Shown: one piece after another, positions 1 to 64,000 of the stretch
Numbering within the stretch: the first letter of the stretch is position 1
Layout of the letters: each line of letters opens with the position of its first letter
Assembly: GCA_964106915.2 (NCBI GenBank)
Contig: OZ066921.1
Direction: 5' to 3' (one strand)
Source of the DNA: Podarcis gaigeae
Lineage: Eukaryota
Length of the DNA stretch: 64,000 bases
The notes under the pieces: generated by a model
What the model was told of the DNA's origin: nothing
Databases searched by the model: none
Seen by the model: only the letters and a program-made list of their open reading frames with translations
Position numbers and translations under genes: made by a program

Positions 1-1126
1 TACTGGCTGTTGCTGCACTCCCAGTTTGAAGAGCTGATGTTAACATTTAAGGCCATAAATGGTTTAGAGCTGAATTACCGAAAGAATTCCTACTCCTATA
101 AAACCCCATAATCAAAATCTATGCTTGAGGTCCTTCTTGTGTCTCTGCTGGTGACATCCATTTGGCTGGTTGGTGAGCACCCAAGACAAGGTCATGGCCT
201 TGCAGAACTTTATTCCACTGAATATTCATTTGGCTCCTTCAGTGTTGGCATTCAGGGAGGCCCTAAAAGCTTTTCGTTTTACTCTTGCCTTTTCTTCACA
301 AAATTTTGGTGATTCAGTTTCCCTCATGCCTTATTTTTGTCTGTATCCATTCAGTGTTTCAAATTCCGCCTGAAGCTCTATTATTATCTACGTCACTTGG
401 TGTGAGCTTGATACAGTATATAGCGTACTATATAATTGCTCAAATAAATTATGTGCGTACGCATTTTCTGTTTTTTGAAAGGTAATGATATTTTTATTTA
501 CTCAGTGCCACCAGTTAGCTAAACTGACAAGTTTTTATTAACTTTTAAAAATTTATTTGTTGAGAGAGTTGCATTACTGTATTCAGTATATTATATTACA
601 GAGTAATGTATCAAATATTAGGTTTGTTTTTGTTTTTACTGTGCAATACGTTTATCAGAGATTTTCTTTGGAAAGAGGCATGACAAATATTTATATATAG
701 ATAAGTGTGAAAACATTTTAGTGGCAGTTTCACAGCTTTGCTGAAGTAGGTTTGAAATTTCCCTATAAGCCACTTAGTGTCCAAAGATACATTTAGTTTT
801 CTGGCTGATGCAGAGAAGGGGAGAGAAACAAGTCATGTACATTAATATATGGTGCTGTGCTCCATATAGTTGCATCGCCTCAGAATGCAGGTGGGAAATG
901 GCTTGTTTGTGCCAAAAACATTCCCTATGCATGGAGTCCCAGAATCTGAATTGCTCTGAAGCAGAATTTACCCCGGCCTATTATCCTTTCTTTTACTCTG
1001 GCAGAGAGGGTGGTCTTGCTATTGGTGGCCTTTATTTCTGGACAAATTCTCAAACTGGAGCAAGTTGGGATGTGTCCTGTACTGGTTCCAGTTTCTCTCT
1101 GTTTGGGGTTTTTTTTTCTTTTGCAG

Positions 1127-1321
1127 CTGGTGCAGATCCTAGACATGGTAACGGGTACTGTGCACGTGTATCCTCTGGCAGAGGACGAGACCTTGCAGAG
1201 TGTGAAAGCCAAGATCCAGGCAGATACTGGCATCCCAGAGCAGGAGCAGGAGCTACTTCAGGAAGGAGGGTTGGCATTATTTTCTGAGAAACCAGCCACT
1301 CAGTATCTGGCTGACATCAAG
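1127..1321 (+). CDS. IKBKB: IKBKB exon, ubiquitin-like domain ([13 protein letters not shown]...YLADIK)
   Basis: ttgcag| acceptor, |gtgtgt donor, 195 nt, phase 0/0. Confidence 0.95.
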
Positions 1322-4300
1322 GTGTGTCCAAGAACATTTTCACCCATGGGTACCAAATTAGCTCCTGTTGCTTTTGGAATACTCCCAGCTAGTGAAATTT
1401 CAGTTTTGTCCTTTACCTTAACTACAAAGCCTTGGAAGGAATTGCCATTGTTTTAAAGGGATGGGGAGTGCAGAAGCAGGGGGATGGATTCCCCTTTTTG
1501 TGGGAGATGGTTTGGTTGAGAGTAAATTTGTGAGCAAAGGAAAACCACTCAAGGAACGATAACAAGGGAAACAGAAGAGGCTTGAGGGATGAGGAACAGG
1601 ACTTGTGTAGCAATGAATGAGGTACTAATTTTCTCATTGTATTAAGAACACTGCATCTTTTCCCTACATAATGTTATTTCTTTCAGATAGAACACTTGGG
1701 AGAATGACTTTGAGTGACTCCTTTGGAGAACTAGCTATTAATATCCTATTTCTGTTGGCCGCTCTTAGTCCTTTGGATAGGGCATGATTGTAGGAGATGT
1801 TTCCAAGTTATAGGCCCCACGATAAGGGATCCGTGCTTCCTTTTCCTTGCAGCTAAATGATGCCACAGTTGCTGACACAGGCCTCTTCTTCCTGTTCGAC
1901 AACCGAAAAGTTACATACAGGCCTCAGATCTCTCCCCGACCTCATCCAGAAAGCATTAACAGTATTCGTAAGAACCTTTTCTGTGTTTTGGTGCTACTTG
2001 GGGGGGGGGAATTAATTGTTTTGAGGTGAATATATAGTGAGGAATACTTGCTGCCTTTGTGACTGATTGGAAATATATGTGTGCTCTGTGCTTACAAAAA
2101 TAATAACCCAAATTCTGCTTCAAGAAACGTGTAACATGTACAAATTAAGCACCTTGTTTTATTTGCTATATTTATAAAAAGCTGCCCAATATATCATTCT
2201 CTATTCTGGTTACAACATAAATGATAAAATACAGTTGAAAATGAAGTATCATAAAATAACAATTTATGGCATAAAAACTTGCAGCATATAGTTTTATATT
2301 TCCTTACCTGGCATGACTAAGGAGGGGCAGTGAGCACTCCTCCAGCCACTAGAAGTCCTCATACAGCTGAGGTCTTCTCTGGCTGGTGAGATTCTTCCTG
2401 GTTTTGCTTACACACTTTCAAGCTTATCTCTGCAACCATATGGGCTAGGAACTTCCTTAAAAATTTTTTTTTAAGAAGTCAGGACACCATACTATGACAA
2501 TTCAGGTTTCTGTACATACATGAATTGCAGAATACATACCACACTGAACACAAGGCGACACGGTGGCAGCCTCTAGATGTGTCATTCCACAATTTCTGTA
2601 TTACACGCTTTTCATCATAGGAAATATATTTTTGTATATTTTCTTGGCTACCTGGTGAGCTAGTTTAGCCTAAGGAGGATTGGCTTGCCCAAAGCCACCA
2701 GTGATCTTCCTGGCTAAGCGGAATTTGAAGCTGAGTCTTTCACTCCCCAAGAAAAGGAGTGAATTTTTCTAAAGTGCACAGACCCATGATGGATGTGAGC
2801 CCCAAGCTCAGCTTGGTTTTTTGAAACATCGTTTATACTGATCAGTAAGACTGAGATAACAAATTAATTCAGCCCTTGATATTTTTACTGCAGAAGTTGG
2901 AATGAACTGAAAGAGTCAGGAAATGCTGGCAAGATAAGGAGCCTTGCCTGTGTAGACAAAGTTAGTTACCGTATCTCAAAACCTAATGGACACTTGTAAG
3001 TTGTGTGATGACAGGCAGGTGGACCGTGTAAGACACAGACTATGGATGCTCTCTCATTCATTGGTTGTGTCTGCATCTCCTGGGAGATGAGCCAACAGGT
3101 GGGTATTTTTGCCACTGATGTCTGTGGCAGCGGTAGAACCCACGCCTATGATTGACTAGATTAATTATTTGGTTCACCATGCAGGCAGGGGCTGAAAGAG
3201 ACAAGTCAGGGAGTAGTTTTGGCTTGCTGGTTGCAGAACTGAGGATTTGACTTGACTCCTGAGAGAGTTTTTTGTAGCATCCAGCTAATTAAGAGACCAG
3301 TCAAGTCCTGGGATAGCCTGAAAAAGTCCAGATATATTCTAATTTTGTCGAAACCAGCACTTGGCATGTAAAGCATACAAAATCCTAATTGTGGGTTTGG
3401 GTTTCCCCACTTGTGTCCCTCTTCCCTGTCGATCCTTCTCTTCTTTCTTCTGCAGTTCAAGATCCAAAAAAGAACCTCTCCTTCCTCCAGCTGCGCAAAG
3501 TGTGGGGGCAGGTCTGGCATACCATCCGAAGACTGAATGAGGACTTCCACCAGCTCCAGCATGGGCAGCGGGCAGCCATGTGCGTGATGGGATCCTGCTA
3601 CGTTTGGGGCTGCCAGTTCTGTCCACTGGGCTCAGACCTCGCTGGCCTGTTCTATGAGCAGCCTAAGTGAAGTCTGCACCACAAAGGAAATGTTCCCTGT
3701 TCTGTGCCCAGAGACGCTTCAGTTCCAATGCCTTAAACATTTCTGCAAATTTGCATTATATTTATTTGGCCAGTTGATTTTTCTTATGCTAGCCCAGGGT
3801 GAGAGGGTGCAGAGAGTCTGGGGCTATGGCTGGAAGGCCTGCCTTCTGAAACCCCAAGAGGGCTCCCAGGTGTTGTTCTGCTTATGCTTGTAGTTCTTGG
3901 GGCTGGAAGCCTTGCTTTAAAAAGGAAAGGAGAAACACGGAAATTACCAAGGGGCTAATTTTTTGCCCTCAGTAACCACATTTGTGTACCCCAGCTGTGT
4001 GGATTGCATGCCACACTAAATACAGATTATATGAAATAGGCTCCTGCTTGGCTCCTCTTTGGCTTTTTCTATGCCAAGGTTTTATTGACCAAGGCTTTTT
4101 GCATTTTTAGTTTAATCCGGACTGTAAATGTTTGATGCTGTCTCTATTGTTGGTTTTTTCTTGGCTGGTTTTTTAATGCTTTTTGTTGGTTTATATTATT
4201 ATACGCTGCAGTGTTAGCAAGCCACCCCAGGAATATTTATAGACAGACAGACATATAAATTTACAATACTGTCTTTGAGACTGAGACAGAACTACTGGTT

Positions 4301-7300
4301 AAAAGGTGTGCCATGGCATTGTGCTGACGCTGAGTGGGGATGATGGCTGTGGAGCCCAAGCAAAGGGGAGCCGACAAGGTCTGGTCAGCTGGGCCTCCAA
4401 GGGGGCGACTCTTTCTCTCTCTTTCTGCCTGGCTTTGTAGGAGGAACCTTCTGCGCCACAACAGTACCCTTTCCAAGATGAAGAACACGATGGCCTCCCT
4501 ATCGCAGCAGCTGAAGGCAAAGCTGGACTTCTTCAAAGCCAGTATCCAGATTGACTTGGAGAAGTACAATGAGCAAACTGAATTTGGAATCAGTGAGTTT
4601 GGCTGTTTTTAATGATAGGAAAGCAGTTGCTAGGACAGACCTCTTCCCTGGGCCTTGATGCCAGGTCACGCTCCCTACAATATCACATTTTGCGCTTCTT
4701 CCTCGACTGGACCACCAGAGACTGCTAAGAAATGATAGCAAGTCTGAATCCTTCCCCAGGCCAGAAAGCATGGGCTGGGTGACAGGGGGTTAGGCTAAAC
4801 TTCTCCTCCTTCATCTGCCAGGATATTTTTGTGCAGGGAATTCTTGAAGGGAGAGAGAATTTAAACAAACAACAGAATTTTAATAGTGCTTATTTGCTTT
4901 ATACGCTTAAGAAATCATGTTTATCTTCTTCTCTGTATTATTGCATAGCTTGGGCGTTGGTTGAGGAAAGCGGTTCCTGGCCTGCTCTCTACCCCCACCC
5001 CCGCATTCCCTGCAGTGACAGGAGTTGTGCCCCATGTGCTCCCACCCCATTTTCAATGTCTGATGAGAATCTGAATACTCCTGGACAGCTCCCTGCTTTC
5101 ACAAGCTTTTTTTTTGTCTGTGGTGCCTCAAAGGCTTCCTGTTGACTTCTAGGACGGCCTTTGATCTTGGACTTCCCACCTTTATTATATTGCACGTCAG
5201 AGCTCTCTAATCACCTCCTCCTCAGTCTGAACAGCAACAGACCCCTTCAGTCCTAGCTCAGTTTAGAAATTGGTTCCTGTAAAAATGAGTTGTTCTGCAA
5301 TGTAGTGCCTCTTTTCAGTAAACCATGTCTTGCATCAGCCCTGCCCTAAATTCCCATATTCCCCCATCAGACTTGGTTTTCACCAGCCACAGCATCTAAT
5401 GTTTATGGTGACTCCTTGAGAAGGCTCAAAGGGATACTTTTGCTGATCTAGGAAGGGTCTCTTGAAAACCAGAGCTCTTTTCTTTTTACAGCTTCTGAGA
5501 AACTGCTGCTTGCATGGAAGGAAATGGAGCAGACTGTGGAGCTCTGTGGGCGGGTAGGCTTGGACTTTTTTCTCTCTTGTTTTGCTTGGATGAGTGTTTT
5601 GCCTTGCAAAGGATGGTTAGAGTTGCCAGGCCATAACCTGTGAGGTGCCTGGGATCAATTTCTTGGCAATCCTGTCTGAATTGTTGGACTTTGGGAAGCA
5701 GCAGATTAATGGACGAGGAATAAACCCAATATGTTCCTTGTTTCTTTCAGAGCTTGTGGGCAAGGGGTAGAAAATTAGCTGGAGATTAACAGAGTTGTGT
5801 GGTCACAGGAGGAGGAAGGATAAGAGGACCCAGTAACAATAAACAATAACAAGTACTTGAGAGCAGAGGTGGGCAGAGGCTAGATCTCTATGAGTGATTT
5901 GCAGTAAACCAGAATGCATTTCTGACTCTCAGTTGCTTAACCATGGCAGCAGCAAAATGACTCTCCCCTACCTGTCCTAAATTATACTGCTGAAATGAAA
6001 ACCTTTTGAGGCAAGCAGCTTTGATATGAAAATAGCTTGGGGAGGGGCTGGAGCTCAATGGTAGAGGATCTCGTTTGCATGCCAAAGGTTCAGATTCAAT
6101 CTCGAATAGCGTCTCTGGTTAGGGCTGGCAGAGAACCCTGTCCCAAACCCTCAAGAGTCACTGCCATCCACAGTGTAGATAGCAGGCAGTATAGACTGTG
6201 AGCTCCATCCTGTTCTGGAACATACAGTAAATTCCTGAGCTCAGAACTCTCTTCATTGTGCATCTTTTGCATCAGGTTCTGGTTGGTGGATCTTGATGTT
6301 CTAGTAACAAGCCTGATGTCTCCCCACCCCTGCTTTAAAGTGTTCCAAGTATCTTTAAAAAACCTTGTCTTGGTGATCCTTGTCCCAGCCCTGTAAGACC
6401 TGGCATTGCATATGGCATTGCACCCATATGGTTGATGGAGAGCTGAAGCTGAGAGCGAGGGCTTACCAAAGGCCACTGACGAGGACTGTGTTACAAGTGA
6501 CTTAACAGGGAAAGCAATGAATAAACTGTGATAACTATCTGTTAAAAATGAGCAATATAAAAATGTAACTCTTTCAGCCAAACCACTTAAAATAATCATT
6601 AGAACTAGTTCAGTCACATCCCCCAAGATGCTGAAGTCTGGCTAGGTCTTTTTATGGGCCATTCTGATGGTTGTGATATGCTCTTTTTGGCTCTTTTTCT
6701 GGTAAGGTTTTTAGAGAGACTTTTGAAACAAACAGCTAAGTCTAAATAACAATCACAATCACAATTAAAACTGATCTGGCTTAAAAGATACCCAAAAAAA
6801 TACCCAAAAAGATACCCAACAGCAATAAGACCTTAAACAACATTCCAGATCATCTTAAAGATGTTAATGTACAGGCCAGATGAGCCTCTTTGCAGAGGGC
6901 AAGACGGAAGAGGAAGGCCAGAATGCAAATTTCCTTCTTGTCAGCAAGAGGAGCACACAGGTGAGAAGTGCTAGGTTTAGGTACTAGAATTGTCTGTCTT
7001 GCTGGCTTCAGAGGTAGAACTTCAAGTATTGTCAAAAGGCTCTGAAAATTATACCTTCCAGTGTGTTGGCCAAAAGCTAACAGTGTGGCAACAAAACATC
7101 TTATATTTGTTTGTTTTACTTGGTTGGTTGGCTTTGAAATTTGTTTCCCCTGGATGGATCTTAGGCAGCCTTCACTAACCTGGCACCCTCCAGATGTTTT
7201 GGACTACAATTCCCATCAACCCCCAATAGCATTGCTGTCATGGCTGGGGCTGACGGCAGTTGTAGCCCAAAATATCTGGAGGGTGCCAGATCGGTGAAGG

Positions 7301-10300
7301 CTGCTCTTGAGGAGTCAGCAGGTGGGCTCAAGACTGCAAGCCCCTGGGATTGTTTAAGACTGGCTGGAAAGAGTTGGGTTACCTGCAGCCTAGGCTACTG
7401 GAAATGATGTCCTTTCCTTGTCCCCTCCTCTGCCTCCCGAGGAGGAGGAAGTTGAGCAGCTGGTGAAGAAGACGATGGCCCTACAGACAGACATTGTGGA
7501 CCTGCAGAGAATCCCACAGGGCCCAAAACAAGGGAGCTCTCTGGACGCCCTGTAAGTAGTTGCTTGTAGTGCCTTTGGTTGTTTTAGCCCTTTCCTAAAT
7601 ACCATTTTCTCCAGTATCCATCATCCTGGGGCAGCATAAAATCACCTCCTTTGTTTGATAGACATGTACCCTGGGAAGAGGTCAGATACGCATGTGTAAC
7701 ACGACAAACATGATAGCTTTTATTTGGGTTTCCCTATATTTAAAGGACAGCATAGGAAACTTAGAAAGTTCGGCACACCTAAGTCACGGAATCCAGTGGC
7801 ACAGCACTTAAATATACCTATTTTAAAAATTGATTTTTAGTTTTTTTGGTGCTTACCTTTCTCTAGGTTGCACTTATAGCCAACCCGGCCAGGTCTGATC
7901 CAGCCCCACAAGCAAATGTTTATGCCCCCTGCCCATCAAGACTCCACCCATTTTGTCAGTGGTGGCAGAAAAGAAAAAAATAAGGTACACACCACGCTGG
8001 AGTGGGTGGCACAGCTTAAACCTCTCTGCCCTGCCCAGGCCCCAGTAGCCTGATGACTATAGGAGGCAAATTGCCCCTTCCACAGCCATCAGAGCAGCCA
8101 TTTGATGTGCTGGGAGGGGCCATCACTTTCGCCTCCTCATCTGATCCACAGGGATCAGCAGATATTTTGGGGGGGGGGGTTGTGTGCCCAACAAATGCGG
8201 GTGGTGCCCACGACTACTGCTGTCCACGCCAACCCACAAGGTAGCCAGGTTGAAAAGACTGGTGCAGCTTATCCAAATCTGGAAGACAACAGGCTGGGGG
8301 AGGCTAAGCTAATCTCTCTCCCTCCATTGTATACATTCAGCAGAGTCTCACCTGAACTCCACCATTTCAGGCTGCAGATAGCTAAAGCTCCATGCACCAA
8401 AAAACCAGCAACAGCATATCATGAAGAAGACTGGCCAGAACTTTTCTTCTTGCCTAGTCTTTCTAGTTACATGTGTGCAGGGGGAGCAATCAAAGAGCAT
8501 CCTCCTGGTCATTTGGAGTGTAAGGGATAGGTTTTCCACTTTATTCTAAGAAATGTATAGCTGAACCTTGTGCTGGCTAAGGAAATTTGCATTTTAGATT
8601 AAGAATCTTCTGGGTCTTGTTAATCCTTGGGATTAAATCTAAACTGGCAAATGAACAGCAGATCTGTATTTACTCCACTGAGAGGCTGCAAGATAATATG
8701 GCACAGAATTCGAGTTGCTCCTTGTTCCCCCCTCCATCTCCATACGGAAGAGTGCCATTGTCAATAAGAGGGGAGTACTAGAAAAGGGGGCAGGAGAGGC
8801 ACTGAGGAAAATCATGTCAAAAGAAAGGCTGATGTGGTTATGTTAGTATTCTGTTTGTTCTTTTAAGTTGTTGTTAAATGATGTTTTTATAGTAATTTTA
8901 TTTTGTAAATAATTTAAATAAGTGGAACATTGAACTGTAGCCAAATGGGATTTACGGGAGAGAAGGGCAAGCTGTACAGGGGCTATGCTCGAAGTTACCA
9001 TTGCAACTTAAAAGTGCTTTACCAATTGTAATGTGTGTAAGTCTCTAGGATTCTCACTTCTTACAGAAGGGTAACAGGCTAAGAGAGCCATTTTTGCCCA
9101 AAGCCACGCAGAAGGTGTTGAACCATGCTGAGCACTCAGTTGGTCTGAACATGGTGTTGGGTGGGGTGGGCTTGCTTCTACACTCACAAGCGCTGGAGAA
9201 AATTTGTCTTTTCTGTTTCTTTTATAGAGAGGGACAAGCAAAGGACTTGTACCAGAGACTGAGAGAAAAGCCAAGAGGTAAAAAAAGCCTTTGTAGCATA
9301 GGAATCTTGTTGCGGCATGATCTGTTCCAAAGGAAACTGACTACAGCTGGACACAGGAGAGGAATTGCCGCAAGACCATGTGCTAGCACTGCTTTCTCAT
9401 CTCACCGTTTCCCCCCAACCTTGTGCTCCTTGACAGTGCTGTGGAGATGCATGTTTACAGTCCCCGTTCTTTGAGCATCAACGTCCCCCACCCCGTCTCC
9501 TTTGAGACTTTTGTAGTACAAAACACAACACAGAATAGTGTGTTACTAATAATGAGAAGATTGTTACCCCTTAACATGCTTTTGCCCCACTTTTTTGTGG
9601 ACATGGTGAGGGATGAATACTAAAGAGCAGTGACTTGCGTTCTGGCAACCACTTCAACAGCATTTGGTATTCCATTCACATTTCACTCTGCTGAACTAGC
9701 TGTTACCAGTTGGCTCCAAGTTTTACTGAGCAATGTTGAAGATTGCCGCCAAATATAGAGCGGTGATTTTAATCTGCATTAGTGGCAGTGATGCCAAATC
9801 CAGAGAGGGGTATTAATTTATACCAGAATAGATCCAATCTTGCTGAAGCTGTTCAAGGGTTTTAATTCCTTTGCCTGTTGCCCAACAGTCACAGCAATGG
9901 GGGCTGTTTCCTTTCTTATGTCTTTGAGGAGCTTTCTCGCCCCTGCCCCCACCCTCTGCCTAACATGCCACTTGATTCTGCACACTTTTTGTCTAGACCA
10001 AAGGACTAGCGGAGACAGCCAAGAAGTCGTGAGGCTACTTCTGCAAGCAATCCAGACCTTTGAAAAGAAAGTCGGCCTCCTTTATGCTCAGCTCAGGTAG
10101 GACTCCCAAAGACCCACTCTAGTGAGGTTGTCCTGGTTACTGGGAATACTGTTTAGTGGAACTCTGCCTTTGTCCCGCACCTCTCAGAGTTCTCTGTCTC
10201 TCCCCCTCTCCTTGTGCTAGTAGAGCTGATGACACGTGACTAGAAGGCTATCTCTTCTTTACAGTAAAACAGTTGTCTGCAAGCAAAAGGCGCTGGAGTT

Positions 10301-12829
10301 ATTTCCTAAAGTGGACGAGGTGATGAGCCTGATGAATGAGGATGAGAAAATGGTTGTTGAGCTTCAGGATAAACGGCAGAAAGAGCTGTGGAACCTGTTG
10401 AAAATTGCCTGTGTGAGTAAAGTGGAATATATTTTTCTGGTTAGGAACATCAGATTCTTCTCCATCTGGCGAAGATCAAGTAGCATTAACTGCCCACGGC
10501 TCCCTCCCAACTCTCAAAATCTTCTGAGAACCCTTTCCCCATCATCTTGCCTGCTAAGAAACCAGTGGGCTTCACAAATTCTGAGGGCTCTAGGCCAGAC
10601 TTGTTGGGCCTCACGTTAACTGAGTGTATAACCCCTAGAGCATGCCCCGTCTTTTCCTGTTGCTGCCCCCTGCATTGTGAACTTTGTATTACTGATATTC
10701 TTCAGGGATCCTGACAGCTGTTTGGAAATCACTGGCAGCAATGCCTTTAAATGAAAATAGTGTATTTCTTCATATTGCATATAGAAAACTTGATCTGTGT
10801 TCTTCCTCTCCTGCAGAGCAAGGTGCGTGGGCCTGTCAGTGGGAGCCCAGACAGCATAAGCGCATCACGCCTTAGTAATCCTGGTCAACTCTCATTGCAG
10901 GTTCCAGCCCTGCACAGTAATTTACAGGATCCTGGGATTAAAAGGTAATATTTAAGGCAATGGTTTGCTCTCATAGTTATTGGTTACCTCTGCACTAGTC
11001 TTCAGCAGGTGGCTTGGGACCACTAGTGTGTCACAGCCTGATCCAGAATGTGGCAGCTAGACTGGTGACTGGGAGCAGCCACCGAGACCACATAACACCA
11101 GTCTTGAAAGACCTACATTGGCTCCCAGTATGTTTCTGAGGACAATTAAAAGTGTTGGTGCTGACCTTTAAAGCCCTAAACAGCCTCGGCCCTGTATACC
11201 TGAAGGAGCGTCTCCACCCCCATCATTCTGCCCAGACACCTGAGGTCCAGCGCCGAGGGCCTTCTGGCAGTTCCCTCGCTGCAAGAAGCAAAGCTACAGG
11301 GAACCGGGCAGAGGGCCTTCTCAGTGGTGGCTCCCGCCCTGTGGAACGCCCTCCCACCAGATGTCAAAGAGAAAAACAACTACCAGACTTTTAGAAGACA
11401 TCTGAAGGTAGCTCTGTTTAGGGAAGCTTTTAATGTTTAATAGACTATTGTATTTTAATATTCTGTTGGAAGCCGCCCAGAGTGGCTGGGGAAACCCAGC
11501 CAGATGCGCGGGGTATAAAAATAAATTATTATTATCCACAGTGGGTCATAACAAGGGCAGCAGCCTCATGCAAATATATGGTAGAAGAGTAAGAATTGGG
11601 TCCCCAACTGCATGTTTGGATTAAAAGTGGGTACTGGGTCTGAAAAGATTGAAGGTACCTCTTCTGCATTACCCTTTTGTCTGCAGTTAGTTGAACTGGG
11701 CAATACTTTCCCTTGCTGTTTCCCTTGCACACGCATAGACCATGTCATCTTACAAATGTGTCTAAAGTTCCTGTGTTGCATTTTTGTATGTTACATATGT
11801 GCTGCAACTCGCAGGCAATACTCGTCACAGATTACCTTGACACCGGTGATGGATACTCATGACAGAAGAAAGGTGTGTGAATGGTAGCATGCTTGGTTGG
11901 AGCTGGCTGACTTCACAAGGAAATACTTTACTGGCTTCCGATAACATTCTCAAAGACAAACAGATTCATTCCTCTGTTCAGCATTGCAATGTACATGCTT
12001 TTTTTCAAGCAAGGAATGAATTATTTTTAAAACATGCACTGTATCACTTTTTATTTTCTGTTCTCAGCCAAAGGGAGCAAACTTTACACTTCCTTTGAAG
12101 AACACCCCTTTAGTCACACAGCAAACTGTCAAACTGAAGGCAGTTAAAGCAGTTTGTGATTCACTTTTTAAAAACAAAACAACAAAAATAGGTTCCCACT
12201 AGCCTAGTGAAGGCATGAAGCAGCTCTGCTAATCCTGGCAAAAGTATGCCGTGATGAAAAAATGGACCTCCTTTATGCCAGTTCCTTTTATTGTGATATT
12301 CTTAAAAATCTTCTCTGATTTGTTTTAGTGAGGAGTTACTGATGGAATCTCGAAGTCTCTGCAATCAGCTAGAGAATGTGATGCACCACACAATGAAGGA
12401 TCAAGAGCACAGCTTTATGGTAACATCTTATGTTTTCTGTTGTAAAGTGACTGGGGCGAGGGGAGCGGAGAGACTGATGCTTTGCCAGTACAGTCCCTGC
12501 AGGTCAGTTTGAAAGTGGGTGGCATTGCCCCTCTCTCAGACACCTGATGTTAGATGGTTGAAAGGTAGGTGGCCTTCCCCATATGATAGCACCAATAACT
12601 TGTTTCTAGCCAGCGAGAAAGCACTCTTATTTAGACTAGCTTATAGTCACACAAGAAAGGATTTAACCTGAGCTGAAAAATACTTTGGAGGAAATTGGAC
12701 AGGAAGCCACAGTTTTTATGAATGAGGTGTCTCAATAAGCACTTGTTTTGTTTTTAGGCTCTGGACTGGAGTTGGTTGAAACTTCAAGAGGAAGAAAGAG
12801 GAAAAGGCCTAGAACAAACCCAGATGTGA
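1127..12829 (+). CDS. IKBKB: IKBKB (IKK-beta), 3' part: join(1127..1321,1853..1967,3456..3579,4441..4592,5492..5553,7442..7551,9228..9277,9997..10096,10265..10412,10817..10944,12329..12419,12758..12829); kinase-domain exons lie upstream of the window
   Basis: 12 exons with consistent phases translate to ULD, scaffold/dimerization domain, Ser-rich region and ALDWSWL NEMO-binding domain; closely resembles human IKK-beta (e.g. [45 protein letters not shown]). Confidence 0.97.
1853..1967 (+). CDS. IKBKB: IKBKB exon ([19 protein letters not shown]...ESINSI)
   Basis: ttgcag| ... |gtaaga, 115 nt. Confidence 0.94.
3456..3579 (+). CDS. IKBKB: IKBKB exon ([21 protein letters not shown]...GQRAA)
   Basis: ctgcag| ... 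|gtgcgt, 124 nt. Confidence 0.94.
4441..4592 (+). CDS. IKBKB: IKBKB exon, leucine zipper ([14 protein letters not shown]...EQTEFGI)
   Basis: ttgtag| ... |gtgagt, 152 nt. Confidence 0.95.
5492..5553 (+). CDS. IKBKB: IKBKB exon ([20 protein letters not shown])
   Basis: ttacag| ... |gtaggc, 62 nt; not in ORF track. Confidence 0.94.
6045..6240 (+). mobile_element. degraded tRNA-derived squamate SINE
   Basis: AGCTCAATGGTAGAG...TTTGCATG..AAGGT head; related copies near 30735 and, inverted, near 61900 and 63050. Confidence 0.55.
7166..7303. mobile_element. palindromic MITE (ACTACAATTCCCATC core family)
   Basis: CAGCCTTCAC...GTGAAGGCTG arms; further degenerate copies near 28700, 30900, 45450, 46150 and 63850. 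Confidence 0.75.
7442..7551 (+). CDS. IKBKB: IKBKB exon ([36 protein letters not shown])
   Basis: Py tract then cccGAG| acceptor, |gtaagt donor, 110 nt; [11 protein letters not shown] conserved. Confidence 0.9.
9228..9277 (+). CDS. IKBKB: IKBKB exon ([16 protein letters not shown])
   Basis: ttatag| ... |gtaaaa, 50 nt. Confidence 0.92.
9997..10096 (+). CDS. IKBKB: IKBKB exon ([32 protein letters not shown])
   Basis: gtctag| ... |gtagga, 100 nt. Confidence 0.94.
10265..10412 (+). CDS. IKBKB: IKBKB exon ([12 protein letters not shown]...[10 protein letters not shown])
   Basis: ttacag| ... |gtgagt, 148 nt. Confidence 0.95.
10817..10944 (+). CDS. IKBKB: IKBKB exon, Ser-rich region ([13 protein letters not shown]...PGIK)
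   Basis: ctgcag| ... |gtaata, 128 nt. Confidence 0.94.
11038..11534 (+). mobile_element. L2-clade LINE 3' end
   Basis: [32 protein letters not shown] motif; 3' end GGAAGCCGCCCAGAGTGGCTGGGG and TTA tail. Confidence 0.85.
12329..12419 (+). CDS. IKBKB: IKBKB exon ([30 protein letters not shown])
   Basis: ttttag| ... |gtaaca, 91 nt; phases fit both neighbours. Confidence 0.92.
12758..12829 (+). CDS. IKBKB: IKBKB last coding exon, NEMO-binding domain ([23 protein letters not shown])
   Basis: ttttag| acceptor, LDWSWL motif, TGA at 12827-12829. Confidence 0.95.
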   Translation, partial: ALDWSWLKLQEEERGKGLEQTQM

Positions 12830-15303
12830 AAAGGGCCACTATTAAATCGCTTAAAAGCTAACATTTTAAAAGTTGGTAGCCTGCTATGAATGGAGGCTGC
12901 TATCCTTGTTGAGAAATCTATGCCTATTGCCCACAGACTGATTGTATTCATTTTTTACTCTTAATCATCTGTATATATAAAATATACTGTTTGTGAACTA
13001 TGTTTGAGTGTAAATTCTCTCTAGACCTCCCTAAAGCATAAATTGCCCACTCTGACCATTTCCCACTTGGTATTTATTAAACCTCTGACTTGGAAGCAAA
13101 CTTAGAAGCACCAGTTTTAGAAATAGCATACATGCAGGATATAGGTCAGTATGCACCATTACAGATCAGGATAGCCATTCAGGGAGGCTTACCTCTTCCA
13201 CTAGTACCGTAAGTTGGTCTCTGCAATTAGCTTTGAACCTAATGGTCACCAGGTACGGGTAACCACCTTTGTTCCAGTGATGCTGACTTCAAAGGACCCC
13301 ATACCTTGCAAGTTGTACAGTACCCAGTGCAAGCAGAGGCAATGCCAGGTCTAGCTTAGGCAATAAAGTTCAAGCAGCTAAGGCAGGTTATGTGGTTGGG
13401 CATGCAGCTACAAACATACTGGCTTAAAAGCCTAAGGACCATGTAACTTAGGGGTAACCAGTTTGGTGCTTGCTAGCAGTTGCTGGACATACAACTCCAC
13501 AGGTTTGCCAGAGGTTGAATTGAGGGATGTTGTACAGCAGCCTTTGGGGAGCACCATGTTGGCTGTCCCTGATATAACTACCGTATCCTGTGAAATGCAT
13601 TGCCTTGAACAACAAAGCTGGTAGGATCCCAGTGTTTGGATGGGGTCACACTGATCATAATGAGAGAGATAATAAGATGGCCTTTCCAAGGACAAAATTA
13701 TGTTCTTTCCTGCACTTAACAAGGCAGAAGTGTTAGGTCCTCATTTTTCCATAGCCAAAGAATCCTTCTGACTGAAGCATCTGAAGGGGTTCACAACTCA
13801 AGGATGGACTAAAGTTAAGATCTGGAGCACTGGCTCTTCAGACCTTGGCATTCATTGCCCAAGCTATAATTCTGAAATTTTCCTCGAAATTAAAAAGCTT
13901 AGCAGATTCTCACAAGATTGTAGAGATGTGACAAGTGTTAGAGATGCACTCTGAGCTGGGCTTAGAGTACCTTATACACACTTCCACTGTCAACACTCCC
14001 ATCTAGAACACTGTGTCAAATTCAGTTACAAGAAAGCAGAACTGATTCTGGTGGTGCTGCTTCACTGGTCTTGAAGGACTTGGGTTACAGAACTACTACA
14101 ATCAACCTGACCAAGTCTCTGTCCAAAGCTATGAGAAACTACTAAATGTTCTCCCAAAACATTTCTCTCTCAGGCAATGCAGGTTTTGCTTCAGCCATGC
14201 TGCAATGGGGGAAGCACTTTACCCAAATACTTCTTGATGCCAGAAAGCCCTAGCTAGGGTTTGGGGGGAAGGGATTTCAATGCCTCATCTGAAGCGCTAT
14301 TGGAGTTTTGCATTCCATACTGCTGCACAAGAACTCAACCGAGATTGTGAAAAGAACTTCAGACCAGGCAGACACTGAACCAATCAAGTAAATTTCCTCT
14401 CAAGTTGCTGCCCTGGAAATACTTGTTCTTAGTTGTCATAACATTGGCCAGACAAATTTCAGCCCTTGTTGTTGTATCAGTCAGTGCTGACTAAACTAAT
14501 CTTTCCTGCACCCTGAAGGTCAAAACTTTGCTTCATATGCCTCAGGAGTATCTAGATTGTGTCCAATGCTACACACCCAGAGTTCCACTAATGGAACAGG
14601 ACTGCCCCTTTCTCTCCCCACACCCTCAAAACCTGCTCCAATCTTCTGGAGTGGATTTTGAGAGTACGGGAAGGGGAGAGTTTTGTTGTGCAAGCAGGTC
14701 TACTGCACTTGGGAAACAGCAGCACTGGATATGACCCCATGTCCCTAACCTTTTGTCTAAAGCACACAGACACCAAAGAGAACTGATGGCATACTTGACT
14801 TTGGTAAACATTATCAGTTGAGTACTCTCCTCCCCAAAGGCACCCCCATTCTTGTTATTCAAGAAAGAAAATGGCAGAAAGGCTAGCCCCCCACCCAGAA
14901 TAGTCAGTGCTGCTATCCAACATCCCTTGTTTGGATCCCCCACCTCAAAGCACCTCAGCTGAATTACATGCTGAAACTACCAGACAGGACTTAGTCCAAC
15001 GCTTTAGCACAGGCCAGCCTACAGTGCAAGTGAGGAGAGTGACAGTTGCCTGGTTCCCTTCCATCTACTGAAGAGAATGAACATCCAGAGTAACGCAAAT
15101 GTCCCTCTCTAATTGCCAGGTGTTGCACTTGTCTAGCAGAGCAATGTGCTTTACATACAGCCACTCTCCAATTAGATATGAGAGCAAAATGTAATACAAC
15201 CCTCTCTCCTTGTCTTCCTATTGTAGCTTAGTCTTTGGCTTTTTAGCTGTGTGCTAAAAGAGACAGTAACCATACAAGGAGTAACTTCCAAATGTGATTT
15301 TGA

Positions 15304-15309
15304 TTTATT
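15304..15309 (-). terminator. VDAC3: probable VDAC3 polyadenylation signal AATAAA
   Basis: tttatt on + strand about 410 nt past the VDAC3 stop. Confidence 0.6.
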
Positions 15310-15720
15310 TCCACTTTGATGCAAAACCAAAGCTTTCACTACAGCACAGAGACCAGTTATACAAAAGGTCGTGAGGTGCAGGACATGCAGGATGTGATGT
15401 AGGAACACAGAAGGATGGGAGATTATTTCCTTTCACCAGATGCTATGCTGTCTTCTGAGGAACACATTTTAAAGAAACTGAGGAACTGAACTGAAATGTA
15501 GCACAACCATTACAACTTCCATGCATGCCTTCAAGTATTGCCCTTCATGGTAGGTTTGCACTCTCCAGACTTCAAATGTTGGGGGTTACAACAATTCTTT
15601 GGAAGAATATCAAGTTCACACTTTTTGAAGTTTCACGGAAGAGTTTAAGGCCAGAACATGTGGGGTTTGTTTTCTCCTTCATCTTCCAAATAAAGATCTA
15701 ATACTTCATTAAAACCTACA

Positions 15721-15812
15721 TTAAGCTTCGAGCTCAAATCCCAGCCCAATTTTATGGCCGCCAGTACTGAAATTCTTGCCATCGATCAGAGCAGAGAGAG
15801 TCAACTTCACAC
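15721..15812 (-). CDS. VDAC3: VDAC3 last coding exon ([30 protein letters not shown])
   Basis: cccag| acceptor, TAA at 15721-15723. Confidence 0.95.
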
Positions 15813-18800
15813 CTGGGAGAAACACAGTGCCATTATTAAGAGAATACAGCAGACTATCAACCAGTAAGGGAGAATAGGGGGGAAAGTCAGAAGAGAAGAC
15901 TCGCAGCTGAGAGAACCAGTGTGTGCTAGATCTCAAGGTAATTCTTTGGTAAGACTCCCATGCACCGAGGTTTCTCAGGCAAGTTGTTCTCTCTAGACAC
16001 ACATTGGCTACATTAGCTTCCCTTTGTGGCAGGATTTACTCAAGGCATAATCCAAAAATAAGGTGACGCATACTGTTCTTTACAGGGTTTGGACCCACTA
16101 ACCCATGATGCCCTGGAATTATCACTGGAATTTTCTAACTCGTTTTGTCCTACAGCCAAAATGCAAGCAAAATTAAGGTATGCATTCAATACATTCAACA
16201 GTTTACATACCAGGTCGTAAGGTCTGAGTGTAGCCAAGTCCAATGAGGCTGGCATTATTGACTTTGGCCTAGAAAGAAAAAAAGGAACATTCAACAGCGT
16301 TACCAGTTTTTACTTGCTTTCCTGAGAAAGTTTATGAAGAGTCAGCAGTCTTCTAGAACTAGATCTATCAGTAAAGAGATGGAAGATGCTGGTAGTTATA
16401 TGTTGGCAACTGCTTTCTGAGCATAAAAAGTCCCTCCTTCACCAGTCTGGGTAAAGGAATGGTGCCCACGCTAGTGGAAACACTAATGTTATTGCCCTTA
16501 AGCATCAATGTAGTCAAAATCCATTCTCCTGTGTGTCATGAAGAGGAAATGATCACATGCAATATAGTCAACATTACCCAGAAGGAAGGAAGATTGGATG
16601 TTAAACAAAACTTAGGGTAAAGGGTAAAGGGACCCCTGACCATTAGGTCCAGTCGTGACTGACTCTGGGGTTGCGGCGCTCATCTCACTTTACTGGCCGA
16701 GGGAGCCGGCGTACAGCTTCTGGGTCATGTGGCCAGCATGACTAAGCCACTTCTGGCAAACCAAAGCAGTGCACGAAAACGCCGTTTACCTTCCCGCCGG
16801 AGCAGTACCTATTTATCTACTTGCACTTTGACATGCTTTCGAACTGCTAGGTTGGCAGGAGCAGGGACCGAGCAACGGGAGCTCACCCCGTCGCGGGGAT
16901 TCGAACCACCCACCTGATCGGCAAGGACTAGGCTCTGGTTTAACCCACAGCGCCTCCTGTGTCCCTAAAAAAATCCTCAAAAACACAAAAGGCTTCATTC
17001 TTAGTAAGATGATAAATCTAAGCCCTTAACCTACAGGTGGAATACTGCTCCATATAAAACAGTACCCTGCATGCGGAAAGGCTACGTTCAAACCCTTCTC
17101 CCAGAGGACATATTCTATATGTAGGAAATTCAATAAGAGCAATAAGTTGGACCTGGATGAAGACTTATCTACCAAATGAGATCTCAATACAGTACGTAGG
17201 AGGACTGCCAAATACACCAAAAATCTCACAAATAGTGGAAGTCTTCCTACTCCCTAAGTTGATTCTACACAAACAATTCACAGCTAGCATAAACAAGCAA
17301 GTGAATTTGTTTTTATAAGACACTAGTCCATACTGAAACTTTCACTTGACAACTCGTATCACTGTAATTGTTCCATATAGGGTTCATACTAGAATCACAA
17401 GGAAAAGGTTAACATAAAACTTCTGCTATTGTTAAGACTGCTCCAAAGACATTTGAGGCATAAAGCCAAGAGGCAAGGAAAATGGGACAGTGCTATACAA
17501 TTAACTTGAAATTATCAGCACACATGTATAACATACCTCCAGAGGAGGGCAACCAAAATGGTCAAAGGCCTGAAAACGATGCCTTATGAGGAACGGCTAA
17601 GGGAGCTGGGCATGTTTAGCCTGGAGAAGAGGAGGTTAAGGGGTGATATGATAGCCATGTTCAAATATATAAAAGGATGTCACATAGAGGAGGGAGAAAG
17701 GTTGTTTTCTGCTGTTCCAGAGAAGCGGACACGGAGCAATGGATCCAAACTACAAGAAAGAAGATTCCACCTAAACATTAGGAAGAACTTCCTGACAGTA
17801 AGAGCTGCTCGACAGTGGAATTTGCTGCCAAGGAGCGTGGTGGAGTCTCCTTCTTTGGAGGTCTTTAAGCAGAGGCTTGACAACCATATGTCAGGAGTGC
17901 TCTGATGGTGTTTCCTGCTTGGCAGGGGGTTGGACTCGATGGCCCTTGTGGTCTCTTCCAACTCTATGATTCTATGATACTGGGAAGATGGCAAAATTCT
18001 TACCGAGACAGAAGCTTTATCATCCAACTGGTACTTGGTGGCAATACCAAACCGAGTGTTATTACTGCCAGCGGTCCAAGCAAGACTGACAGATGTTTCA
18101 ATGTTGCTATTAACCTTCTGATAGATGGAGCCACCAAATTCAGTGCCATCATTCCTATTTAAGAGATCAAATGAAGATTCCATTTTGCCTTTATAGAAGT
18201 TTTTCAACAATTGCAAATATTTGCCCTTATTCTCTTTACCTCTATCCCAGCCTTATTCTAGCTTGTATTGATTTTCTGTTTTTCTAGTCCGTCCCCACCC
18301 CACCCTGCTTTTAGGGCTAAGAGTGGCTGACAACAATTTTGAATAAAATGGTTAAATCCATATATATTCCCTTCTTGTCCTGACATTTTCCCTACTAGAC
18401 TAGAGGTTCTATAGCTAAAGTTAGACTTAGGTTAATATATGAAGATGCACCAATTATCAGCTGGAATAGGGAAAGATCTGAAATAATGACAAGCATAAAA
18501 ATGATATTTTTTTCCCCAGCTGGATTGAGAGGGAAGCACTTTCTGATATGAAGCAGAAAGACCAAATATAAGCTAAAATGTTCCTTTCTAAACTGCACTC
18601 TGAATGCAAGAGCAAGTGAATGGAGATTGAAAGGAGCCATTTCCCATCCAGATCTCCTTAGCTTCAGCATGTGCCTTCGTGATGGAATATACCCTGCTCC
18701 ATGCAAATTAACTACCTCGGTGCTAGCATAATGTGAGAGAACCAAAAGTAATTCAACTGTGCAGTCATTTCCTTTTTAATGAGTTCCTGGATCCTGGCAA

Positions 18801-21800
18801 ATGCCCTAGAAATCTACGGAGACTAAGAATTGTGCTCTTTCTGGGAAAGAACCATAGGTGGTCAGAGAAGACTTGGTTTGCAACCTTCAAGACTGAAGGC
18901 AAAGGTCACCTTCAACACAACCTCAAATTTAATCTCTTTCATGTATGCATATCGCCTGTCTTAGCAGAAAGCTCATATTGCATATTTTATTATGTTTTCT
19001 GGTTTCTGTACATTCTGGCCTCCTGACCACAAAAAAATACTTACACATTTGTGTGCAGCTGGAAGTCTGCTGCCTTATATCCCAATGCAAAGTTATTCTG
19101 TGAAAGTTTGGACTTGGCTGTGTCGAAAGCCATCTGATACCCAGCAAGCCAACCTTCATAGCCCAGAACAGCCCAGCCATGGATGGTTGGTCCAGCGAGG
19201 TCAATATCAACATTACAACCTAGGTTTAGATACTCCCGTTTATAGGATGTCTTCAACTTTCCACTCTTCTTCCTGGGAAGGTGTAAGAACAGGGAATCAA
19301 GTTTAATCCCACCTATAACCTCTAGTAGGCATTTCTTACAAACCCATACATTTAGCAGAGAACTGGGCATGAATTACCCCTGCGTGCTACCTGATGTTAC
19401 ATAATTGATTCAGTGTCACTGTCAATATTTCAATACATTCATTTAAAGACAGTCTTAAGCAAAAGAATAGGAAAGCACCTCCTATGTGAGCTAGCAGCTC
19501 CAGTACAACAGTCTGCAAGTGGTACCATCACCTATGAGGAAAGCACCCAGCTAAAAGTAGCCCTCTCGAGGGATGAATACTTACCCTGTGTTTGGTACAA
19601 ACATGGTTTCAAGGGTCAGCTTCAGTCCCTCAGCCAGCTGAAGTGAAAAAAGAAAAATATAGTACTCGACTTTAAAAAATAATTACTTAATAAGTGGTAT
19701 TTTCTTCCTACTTTTAAATGCTTCTACTTAGCATTTCTTGTTCTTTGTAAATTATGGTGGTCTGCAGCACAGAAAAATGGGGAAAAAAAGTATGATGGAA
19801 ATCCTAGAGAATCAAAAGTTTTCAAATGTTACAGTCTTTGAAAACCAGGCCATTATACATTACCTCATTATTTAGTGCCACCTGTGATAAAATGGAAGGT
19901 TCCCAAATTACATATAACTGAAAAGATCTCACACTTTTTGCCTCAAATACCTAACTAGCAGCCCAAGTACTTGTTGTTTCTGCATATGTGAATTCATTGA
20001 CATACTAATTATATTTCTTGGATTGAAACTCAAGAACTCACAAAAGCACACCTAGGCATTAATTTTTGATAGATTATAAAGCAGCTTCACCATTTGACGG
20101 TCAAGGTATATTCAGAACACCAATTTTCCCTACCTTCAGAGGTAAGGTGGCTGATAAATGGTGAGAGGACCTTTTCAGCAATGGTGTCTATCTGTAGATA
20201 TAGTCTGTAGATATCTCCAGATATAATCTACATTACATTACTACCAACCACTAACTTCAGAATCCCTCACCCCCACTTAAAAAACTCCCCACAACATAGA
20301 AAAAGCTATTTTACACAACTCATTCTTTCCCCATAAGCCTTTGCTTAATTTCTTCTAGTTTACCTGCTATGCTGAAGTCATGAATCCATTTCCTCTTACC
20401 TTATTCTCCATGGACAGTTCTGTCCCCAAGGTGTTGTCAGTGTTCCATTTCTGAGTGAACGTAAGTCCATAATCCTTGAACTTATATTTGGTCTCTAGGC
20501 TGCCTGAGGCTTTGCCTGTGTCTGTGTTGGAGGAACCAGTGGTGATAAATTCCTGTAAACATACCACATTTGAATTACAATGCAATCATGTTTTAAAATG
20601 AATATGCAATTCCAGCAAATCATGCAAGCTTTAGTTCCGCCTACACAATATGCTTTATAATCACCCTGCAACATTTATTCACATCTGCACTGGATTTCAT
20701 GGTCCTACCACATCTAACTTCTCCTTTCTGATGTCTGGAACCAACAATTATGGTTGGTGGAAACAACAAACGCTTCATAAGGTACAAAAAATTACAATAT
20801 ATTGGGTGCTAGACACAGCCACCAGAATGTTCACTGAAGGGCTTTCTGATAATACAGTTTCAATCTTTCCTGATCAATATCCTGCCCTACTTCCAAATAT
20901 TCTTTTAAGTAATCAGTTTGTGTGCATAAAAGAATTACACATTTGGAATCTTAAAACACAGCAGTTTTTTAATCAAGTGTGCAACACAGAAGTTGTGTTA
21001 CATGAGGCTAATACTTCTTTTCTTCAATAGTGTTGAAAGACTCATACTGCAACTGCTCCATTGACCATCTTAATGGAGCTTGCAGACCACCATTTGAGAA
21101 CCTCTGGTCTAGGTCATTACTCTTTCTTTATTTATTTAAAGCATCTATAAACCACTTATTTTTAAAATGAGCCTTGCATATCAGGCTATATATGTTACTA
21201 TTCAACAAAAAACCCTTCTAGTCAGCTTGCCTACAGTCTGCCTTGGTTGGCTATTTAGAGCCTAAGAGGCACACACAGACACCTGTAAGCTTTTGTGGCC
21301 ACCTAAAGCCTATTTTTATGTGCCACAGAAATCAGGCAAGTAGCTGATAATCAGGGTTATAAATAGCCAACTGCCTAATCTAAAGTTATGAGTCTGTGGG
21401 CACAGCCCATCTTTTTAGGTTATTTTTTGTACAGTGATTAGCTTCTTGGTGCTAGATGCTAATGTTGCCTTAGATACTGTACAATTTTACACACATACAA
21501 GTGCCTGACAACAACTTACAAGCTAATGAGGAAGAGAAGCAATTGGAAAAAAGAAAACAGGAAGGCAATTTTAGTTCAGAAACATGGTTCAGCTTCAACA
21601 CAGATTTTCCCTGGCTTAAGAAGGATATGACATCTTGGGTAACTTTCTGTGTGTGTGTGTGTGTGTGTAGCGGCCAGTTAAAAATAATTCCTAGATCCTC
21701 TTTAAAAAGGTTGAGCTGGCGCCAGTGGAGGAGAAACATTTCATTTAACTTTCTTTGTTTGCTGAGTGGGATGAAAAGAAAGAATCTTGCAGTCATATGA

Positions 21801-22652
21801 TCAGACCAGGATTTTCCTGGCAGCTGCAACAAGATCTGAGTGGGGAAGGCAAGAGTGCACACAACATATGTTACTTTTCATCTTACAACTGTCATATGTG
21901 ATGGTTGCTTAGACCCCCATATGTCTGGAGTGCCAAGCTCCACTTAATCTGAGCCAATCCCCAAATTCTGCTTTTGACGTGACATTTCAGCTCAGCACAT
22001 ACATGTGGAGTTATAGGTCTTCATGATGTCAGACAGATCAAAAAGGAAGGCCACAGCAGCATAGAGGCCTTCTAGCTTTACATGATTTTGTTGAAACACA
22101 TGATGGCCAGGAACGTAACCCCTGCATAAGATGCCAGTTACCTGTACTGTGCAGTTTGCAGAAATAAATTTTCTGAAACAATTGAGCAGAACTAGAATAC
22201 TAATGGTCAAAGGGATGGCGCATGACAACCAACAAACACCTTGGGAAGGAATAGAGCTCCAAGGAGGGCAATGAAGTGCCACACACCACACTAAAAAGTC
22301 TTTCCAAGATCCCTGCACTTAAGAGCCTTCAGAAGATGCTGCTCACATATCTTCAGAAATATGGATATGCATAAGAAGTCCTGTCATTATAAATATACAA
22401 ACTGCTGCAACTTCCAGGACCACCCTCTTTTCATATACAGTGGTACCTCTAGATACGAACGGAATCCGTTCCGGAGCCCCAATCGCATCTAGAAGCAAAC
22501 GTAACTAGCGATGGCACGACTGCGCACACCGCTTTTTGTCGCTTCTGCGCATGATGTCATTTTGAGCGTCTGCGCATGCGCAAGTGGCGAAACCCAGAAG
22601 TAACACACTCCGTTACTTCCGGGTTGCCGCGGAGTGCAACTCGAACGCAACC

Positions 22653-22700
<48 letters not shown>

Positions 22701-24874
22701 CGTTTAGGATTCCAAGAGGAGGTTTTTTAAAAAAGCTTAAGTCCTGCTGCAAGGTGAGCAGGGATGCTACTGGCTGGATGGGGAGCTCTCCATGAGCCAC
22801 CAGTTCCTCACCAACTACTTCAGAGATTTAGTCACCAAGTGATACTACTCAGAAATACTAACTTCTAAATTTGAGGCTATCAAAAATAGCATGCCTGTGA
22901 TCACACTGCTGTCTCCAATTCTTTTGACAGTTCAAGTGCAAATGCTACTGATGTATGGAGCTTTACACAATGCAACATTCAGTGTCTGGTTAACCACATT
23001 TACGGGACGCGTAACCCTTTACCTTTAACCACATTTACTTAGCCATTAGAATGGATTAGGAATGGCAGTGGGTCATGGTCCAAGTACACAAACCTGAAGG
23101 AGAGATATATAACAAGAAAGCAAATACGTGGTTCTCTTACCAGCTGAATAAACATCCAAAAATCAGTGTTGCATGTAAAAGGGAGAAGTCACGTTAGAAG
23201 TTAGCATCTTTAATAAGTCAGTAAAGGTGAACCAATCCAAGTATCCATACTGCCACTTCCACTTGCAGAGTCAGATTGTTTAAGCCATAGTTCTAGCTCT
23301 AAACTCCTTCAAATGATTACCTCTCCCACTACAGCTATTCTGAACATGGCAGACAAGTGGACAGGTCATTTGTCACCAGTCCAAATCCTTTCTTCACAGT
23401 TTACTAACAGCTGCTCTATGAGATGTCAAGCACTCAGGAGTCAAGCCTCAAAACACTAAAGCTAATACTGCATGGAGGGGTCCTAAGTATAACCTTCAGG
23501 ACACCCCAAACATACAGGAGAAGCAGAATGTTAGGTGTGTACATTGACTCTGCCAATGCTGTAAAGGTAATATTAGTGCTCCACAAACTCTCCTGTTGCA
23601 ACAATAATTCAAAGTACTCATTACTTACCACTCCGCTGGAAGACTTGGTCTTCAACTCTAGCTTGACCATTCCAAACCCTGAAATTGCCAAAACATTAGT
23701 TTCTTATTTATACCACAATAAATGAATGAGAAACAAAGCCCAAGAAGTAACAAGTTGGGTGCATCTGCCTTTAAAAGGTGCTTGTGATGAGCACCAATAA
23801 AAAGAAAGGCCAGCTTAGCTCTAATGGAAATTCTAGGAGTCACTTGACAGAGACCCACAGATTTTGGCAGGCAATGGCAACATCTGGTTGACTGAACAAC
23901 TCTGATTCAGAGAACTAATGGTGTCCCATCTCATTACAAGGGTCCTGTTGGATCAGATCTAGCATTCAACTACCACAGCAGCCAAACAGATGCCTATGGA
24001 AAGGCCATAAACAGGAAGTGAGTACATGTTCACTTTTTGGAATCGTGCTAAGATTTGGACATTTTGGGTGCATTTTAAGTACAGTACCTCCAAAGAACAG
24101 CTCAAAGACAATCAACAAACCCCTTTAAACTCAGGGAAACTGATATGGGGCTCACCTATGTTATGCCATACTTCATATTCTCAAAATTCCACTAAAGTTG
24201 CAGCGTTGCTGCAGAGACAATCCCAGAGCTGAATATGCAAGCCAATATGTGGCGCAGAGCCCGCTTTAATAAGCCTAAAGTGAGCCAATAGGACGTTCCA
24301 TGCCAGTTTGTGAAATCTGCAATCACCATAGAATGGAGGCCCTCATCCATCTTGAGAGATTATGGACAAAGTCAGATGAGAAGAGTCAGAAAGCAGAAGA
24401 CTGAAATGCAAGTGTTGCCGGCACCAGCTCAAAACCAATTGATTCATCTGAGAATTTAAGAGATGGGCTTTCCTTCCTGCTAGTGCTAGTTTTTAGCTCG
24501 TGTTACATTTTTGGAGAAAATGAATATACACTTTAAATAAAATATAGCATTTAAATAAAACAAGCATTAACTAAAACAGCAAGGGATGAAAGCAAGGCCA
24601 TCAATCCAATAAAAACTCTTAAGGATGGATGACAGATTGATAGAGTGAAGAAGGATAGAGAAACTAGGCGAAGGAGCAAGAACACTTCAAAGATGTGAAC
24701 AAAAATATGCCAATCTTAACACATCTGAAGACCTTTAGCAACAGATTTCCAAAATATTTAGAGAATATATGCATAATGCTAGCATTTGTGGCCATTGTCC
24801 TGCTTACCATATCCTTTGTTGAATACATCCCTGGCAGATTTCCCCAGGTCACAATAGGATGGTGGGATAGCCAT
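15721..24874 (-). CDS. VDAC3: VDAC3, complete: complement(join(15721..15812,16211..16268,18004..18154,19045..19272,19585..19637,20400..20552,23629..23678,24808..24874)), 852 nt, 283 aa
   Basis: 8 GT-AG exons in frame; porin sequence with VDAC3-type Q73 (FTQKWNT), GWAVL, C-terminal FELEA; adjacent to IKBKB as in human 8p11. Confidence 0.96.
16211..16268 (-). CDS. VDAC3: VDAC3 exon ([19 protein letters not shown])
   Basis: ttctag| ... |gtatgt, 58 nt. Confidence 0.95.
16615..16965 (-). mobile_element. Sauria SINE, full length
   Basis: reverse complement of tRNA-like head GGGAC(A)C..GGCGCTGTGGGTTAAACC through to the ACCTTT-type tail. Confidence 0.9.
17538..17978 (+). mobile_element. CR1 LINE 3' fragment
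   Basis: ORF2 C-terminus ([21 protein letters not shown]...) and ATTCTATG-type tail. Confidence 0.92.
18004..18154 (-). CDS. VDAC3: VDAC3 exon ([14 protein letters not shown]...DDKASVS)
   Basis: aatag| ... |gtaaga, 151 nt. Confidence 0.95.
19045..19272 (-). CDS. VDAC3: VDAC3 exon ([11 protein letters not shown]...DFQLHTNV)
   Basis: cccag| ... |gtaagt, 228 nt. Confidence 0.95.
19585..19637 (-). CDS. VDAC3: VDAC3 exon ([18 protein letters not shown])
   Basis: ttcag| ... |gtaagt, 53 nt. Confidence 0.95.
20400..20552 (-). CDS. VDAC3: VDAC3 exon ([17 protein letters not shown]...SMENK)
   Basis: tacag| ... |gtaaga, 153 nt. Confidence 0.95.
21520..21522 (-). CDS. VDAC3: candidate VDAC3 3-nt microexon B (CTT, Leu)
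   Basis: minus strand ...ttccaattgcttctcttcctcattag|CTT|gtaagt; 68-nt AG-free zone; phase-0 intron homologous to the mammalian ATG-microexon intron. Confidence 0.6.
21648..21668. repeat. (TG)n microsatellite
   Basis: direct reading. Confidence 0.9.
22436..22652. mobile_element. truncated Tc1/mariner-type MITE followed by (CA)n
   Basis: TACAGTGGTACCTC left TIR and CpG-rich body. Confidence 0.65.
22658..22696. repeat. (CA)n microsatellite
   Basis: direct reading. Confidence 0.95.
23004..23024 (+). mobile_element. Sauria SINE remnant (only the 5' and 3' tips) between 14-bp TSDs
   Basis: TTAACCACATTTAC-GGGACGCG-TAA-CCCTTTACCT-TTAACCACATTTAC. Confidence 0.7.
23141..23143 (-). CDS. VDAC3: candidate VDAC3 3-nt microexon A (CTG, Leu)
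   Basis: minus strand tgctaacttctaac...ttctcccttttacatgc...tattcag|CTG|gtaaga; 62-nt AG-free zone, two CTAAC branch-point motifs. Confidence 0.6.
23629..23678 (-). CDS. VDAC3: VDAC3 exon ([17 protein letters not shown])
   Basis: ttcag| ... |gtaagt, 50 nt. Confidence 0.95.
24808..24874 (-). CDS. VDAC3: VDAC3 first coding exon ([22 protein letters not shown])
   Basis: ATG at 24872-24874; acceptor at 24880-24881 after a long T tract; |gtaagc donor. Confidence 0.95.
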
Positions 24875-24887
24875 GGGGTCTGGAAGA

Positions 24888-24926
<39 letters not shown>

Positions 24927-26999
24927 AAAAAAAAACAAACCAGTACATATTTGGAAATAAATGAGCATGTATGAACACCATTCTCAGCAATTTCTTGCCA
25001 CTACCTTACATGTCACATATGATGAAGAACCATGAGTCTATTCATAAATCTTCCTTTCTGACTATCAAGAATTTTTTTGAGGGCAAAGAAATAATCCAAA
25101 ATTTGATAGAAAGATTTAATAGTTTGAGTTCAATAACATATTTATTCCATGGCACAGTCTGCTAAGCCAACAACTTCTTTCTCTTGTGTATGGTTCCAAG
25201 AGCAACAGAATGGCTCCTTTGTATCAACCTTAAAAGCCTTTGATCCAAAATTCATATTGGCTCCCCCCACCCCACTGCCACCCACAGAAAATTGCCAGGC
25301 TTGTGGGAAGTGACAAGTCTTTTTACAGCAAGGCCAAACTTGCTGCTTGATTACTTGGGGAAGTAGTTTCGTTGCATTATTCCCAACTCCATGTACTGGA
25401 AAACCTTGTCTTAAGGAAATAAATTTAGTGGTAAAAACTAAATTGGCTGTTGACTCTACCCTATGAGGTGTTGACCTATTGGGCTGTATAGATAAACTTA
25501 TGCATAGCTATCTTGCTACTCTCAAGCTTCTATTTCCATTTCCCCCCTAAAGCATAGCAGGAGTTCTTCTGAACTTTGCTGAAGAAATCTATTCTTGGCA
25601 CATTCCTCTCCAATGTCACCTTCAGGAAGATAGCAGCGGTCAAAACGCAGAACTGCTTTGCAAGTCTGACATGTGGGATATCAGCAAGCCAGCTTTGTGC
25701 TGCTGGATAACATAACTCTTGCTTTTAAACACATCATCTAGGTATTAAGGTTCCAAAAAAATTTCTTTAATATCTGAACTTCCATATACGTATAGATACC
25801 TGGGGGTCTGGCAGGACCACAGCTGAACATGGTTGCAGACTTCTTATTTCACAATTTAGCTCCTAAATCATTTACTTCTCAACGTGAACCTACAGGACTC
25901 TCCTCTAGCTCTTTGATATACACCTGTCAAATATGGGGGGGAAATGCATGCATCATTAAAGATCAAAGCTATCACTTATAATACCTGCAACCACTACTTT
26001 TATACTCACTGTAACACAATGTTTATACCAAACCTTCAAGGACAGCATGACAGGCAAACTTAAAAAAAATACACATTAATTAATATCACTACTCTACTAG
26101 GTTTAACCCCTGAAGGGAAGGAGCCGCTTCATATAAGTCCAGAGGTGTGAAAAGCATGTATGTGCAATATGTAGGGGATAGGGACAGGGAGATAGTATAT
26201 GTGGGCATGTGCACTGGGAAACTGTTTACTACTGGCTTCTCAAATGTACACATAAGTTATACATAACATTCACATACGACAGGTCTACTTGAAGAGACCC
26301 TTACCTTACTATACATCAGACCAACCTCTCCCTTGGAAAAGGGAATATGACACCTATGATTATCATTATCAAACGCCTGCCAGCTATAGAGGCTCCAAGC
26401 CTCCTGCTTGGGGGGAAAGGGAGTATCTGTATGCAGTCAGCTCATGTAATTACTGGCAGCAGTGCATTCTGAATTCAGCCATTCAAATCCAGCTCTTCAG
26501 TTCATTCAGGTGAGTCAATTCTTTCTATAAAGTAGATACACTAAAAAGCATGGATCCAACCTAAGCCTGACCATTCTAATTCTTTCAATAATAAATCATG
26601 GTTCCAAGCTTTCCTCAAGTCAAATTAACATTGATTCTGGAGGTATTTCAAATCAGCCTCCCCATTTTAGGCAGAATGTGTTAATCTGGACTCTCCGAGT
26701 GGAGATGGCTTTTTATTTTATGTTTGTCTGCTTGCTTCCTATATGCCTCTCAAAGTATTTTTAGCCCCCTTCGATTTCTTCTCCCTTTTCCTTTCACATA
26801 TAATTTGTGCCCTATTCCCACCCCCAAGTACAGGCAATTTCTTCCATCCCTCCTCCCTGCTCCTTGTACATTCACTTCCTCCTATACCAGCTACCCTCTC
26901 TATTCCCAGTTTATCATGACTTTTAGAGCTGCTGCTTGTATCTGTCCCCTGTGAGAGGGGGTGGACTGCAGTGCTAACACTGATCTGGAAGTGGGCTAG

Positions 27000-27510
27000 T
27001 TCTTCCTCTTTGGCGATCACTCGTAGCCGAGTAAGATTGTCTTCCATGAACACGGTTTTAACAATGAGGCCCTAAGTGACTGTGGAGGCCAATTCTGGAT
27101 CCACACGTCCTTTCACAGTGGGGACATTGGTTTCCGGGGGGAATTGATCATGGTGTGGCTTTGCCAAGCGTGCCTTCCTCTTAGCACATTTCTCCCTTGC
27201 GTCCTGAGTTCGAGTGTCTTCAAAGCCCACGACACCTTTGGTAAAGGCTGTTCTCCAACTGGAGCGCTCGCAGGCCAGTGTTTCCCAGTTGTCAGTGTTT
27301 ATACTACATTTTTTTATATTTGCTTTGAGACAGTCTTTAAACTTCTTTTGTTGACCACCAGCATTACACATTCCATTTTTAAGTTGGGAATAGAGTAGTT
27401 GCTTTGGAAGACAATCATCAGGCATCCACACAACGTGACCAGTCCAGCGAAGGTGATGTTGAAGAATTATTGCTTCAACACGGGTGATCTTTGCTTCTTC
27501 CAGTGGGCTA
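27000..27510 (-). mobile_element. RTE-clade LINE 3' fragment
   Basis: LRWTGHVVWMPDDCLPKQLLYSQLKNG...FKDCLK, typical of the RTE ORF C-terminus; GAA-rich tail. Confidence 0.82.
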
Positions 27511-28007
27511 GTGCCCAATGGTGGTCCCCAGTCCTCAGTTTCAGAAATTATGATCTATACTAATTGGCGCCTATAAAAAACCCTTGTCAACTGAATGCAA
27601 GGCAGGAAAAAGAAAATGTCTGAAGACATTTATACTCCCAAGAAAGACAAAGCTACTAATCACTAGTTTTCTTTTTCCCAACCCTTCCTTTTCTGGTGAA
27701 ATTCTGTACTGTGCATCCATCATTTCAGCCTAATATAATGTTTTACCACCAAGCCAAGCCAGCCCAAAGAAAGATACCGACCTACTGTGTGCCATCCATG
27801 TACATTGTAGTATTGCACTTTAGGAATATTTTAGATAAGAACAATTTGTATTGTTGTAGACAGAATAGTTTTCAAAGGTAGCATTAGAAGCAATAATTAT
27901 TATTTTGTTCTTTTCTTTTTGCTCTTCCCAAGATTTATTTTTTTTAAAATTCACAATACAATAAAATTGTATTCAGAAACATTAAAAATAGCGCCAATAA
28001 TAATAGT

Positions 28008-28035
28008 AATCATCATCATCATCATCATCATCATC
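28008..28035. repeat. (ATC)n microsatellite
   Basis: direct reading. Confidence 0.9.
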
Positions 28036-30354
28036 AAGTTTATTTACATCTTGGCTTCTTCCACCCTCTGCCTCAAATAAGAGATTGTATTTTTAAGGAA
28101 ATTAAATTGTAACATATTTAGCATTATTGATCTGCAGTGTTGCAGTTTTGAGACTAAGAGATCAGTGGAGAAAAAACCAGAGTACTAATTTATTGGCTTT
28201 TATAAACATATTGTTTCATTCATGATTTTTTTTTTTTAAGTTTTCAAATTGAAGCCCACTCTGCTTTTAATTAATGTGCTATTTCTAACAGGTTCCCCAA
28301 TTGGTTAATTTTCAGCTGAACCAGAAGAGAAGGCAAAAAAGTTATTGTAAGAAAGCAGTACTGAGTTATGTGGGGGCTTTGTGCTCCAACCAATCCTTGC
28401 GACTACCACCTGCCAGGGTCTGTACAGACTTAACGTCCATCAGGTGTAGTGCCCAGCCAGCCTGTATTGATTCACATCTCAGCCATTTCTGTATGTGCCA
28501 ATGCCACATACTGAATGAAACATGGACTGGATTTTCCTATTCCAAAACTGCAATTGTTGTGCAGCTTTTCAAGAAGTTGCAGTCAAATGCCAGACATTCA
28601 GACATCAAATCATTCCAAGTTCAGTGCTGGCACCAACATATCCAGTGTACTTAGTGTGTGGCTACTCACCTGGCTGCATAGCACGACTATGAGAAGCTCA
28701 AAGGCTACTTCTGTCATCCCCAGCCAGCATGGCTATGCTGTCTGGAGCTGATGGGAGTTGTAGTCCAAAATGTCTGACAGGCAACAGGCTGAGGAAGGCT
28801 GAGCTAAGATCTGCCTGTTTACAGCTCTCATACAACAGGGTTTAAAGTAAGCACTCAAAACCACCCACCCACTTCTCCAGTCTTTCCTGGGTGTAAAAAA
28901 ATTGCTTCCTTGAGACAGTGACAAAATTCACTTTGATATCTATAACTATGATAAGGTAATATTGGCCTCTCCTGGCAGATCTGCCTGCCCATCCAATGCT
29001 CCTATTATCTTTGCCACTCAAAATGTTTCCTATAGCTCTAAACCAACTTCCTTGTTAGTGATAACATTTTAAAAGGTTTGCATTTCAGAAGGAAACCAAA
29101 GCAGCATGAGTTTAACCATACTACCCTTTCATTTTCAGCAGCAGCAGCTCCCTCTTTGGAGTTGCTCTGCAAGGAATCACAATTAGAATGACCATGAAGA
29201 AGAGAGGTAAGCACATGTGAACCTGGGCACACACGGCTGCAATAATAGATATATACACTTGAGCAAGATTGAGAGGTGCTACTGAATGCAGTCCACCTGC
29301 AGATTTACAATAGTCCTGGAAGCCAAAAGAGCCGGGCAACTCCTATGTCCACCCAATACAATCATTGTGGGGTTACTACAAATTTCAGGAGGTATCACAG
29401 ACACACACAAAAAGCCCTATGGCCACAGCACTTATTGTGGAATTATCAGTATGGAACTTCCCACCCTTAGTTCTGCATCAAAATAGTACATAGTATTTTT
29501 GTTTAAAATAAAATGCCCAATTGCTGAGATTCCAAGCAATTCCACTGACATTTTCATGAATGTGACACCTCAGGAGATTTCACAAAAGTTGTATGTCTAT
29601 CTACAACTCTCATGCTTCCGTTTAATGATGGATGAATAGGAATTGTGTATATGCTCTAATTCAGTTATTGCCAGGGCTTAAGCTTGCAAAGATTTACTTT
29701 TGAGTCCAGTTAAACATTGCTCTCTCTTACATCCATAACTTACCAGCATGTCTGTCAGACATAGATAGTGGAGGCCTTGCTTAAAATTCTTGCTCAGCCT
29801 CAAAGCTCTTTGGATAACCATCCCCTCCAAATGAGGGGGCAGTACAAGCTATCCTGAGCTCTTTGAAAGAGATCAAAGCAGAAAATACCATGCATGTACA
29901 AATGAGCACCACCATCTCAAGACTCTCTCTGTGCAGATTTTAAAATCTATGCTTTTCAGAGCAAGGCCAACACATTTTTAAACCAAGCCACTGAATTCCA
30001 ATAAGCCTACTAACAACTGCTGACACCATGCAAGTACAAACCGCCTTTAACTGTGGTTTTATTGTCACATATTCCCTTTTGCTGTTACCCAAAAGCAGAG
30101 TTAGAAACGCAGATATGTAAACTAATTGCCAAATGGCACCTTAAACCTGGGTTACGGTCGCCACAACAGAATATCTAAGCACTATCCTTATTTCTATACT
30201 GCTTTAAAACATCAAATAAAACAATCCAGAATAAAACAAATTTAAGCCTCAAGGAAAATATTTCAGATTCTTCTCTAAGTGACATTTTGCTTTCCACATA
30301 TTTATTTACTTACTTAATTTATAGAGCTGCCCCATAGCAGAAGTACTTTAGGAA

Positions 30355-30560
30355 GCCAGTGTGGGATAGTGCTTAGAGTGTCGGACTAGGACCTGGGAGA
30401 TCAGGGTTCAAATCCCCACTCAGTCATGAAGCTCACTGAGTGAACATGGAGTCAGTCACAGTCTCTTAATTTACCTCAGAGTCACAGCAGGGATTAATTG
30501 GGGGGGGGGGGAAACCATGTACTCCTTGGAGGAAAAGGTGGGAGATAAATGCAATAACTA
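30355..30560 (+). mobile_element. tRNA-derived SINE (MIR/Squam-like)
   Basis: A-box-like sequence and GGGTTCAAATCCC B box followed by a SINE-like body. Confidence 0.6.
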
Positions 30561-31760
30561 AGTTATTCTGCCTACCTGCTTAAGAAAGCTGGAGGGGCCA
30601 GCCAGATGGAGATGTCAGTTGCCACCTGGCATTCAAAGATCTCCATGTGGTCACAACTGGACCTGCACAGTTCACAAAATGCACCTGATGCCTGGCTAAT
30701 TTTGAACACTGCTTAAAAGAAGAGGAAGAAACCATAATAGCTTGTGCTTTGCACAGCAAAGGTCCTAGGTTCAATTTCTTGGTATCTCCATTTAAACAAA
30801 AAAGGAGGATCAGGAAGCAGGTGATGTTAAGCCCTGGAGAGTTGCTACCAGTCAGAGGAGACCATGATGAGCTACACAGGCTCCCATCACCCCTTGCTAT
30901 GGGCCATGCTGGCTGGGGCTGATGGGACTTTCAGTCCAGCAACATCCGGAGGCCACTACATTGGCTAACCCCGAACTAGACTGATAAACAACCCGATCCC
31001 ACACAAAGCAATTTCACACATTCCCATAGTTCACCTGTCAATAAACTGCATGTAGAATTATTAATTGCATCTTTATCACCCCACCATCACTACTTGTTCT
31101 CTAAATAGTGTTCAAAATTAGCCAGGCGCCAGACTACTGGCCACTTGTGACCAAGTGAAGCTGCTTGGGCACTGCCAGGATGGTGCCTGACATCACCACC
31201 ATCTGGAAGTGCATACCTGGGAATCTTGGGGTCTTAATTGTTTTCACACACTAATGCCACATCTTGCAGAATTCTATCAGTTACATTTTATCTGCACAAT
31301 CAGAATGGATTTCAGGAACCAATATGCTTTTTCTGTGCAGCCTGCGAAGGAGCAGTGAACAATGTTATAGTGAATTGTTGCTTGTCTTCACTTACCCCAA
31401 CCCACAGTTCACAGCTGTGAATAATATTATTATGTTACGAATGGTCTGTTACCATTATGAAAAACAGGTTGGAATAGGCTACAGCTGCTGTATTTCAAAA
31501 AGTGAAAATCCGGACACACACAAAATACCACTTTTGAGCTTTTTTTTGGGAAATCAGCAAAAACGACACTGCTGACATGGCTTACCATACATCTGGATTC
31601 TCCCAGACATTTTGCCGATTTCCGCTGGGACAGTGCTTCCAACTACAGTAGTCCAGGAAATTCTGGACATATGGCAACCCTAGAATAGGCCGTTATATGT
31701 GGGCTGTCCCTGGATAAAGTGACCTTTCTTCTTTAAGCTCTCAAAGTTCTTAACCTAGCT

Positions 31761-31893
31761 CAGGCTTCCTCAACCTCGGCCCTCCAGGTATTTTTGACCT
31801 ACAACTCCCATGATCCCTAGCTAGCAAGACCAGTGGTCAGGGATGATGGGAAATGTAGTCTCAAAAATATCTGGCCAAGGCTGAGGAAGCCTG
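31761..31893. mobile_element. palindromic hAT-type MITE, same family
   Basis: CAGGCTTCCTCAACCT...AGGCTGAGGAAGCCTG; imperfect 8-bp TSD ACCTAGCT/ACCTGACT. Confidence 0.8.
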
Positions 31894-32569
31894 ACCTGAC
31901 TCAAAGTTGTCATCTGTTAGCCAGATGTTTAACTGATAATCAATCATGATCAGTCCATCATTTGAAAAATAAAACTTTAGAACAGTTTTGCCCCAAAATG
32001 GAAACCAGATGTTCTGTTCTGGTGGCTATAACCTTGGTTTAATGAGCCATTTGGTGCCTAGCTTATATATCTGAGTTTCTGACACTATCTCTAAAGCGCT
32101 TGAGATGGCAGACAAGCCTGCACACTTTAACCTGACAACAACCCTGTGAAGCAGCCTATGCAGAGGGATGGGGGTGGGAATCCCCAAAGCCATCCAGTGA
32201 GCAGAGATTTGAACCTGTGGCTTCCTCTTGCTCTCAGTTTTTTCTCTGGAACGCACTTGCAGAATAAAAATTTGCTGGCACCACACCGTATCAATGAGAA
32301 ATACATTGGAAAGCACGATTAGCAGTGCCCTCGGTATCCTGACACTTGACAGTCTTGCTCTCATACTGAAACTATTCATATTCCGCAAGTAATTTTTTTA
32401 GAAAAATGCTTTGATGCCATAATATATCATACCACACTGAAATGTTCAGATGTTGCCCTTGAACCTTCCCGCCCCGCCTGCCAGCTTCTCCCTTTGGGTT
32501 CTGCTGCCTCAATTTCTTCATTGGTTTTTATTCTGCTCATTTTGTATGCCGAAGACCGCCAAATACATA

Positions 32570-33140
32570 GGACGCCGCCGCCGCCGCCGCCGCCGTGGCG
32601 GGGTCTCCGCGTCTCCCCGCCGCCCTCCCCTCCCCCCCCCCTCGCGAGCGCGGCCTTGGCAACAGCCCTCAGGCGGCGAGAGGCCGGGCGGGAGGGCGGA
32701 GGGGGGCGGGAGGCCGGCCCGCCCTCAGAGGAGCCCCTCGCTCGGCAGCGCCTCCCCACAAGGCCCTCGGCGCCCCAGGCCAAGCCGGCCCTCTCCGCGC
32801 CCTCCACCCGAAGCCTCAGGCGGCCCCGCTCGCCGTTGCGAGGGCGTCGCCGGGCTCCTCCAGCCGCGAGCCGCTTCCCTCGCCGCGCACCTCAAGGGCC
32901 GCCGCCGCCGCCGCTGCCGCCTCCGCCTCCTCCGTCAGTCCGTCCCTCCTTGTCAAGCTGAAGGTCTCCGTCTCCGCGCAGGCGTAACGCTCGGGGCCCG
33001 ACTCTGGCCCCGCCCCGTTGCCGGAGCTTGCGTCTCAAAGCGCAGGCGCGGCACCAGCCTCTGCCCCGCCTCTTTCTCTCGCGTCATCTCTGCGCAAGCG
33101 CACAGATCCCTTCCGAGGCGCAAGGTGGGGTTCCCTGACC
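32570..33140 (-). promoter_or_regulatory. VDAC3: CpG island, VDAC3 promoter and non-coding first exon (candidate donor GAG|gtgcgc at 32889-32890; NRF1-like GCGCAnGCGC sites near 33040 and 33091)
   Basis: very GC/CpG-rich island upstream of the VDAC3 ATG exon, which itself starts at an acceptor. Confidence 0.75.
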
Positions 33141-33156
33141 GCCTGCTCTTCGCGAA

Positions 33157-33280
33157 GGGGGAGGGACCCCGGGGCCATCTAGTCCAACCCCCTGCGAGGC
33201 AGGAAACGTTTGCTCCACGTGGGGCTCGAACCCACAACCAGGAGATTAAGAGTCTCACGCTCCACAGACTGGGCTGCCCC
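33157..33280 (-). mobile_element. tRNA-Lys(CTT)-derived SINE with CR1-like 3' tail
   Basis: minus strand GAGACTCTTAATCTC anticodon arm and GGTTCGAGCCCCACG B box fused to GGGGGTTGGACTAGATGG CR1 end. Confidence 0.7.
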
Positions 33281-34044
33281 CGTTTTTTGTTTTTGATTTT
33301 CAGTTACAAATAAATTTGAGATAAAAAAGGAGAACAGTAAAGATTATACCAATAATAACAACATTTGTCCATTTATTCCTGCTCTGCATTGTCTCGTTTC
33401 TTAACCAATTACTGAGTCACAAGAGAACTGTTGTTCTATGACTTCTAAGCTTAGGAGTATTTGGTGAGTTACTTTGTCCAAAAAATTTGAGAGTTTGTGT
33501 ACAGTGTCCACTGGGTCACCTTTATACACATGTTGACACTCTTAAAAAGCTCTAGTTAACAAGACATAGTAAACTCTTACAGAAGTTATACTAGTTTTTC
33601 TTCTATATGCTTGGTAGTTCTATCTTTAACAATACTTTACACCAGTTTTCTTGGAACAGACATTAAATTAACCAACCTGTAATTTCCAGCAAAAAGCCCC
33701 TGGATTGCTTTTTTAAAATGGTGTTCCCTTGACTGCTTTCCAGTCCTCAGATATGGAGGCTGTTCTTAGCAACAGGTTAAATATTTTTGTTAGAAGATCA
33801 GCAATTGCACATTTTTGTTATTTAAGAATTCTTGGGGGCTTGCCATCCAGATCTAGTGATCTGTTAGTTCTTATTTAAGAAGGCCCATTACTTTGATTTG
33901 TCTAATTTTGTGTTTTTGTTTTCCTCACTGGATGAAACTACCTGAGCTCCTAGTGCTTTGTATGTTAGTACCAACACCCTGTACATGGGCCAGCAGCAGA
34001 TTGGCAGGCAGTGCAAATCCTGAAAGCATGGTTAATATCCTGGC

Positions 34045-34372
34045 GGGAGGGAGTGGGTGGCACTGTGGTCTAAACCACTGAGCCTCTTGGGCTTGCCGAT
34101 CGGAAGGTTGGTTTGAATCCATGCAATGGGGTGAGTTCCCATTGCTCTGTCCCAGCTGCTGCCAACCTAGCAGTTCGAAGGTACGCCCAAAAGTGCAAGT
34201 AGATAAATGGGTACCGCTGCAGCGGGAAGGTAAACGGCATTTCCATGCACTCTGGTTTCTGTCACAGTATCCCATTGTGCCAGAAGCGGTTTAGTCATGC
34301 TGGTCACAACTCAGAAAGCTGTATGTGGACTGGACCTAACCGTCTAGGGGTCATTTACCTTTACCTTACCTT
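34045..34372 (+). mobile_element. Sauria SINE (diverged) with TSD ATATCCTGGC
   Basis: core GCCAACCTAGCAGTTCGAA..GTGCAAGTAGATAAAT, TTACC tail, 10-bp direct flanks. Confidence 0.88.
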
Positions 34373-35459
34373 ATATCCTGGCTGAAGCCTCCTGCCCAAC
34401 CTCAAAGAGTAGCCCCATATAGAATGCATTACTGTACAGTAATCCAATCCAATGCATGGACAGTTGTGTCCAAACTATCCCAATCCAGGAATGGCTCCAA
34501 CTATCTTACCAGCCTAACCCATCATAGCAGTCTGAAGTGGTATAGCCCACCCAACACTTCGGTCCCATCACCTCATTTACAGAACAGGCATCCAAAGGGT
34601 ATTCTGCAGAGGTGTGTCTGTCATGTCAACATCATTTAGGAATATACCTGTGTCTATGATTTTATGGGCAAAGGAACAATAGAGATTTTGGGGGTAGGGA
34701 AATGGTAGATGGAATCAGCCAAGGAGAGGCAGAGCCAACTTAGTTTTGTGCCCCTGCTCCTTGCTGCTGAAGAGTGCATCAGGCCCATCTCCTCCAGCAT
34801 GCCATCCCCACAGGGGCCCACAAGCAGGACCTGAGTGCAACAGTGCTCCCCCAGACTGAGGTTCTTTGGGCTGTGTCCCATTTGCCCAAACAGACCAGAA
34901 ACCACTGTGCAGAAATATTATGAAGTTGTTTTGCTGATCTCTGGAAACTGGAATTGCTTTGTATGTAAAGTAGGAGGTTAGGCAACAGAGAGCAGTTGTC
35001 TTGTTTTTGTTTAGTAGTTTAAAATGACATGGCTCTAGATAATGGCTGCTGCAATAACCCCTTTTTGACTTCCTGCTTTTATCAGCTTTGAAAGCTCTGT
35101 AATTTGTCAGATTGATAGGTGGTAACCCTAATGCTGCACATGTAAAGGAAAGTGATGCAAGCACCAGCCTCCTAAAGTTGAAGTCTGCTATCCATTCTGT
35201 AGTCTCACAAATCTGCACAATGTATTCCTTCGACATTTCTTCTGCAATGTTTACTATTTTGCATTATTTATTTTGATTTTGCTAGTTATGGGAAATGCAA
35301 GGACATAAACAAATTTAAAACCTTCTCTGTGGCTTCAGAGATTTCAGCAGACATGACCCATATTTTCAAGCAATTTTCACAGCTATGAGGTCTAGAAACT
35401 TGTTTATTAAAAACAGAAAGCTGAGACTCAGGAATCTGAACTCTATACCTATTATATTC

Positions 35460-37170
35460 TGCTCTTGTGAAACCTTTGTATGTACACAGGGCCTCTCCAG
35501 ACTGAGGTCTTTGTTGGGGGGGGGGTGACTTGATCATGGATGGAGGACTTGACCTGGCATGTGTAACAGACTTGGTTGGATGAAGTAGATGGGCCTATCT
35601 TGCCACTGCTTGTCTGCCAGCCTTCTCTTACGCACAGCAACCCATCATATGGGTGGGGGAGGGGTTTGCAGTGATTTTTAGGAAGTCATTAGCTTGCACC
35701 AGGCATCCTATTGGGAAGACCCAATTTTCTGAGTGCAAGTTCTAGAAGCTGGGCAATAGGGGCATTACAGGATTCTATTTGGTGTATCAACCTCCCTGCT
35801 GCACCAAGCATTCCCTGGCCGAGCTGCTTCAGGTCATGGTGGATGTTTTCCTAGAGATACCTAGTTTGGTTGTTCTAGGGGATTTTAACATCCACACCAA
35901 CACAACCTTACAAAGGGCCGCTCAGGACTTCGTGGAAAACATGACCTCCATGGGGCTGTCCCTGAATAAGTTTGGCCCAACTCATAGGCGCAGACATGCC
36001 TTAGACCTGGTGTTCACCTCTATGGATGAGGGTGATCTGACACTAAGTAAAAGCAAAACAAACGAAGTGCCATGGTTGGATCACTTCCTGGTGCAACTGG
36101 ACTTCTCCACAACCCTTCCCCTCTGGGACGGAGGTGGAACTGATTTGGATGGTCCACCCCTGCCACTTAATGGATCCAAATGGTTTCCAGAGAATGATAG
36201 ATGTTTTATCCCATGTTGATGGCCTTTCAGCTGATTCCCTGGTGGCCCGCTGGAATGTGGAGTTAACCAGGGCTATCGACTGTCTGGCTCCAAAGTGCCC
36301 TTTCTGATTGCATGGCGCCTGGACAGCCCCGTGGTTTTCCCCAGAGCAGAGGGCAATGAAACAATCGCTGAGATGGCTAAAGAGCAAGTGGTGGAAAACT
36401 CATTCTGAATCGGACTGGACACGTCGAGCCTACCAAGTGGTGATAGCAATGGCGAAGAGGACCTTCTTCACCGCCTCTATGGCATCTGCAGAAAACAGCA
36501 GCAGGAGACTCTTTTAGGTGCTTTGCAATCTAACAGAACCACCTTCATCATTGGGGCCTGGTAAGGCCCCCAGGATCTCCTGCAATGATTTTGCAAAGTT
36601 TTTTTAACATCTATATGGAGCCGCTGGGAGAGATCATCAGTGGGCTTGGGCTGGATGTTCATTAGTATGCGGATGATACCCAGCTCTACCTCTCCTTTAA
36701 ATCAGAACCAGTAAAGGTAGGGAATGTCCTGTGTGAGTGCCTGGAGATGGTTGGAAGTTGGATGGCAGCTAACAGATTGAGGTAGAATCCTGACAAGACA
36801 GAAATACTGTTTCTGGGATACAGGGGGCAGGCAGGTGTGGAGGACTCCCTGGTGCTGAATAGGGTAACTGTGCTCCTGAAGGATCAAGTGTGTGGCCTGG
36901 GAGTCATTTTAGACTCCCAGCTGTCCATGGAGGCACAGATCAATTCTGTGTCCAGGGCAGCTGTCTACCAGCTCCACCCCCATCATTCAGCCTGGACACT
37001 GAGGCCCAGCTCCAAGGGCCTTCTGGTGGTTCCCTCAATGCAAGAAGTGAGGTTGCAGGGAACCAGGCAGAGGGCCTTCTCGATAGTGGCACCCGCCTTG
37101 TGGAATGCCCTCCCATCAGGTGTCAAGGAAATAAACAACTCACTTTTAGAAGACATCTGAAGGCTGACGT
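35460..37170 (+). mobile_element. degraded, internally deleted L2-clade LINE (endonuclease and RT remnants)
   Basis: LVVLGDFNIH and LDLVFT (APE) motifs, YADDTQLYLS (RT) near 36666, L2 3' motifs; many stops and frameshifts. Confidence 0.85.
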
Positions 37171-37486
37171 ATAAGGGTAAAAATATATTTTTTAATTGTT
37201 GTTGGCATATTAATAAGGCATTGGTGATAATTTATTCTGCTGTATTAGTTCTGTGACACTTTCCCGATACTACATTATTGCTGTCTGGACAAGCTGTAGT
37301 GCAAAATACATGGGGGGGGGGTACGGACAACCCAGAACATTTGTGGTATTGTGGGTTTTTTGTGGAATTTCAGCTGGAAGTTTTCAGCCCCTTCTCTGAC
37401 CCCCCTGTGGGTGGGGCTGCCCACCAGATCTCAGGTTTAGGAAATCATTGTCAGTCTCAGCGCTTCGCTTCTCCTGTGGTGTCCCT

Positions 37487-37826
37487 AAAGGTAAAGGCCA
37501 GTCTTGACAGACTCTGGGGTTGTGCGCCCATCTCACTTAAGAGGCCAGGGGCCAGCGCTGTCCGGAGACACTTCCAGGTCACGTGGCCAGCGTGACATCG
37601 CTGCTCTGGCGAGCCAGAGCCGCACACGGAAACGCCGTTTACCTTCCCGCTGGTAAGCGGTCCCTATTTATCTACTTGCACCCGGAGGTGCTTTCGAACT
37701 GCTAGGTTGGCAGGCGCTGGGACCAAGCAGCGGGAGCGCACCCCGCCACAGGGATTCGAACCGCCGACCTTTCGAACGGCAAGTCCTAGGTGCTGAGGCT
37801 TTAACCCACAGCGCCACCTGCGTCCC
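37487..37826 (-). mobile_element. Sauria SINE (different subfamily)
   Basis: same core and head in reverse orientation. Confidence 0.88.
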
Positions 37827-40800
37827 CAGTCAGGCTCAAATCTTTTTGTACACTTATTCCTTTAAGCACCAGGGGGCAGTGCAGTGTCCAGCAATATGCA
37901 TTGCCTCTTTGACATGACCCAGTGCTCACCTGTGAACTACTTTCAGTGGGCAGAACAAGATTAGTGTTTTACAAGAGCACTCAGGCAGTAATACCTTGGG
38001 GAAAGGGGACAAAATACTTAGGGTGAGACGCTATGCCTGCCTGTTCCATTCAGTGCCTCTTCCAAAGGAGTGTATAGTCTTAGCAGGTTCACTGATTTTG
38101 CTGCTCCTTTTAGCAACCCGTTTCATCGCTTGAATTTTTGTTTAAATGGCAGGATATTAATCCACAAGTAAATAATAAAGACTGCAAATCTATGCAGACT
38201 TAACTAAAAAAATAACCTCCACTAAATGCAATAAGGTGTTCTTGCTAAATGTGGTTCAGATCAAGCTGCAAAAACAATCCGCTGGCAACTTTCCCAAAGG
38301 AAGCTGAAGGGCTGCGCTGGGAAACCTTTGTCCTGGCACATGTTGTTGGATCACAGCTCCTGGCAATCCTTCCTGCTGGCCGCTGGACCCCAACATGTGG
38401 ATGGCCACCAAGTGTGGAAGGAGAGAAATGTGGGAACTAAAGTAGCATATCAAAGTGGATGGGTTTGTTTTTTTACCTGGAAAGTGCTAGGCCTCGTTTT
38501 TTCATCTACACCAGTTCCTAGTTTCCAGGGTCAATTCAAGATGCTGGTGTTAGCCCTGAATGACCTGGGACTCCCGTCCATTCGTTTCCACATCTGAAAC
38601 ACTACCCAACACCATGAAGAATGGTGGGCAGCCACAAGGAGCAGGTTTATTGCTTGAGTGGCACCCACTCTATGGAATGACTTGCCAGTGGAGATCCTTT
38701 AGGCAACAAATACTCTGGAACTGAACCTTTCTTCTGGTGTTTTAAAAAATGCTGTTGCCAGAAGCTCTTTATACAGACAAGCAAGCAAAACTCTGTTTCC
38801 TTCACTTAAAATCAGTGGAAGAGGCCTTGTCCAGTGATCTACCTTTTGTGAATGAGAGCAACTGAGCTGATCAAGACTGCCTCTTCAGATGTATGGAATT
38901 CCCTATCTGGAGAGATTTGCCAAGCAACAGTGGTCTCTATAATATCACATGTAGAACTTATCTGCTGCTTTTGTGTGTTTAAGGTGTTTCATATCGATTA
39001 GCTTATAATCCTTATAAGCAACCCTGTAAGGTAGGCCAGTCACATTACCTCTATATAGCAGATGAGAGGCTAAGGCTACAGGGTCTTTCCTACGACTACC
39101 AAGTGACTTCAGAGCAGAGGGGACTTAACACTCTGACACAGCTACAGGTCAAGACAGTCAGATTTTTAATGCATTTCCCAGCTACTGATAAGCGTCATTC
39201 AGTTTTTAACATGCAGGTGCCTGTATTGTTGTTTTCACCAAGTGTATCCCATGCTCTCTTCCAGCGTGGTCAAGGCGGTGCTTTTTCATAGCAAGTTGGA
39301 TTTTAAAAGGGAGGCTCAGCACTTAAAACAGCTCTATATTATCAAGAGGATCTTGGCTGTGGAGACTTGCTTATGATTGCTCACTGTGAAGTCCTATTTA
39401 GCAAAGTCTGAGTTTCCAGCAACGTTGAGTTTCCTATTTTATTGCTCCCTGATGAGAATAGCTGCGATAACAGCAATAAATTGCTGCTTAATTTTGTTGC
39501 TTGGGGCAAGGTGTAATCTTACAGATTCCCTTTCATTATTATTTTTTCTTAATTGAAGAATAAGAGCCATTTTGCTATAAAAGGGGAAAAGGGGGTGCTG
39601 AGGAAAGGAAACCTGTTAAGGGGCAAATTATAACTAATCCCCTAGTCACTGGAACGGAAAATATTAAAATGACTTGCAAGGAATAATCTGTCAGTAAAAG
39701 ACACTAGTCCTAAAACTGAGAAGTTTGCGTTTCTGCATTAAACAGCCTAGAACTGCAACTGCATTTTGTTTCACTAAAATGCTGCAAATGAGGTCTGAAA
39801 AACAGAATAAATTTAATGCAATGAATACTTTAATGCACTGAAGTGTGTGAATGAATAATGGACATTCTATTTTAAAGGCTAACTACAAAATTAGTCTACA
39901 ATGAAGCTTATTCTCAGAACTACAGCTTCAGGCTACAATCCACCAGAAGGAAGGAGAGTACTCAGCCCAGGTTTGTATCGAGCCCATGATACAGAACTGT
40001 ATTTAGATTACTCATTAGTTCACATTCCAGTAGCTTAGAACCAGGAGAGATCTATTTACAGGCCAGGCAAAGCGGAAATACTTCAATGGCCTTTCCTTAA
40101 ACAGTATTTCTGCATGTTCCTGCACTTACACTAAAATCTCACCACAGCCACAAAGCTGCTGTTCAGACTGGCAGCTGCCACCAAGGCCTAGAAAGGATCT
40201 CATGGGCCTGCCTGACACACTTTAGAACCAGAGCTGTGGGGAAAGCAGCTTAAAGGCTTTAGCTGAGGAAGCAGTTTACACAGGCAGTAGGTCAGGGACT
40301 GGGCTCCACCGACAATGTGTGACAGGCTCCCACAACAATGAGCCTTTTTAAAAACAGCGCACTGGTTGCCTGTTTGCTTCTAGGCCCAATTCAAGAGGCT
40401 CATATCCATATAGTTGAGGTAGCAGTCATGGCTTGCAGCTAATAGCTTTATTCTCCACGATGCCTTCCTGGAACTAGGCATTACCCCCCACCCTTGATGT
40501 CACACTGGCCTTTTTGCAAATATACTAGAAGCCCTGTTCAGATACCATGTCTCTTTCCCTACAAGCCCTCACAGATGTTAGTAATAGCAGCATTCTAGCA
40601 AGTTTGATTATCTTGAGCAGCACAGGGAACGGCAGACTGGAGGAAAGGCTTCTCCAAAATGACAGAAATCCCTCCCCACAAAGGTGCATCTAATGATTAT
40701 TGTATAGCATCTGACATATGCCGAAAATGCACTTCTTCAGGACCTTCAACACCAAATACATATTTCAGGACCTATACTACTGTTCTGATGGCAAATAGTT

Positions 40801-41599
40801 TTGAACAGTGGGCCTTGGGCCACATTACTGTCATAGATGCTCCCTAGTGACTTTGCTGACTCTGCTTTGTCCAAAATTAGCCTTTTACCAGCTCCCATCA
40901 TCCCCAACAGACATATGCTGCTCATCCTGAAGCTTCCTACTGGAATGTTTTATACTAAAAATGTTCCACTTGTGCCTGGAGGGGACCCCTAGATCTAAGA
41001 TGACAGGAAGGTGGGGCTGAATGATGCCTTACAGCAACAAAGGAGACACAGCAGGCAACTGTTCCTGCTCAAATCTGAACCTGCCTGCAGAGGTAGAAGC
41101 CCATTAACTGCTGACAAAAGAAATGAATAGAGCAGGACAGCAACAGCCAGGGATCTCAACCATATTCCTGCAATGCAGAACACTGGCAAAGATCTACATG
41201 TGCTCTCCAGTCAGTTACAGAACCAGTGGACTTGGGCAGTGAGCTGAATATTCAACCCAAATGCACAACAGAATGTTCACCCTTATTGCACCAGGTTTGC
41301 AGGAGGGAATAAGCTGTACAATGCAATAAAACTTGAATCAGAGAAAGTTTCTGGCTATCTGGAGAGTAGCATCAGTGAGCTCAATAAAGTAGCAGCTAGA
41401 CAGCACACCCCACCATATGCAGGATGGTGCCATACTCAGCAAATCAACCTGCTCTAAAAATATGAATGGAATAGAAACATTTCAAACACTCAAAATAGGC
41501 CAGTGAAGTGGGTGGTATCTGAGAAGTTGGTTAGTACCTGCAACATCAAGTGGTCTGTTCATACACCCTTTTTTCTTCTCACCTTCATTACTTTCTCTG

Positions 41600-41812
41600 T
41601 AAGTGATACCTTGGGTTACATATGCTTCAGGTTACAGACTCCGCTAACCCAGAAATAGTACCTCGAGTTAAGAACTTTGCTTCAGAATGAGAACAGAAAT
41701 CGCACAGTGGCGTTGTGGCGGCAGCAGGAGGCCCCATTAGGTGAAGTGGTGCTTCAGGTTAAGAACGGACCTCTGGAACGAATTAAGTACGTAACCCAGA
41801 GGCACCACTGTA
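41600..41812. mobile_element. Tc1/mariner-type MITE, same family as 55708-55953
   Basis: shared internal sequence ACAGACTCCGCTAACCCAGAAATAGTACCTC and degenerate TIRs. Confidence 0.82.
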
Positions 41813-42301
41813 GTTTGCTGCCACAATGGTGGTGGTGCTACCGGCAGCATATGAAGCTAGTTCCTTCCCCTTACAGCTCCAAGTGATCTATGTCCATAAC
41901 TACTTGTCCATACTTTATACTACTTTACATATACTACTTTATATGTTTGCTGCTTGCACAGCTGTTTTAAGCTGCCACATGTATAACCAATTTTGCACAA
42001 GTTGACAACAGGACAGTGTGCATTCAGTGTGCAGATTCAGTGAAGTATTAAAATAATCCCAACACAGGTAGCGAAGTAAATGCATTGGCATCAAGCTCCA
42101 ACTCAGGCATGACTTCATAAAGAATGGTGTGCATTCCAGGAACTTCTAAAATGCAAGTAACTTCATCCTGCTCAATTTTTGTTTCCCCTCTTCTGTATAC
42201 AATGCAAGTTATAGCAAGAGCCTCTTATTCCTGATTTAGTACACCTCCAACCTTGACATTCAAACCAGAGACACACGACACAGTAAGATAGAACCTAGCA
42301 C

Positions 42302-42307
42302 TTTATT
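42302..42307 (-). terminator. MAT2A: MAT2A distal polyadenylation signal AATAAA
   Basis: tttatt on + about 120 nt past hairpin 6, followed on the minus strand by GU-rich sequence. Confidence 0.7.
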
Positions 42308-42428
42308 AAGAACTTTAAAATCAACTTGGAATTGAACCAGACATACGTAATAAACGCCCAGAAAAAAATTGGAACGCAAAAGGCACTTCCTGCTTAGGAC
42401 ACTTGCCATGGAATGGGCAGGTAAACAA

Positions 42429-42453
42429 GCTGGTTTCTCTGTACAACACCAGC
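42429..42453 (-). promoter_or_regulatory. MAT2A: MAT2A 3' UTR hairpin 6 (UACAGAGAA at 42435-42443)
   Basis: GCUGGU-GUUG-UACAGAGAA-ACCAGC. Confidence 0.9.
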
Positions 42454-42520
42454 CAAGTCAGCTTCTCCCAAGGCCAGTTATCCTGAGCACTGCCCTCCCC
42501 TGTTTTACACAAGCCAGACC

Positions 42521-42573
42521 CCCTGCAGGTTGTGACCCAAGGCTTTTCTGTAGGACACCTTGGCCTATCAGGG
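42521..42573 (-). promoter_or_regulatory. MAT2A: MAT2A 3' UTR hairpin 5 (UACAGAAAA at 42544-42552)
   Basis: CCAAGGU-GUCC-UACAGAAAA-GCCUUGG. Confidence 0.9.
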
Positions 42574-42629
42574 AATGCTGGGTACTGTCAAGGAATTTAT
42601 GGTGTCAAAATAAAGTTAAAAAGCTGCCA

Positions 42630-42670
42630 TTTGAGACCAGGGCTTCTCTGTACTCACACCCTATCCCAAA
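42630..42670 (-). promoter_or_regulatory. MAT2A: MAT2A 3' UTR hairpin 4 (UACAGAGAA at 42644-42652)
   Basis: UUUGGGAUAGGGU-GUGAG-UACAGAGAA-GCCCUGGUCUCAAA. Confidence 0.9.
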
Positions 42671-42730
42671 CACAATAAATAAGCAAGTATAAAAAAATTT
42701 CAAGTATGTAGGGTTTTCCCCCACGTCCTT

Positions 42731-42803
42731 TCCAAATGCACTTACACTCTGAAGGGAACTGGCTTCTCTGTAGCTACGCCAGTACTTCAGAATGCAGTTT
42801 GGA
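42731..42803 (-). promoter_or_regulatory. MAT2A: MAT2A 3' UTR hairpin 3 (UACAGAGAA at 42764-42772)
   Basis: ACUGGC-GUAGC-UACAGAGAA-GCCAGU within an extended stem. Confidence 0.9.
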
Positions 42804-42912
42804 CCTGGCTTTGAAAATAAACCCTGGGAGTTTTGTGCAACATGAAATTCTTGGCTCTTCTAAAGAAAAAAATTCCAGGTGCCAAAAGTATGCAGCCTAC
42901 AGACCTCAGGCA

Positions 42913-42949
42913 CAACCCTGTGACTTCTCTGCAGTACATCACAAGGCTG
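42913..42949 (-). promoter_or_regulatory. MAT2A: MAT2A 3' UTR hairpin 2, variant nonamer UGCAGAGAA (42925-42933)
   Basis: 12-bp stem CAGCCUUGUGAU/GUCACAGGGUUG closing loop GUACUGCAGAGAA. Confidence 0.8.
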
Positions 42950-43029
42950 GCCAAGGGCCCGCTTAATAAAAGATGGTGAGGTTTGGCTAGTGCTAAAACT
43001 GCGCATAGGATTTTTTTTTAAAAAAAACC

Positions 43030-43035
43030 TTTATT
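43030..43035 (-). terminator. MAT2A: MAT2A candidate proximal polyadenylation signal AATAAA
   Basis: minus strand UGUACGU-AAUAAA-GGUUUUUUU between hairpins 1 and 2. Confidence 0.5.
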
Positions 43036-43585
43036 ACGTACATCCCCCAAGAAGATAAGAACAGAAAATGATTAAGGTATGGTGCTGACTGATTTTAAGA
43101 GAATAATACCATGAGTTGTGGGACCAAAATTGCCTCAATTAAAAAACCACACAAGACTCGAGTTCCAAAATGGAACTTGTGGAGCATGCAGGGCCATCTG
43201 CTAAGGCGGCGATGACTCACTCACAAGAGATCGGGGGGGGGGGGGGGCGTCCAATCATTGCACCATCCTGCTCTAGATATCTGGACAGAGACTATGTGAA
43301 ACCACGCAGTGCACATTAGAAGAGAGGCATCTTGCTCATTGTTGAAAGGAAATTCTCGTTAGCCTTTGGGCAACACAAAGGATTAGACTGAAGCACTGTT
43401 TTGACTACAGCCTGTTCTTCTGTTTTACATATAGTGCCTATGCTCAACTGGCTCTACACATACGTCAAGCACACCAGGAAGAGGAGAAAGCACAGTGCAA
43501 TTGCGGTCCCCGGAGGACTAATATTCATGGCAATGGACAGAATGTGCCAAATTAAGAGCAGAGGACAGGACCAGTTTAGGGAATG

Positions 43586-43656
43586 GGGCTCTTTCCCACA
43601 GAAAAGCCTGGAGGTTTCTCTGTAATGCACACCAACAGGTCTGGGGAAAGAAGCCC
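43586..43656 (-). promoter_or_regulatory. MAT2A: MAT2A 3' UTR hairpin 1 (METTL16 site; UACAGAGAA at 43616-43624)
   Basis: long stem (GGGCUUCUUUCCC...GGGAAAGAGCCC) with GGUGUGCAU-UACAGAGAA-ACC apex just after the stop. Confidence 0.93.
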
Positions 43657-43663
43657 AACATAT

Positions 43664-43766
43664 TCAGTATTTAAGCTTTTTGGGCACTTCCCATGGGAAG
43701 TTGTCCCTACCAAAGTGGCCATAGGCTGCAGTCTTCTGATAAATAGGCCTCTTCAGATCCAGATCC
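43664..43766 (-). CDS. MAT2A: MAT2A exon 9 coding part ([33 protein letters not shown])
   Basis: ttccag| acceptor, TGA at 43664-43666. Confidence 0.95.
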
Positions 43767-46700
43767 CTGGAATATACAAGTCCGTAACTCAATACAAGGC
43801 ATTTATCAAGCAAAGCAAAAACCAGCTACACTGAAGGGGCCACTTGATGTTCAATGCTGTAGTCCCAAGACATGGACCAACGGCTACTTTGTACACAGGA
43901 AGTAGATGGGACTCATTTGCTCCCAATTCTGGGTGCCAATGCAAATACATCCCAAGGAAACTAAGCCCCTGGGCTCAACTGACATTACAGAATACTTACC
44001 CTCCATTATGAGTGGCTACATCCAACTGTAGATCACCACAAGTTTCTCCACTGGGAATGGTACTCCCTATCTGAATAATCAGCTCATATTACAACCAAAC
44101 CTGCCTACTTCCAGCTTGGAGCTTTTAGAAGCAGTTAGTCAGTGTAGGCAGCAGCACCACTCAGAACACCCATGTTTGCAGAGCTAAGCACCCACAACTT
44201 CACACTTTGATTCCAGGACAGTACAACATAACTGGCCTTGGGTGTCAGTGGTTGGGCCAAAATACCCAGAAGATTTCTGGAAAATGAGCTTTAATACTCA
44301 AAAGCACATGACTGAAGTACCCAAGAGGAGTCTGTAATAACTCACAGAAATCCTCATATCCCTGCACTATCCATACTTTCCAAATCAGTGCAAGAGCCAC
44401 AAGGGATGTGCCAATTTGCAAGGGTGGATTTAATATTACTGTATCTATACACCACTTGCTGCATTAAAAGAGAATAGCTTTTCAGTCTTGGGTATGTATG
44501 CCAATGGTGCAACTCCAAACTGGCTGGGGATCATGGCCAGACAGCAACAAGCTACTTTGTTATCAGCCACCTTTGCCCGAAAATGTGCTATTCTAAGATA
44601 TTTCTCATTTTCTGTGCCTTCCCCTGGCATGTCACATCATAAACTCTAATTTGCCTTACTATACAGTGACAAAGAGGCACAGACTAGCACACCATTCTGC
44701 TTTAACTACTACATATTAAAGAGCAAGCACTACTTTGTTTTATCTCTAGAAAAATGAACCACCCCAAAGCTCCTCTACAGCGGTGCTGGGGAACTGTCTC
44801 CACCACTCCCCAGGAGACTAGGTGTTTTGACAAGTGTCTATGGTAGGAGATTGTGCAACATCATGTACATTTAGGGGAGACTGCCAAATGGTAATGCCTT
44901 GTTTATGCCTAGTCCCATCCTTATTACCTCTTTTTTATCTGTCTGAATATTACGTGCATGCACCACCATGTTTTACCTGACAATAACCCCTGGGCGGAGG
45001 TCAAAGTTCTTCTTCACAATGTCTAGCAGCTCATGCTCAGTCTTTTGGGAGGTGCCGTAATGAAAAATGGAGACTGACAGTGGGTGGGCCACTCCAATGG
45101 CATAGGAGACCTAAGAGCAAAGTTAATATAAACCAAAAGCATTAAAATGTGTGGTTTCGGCTACTTTGTAGGGTATCCCATTTCTCTTCTCCCTCTTCGC
45201 ACACCATTATTTCAATATTTCCCTCTCAACTTTCCTTTCAACCCACACTCCCTGCCTGGCCAGTTGTTTTTACTACTAATCCTTACGTTGTACCTCCATA
45301 ATGAATTCTGAATGCTTATTTCATCCAACTTACCTTCCCTAAAAGACACGTAACAGCACATCCACACATCAAGTTGGCCAATACTGTATGGCACCCAAGT
45401 AACTCTTGCCAGAACAGGAGTTGGAAATGTGGCATCCTCCAAATGCTGCTGGGATGCCCATGAGCCCCAGCAACCATGGCCAATGGTCAAGGATGATGGG
45501 AGCTGTAGTCTAAGAAACCTGGCAAGGATTGCAATGGCCACTGCAAGGCAGCATTTGAGATTTACTGTGGCATTGATTACAGGTGCAAGAATCATGGGGC
45601 TGCTGGATGTGTTAATACAAGGACTGCATTTTTCAGAAGCAGCTGTTATACAGCTGAGCATTACCAGACCTGATTTACATCTCTGCTGCATTGCAGCTGC
45701 CTAAAAAGCATGGAAGTGCCAACTGTACACACTTCCCAGCTTCTAATTGTGCAACTATACTATCAAAGTAACATCTTAAACCCCAAATACTCATTTGAAG
45801 AAAACACTAATGTTGCAAATCTTGGGAAAATGCATCTCGTTGCCCAGAAACAACAGACTGAACATACCTGAACAAGCACTCTCCGACAGAGACCAGACTT
45901 CACAAGGGATTTTGCAACCCAGCGAGCAGCGTAAGATGCTGAACGGTCAACTTTTGTGTAGTCTTTACCAGAGAAAGCACCACCTCCATGAGCTCCCCAG
46001 CCACCATAGGTATCAACAATGATCTTCCGACCAGTCAAGCCAGCATCTCCCTGAAATTGGCAATTTTTTTCATTATTTATTTGCCAACCTTCCTGCAGAG
46101 TCCATCTCATCTGACTGGACACAACACCACCTGTCTATAAGACTGGAATGAGGAACCCGTAGCTCTCCAGATTGTGAACTTGCATCAGCCCCCAGCCAAG
46201 GTGATGGGGGAGGAGGTTTTAGTCCAATAACATGTGGCAGTTCAGAGGCTCTCCACCCCTAGTCTATAACAAGGCAAAGCTACCAGAAGGAGAACTGTGC
46301 TGTGTTTCTAGACACTAGAACTCTAGATGGCATATGGAGCAAAGGCATTTGATTTGTCACAAAAGCATAATGCTTCTGAACTGTAACACTGTAGCTGAGA
46401 TCTTCCAGTAAGGTACCATCAATTGTACAGATTAGGCAAGGGACAAGAATCCAACCTTCATCATACCTGGGGGCCACCAATTACAAAACGGCCACTAGGC
46501 TGCAGGTGGTAGACAGTATCATCATCCAGGTATTTTGCAGGTACAACAGTTCTGACCACTTTCTCTTTCAGGGCATCCCTCATCTCATCCAGCCCAATTT
46601 TATCATCATGTTGAACAGAAATAACAATTGTATGGACTCTAATAGGGATGACTGCACCACGGTCTTGTCTGTACTGTACAGTCACCTAAAAGGGAATAAA

Positions 46701-49700
46701 GGAAAACATAATTTTTGCATTATTTCATGTCCAAGTTCTTCATACACTTTGATTGTAGTTTAAAAGGCCTTAATAGAAGATTGAATATGGTTTCCATTTT
46801 CAAGACCTTTCAATGTTAAGACAATGCAAGTTAAAGACAACATTTACCTGAGTTTTAGAATCTGGTCGTAGCCAGGGCAAGGTATGGTTACGACGAAGCT
46901 CTGCCAGTTTGGCGTTCAGCTGGTGTGCAAGGAGAAGAGTCAGGGGCATGCACTCTTCCGTCTCATCCGTAGCATAGCCAAACATCAAGCCCTATTTTTG
47001 TAACCAAACCAAGATATGAATTTCAGCTTCCTAAGGTGAAGTTTTAAGAATGTACACCACAAAGAAATTTTGAGTAATCCGCAGCCTCTTATAACACTGA
47101 CCTGATCCCCAGCACCAATGTCTTCTTCCTTTCTGTCAAGATGAACTCCCTGAGCAATATCAGGGGACTGCTGCTCCAGGGCAACCAATACATTGCATGT
47201 CTTGTAGTCAAAACCTAGGACACATACATAATGCTTGTAAGTCCCAATCTTATTAACAGTCAACATTTCTATTCAAAATTAAAACGGCCAGAAGCAATCC
47301 AATCTGCTTACCTTTTGAGGAATCATCATAGCCAATGTGCTTTATTGTTTCACGAACAATTTTCTGATAGTCAACTGCAGCTCTAGACGTGATCTCCCCA
47401 GCCAGAAGGATCATTCCTGTCTTTGCAGCAGTTTCTGCAAAATACAGAACCAGAACTGTCAACTCAAAGTACAGAGGAGTTGCAGTTCTTTGACCACACT
47501 CCCAATAGATTCCATTTCTTCCCATAATGGTCAAGGGAACTTACCACATGCTACTTTGGCATCCGGATCTTGTTTAAGATGTGCATCAAGGACAGCATCA
47601 CTAATTTGGTCACAGATCTTATCTAAAATCAGAAACAGCTTCCATTACTTTTCAGACCTCAAGGTTGCCACTATTTCACATGTTAAAAAGTATTCAGCCA
47701 ACACCCATGCAGGTTTGAGCCTTTTACCACTTTTTTCCTGGTATCATCAACCAATTAAAGAACAGCTGTTTGTGTCAATATGGAACTCCCTTTCCCAAGA
47801 AAGCTTGATCTGCTTGTTTTCTGGTAACAGACATGGATAGAGGACTTTATAGGAGACCTTGGTTTAGGAACAGCCACTGGTTCCTGCTGACCTGTTGCAA
47901 CTGCTAGTTTTGACATTAATGACTTAATACCAACAATACAACAAAAAGACCCAGCATTCACAATTAATGGTTCAGCAGAAACCCTGGGAAGTAATTAGGC
48001 ACCAATGAATGAAGTGGGGGAAATTATAATTAAGCAAAACTTGCCAATGCTTGATAGCACAAGTTCAAGCTTTCCTCATTCCCTCTAGACACACAAACAA
48101 AATTATCCTCAGAATTGCACAGGTGTCCCGCAGTTCTCAAGCTAGTTTTGGTTGACTAAACCTTGAAGCTCTCTGTATTTCCTACCCACTGGTTTCCACA
48201 TGGAAACTGCACTGTTTGAGATGGAATTTTAATGCTGTGCATCCAAGCACAGTTTGCACCTTCAAGGTATACCGGTACATGTTACCTTTTATTCTGCTGC
48301 CCTTATATTTGCCCTTTACAAATAATGCCTCACACCTAACCATGCATCTTGGCATTAAGATTCAATCGCTCCAATACTGCATTGATGACTCTGAGTTTCT
48401 ATAAGCAGAATGAAAGGACCTAGTTACAAAACACCCACTCAATTCTGTAGAACTTTACATAATCTAATCCTACAGTTTTACCTCAGAACCCAAATGCCTT
48501 GGTACTTGGACGTTTTGGCTTCTGAATGCAGCAAACCCGCAAGTGAGTGTTCCAGTTTGCGAACATTCTTTGGAACTCGAACATCCAAGTCAGCCAATCA
48601 GAAGCTGCACTTTGGTTTCCAAACGTTTTGGAAGTCAAACTTCTGGAACGGATTCCATTTAACTTCCAAGGTACGACTGTACTTGCCATTTTGAAATTGG
48701 AACTGCTTTCAACCAGCAAAGTCAACCCACACTGCAATGAAATTTATTATAGAGCACTGGAATGCCAAAATGCTTTACAACCCCTTATGTATGCTTCAGT
48801 GATCAACACAGCCTGACACATAGTCCTTAACAGCCATTCTTCAGATGTGATCTACCATTTCATTCAATGGTCAAGATTTAGCCATCTCATTACCTCTGAG
48901 GCACCAACGAGCCACAGATAAGGCTCCCCACCACCAACACTTCAGCTAGTGCTCTAGACCAGTGTTTCCCAACCTTGTGCCTCCAGATGTTTTTGGCCTA
49001 CAACTCCCATCATCCCTAGCTAGCAAGACCAGTGGTCAGGGATGATGGGAGTTGTAGGCCAAAAACACCTGGAGGCACAAGGTTGGGAAACACTGCGACA
49101 CATGAAGTCTTTATTTAAGAGAAATATTTAACAGAAATTCTAAGGCATACTTCAAAAGCCATCAATTTGTTTAATGTGTATAACTGGTTACTGCCAGAAG
49201 CATTGTCTGCACACAAGGCTGCAGGCTATAAATGCAGACTAGTGTCATCCTATATCTAATCAAGAGAGAACAAGATGGCAGTGAGGATAAATTACCACCA
49301 GCACAGGATTCCTAAATATGGCTAAGTCTGAGACAGAAGATACACAGCTGCACACACCACTAGTACTAAATGAACATTTTACAGTATTATAAAATAGACC
49401 TCCAGCTTGGAGTTCCACCTAAGCCAGAAACGAAGAAGCTCTAACAGCACAGATTTAGCAGTCGTGCCAAAGGTGGATGTTGTGCTTAAAGTGTTTATTC
49501 TATCAAGAGGTACTAAGTCGTCAATACAAATGCCTAATCTACATAAAGTTCAGTTGCATGGCATACTCATTTGACTAGTTTCACAGTATAAAGTTTCACA
49601 GCATAAAGAACTTGAACATAGTCAGAAAGCCCAAATCAGAATATTTTACAGAAATTTAAACACATAAAAATAGTGGGCAATTTCTAAACAAGAAACTAAA

Positions 49701-51077
49701 ATAGCTCCCTAGGGGACTGAGTTACAGAGGGAACAAAGGTCTAGGAAGTATAAAGAACAGGCACTTAGAATTGTGGATTTCAAAGTCAGAAGATCAGATG
49801 TCATTCACTGTGTCTTGGAAAACAGAATAAAAGCACCAGCGATGCTTTTCTGCCCTGTTCTCTGCATACTACTCGGGCAAAAAGAAGCCAGATATCCAGC
49901 AGTCGTCCCCCCAACTGAAAACACTACAAGGTGCTATTCTTCAATGGAGCCACATGGGTTCAACCACCACATGGCAGAAACAGAGGTGCAACACCTCCCC
50001 CCTTTCCTGCAGCAAAGGAAATGGCCAAAGCTGAATTCCCCTGCATCAGAGTCCTTGTTCCCATGCAGCCTCCTGGCAAAGGCTATCTTTAGAATAGTAC
50101 AAAAAAGCACATATGCCCAGCCACCAGGATCGGGGACAGCCTTCTCCAACTCCCGCCCTCCCTCTATGCATGCTGCAGGCTCTGCCCAGACATCATGGCG
50201 GAGAAGGACAATGAAAGCGCAAGTCTCCTCCTCCAGCGTCGTTGGGCATCCAGACCGTTTTGAGCCGACAACGAAGTCTTCCGCTCTGTGTAGTTTTGAA
50301 TTGCTTTTTGACTCTGTGTAACGTAGACAGATACGTGATTGTGCGTACTTACATGAAAGCCCACCTGGTTCTGTATGTAAAAGACAGGCGCGTGGTCCTT
50401 GTCTCCCCCACGCCCGTTTTTACACGCGCGCGCTGCAGTTTTGGGCTTCCGTCTTCTTTCTTCCATTTCCACACACACAAAATCCCTTTTCTCAGGGGCT
50501 GCTCCCTTCCTACCACCCACCGTCCCTCCCAAGATCGCGCCATGCGGATACCACGTGGTCGCCTGCAATGCGGGGGCGCGTCCCCGAAACCGAGCGGGAG
50601 CGCGCGCTCCGAGCCCGCTTTCACCGTCTCCCTCCCATGCCGCCGTCGCGCACTTTCCCTTTGTTACCCTGCCCCCCGCCCCCGCAATCCAGGGGGCAGC
50701 GGGGAACCTCCCGCTCCTGTCCGGGGCGGCCGAGCGGAGCCTGGAAGCGGCACCCGAGACCCCAGCCCGCCCCCCCCCCGCGCGCCCTCGTGGCGCTTCC
50801 CCCTCCCTCAGCCGCCGAAACGGGCCTCCGAGAGCCGGACGCGAGCCAGCCAGGCAGCCGGAGGGCGCGCGCCACAGCACGGCAGCCAATCAGCGAGAGA
50901 GCGGCCGGCCGGCCGCGCGCGCGCCCCCGGCCCCGCAGCCGGGTTTTTCGCCCCCCGCGGGCGCGCGTGCCTCCTTCTGCCGCGAGGGCGCTCACCTGGG
51001 TGCCCCTCCCCCACCGACTCTGAGGTGAAGAGGAAGGTGCCCTCATCGATCCTGCTGTCGCGGAAACCGTTCATCAT
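43664..51077 (-). CDS. MAT2A: MAT2A, S-adenosylmethionine synthase isoform 2, complete: complement(join(43664..43766,44977..45110,45868..46050,46467..46685,46848..46991,47102..47214,47312..47434,47545..47622,50996..51077)), 1179 nt, 392 aa
   Basis: [17 protein letters not shown] and GGGAFSGKD motifs; Gly (not the MAT1A Cys) in DIAQGVH; C-terminal PKKLKY; METTL16 hairpins in 3' UTR. Confidence 0.97.
44977..45110 (-). CDS. MAT2A: MAT2A exon 8 ([19 protein letters not shown]...RPGVIV)
   Basis: cttag| ... |gtaaaa, 134 nt; not in ORF track. Confidence 0.95.
45868..46050 (-). CDS. MAT2A: MAT2A exon 7 ([17 protein letters not shown]...RVLVQ)
   Basis: ttcag| ... |gtatgt, 183 nt. Confidence 0.95.
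46467..46685 (-). CDS. MAT2A: MAT2A exon 6 ([12 protein letters not shown]...FVIGGPQ)
   Basis: ttttag| ... |gtatga, 219 nt. Confidence 0.95.
46848..46991 (-). CDS. MAT2A: MAT2A exon 5 ([16 protein letters not shown]...PDSKTQ)
   Basis: aatag| ... |gtaaat, 144 nt. Confidence 0.95.
47102..47214 (-). CDS. MAT2A: MAT2A exon 4 ([25 protein letters not shown]...GAGDQ)
   Basis: cctag| ... |gtcagt, 113 nt. Confidence 0.95.
47312..47434 (-). CDS. MAT2A: MAT2A exon 3 ([17 protein letters not shown]...YDDSSK)
   Basis: ttgcag| ... |gtaagc, 123 nt. Confidence 0.95.
47545..47622 (-). CDS. MAT2A: MAT2A exon 2 ([26 protein letters not shown])
   Basis: ttttag| ... |gtaagt, 78 nt. Confidence 0.95.
48471..48681. 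mobile_element. Tc1/mariner-type MITE (related family)
   Basis: TACAGTTTTACCTC...AAGGTACGACTGTA termini. Confidence 0.7.
48960..49095. mobile_element. palindromic hAT-type MITE
   Basis: near-perfect arms of about 55 bp, CAGTGTTTCCCAACCTTGTGCCTCCAG...CTGGAGGCACAAGGTTGGGAAACACTG. Confidence 0.85.
50996..51077 (-). CDS. MAT2A: MAT2A exon 1 coding ([27 protein letters not shown])
   Basis: tandem ATGATG at 51072-51077; CAG|gtgagc donor. Confidence 0.93.
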
Positions 51078-51243
51078 CGCGCCGGAGGAGAGTCGCTGAG
51101 GAGAACGAGGCTGAAGCGTGGTCGGAGCGCGCCGCGGAAGAGCCCACAAAGCAAGCGAGCGAGCGAGCGAACACCGGAGAAGCGCGAGTGAAGAAGCTCT
51201 GGCCCCTCGCCGGAATGGAGGAGCCGGCCCTCCGGCGCGGGCA

Positions 51244-51249
51244 TTTATA
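51244..51249 (-). promoter_or_regulatory. MAT2A: MAT2A TATA box (CTATAAAT)
   Basis: TATAAA about 170 nt upstream of ATG, with GGGGCGG-type GC boxes just upstream. Confidence 0.75.
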
Positions 51250-53230
51250 GCGCCTGGCCCCGCCTCCTCCGGCGAAGCCCCGCCTCCTGCTCCTCTGCCC
51301 AGGGGAGGGGGCGCTGCCCTCTGGCTCCTCCTCCCTCAGGCGAAGCCCCTCTTCCCCGAATCTCCTCAGGGCGGCGCCGGGCGGCCGGCCTGCTTGGCGT
51401 TTCCCCTGCGCGCGAGGGCACGGGCTGTCGGGCTCCGAGGACGAGGCGAGGCCTGCAGCGCGAGGCGCCGGCCGGGCGGCCATGTTGGCTCCCTCCGCTC
51501 AGCCTCGAGGGCGGCGCAGGGCCCGGCAGCGGCTGAGCCTCCGCCACCCGGGCGCCATGCTCGCCGAGCGCATTGTCCCGAGGCCGAGCCGAGACGCGGC
51601 TCGTCGCTCCCAGTTTCGCTCGCCTCAGTTGCCCACTTACTCGCCCGCCCGCCCGCAAAACTGAGGGCGCTTCCTCCCCCCCCCCCCAGCCGGCATACTG
51701 GAGAGCGCGCCCCCAGGACAAACACATTTTCAAATAAATTCTGCATTCGATCCATACGTATAGAGCGCTTTCGTGTTTTTAGACGTAGGCTGAAAGGATG
51801 CCGTGGTATGAACGCGATGGGGCTCCAGAGTAAACGGGCATGGGAGCGAAGGCCTCCTTTCTCCGTAAAACTGATGCCCGAAGCAGTGAGATACCTTACA
51901 GTCCTTGGAGGGCGATATTTTAGAACCGAAGTCCTTCCAATACAGCATACCCTCCAACATTTCTCTGGTGAAAATAGGGACGTCCCATTCCATAAGGATA
52001 ATATTACTATTTATACTCCACACATCTTACTGGATTGCCACCCACTCTGGGCAGCTTCCAACATATATAAAAACAATAAAGCACTAAACATTTTTTTTAA
52101 AAAAACCCTTCCCTTTACAGGGTTGCCTTCAGATGACTCGGGGGTCAGATAACTCCATACCCTCCCAACATTTCTCCAATGAAAATATGGACATTGCACG
52201 AAATTCTGAGGAGGCATAGGAGCCAACTCTGAGTGGAGGGGTCTTTGGCCTGCCTAATGAAAGATATGAGGGGGGTGGCCCCACCAAGTTGATGGACATT
52301 GCCACTGCCCTGAGAGGAGGGGCAACTCCCCTTCGTGGAGGGGGCATTCTTCCACCAAGGGCCACGTCAACGGGCGGGCAGGCGGCACAGCATGGTACCA
52401 CTTGGCTGGGGGGGGGGGCTGTGGCGGCATCAGCGGCTTGCCCGCCCTGGGCACTGGCAACCTATGCTATGCTGCTGTATTGACCCCTTCACACCCAGAA
52501 CCCATAGAAAACATTTATTGTACTCCTGAGCTAGCCAAACCTAGCAGATGCACAAGTCACTAGATCATGTTAATGCAGCAAGTAACCAAAGAAGAAGAAA
52601 ACCCCACCCAAATCATGTTCTGATGCCAATTCTGAACCACAGATGATATTCCAGAAAAAAAATGGCCTGGTACACCAAATTCTGAGCAAACCAACAAAAT
52701 TGAAAAGTCATTTCATGCATATCAGCTTCCAAGCTAACAAAACCAAATTTACGCATCACACAGCATTAGATGGGATTGATTCAGCTATTAGCCTTCACCC
52801 CACCCCACCCCCCGCAATGCAGTAGATGTTAGTTATGCAGGAAACTATTTCAATCTCACCTTTAGATTTTTCATGTGTTGCAAATTGCTGCATATGCAAT
52901 CCATAAGGTTATTTATCACACCCCAGGCTCCTTTTCATTCCCAGACAATAGCTACAGTAGCCTCAGCCCTAGCCACTTGAAGAGGCAGCTTAAAAGAGAA
53001 AAATATCTTATAAACTGTGATTATGATTATTAATTGAATTTCTATACTACCCTCTACCCACAGGTCTCAGGGTGGTTCACAGAAAACAGCTTCCATACGA
53101 TGTAACATGAGAAGCTGATTTGGGGACAATGGATCCTTTAAATTCTTATATGCATTTTTAAATGGACTCTTGGGCTTGGAGGCACATTGAATTTGTTTAA
53201 AGTTTAAACTATTTGTATCCCTCTCCACAA

Positions 53231-53562
53231 GGGATGCGGGTGGCGCTGTGGGTTAAACAACAGAGCCTAGGACTTGCTGATCAGAAGTTTGGCGGTTCGA
53301 AACCCTGTGACGGGGTGAGCTCCCGTTGCTCAGTCCCTGCTCCTGCCAACCTAGCAGTTCGAAAGCATGTCAAAGTGCAAGTAGATAAATAGGTAGGAAG
53401 GTAAACGGTGTTTCCGTGCGCTGCTCTGGTTCGCCAGAAGCGGCTTAGTCCTGCTGGCCACATGACCCGGAAGCTGCACACCGGCTCCCTTGGCCAATAA
53501 AGCGAGATGAGCGCCGCAACCCCAGTGTCGGCCACGACTGGACCTAATGGTCAGGGGTCCTT
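53231..53562 (+). mobile_element. Sauria SINE, full length, 15-bp TSD TATCCCTCTCCACAA
   Basis: head GGGATGCGGGTGGCGCTGTGGG; TSD at 53216-53230 and 53563-53577. Confidence 0.92.
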
Positions 53563-55707
53563 TATCCCTCTCCACAAAGCAGATGCTTCTCTCAGCAACA
53601 GTATAATAAGAGAATGAGGTTAGCATTGGGCACTAAAATTTCACCACAAAACAGTGGGATTGGGGGGATTTAGATGTTGCTGCTCAAGCAAAGCAACCGG
53701 GGAATTTTGAGGGAAACAGAAGAGTTTTGTATTAGGAGAAGTTCCAGCGATAACTTTTTGAGCTTCTTTCATGGCTTTGTTTAAAAGCAAATGTTTTCCA
53801 GATGGGCTAGAAATGCAATTTTCGAGATAAAAGCTTCCAGAATTCTGTAATGGATCTTTCCAGCTGCTTGAGCTGACGGAAGAAGCTGGCTCTCTACCCA
53901 CCATGAGGGAGGGTGAAACCTACCATTAGGCAGAGTGAGCAGGGGGCAGCAGTGGGAGCCATTCTGCAGCTAGAGAGCTGAATGAGTGGCAGCAAGCAAG
54001 GTGTAGAAGCAAGTGCAGTGGAGGACGCTGCCCCATGGCCGGTGTTGAGGTGAGGTGCAGGAGGAATGCCAGTTCAGATTCTATTCACTGAATCATCGAA
54101 CTGTAGAGTTGGGTGGAACTCCACCTAGTCCAACCCCTTACAATGCAGGAATCCTGCCCACAACATCCCCTGGGTGGGCTCGGACCACCCACCTTCTGGT
54201 TAACCTGGGGTTAACCACTCCAGGCGGCAAAATATATTGGACAAGGGCCTTGCTGGCGTCATGTGAAACCAGGGCTGCCTTTATTTGTCTGACAAATGTT
54301 GCCCCACAACCATCTCAACAAGATTACACCCCTCTTCATCAAACCTGAAGGCTTTTAGTACAGGTGAATAGGAGTGCTTCTGTCTCTGTTAGCAAGTGAA
54401 TGAAAAACATAAATTCAGTGGTTCAAATACAGTAGTGGTGATTTATATTATTGTTCTCCTGAGTAAGTGTGTTTGGGTAGCATTGCATTGGAATTCAGTA
54501 AACCAATACCTGTGACAGCTAGTTTTGCCTCCACCTTCTGACACCATTGTTTTATGGGGCTGAGAGCTCATTCAACCTCCTCTGATTCTGCAGGCAAAGA
54601 AGCTGCCACAGCAGAATTGGTGACCTCATCCATGGTGGATCCCTCTGGGTCCACCATGGCTGCAGGTGAGGCAGCCATAGCTTTTCCATAGATGCTGGAG
54701 GTATCTGAGGTAGTCTGAAGCAAAGATACCCAAAAGATACCCAACTTTCTCCCCCTTATGACTACGTTTTCTTATCACTACATTGTAGTATCACCTTACC
54801 CCATGTATGCCCACCAAATCTGCACAGCTGTGAAAAGCTGATCTCTTAGTGTCGCAGTTGCAGCAGCACCTACGTACTTTAGAAGTCCCTGCCTACTGGA
54901 TCAGGCAGGTGACTTTGCTTCACTCTTTCCAGCTCCTGCTTAAAACATTTTTATTTGGCAAGCCTACTCAGATATGCAGAATGTGGACATGTGTTTTAAT
55001 CTCTTTTTAGCTTACCTTTGATTTGAAGTATCTTTTGAATATTTTCAAATACCTGTCTTTTATTGAATGTTTTAATGTCTAATGAGGATTTTGTTTGTGT
55101 GTTTTTGTAAACCAACTAGAGGTTTCATTAAAATCAAGTGGTAATTAAATTTAGCTAAATAAATATGTATATTCCTTAGAGACAATTTGTCAGGGGCCGC
55201 ATGCCAGGTGGCAGCAAGGGCAGAGCAAAACATTTATTTCTCTCTCTTTCTGCCACCCCCTTCTCCCCCACCCCTGCTTCCTCTCTCTTCCTCCCCATCC
55301 AGAAGGCTGCTAGGAAAGGGACAGATAGCTCTTGCAACAGGTCTTGTTGAGGTCAAAGGAAGCATTATATTAGGCCAAGGGAGGCAAATGAGCCTAAGAG
55401 ACACAGGTTGCCCATCTCTGATTTATTCTAAGAACTTGTCTTGCACTTCCCATTTCCATTAGATGACAGAGCTGATACAATAGACACTGGATTTATTAAG
55501 TGCTCTTCAATAAGCTACAGCAGCTAAAACCTTTCCCATGGTGCAATATATCTTTCTCAAAAGTGCTATTAGTGTGCAAGCCTTTGGGGCAGAGAGATGT
55601 TTCAAAATGAAATAAGATCAGGTCAGAGGAAGTGCTGGGGACAAGACTCTATGACAGGAACAGGTGCAGCCAAATGAACTAGTTTTACACACTGTATGCT
55701 AGTGAAC

Positions 55708-55953
55708 TACAGTGGTACCTCGGGTTACAGACGCTTCAGGTTACAGGCTCTTCAAGTTACAGACTCCGCTAACCCAGAAATAGTACCTCAGGTTAAGAAC
55801 TTTGCTTCAGGATGAGAACAGAAATCGGGCAGCGGCAGTGCAGCGGCAGCAGGAGGCCCCATTAGCTAAAGTGGTACCTCAGGTTAAGAACAATTTCAGG
55901 TTAAGAACGGACCTCCGGAACGAATTAAGTTCTTAATCCGAGGTATCGCTGTA
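55708..55953. mobile_element. Tc1/mariner-type MITE with TA TSD
   Basis: TA-CAGTGGTACCTCGG...CCGAGGTATCGCTG-TA terminal inverted repeats. Confidence 0.85.
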
Positions 55954-56053
55954 CAGCAATTGAGTAGAAAGCAGCATTGCAGGGTGGGGTGGAGACTCAG
56001 TGCTTAACCCCCCCCCCCCAATAATCTGCTTGGTCATTCTGGTGCATCTAAAG

Positions 56054-56465
56054 CAGAGGTCAGCAACCTTAATTGGAAGATGGGCCAGTCGATGCTCCGT
56101 CCGTTGGAGGATGGGTTGGAGCGTGTGCACACATGTGCTCTTCCGGGTTAGAGGAGCACCTGTGTGCGTGCGCACACACTATTTCCGGCGCTTCTCCGAA
56201 CCTGAAGTGTGCTGGAAATAGCATGTGTGCATACGCACGGGCGCTTCTCCGTCCTGCACACATGCTCACATGCTATTTCTGGCGCACTTCAGGGTCAGAG
56301 GAGCACCTGTGTGCATGTGCACAGGCACCATCAACCTGGTCGATCTCTGCGCCACACCACTCCAGTAAGAGTGAACGGGGGGGCGGCAGCAGGGGTCGCC
56401 ATGGGCTGGTTAGACAAGGCTCCTGGGCCACTACCGGCCCATGGGCCTTCGGTTGCCGACCCCTG
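56054..56465. mobile_element. hAT (Charlie-like) non-autonomous element with internal repeats
   Basis: CAGAGGTCAGCAAC...GTTGCCGACCCCTG TIRs; nTCTAnnn-like flanks. Confidence 0.7.
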
Positions 56466-57149
56466 GTCTAGCAGATTCAAAACAAAATGTTTCCACGGCA
56501 ATTGTTTTAAACTACTTTCTTCTGACCTCAGGCACTTAAAAAATATGTCAAAAAATTTCTACAGTTTCTACTTTTAGTTGAGTATTTTTATTTATTTACT
56601 TGATTTAGTGGGGGCAGCTACCCCCCCACCCCCGCTATGCCCATGATACGGTGGCCTAGTTTGCTGAAGGTACTAAATTGTTCAGGATTGTTAAAAGAAA
56701 AAGTGATTGCCATTTGTCCCATAATTCCTAGGCGTGGGTTGGTCTTTTGTCCTGCTGCTTTCTCTGGGAAAATCCACCATTTACTGCTGAATCAGAACAA
56801 ATGTCATTTGGATTTTTGCAGATTGAGGTTTGTTCTGATTCAGCAGTGAGTAGGTTTCCCTGGGGAAAGCAGTGGGACAAAACAAAAACCTCTCCGACCC
56901 ATGCCTAGAAATCATGGGACAAATGGAATAAATTGTGGGAGGAAGGAAAGTGTGGAGGAGCCCTGAGTGAATGGGAGATAAGATGGCAAATTCAGCTGAA
57001 TGTGTGAAACAAGTGCAAAGTAATGCCTGCTGAGAGGGCGGGAGTCTTCATTTTACATGTGTGCTCATGGAATCTGAACTGGTGGTGACTGGCAACTGTG
57101 CAAAATCAAATCCCATGCTAGGGATCCTTATAGGAAAGAACTGAAAATA

Positions 57150-57760
57150 AAATTGCCAATATCATCATTTGGTTATGCAAATTTCTGGTGCAACATTTGG
57201 AATACTGCCTACAGTTCAGGTCACCTCACCTCGAAAAGGATATTGTGGAGTTGAAAAGGGATCGGGAAAGAGCAGCTAAAAGCAGTGCTATTTTTCTAGA
57301 AAAAGATGTGTCAGAACTCACCATGAACGCCTCCCTTCTCTTATCATAGCAATGGCACCCACCTGAGAGTTGCTGGAAACGAGTTCTAGTTCTAAAAAAA
57401 AGCCCTGGCTAAAAGTATCAAGGTGGTGGAATGACTCACTTATAAGGGAAGATTGTAGCATTGGGGGCGTTTGTGTTTGGAGAACAGGCAAGTACGAGGA
57501 TACTGTACATAAAAGAGGGGTATAGAATGATGTATGGCAAGGAGAAAGTGGACAGGGAGAATATTTCCTTTCTCAGAACACTAGAACTTGTGGACATCTA
57601 ATGAAGATGACTGTTGGAAGATTCAGGTCAAACAAAAGAAATAACTTCACAGTGCATAGCTAAGCTATGGCACTCACTTCCACAGGCCACCAACTTGGAT
57701 GGCTTTAGAAGAGACACATTCATCGAGGTCAAGGCTATCCGTGGCTACCAGCTGCAATAG
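57150..57760 (+). mobile_element. old degraded CR1 3' fragment
   Basis: degenerate match to the CR1 ORF2 end (TTGGAATACTG..CAGTTC.GGTCACC..AAAAGGATATTG); boundaries approximate. Confidence 0.6.
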
Positions 57761-60103
57761 TTATGCTTTGACTCCACAGTCTGAAGCAGTCTGCTTCTGA
57801 ATGGCAGCTGCTAGAAACCTCCGGCAGCAAGAGTGCTCTTGTGCTCTGGTCCTGCTGGCAGGCTTCCCATCTGGTTGGCCACTGTGGGAACAGGATGCTG
57901 GACCAAATGGATCATTCCCCTGATACAGCAGGCTCTTCTTATGTCCCTGTCCTGTTGTGACTTAGGAAATAGTGCATTTTGATGTGTGTGTGTCCCCCTG
58001 CAACAAAATTTGATGCAAACTGAGAAAAAGAACAACCTATCTGCATTTTAAGCTAATGATGCAGACACAGACAGCCAGGACTTCAAGAGGTACAGCTTGT
58101 CATGCAAGGAAAGCTGTGCCAACTGAACCTTGCTCTCCTACACTACCATTTCAAAAAATAAGAAGAGTCCTGCCTTTCTCATTTGCAGCCAGTTACCCTA
58201 GCTAAGCAGCCCTGCTTTCTTGTCTGCTGTGATAGTGCCAGGCACTTGGTTGGAGCACAGATCCAATGTCCTTTTCCTTAGATAGACTCTTCAAGTGACA
58301 GAAACATCACTCCTTCATTAAACTTGCCTCTGGCAAGCACAACCCAAGGCGTGGGTTGGCTCCCTCTTTTAAATTAATGAAGACCCACTTATGACAGAGT
58401 CAGCCTGGCAGGTGACAGGAAAGGCCAACCGACCAGAGAAAGGACTGCCCATATGTTTGTTTATGAGATGTGGTGTGTGGCCTCAGGGGCATGTCAGGCT
58501 GCCCCATGTGATGCAACAGAGCCTCTGCCTTGCCACACTTATTCTCCTTGGACAAGGAGCATTTGGAAGGGAGGGGTCTAGTTCCTGAAGAGGGATAGAT
58601 CCTGAGGGAGGGGGTCCTCCTTCCCTATCAGCCCAAAGTGGACAGACCAAATGCCTCTTGGACAGTGGATTGAAGTGGGATTTATGACCCCACCATCCCA
58701 ACATGATGTGTGAAGAAGTGAGCTTAAGAAAAACACATCCCTCCAAAGAATCCTGGGAACTTTAGTTTATGAAGGGTGCTGGGGATTCTAGCTCTGTGAG
58801 CAATAAACTGCAGTTCTCCAATTCTTGGCAAGGACAGTGCTTTAAATGTGTTGTGTGCATGCAGCCTTTGGTTGCTTCCATAGTCCTTTTATCCAGCACT
58901 TATCCTGATTTGTTTGCACAAAGTTTCCAAGGAGGTTACACAATGTGAACTATTTATTGAGCATCCATTTTGATTTGTTTTCAGGGCGGTTATACAATTG
59001 TTATCCCATACTTTCCAGTGCATTTCTCCATGACTTATGTTATTGCAAAAAGTTCCAATAATGGGTGGGTGGGATCAGGTGTGTTGTGCAATGATGCCAG
59101 ATCAACTGCAATTATGTAACCTGAATTTGCTGATGTGATTGAATCCCACCTGAAAATGGCAGCAATCTAGAAATTCACCAGCCAGTTGAGAGCCTCTTGA
59201 ACATAGTAGAATCAATACATAACACTGTGGTCTCCAGTTGACCTGTTTATTGACTTTTCTTCTGATTTGCTTGCACAAAGCTTCCATGGATGTTAAATTA
59301 TATTTGGTGTTTATTCAGAATTTATTCTGATTTGTTTACAGGGAGGTTATATGACAATGAATATTAATATTGCATTCATCCATTTTACAAAAGCAATTCA
59401 TCCTCTTTGCTTGTGGGGTGTTTCTATGTCTTCCTGATAACATTTTGTTAATCCCACACATTTAAATGCATGTTCCTGTCACTTTCCTATAGCCAAAAAA
59501 ATCTGATTTTTTTAAAAAAGTGGATTTGCTGTGCTAGGATGACCAAGCACCTTAATCAATTTCTATTGCACAAACCTAAATTTTTCAGTAAGCACTTGAA
59601 TTGCTCCTGTAAGATACTGGCAGTTTGGAAGCACCCTAGAATCATCTAATTGTAGAGTTGGAAGGGACCATAAGTGTCATCTAGTCCAACCCCCTGCAAT
59701 GCAGGGATCTCAGCTAAAGCATCCATGACAGATGGCCATCCAACCTCTGCTTGAAAACCTCCCAGGAAGGAGAGTCTACAGCCTTCTAAAGGACTCTGGT
59801 CAACTGTTGAACTTCCTCAAAAGGCTTCATTTCCCGACCCTTGACCAGCTTGGTTGTCCTCCTCTGCACACATTCCAGCTTGTCAACAGCCTTCTTAAAT
59901 TGTAGTGTCCAGAACTGGACACAGTATTCCAGGTGTGGTCTGGCCAAGGCAGAACAGAGTGGGACTATTACTTCCCTTGATCTGGACACTATGGTTCTGT
60001 TGATGCATCCTAGAATAGCATTAGCTTTTTTTGCTGCTGCATCACACGATTGACTCATGCTCAGCTTGTGGTCCACCAAGACCCCCAGATCCTTTTCATG
60101 TAT

Positions 60104-60515
60104 TGTCAGGCCAACCCCCATGGCAGGTTGCCAGGAATGGATAAGACAAGGAAAAGTCCTTACCATCTGCTTTTTATTCAATATTCACAGAGGTTTGGAA
60201 TGCAGCCTCTTGGAATAATGGTGAAGCCCTGAAGTACTCTCCACCCCCTTTTCTCCCACTTCCTCATTTGTCATCATCTCCTCCATGGGTGGCACTGAGG
60301 GCCGTTTGCTCTACTATCAATGCCCGTCGGGTTCGGGGGGGTCTGGATGCTTTCTAAAGACACTGTGTCCATCAACTGTTGCCGTCCTGGTTCTTCCTCT
60401 TCCTCCTCCTCCTCCTCCTCCTCCTCCTCCTCCTCTCCCATTATTTCCCAGTTTTCTGGAAGGGTCAGGCTGGGGAGGTGGTCTCCACCATTCCTCTTCT
60501 GCCCAGTTCCTGACA
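60104..60515 (-). mobile_element. probable solo LTR nested in CR1
   Basis: TGTCAGG...CCTGACA termini, near-duplicated CATGTA flanks, AATAAA on the minus strand near one end. Confidence 0.6.
60400..60433. repeat. (TCC)n microsatellite
   Basis: direct reading. Confidence 0.9.
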
Positions 60516-62769
60516 CATGTACTGCTAGTAAGTGTCCCCAATCTTATTTTTGTGTGTCCGGTTCTTCCTGCCTAAGTGCAGAATCGTACATTTGTCCCTA
60601 TTGAAATTCATTTTGTTCATTTGGGTCCAGTTTTCCAATCTGTTAAGGTCATTTTGAATCCCAATTCTGTCTTCTGTGGCATTAGCTGCCCCTCCCAGTT
60701 TGGTGTCACCTGCAAATTTGATGAACATCCCCTCAATTCCTTTGTCCAAGTTGTTTATAAAGATGTTGAAGAACAACAGGCCCAGGAAAGAACCGTGCAG
60801 CACCCCACTTGTCACTTTTTCCCAGTGTACAGTATAAGGTTCTCTGTACTTGTGGAGCATATATGATTGGTGCTGTGTTGTTTGGGTTGGGAGGCAGAGA
60901 GAAGAGGGAGTTTAGAAGCCCCCACACCTCCGCTTGGAAAGCTGGAGAAGAACTGCCTCTGCCTTCCCAGCACTTTCTGTTGCATCCACAAAGCAAAAAT
61001 AGGTCAGGGCAATCCAGTTGCATACATCCCCGGATGATCCAGCTGCCTTAGTTCCAGGTAGCATCTGCAAGATCTCAAAAAAGCAGACAGACCTGCTTTG
61101 CCATGATAGGCAGGTTAGGATACCTTGAGGCAATGCAGGTAGTCCATCTGGGCTGATGTAAGACAGGATAACTGTTGCCACATGCAGGCAATGAGTAAAG
61201 AGAAATAGGAGCCCAGCACATGGAGGCAAAAGGTTTTCAAACATCAATAGAATATGTAACTAGAAAGGGCTGCTCCACATGACCTGCTTATTCATCCTGA
61301 TTTGCTTGCACAAAGCTTACGCAGTGGTTAGACTATGACCAGTCTTTATTGAACATTTGATTTTGCAAGGAGGTTATGTGACAATGACCATTCACCCTGA
61401 TTTGCTTACAGGATGCTTACAGAATGTTCCTGTTAATCATTTGCTTGTCCCATACTTTTCAGTGTATTTTCTCATCACTTTCCTAACCACAAAAAATCTG
61501 TTTCTGGGTTTTTTAAGTGGATTTGCTCTGCAGGAGCAATGGAGTACTTTACTTTACTCAAGTACTACTTGACCAAACCAACATTTCCAGCATGTGCTTA
61601 AATCTGTCATGCAAAATAGTGACAGGCTGGAGGCACCTTAGGTTGCTGACTTTTTTAATGACATTACCATCTAAAGGAACCTCTGTAACTAAAATTATCC
61701 AGCTGCATCTCTGTGTGCCCATAAAGATTATGGAACCTTCCACAAAACCTTATTTTACACCATTGTGTATATTCTCTTGGCACAGGCCTGGACTGTTTGT
61801 GCCCTGCCAAGCCAAACACAGCTGACCAGGGACTCAATAAACCTCCTGCTTTTGCTGCCTTAAAGGGGAAAAGCAGGCGCCCCGGAAGCTCAGAGCAGTG
61901 GTCCATCTAGCTCAGTATTATCCACTGACTGGCAGCGGCTCTCAAGAGTTTCAGGCAGAGGTCTCTGCCAGCCCTACCTGGAGATGGAACCTGAAACTGA
62001 GTAGTGCCCTGTGCAAGGACAAAACTTGGCACCCGCCTCTCTCATTCTGTTCTGCCCAGTTCACTACACCATAGTTGCAGTGCCCCCTAGGCTCAGCGCC
62101 CAGTGTGGCAGAACTGGTTGCACTGCCCTAACTCTGCCTCTGGAGTTTGGTTAGGTGTAGAGGCGTATTTAGGGCAGCATGACTGGTTCCTCTGCATTGG
62201 ATGCCAAGCCAAGGGGGGCACCACAGGGTGTCACAACTATGCCCTAGCGCATGCACAGAATGGAAGGCGAGAGTTGGGGGAGGGATTTTGTCCTCCCACA
62301 GAGCTCCACTGAAATTTGAAAGACCAAAGTCCGACCCTGTTCAGTGGGACACAATCATGCAGGTCTAGTGTGGTGAAAGCATACGTATTAGCCCTGTAAG
62401 CAGCTTAAGAGTGAAGCAAACAAGCACAGAGGAAGATGCTGAGGATCAAGAGGGGGAGTGCCTTCCCTTCTCTGCCTGGCCTGGGGGTACCTAGAGGCAC
62501 CCAGCGGGCTGCAGTTGGAAACAGAGCAGCAGATTAGCTGGGTCTTGCTTGCTCTGATCCCTCAAACTAATTATTATTGTCTTGTGTTCTTAAGCTTTGA
62601 GCAACAGGACTCTCATCATATGTACCAGATATGCTTCGGAAGGGACCCCTTTTGATTATATGCTTGTGGGTGTGGCATATCAGGGTCCCAGGTCTTACAG
62701 AGATCAGTGAACAGAGGAGAAAACAAAATACTGACATATGTAGCATATGTACCTGACATATGTACCTGA

Positions 62770-62898
62770 CATTCAGAAGACATCTTCCCTGTTCAGGGAA
62801 GTTTTTAATGTGTGAAATTTTAGTGTTTTTTGGTTTCTGTGGAAGCCGCCCAGAGTGGCTGGGGAAACCCAGCCAGGTGGGTGGGGTACAAATAATAA

Positions 62899-62954
<56 letters not shown>
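62770..62954 (+). mobile_element. L2 3' terminus with expanded (TTA)n tail
   Basis: same 3' motif as 11390-11534. Confidence 0.8.
62899..62954. repeat. (TTA)n microsatellite
   Basis: direct reading. Confidence 0.95.
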
Positions 62955-62955
<1 letters not shown>

Positions 62956-64000
62956 TCAGATGCCAGTTGCCAAGCCCAGTTTTTAAGCCATAGGGATCAA
63001 ATGAGGCAGCCCTTACACTGGCATAAGCTCTTAGTGACATAAGCTCTCCAGGGTTTCAGACACGGGCCTTTTTCCAGCCCTGCCTGGAGACACCAGAGGT
63101 TGAACCCGGGTCTTTCAGCAACCCAAGGTGCTCTACCACGGAGTGACAATTCTTCCACAAGTTGTATAAAAAGCTACCTTTTATACTCTGGCAAAATGGT
63201 CATCCACTCTCAACCCAGTGTGACATACATATGGTCAAACCAAAAATAAGTTATCAAGAAATGGAACTGGCACTTTTTGCATCCATTAAATCACCAAAGT
63301 AGCAGACGCTTTCCTCCGAGAACAAAATATTGCAGCCACCATGATGGAAAGTTTTGGGGTGGGTTGCGTGGTGGTGATTTTAAAGTTACGGAATCATGGA
63401 TACATCTGAGCAAGCAACTTGGTCTAACAAAGTTTGAGAGAATTCCAAGCCTTTATAAGCCTCTGCCCACAGACCCTTTCTCCTCGACACCCCCAAAGGT
63501 ACTGTACTACTTCCCTGGCCTCTCACCTAATGCATTCGCTGCACTGCTGGGTTGGTGAGGCGAAGTGGGAGCTGCTTGCTTCCTCAAACTCAAGGGTCCA
63601 GGCTCTCTCCCTACAATTATGGGAGGTCTTCTGATCTCCAGCACCAGGAGCAGAGCCCTGCACCTGATCTGGCTCCTTAGCAACAGACTCTGCAACCTTC
63701 ACACCGTCTTGGTTGTTTCTAGACTCTGAGGTCGTGACAGGGATGAGACAATTCTTACCTACCACATGCAGCCAAACGAGTTAGCGTTTAAAAGCCAGGA
63801 ACAGATTAATACCACACTCAACAACCCGGCGCCCTATAGATGTTTTGCCCTCCCGATCTTCCAGTGTTAGCTGTGGGTGACGGGAGTTGTAGCCCACAAC
63901 ATCTGGAGACCACCAGATTAGTGATCGCTGTGTTCATGCTATTTCCAGATAAATAAACTGCTTTGGGACAAGGCCTCATACTTCATTAGTTTCTATTCAC

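What the first reader, a model, noticed from the sequence alone, without database searches (positions are those of the whole stretch)
21518..23209. Two separate 3-nt Leu microexons in the VDAC3 intron that holds one ATG microexon in mammals
Known: mammalian VDAC3 has a tissue-regulated 3-nt exon (ATG) inserting Met after V39. Seen: the homologous phase-0 intron here (20553-23628) holds two AG|NNN|GTAAG units on the minus strand, tattcag|CTG|gtaaga (23141-23143) and cattag|CTT|gtaagt (21520-21522). Each has a long AG-free zone (62 and 68 nt), pyrimidine tracts and nearby UGC motifs. Both encode Leu. Inference: a duplicated microexon system giving GV-EF, GV-L-EF by two routes, or GV-LL-EF. Two synonymous exons under different regulators could yield the same protein in different tissues. 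I do not know of a description of this arrangement.
Basis: partly seen in the sequence, partly recalled or inferred. Interest (0 to 1): 0.8.

Follow-up and report, generated by a model that had tools for sequence, protein, structure and literature searches.

The report
One conserved VDAC3 microexon, one look-alike
The first unit (CTG) is the lizard copy of a 3-base exon that vertebrate VDAC3 genes have kept since before sharks and bony fishes split, coding Leu instead of Met in reptiles and birds; the second (CTT) is a splice-like site found only in this species, with no sign of use.

Summary
Both AG|NNN|GTAAG units lie at the stated coordinates, in the phase-0 VDAC3 intron (20553-23628, minus strand). 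RNA joints confirm the intron borders. The units are rare: 2 found against 0.25 expected. They are the only two sites of that quality in the window, on either strand.

- **Unit A (CTG, 23143-23141)** is the ortholog of the known vertebrate VDAC3 3-nt microexon. The same unit, with a conserved upstream block of about 75 nt, sits in this intron in five other squamates and two birds (CTG, or TTG in blue tit). Paddlefish has it as ATG. Public gene models of four squamates, many birds and platypus already carry GV-L-EF. Fishes, frog and therian mammals carry GV-M-EF.
- **Unit B (CTT, 21522-21520)** is not a duplicate of A. Its position aligns in four other squamates, and none of them has the acceptor AG.

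No listed protein has GV-LL-EF. Four RNA runs of unknown tissue show only the direct exon 2 to exon 3 joint. That fits a neural-specific exon but proves nothing for or against A or B here. Verdict: one known conserved microexon plus one probably unused, lineage-specific site.

The parts
23629..23678 (-). VDAC3 coding exon 2 (50 nt, ends ...GGAGTG, codon boundary)
   Evidence: Joints 23677/8->24807/8 and 20551/2->23628/9 in four RNA runs. Translation is [16 protein letters not shown].
23141..23143 (-). Microexon A, CTG (Leu): ortholog of the vertebrate VDAC3 3-nt microexon
   Evidence: Sequence. The same unit is in Sceloporus L001:3707, Pogona L005:4259, Varanus L006:3047, Crotalus L007:9030, Sphaerodactylus L008:2974 and Cygnus L002:3435 (all CTG), Cyanistes L003:4696 (TTG) and Polyodon L004:2270 (ATG). 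Alignments A1 and A3.
23144..23218 (-). Conserved upstream intronic block of A: CTAAC branch-point-like motif (23197-23193), UGC (23173-23171), UUUGGAUG, acceptor cag
   Evidence: 83% identical to Sceloporus and 61-64% to birds over 75 nt, against 28-32% to birds further upstream. Invariant columns in A3. AG-free zone of 62 nt.
23135..23140 (-). Donor of A, gtaaga
   Evidence: The nine bases NNNGTAAGA are 100% identical in Sceloporus and Cygnus. GTAAG is invariant in all seven species of A3.
21520..21522 (-). Candidate B, CTT between tag and gtaagt: lineage-specific splice-like site, no evidence of use
   Evidence: Sequence. Aligned positions read TCG (Sceloporus), TTG (Pogona), TAA (Varanus) and TGG (Sphaerodactylus) where the window has TAG; a GT donor is present in only two of the four. 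The upstream 40 nt are 40-48% identical. No joint in RNA.
20400..20552 (-). VDAC3 coding exon 3 (153 nt, starts GAATTT)
   Evidence: Joints in four RNA runs. Translation is [14 protein letters not shown]....

Best explanation
The window carries lizard VDAC3 on the minus strand. Unit A (CTG, 23143-23141) is this species' copy of the ancient vertebrate VDAC3 3-nt microexon. When spliced in, it adds one residue between Gly-Val and Glu-Phe near the start of the beta-barrel. The residue is Leu in squamates, birds and platypus, and Met in sharks, ray-finned fishes, lungfish, frogs and therian mammals. By analogy with zebrafish, inclusion is expected mainly in neurons and partly in heart, driven by Srrm3/4. 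Those factors would act through the conserved UGC-containing block between a distant branch point and the acceptor. This regulation is inferred, not shown here. Unit B (CTT, 21522-21520) most likely arose by chance. An old T-rich stretch followed by GTAAG gained a TAG acceptor in this lineage. It is most likely not used, or used only at noise level.
For: Orthology of A is shown. The unit and about 75 nt upstream align across five squamates, two birds and paddlefish, with invariant CTAA, TTTGGA, CAG and GTAAG columns. This block is the best-conserved part of the intron: 77.6% identity to Sceloporus over 156 nt against about 61% elsewhere, and it is the only part that aligns to birds. One-residue insertions at this junction are annotated as Leu in Sceloporus X1/X3, Varanus X1/X3, Pogona X1 (old), Sphaerodactylus X1, duck, swan, pelican, tit, pigeon, dipper and platypus. 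They are annotated as Met in elephant shark, white shark, Polypterus, paddlefish, teleosts, lungfish, frog and lemur. CTG versus TTG in blue tit keeps Leu. Zebrafish vdac3 has a 3-nt microexon, DreEX0084235. Its PSI is 91-97 in neurons and brain, 26 in heart and about 0 in kidney, skin, testis and gut. It drops by 41 points in the Srrm3/4 knockout, and it is listed as the ortholog of HsaEX0070291 (PMC12626424, supplementary files). Against B: the acceptor is absent in four aligned squamates, the upstream flank is at neutral identity, there is no similarity to A, every other intron has exactly one AG|NNN|GTRAG unit, and no LL isoform was found.
Against: No read or contig in four RNA runs from four studies contains either microexon. 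In X23, 57 reads cross the direct joint and none has letters between. Use of A in this species is therefore inferred from orthology, and the tissues of those runs are unknown. B is not a common accident: A and B are the only two sites of that quality in 128 kb of window strands. B also has a better pyrimidine tract than A and a UGC at -19, so neuronal use cannot be excluded. No close relative of the window species could be fetched, so conservation of B within the family is untested.
Confidence: 0.8

Rival explanations
1. One reading: both A and B are functional 3-nt Leu microexons. They would give GV-L-EF by two routes, or GV-LL-EF, possibly under different regulators.
For: B has a strong pyrimidine tract (89%), a 68-nt AG-free zone, a GTAAGT donor and a UGC at -19. 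Sites of this quality occur nowhere else in the window. Two AGNNNGTAAG units in the intron have P about 0.03 by chance.
Against: The acceptor AG is missing at the aligned site in all four squamates compared, and the donor GT in two of them. The flank is at neutral identity. B is not a duplicate of A. No LL isoform was found in any species. No joint to B appears in four RNA runs. The thresholds were chosen after seeing B.
Confidence: 0.1
2. Neither unit is spliced in this species. A is an inherited sequence whose inclusion has been lost or is negligible here.
For: Four RNA runs show only the direct joint, with no inserted letters.
Against: A's acceptor, donor, UGC and branch-point-like motif are all intact and nearly identical to those of species with annotated Leu isoforms. 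In zebrafish the exon is at about 0 PSI outside brain and heart, so skipping in unselected tissues is expected.
Confidence: 0.06
3. B is not an exon but acts as a decoy or intermediate splice site. For example, it could be a stepwise-splicing landing site that influences removal of the 3-kb intron or inclusion of A.
For: Juxtaposed strong acceptor and donor signals resemble recursive-splicing-type sites. The 90 nt downstream of B are somewhat better conserved among squamates (62-74%) than the upstream flank.
Against: The intron is short, and recursive sites are typical of very long introns (general knowledge). The AG is not conserved. No reads end or join at B.
Confidence: 0.03

Closest known systems
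Mammalian VDAC3 3-base ATG exon (Sampson et al. 1998, J Biol Chem 273:30482; summarised in PMC8374620)
   Same: Same gene, same phase-0 intron, same junction (after Gly-Val, before Glu-Phe), same 3-nt length. Lemur VDAC3 isoform X2 reads SGVMEF.
   Different: The codon is CTG (Leu) here, not ATG (Met). The review's idea that the ATG serves as an alternative start cannot be the shared function, since sauropsids and platypus lack ATG. Direct alignment to a mammalian intron was not done: no non-primate therian locus was fetched.
Zebrafish vdac3 neuronal microexon DreEX0084235 / human HsaEX0070291 (VastDB; PMC12626424)
   Same: A 3-nt exon in the homologous intron. The paddlefish ATG unit, from a fellow ray-finned fish, aligns with window unit A, sharing TTTGGA...CAG|NTG|GTAAG and an upstream UGC.
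   Different: Neural specificity and Srrm3/4 dependence are measured in zebrafish only and are inferred for the lizard. The zebrafish locus itself was not fetched.
Annotated GV-L-EF isoforms of sauropsid VDAC3 (e.g. Sceloporus undulatus X1 XP_042329133.1, Varanus komodoensis X1, Sphaerodactylus townsendi X1, Cygnus olor X1)
   Same: The same CTG unit with near-identical flanks lies in their introns. The proteins carry the single Leu.
   Different: None of them has a second unit like B. Whether the window species itself has an annotated Leu isoform could not be seen with these tools.

Membership tests
Vertebrate VDAC3 3-nt microexon (unit A) | Lies in the phase-0 intron between the ...SGV exon and the EF... 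exon of VDAC3 | tested here: met
   Intron 20553-23628 is fixed by RNA joints.
Vertebrate VDAC3 3-nt microexon (unit A) | Exactly 3 nt between a usable acceptor AG and a donor GT | tested here: met
   cag|CTG|gtaaga. Donor score is 5.2, within the range of the gene's real donors (5.1-6.6). AG-free zone is 62 nt.
Vertebrate VDAC3 3-nt microexon (unit A) | Flanking intron sequence orthologous to that of species where the insertion is annotated | tested here: met
   Alignments A1 and A3. 83-85% identity upstream to Sceloporus and 61-69% to birds. It is the only intron block that aligns to birds.
Vertebrate VDAC3 3-nt microexon (unit A) | Included in mature mRNA of this species | tested here: inconclusive
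   0 of 57 junction reads in X23 and no contig in X5, X1 or X9 carry it. The tissues are unknown, and PSI is about 0 outside brain and heart in zebrafish.
Vertebrate VDAC3 3-nt microexon (unit A) | Neural enrichment and Srrm3/4 (eMIC) dependence | not testable with these tools
   Only the cis feature could be checked: a UGC at -30 is conserved in all sauropsids compared, and a UGC is present in paddlefish.
Vertebrate VDAC3 3-nt microexon (unit B as a second member) | Splice dinucleotides conserved in related species | tested here: not met
   Where the window has TAG, the others read TCG, TTG, TAA and TGG. GT is kept only in Sceloporus and Pogona.
Vertebrate VDAC3 3-nt microexon (unit B as a second member) | Derived from A by duplication | tested here: not met
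   The local alignment score of the +/-100 nt flanks is 10, against a shuffle mean of 12.1.
Vertebrate VDAC3 3-nt microexon (unit B as a second member) | Included in mRNA (CTT or CTGCTT between exons 2 and 3), or an LL isoform in any species | tested here: inconclusive
   No joint and no inserted letters in four runs. No LL among about 390 proteins. Neural tissue was not tested.

The most novel reading that the evidence does not exclude
B is a newborn, lineage-specific second microexon. A single change created a TAG acceptor in front of an ancestral T-rich tract and GTAAG, only 1.6 kb downstream of the ancient microexon A, with a UGC at -19. Neurons of this lizard could therefore include it, giving GV-L-EF by a second route or GV-LL-EF. 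That would be a rare snapshot of how a 3-nt exon is born.
Probability: 0.1. Interest if true: 0.7.

Novelty: already known. Interest (0 to 1): 0.25.

Why it matters
The real feature, A, is a known and deeply conserved microexon, so finding it in one more lizard is routine annotation.

Two points carry modest value. First, the inserted residue is Leu (CTG or TTG) in squamates, birds and platypus, and Met (ATG) elsewhere. The conserved role must therefore be a one-residue hydrophobic insertion near the first beta-strands of VDAC3. It cannot be the alternative start codon that the mammalian literature sometimes proposes. I found no paper stating this, but my search was narrow. Second, B shows how close neutral intron sequence can come to a microexon. 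It is a cheap, well-defined test case for whether signal strength alone is enough for a 3-nt exon to be recognised.

Tried and rejected
- **Duplication of A into B:** rejected. The flanks are unrelated.
- **The weak ag|ATG|gtcaat at 21068-21066 as the true ortholog of the mammalian ATG exon:** rejected. Its donor score is -1.7, its AG-free zone is 8 nt, and A carries the conserved flanks.
- **RNA test:** only one read-laying run was allowed. The four runs chosen (one of raw reads, three of contigs) turned out uninformative about neural inclusion. B's position had no intronic coverage, so within-species variation at the TAG could not be read.
- **Frog, white shark, platypus and Heteronotia isoform X2 loci:** not available, because the files were too large or the isoform was not on record.
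- **Closer relative of the window species:** the three squamate protein clusters held none that I could recognise. B's age within the family is therefore unknown.
- **Spliced VDAC3 model:** Exon 5 alone went, by reference, into the representative search, and later searches used database proteins. The joined-model search is left out.
- **Human-related limits:** no contig taken for human was fetched. Primate hits appeared only as rows in protein lists.

Full report
**Observation.** On the minus strand the window encodes VDAC3. One search shows exon 2 ending ...GGAGTG at 23629, followed by gtaagt. Exon 3 starts GAATTT at 20552, after tttacag. Four RNA runs from four studies all join 23629 directly to 20552. 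They also confirm the neighbouring exons at 24879-24808, 19637-19585 and 19272-19044. Exon 2 ends on a codon boundary, so the intron is phase 0.

They are tattcag|CTG|gtaaga (CTG at 23143-23141) and cattag|CTT|gtaagt (CTT at 21522-21520). The AG-free zones are 62 and 68 nt. Pyrimidine content of the last 18 nt is 67% for A and 89% for B. UGC lies at about -30 for A and -19 for B.

**More than chance?** AGNNNGTAAG occurs twice in this 3076-nt intron against 0.25 expected, with P(>=2) = 0.028. Both strands of the window hold 427 AG-NNN-GT sites. Only these two combine a fair donor, a pyrimidine tract and a long AG-free zone. Those thresholds were chosen after the fact.

**What A is.** I searched exon 5 alone, by reference, against the representative library. 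I then used database proteins as queries and listed cluster members. Many public VDAC3 models carry one extra residue exactly between GV and EF.
- **Met:** elephant shark, white shark, Polypterus, paddlefish, many teleosts, lungfish, frog and lemur.
- **Leu:** Sceloporus undulatus X1/X3, Varanus komodoensis X1/X3, Pogona vitticeps X1 (older release), Sphaerodactylus townsendi X1, duck, swan, pelican, blue tit, pigeon, dipper and platypus X3.

I fetched the genomic loci and scanned the homologous intron in each. Each intron holds exactly one AG|NNN|GTRAG unit.
- CTG in Sceloporus, Pogona, Varanus, Crotalus, Sphaerodactylus and swan.
- TTG in blue tit.
- ATG in paddlefish.

These units align with window unit A together with about 75 nt upstream (alignments A1 and A3). 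Invariant or near-invariant elements are:
- a CTAAC-type branch-point motif about 50 nt upstream;
- CCAUGCAAC, which contains the UGC;
- UUUGGAUG;
- the CAG acceptor and the GTAAG donor.

The upstream 75 nt are 83% identical to Sceloporus and 61-64% to birds. The rest of the intron is about 61% identical to Sceloporus and does not align to birds at all. A is therefore the ortholog of the vertebrate VDAC3 microexon.

In zebrafish this is the 3-nt exon DreEX0084235. Its PSI is 91-97 in neurons and brain, 26 in heart and about 0 in kidney, skin, gut and testis. It falls by 41 points without Srrm3/4. VastDB lists it as the ortholog of human HsaEX0070291 (PMC12626424, supplementary files). The mammalian ATG exon goes back to Sampson et al. 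1998, as summarised in PMC8374620.

**What B is.** The B region aligns with the introns of Sceloporus, Pogona, Varanus and Sphaerodactylus. Where the window reads TAG|CTT|GTAAGT, the others read as follows.

| Species | Acceptor position | 3 nt | Donor position |
|---|---|---|---|
| Window | TAG | CTT | GTAAGT |
| Sceloporus | TCG | ATT | GTAAGG |
| Pogona | TTG | ATT | GTATGC |
| Varanus | TAA | ACC | ATAAGC |
| Sphaerodactylus | TGG | ACA | GGAAAC |

None has the acceptor AG, and only two have GT. The 40 nt upstream of B are 40-48% identical, which is neutral or worse, against 85% for A. In Crotalus the region is missing. The flanks of A and B are unrelated, so B is not a copy of A.

B therefore looks like an old T-rich stretch followed by GTAAG that gained a TAG in this lineage.

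**RNA.** In raw-read run X23, 57 reads cross the direct joint. No letters lie between the two sides, and no joint lands at A or B. The dominant contigs of X5, X1 and X9 show the same. The short loose ends at 20553 read straight into exon 2.

This bounds inclusion to under about 5% in that sample. The tissues are unknown, however, and zebrafish shows about 0 PSI outside brain and heart. The result fits a neural exon and does not test B in neurons.

**Mechanism.** Shown: orthology of A, its intact signals, and annotated Leu isoforms in relatives. Inferred: in this lizard A is included mainly in neurons through Srrm3/4 acting on the UGC block, adding Leu after Val of ...SSSGV. Inferred: B is skipped.

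**Comparison and novelty.** A is a known microexon, and the Leu isoform is already in public annotation of other sauropsids. The Met-to-Leu difference between clades is a small point worth noting. It argues against an alternative-start role as the conserved function. The two-exon system is not supported.

**Limits.**
- No confamilial genome was available.
- No neural RNA was tested.
- No mammalian intron was aligned.

Noticed in passing
window 25804-25833 (minus strand), spliced to 24879: An upstream exon carries an in-frame ATG. Eighteen X23 reads run from exon 1 into letters that match 25833-25804 with one mismatch. The reading is MFSCGPARPPDP followed by the usual MAIPPSY... This N-terminally extended VDAC3 resembles the X1 isoforms of other squamates and birds, and recalls the VDAC2 extension.
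   Followed up: partly
protein P0337 (Gracilinanus agilis VDAC1 isoform X2): An opossum VDAC1 model reads ENGLMEFTSSG, with a Met inserted at the homologous junction. The 3-nt ATG microexon may therefore also exist in the paralog VDAC1.
   Followed up: no
proteins P0325 (Macaca mulatta VDAC3, UniRef) and P0202 (Nothobranchius furzeri): These models read GVQEF, with Gln instead of Met at the junction. A tandem CAG acceptor or a different 3-nt unit could explain it.
   Followed up: no
window 21511-21420 (minus strand), just downstream of B: This block is 62-74% identical among four squamates, against 40-53% just upstream. In the window it holds an inverted repeat, TTGTACAGT...ACTGTACAA, that is not kept in Sceloporus. 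Its function is unknown.
   Followed up: partly
window 22430-22710: A SINE-like repeat plus a (GT)n run has very high summed contig depth in RNA runs (up to 557) and some antisense reads in X23. This is most likely copies of the repeat transcribed elsewhere, not this intron.
   Followed up: no
window 19206, 20472, 24854 (VDAC3 exons): All four RNA runs read G where the window has A on the plus strand, in 100% of reads and contigs. Intronic contigs differ from the window by 2-3%. The sequenced animals differ from the assembly individual; this is not RNA editing.
   Followed up: no
L007:8990-9030 (Crotalus horridus): In the rattlesnake the conserved CCAUGCAAC upstream of the microexon reads UGCAUGCAAC, which creates a UGCAUG (RBFOX-type) motif.
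   Followed up: no
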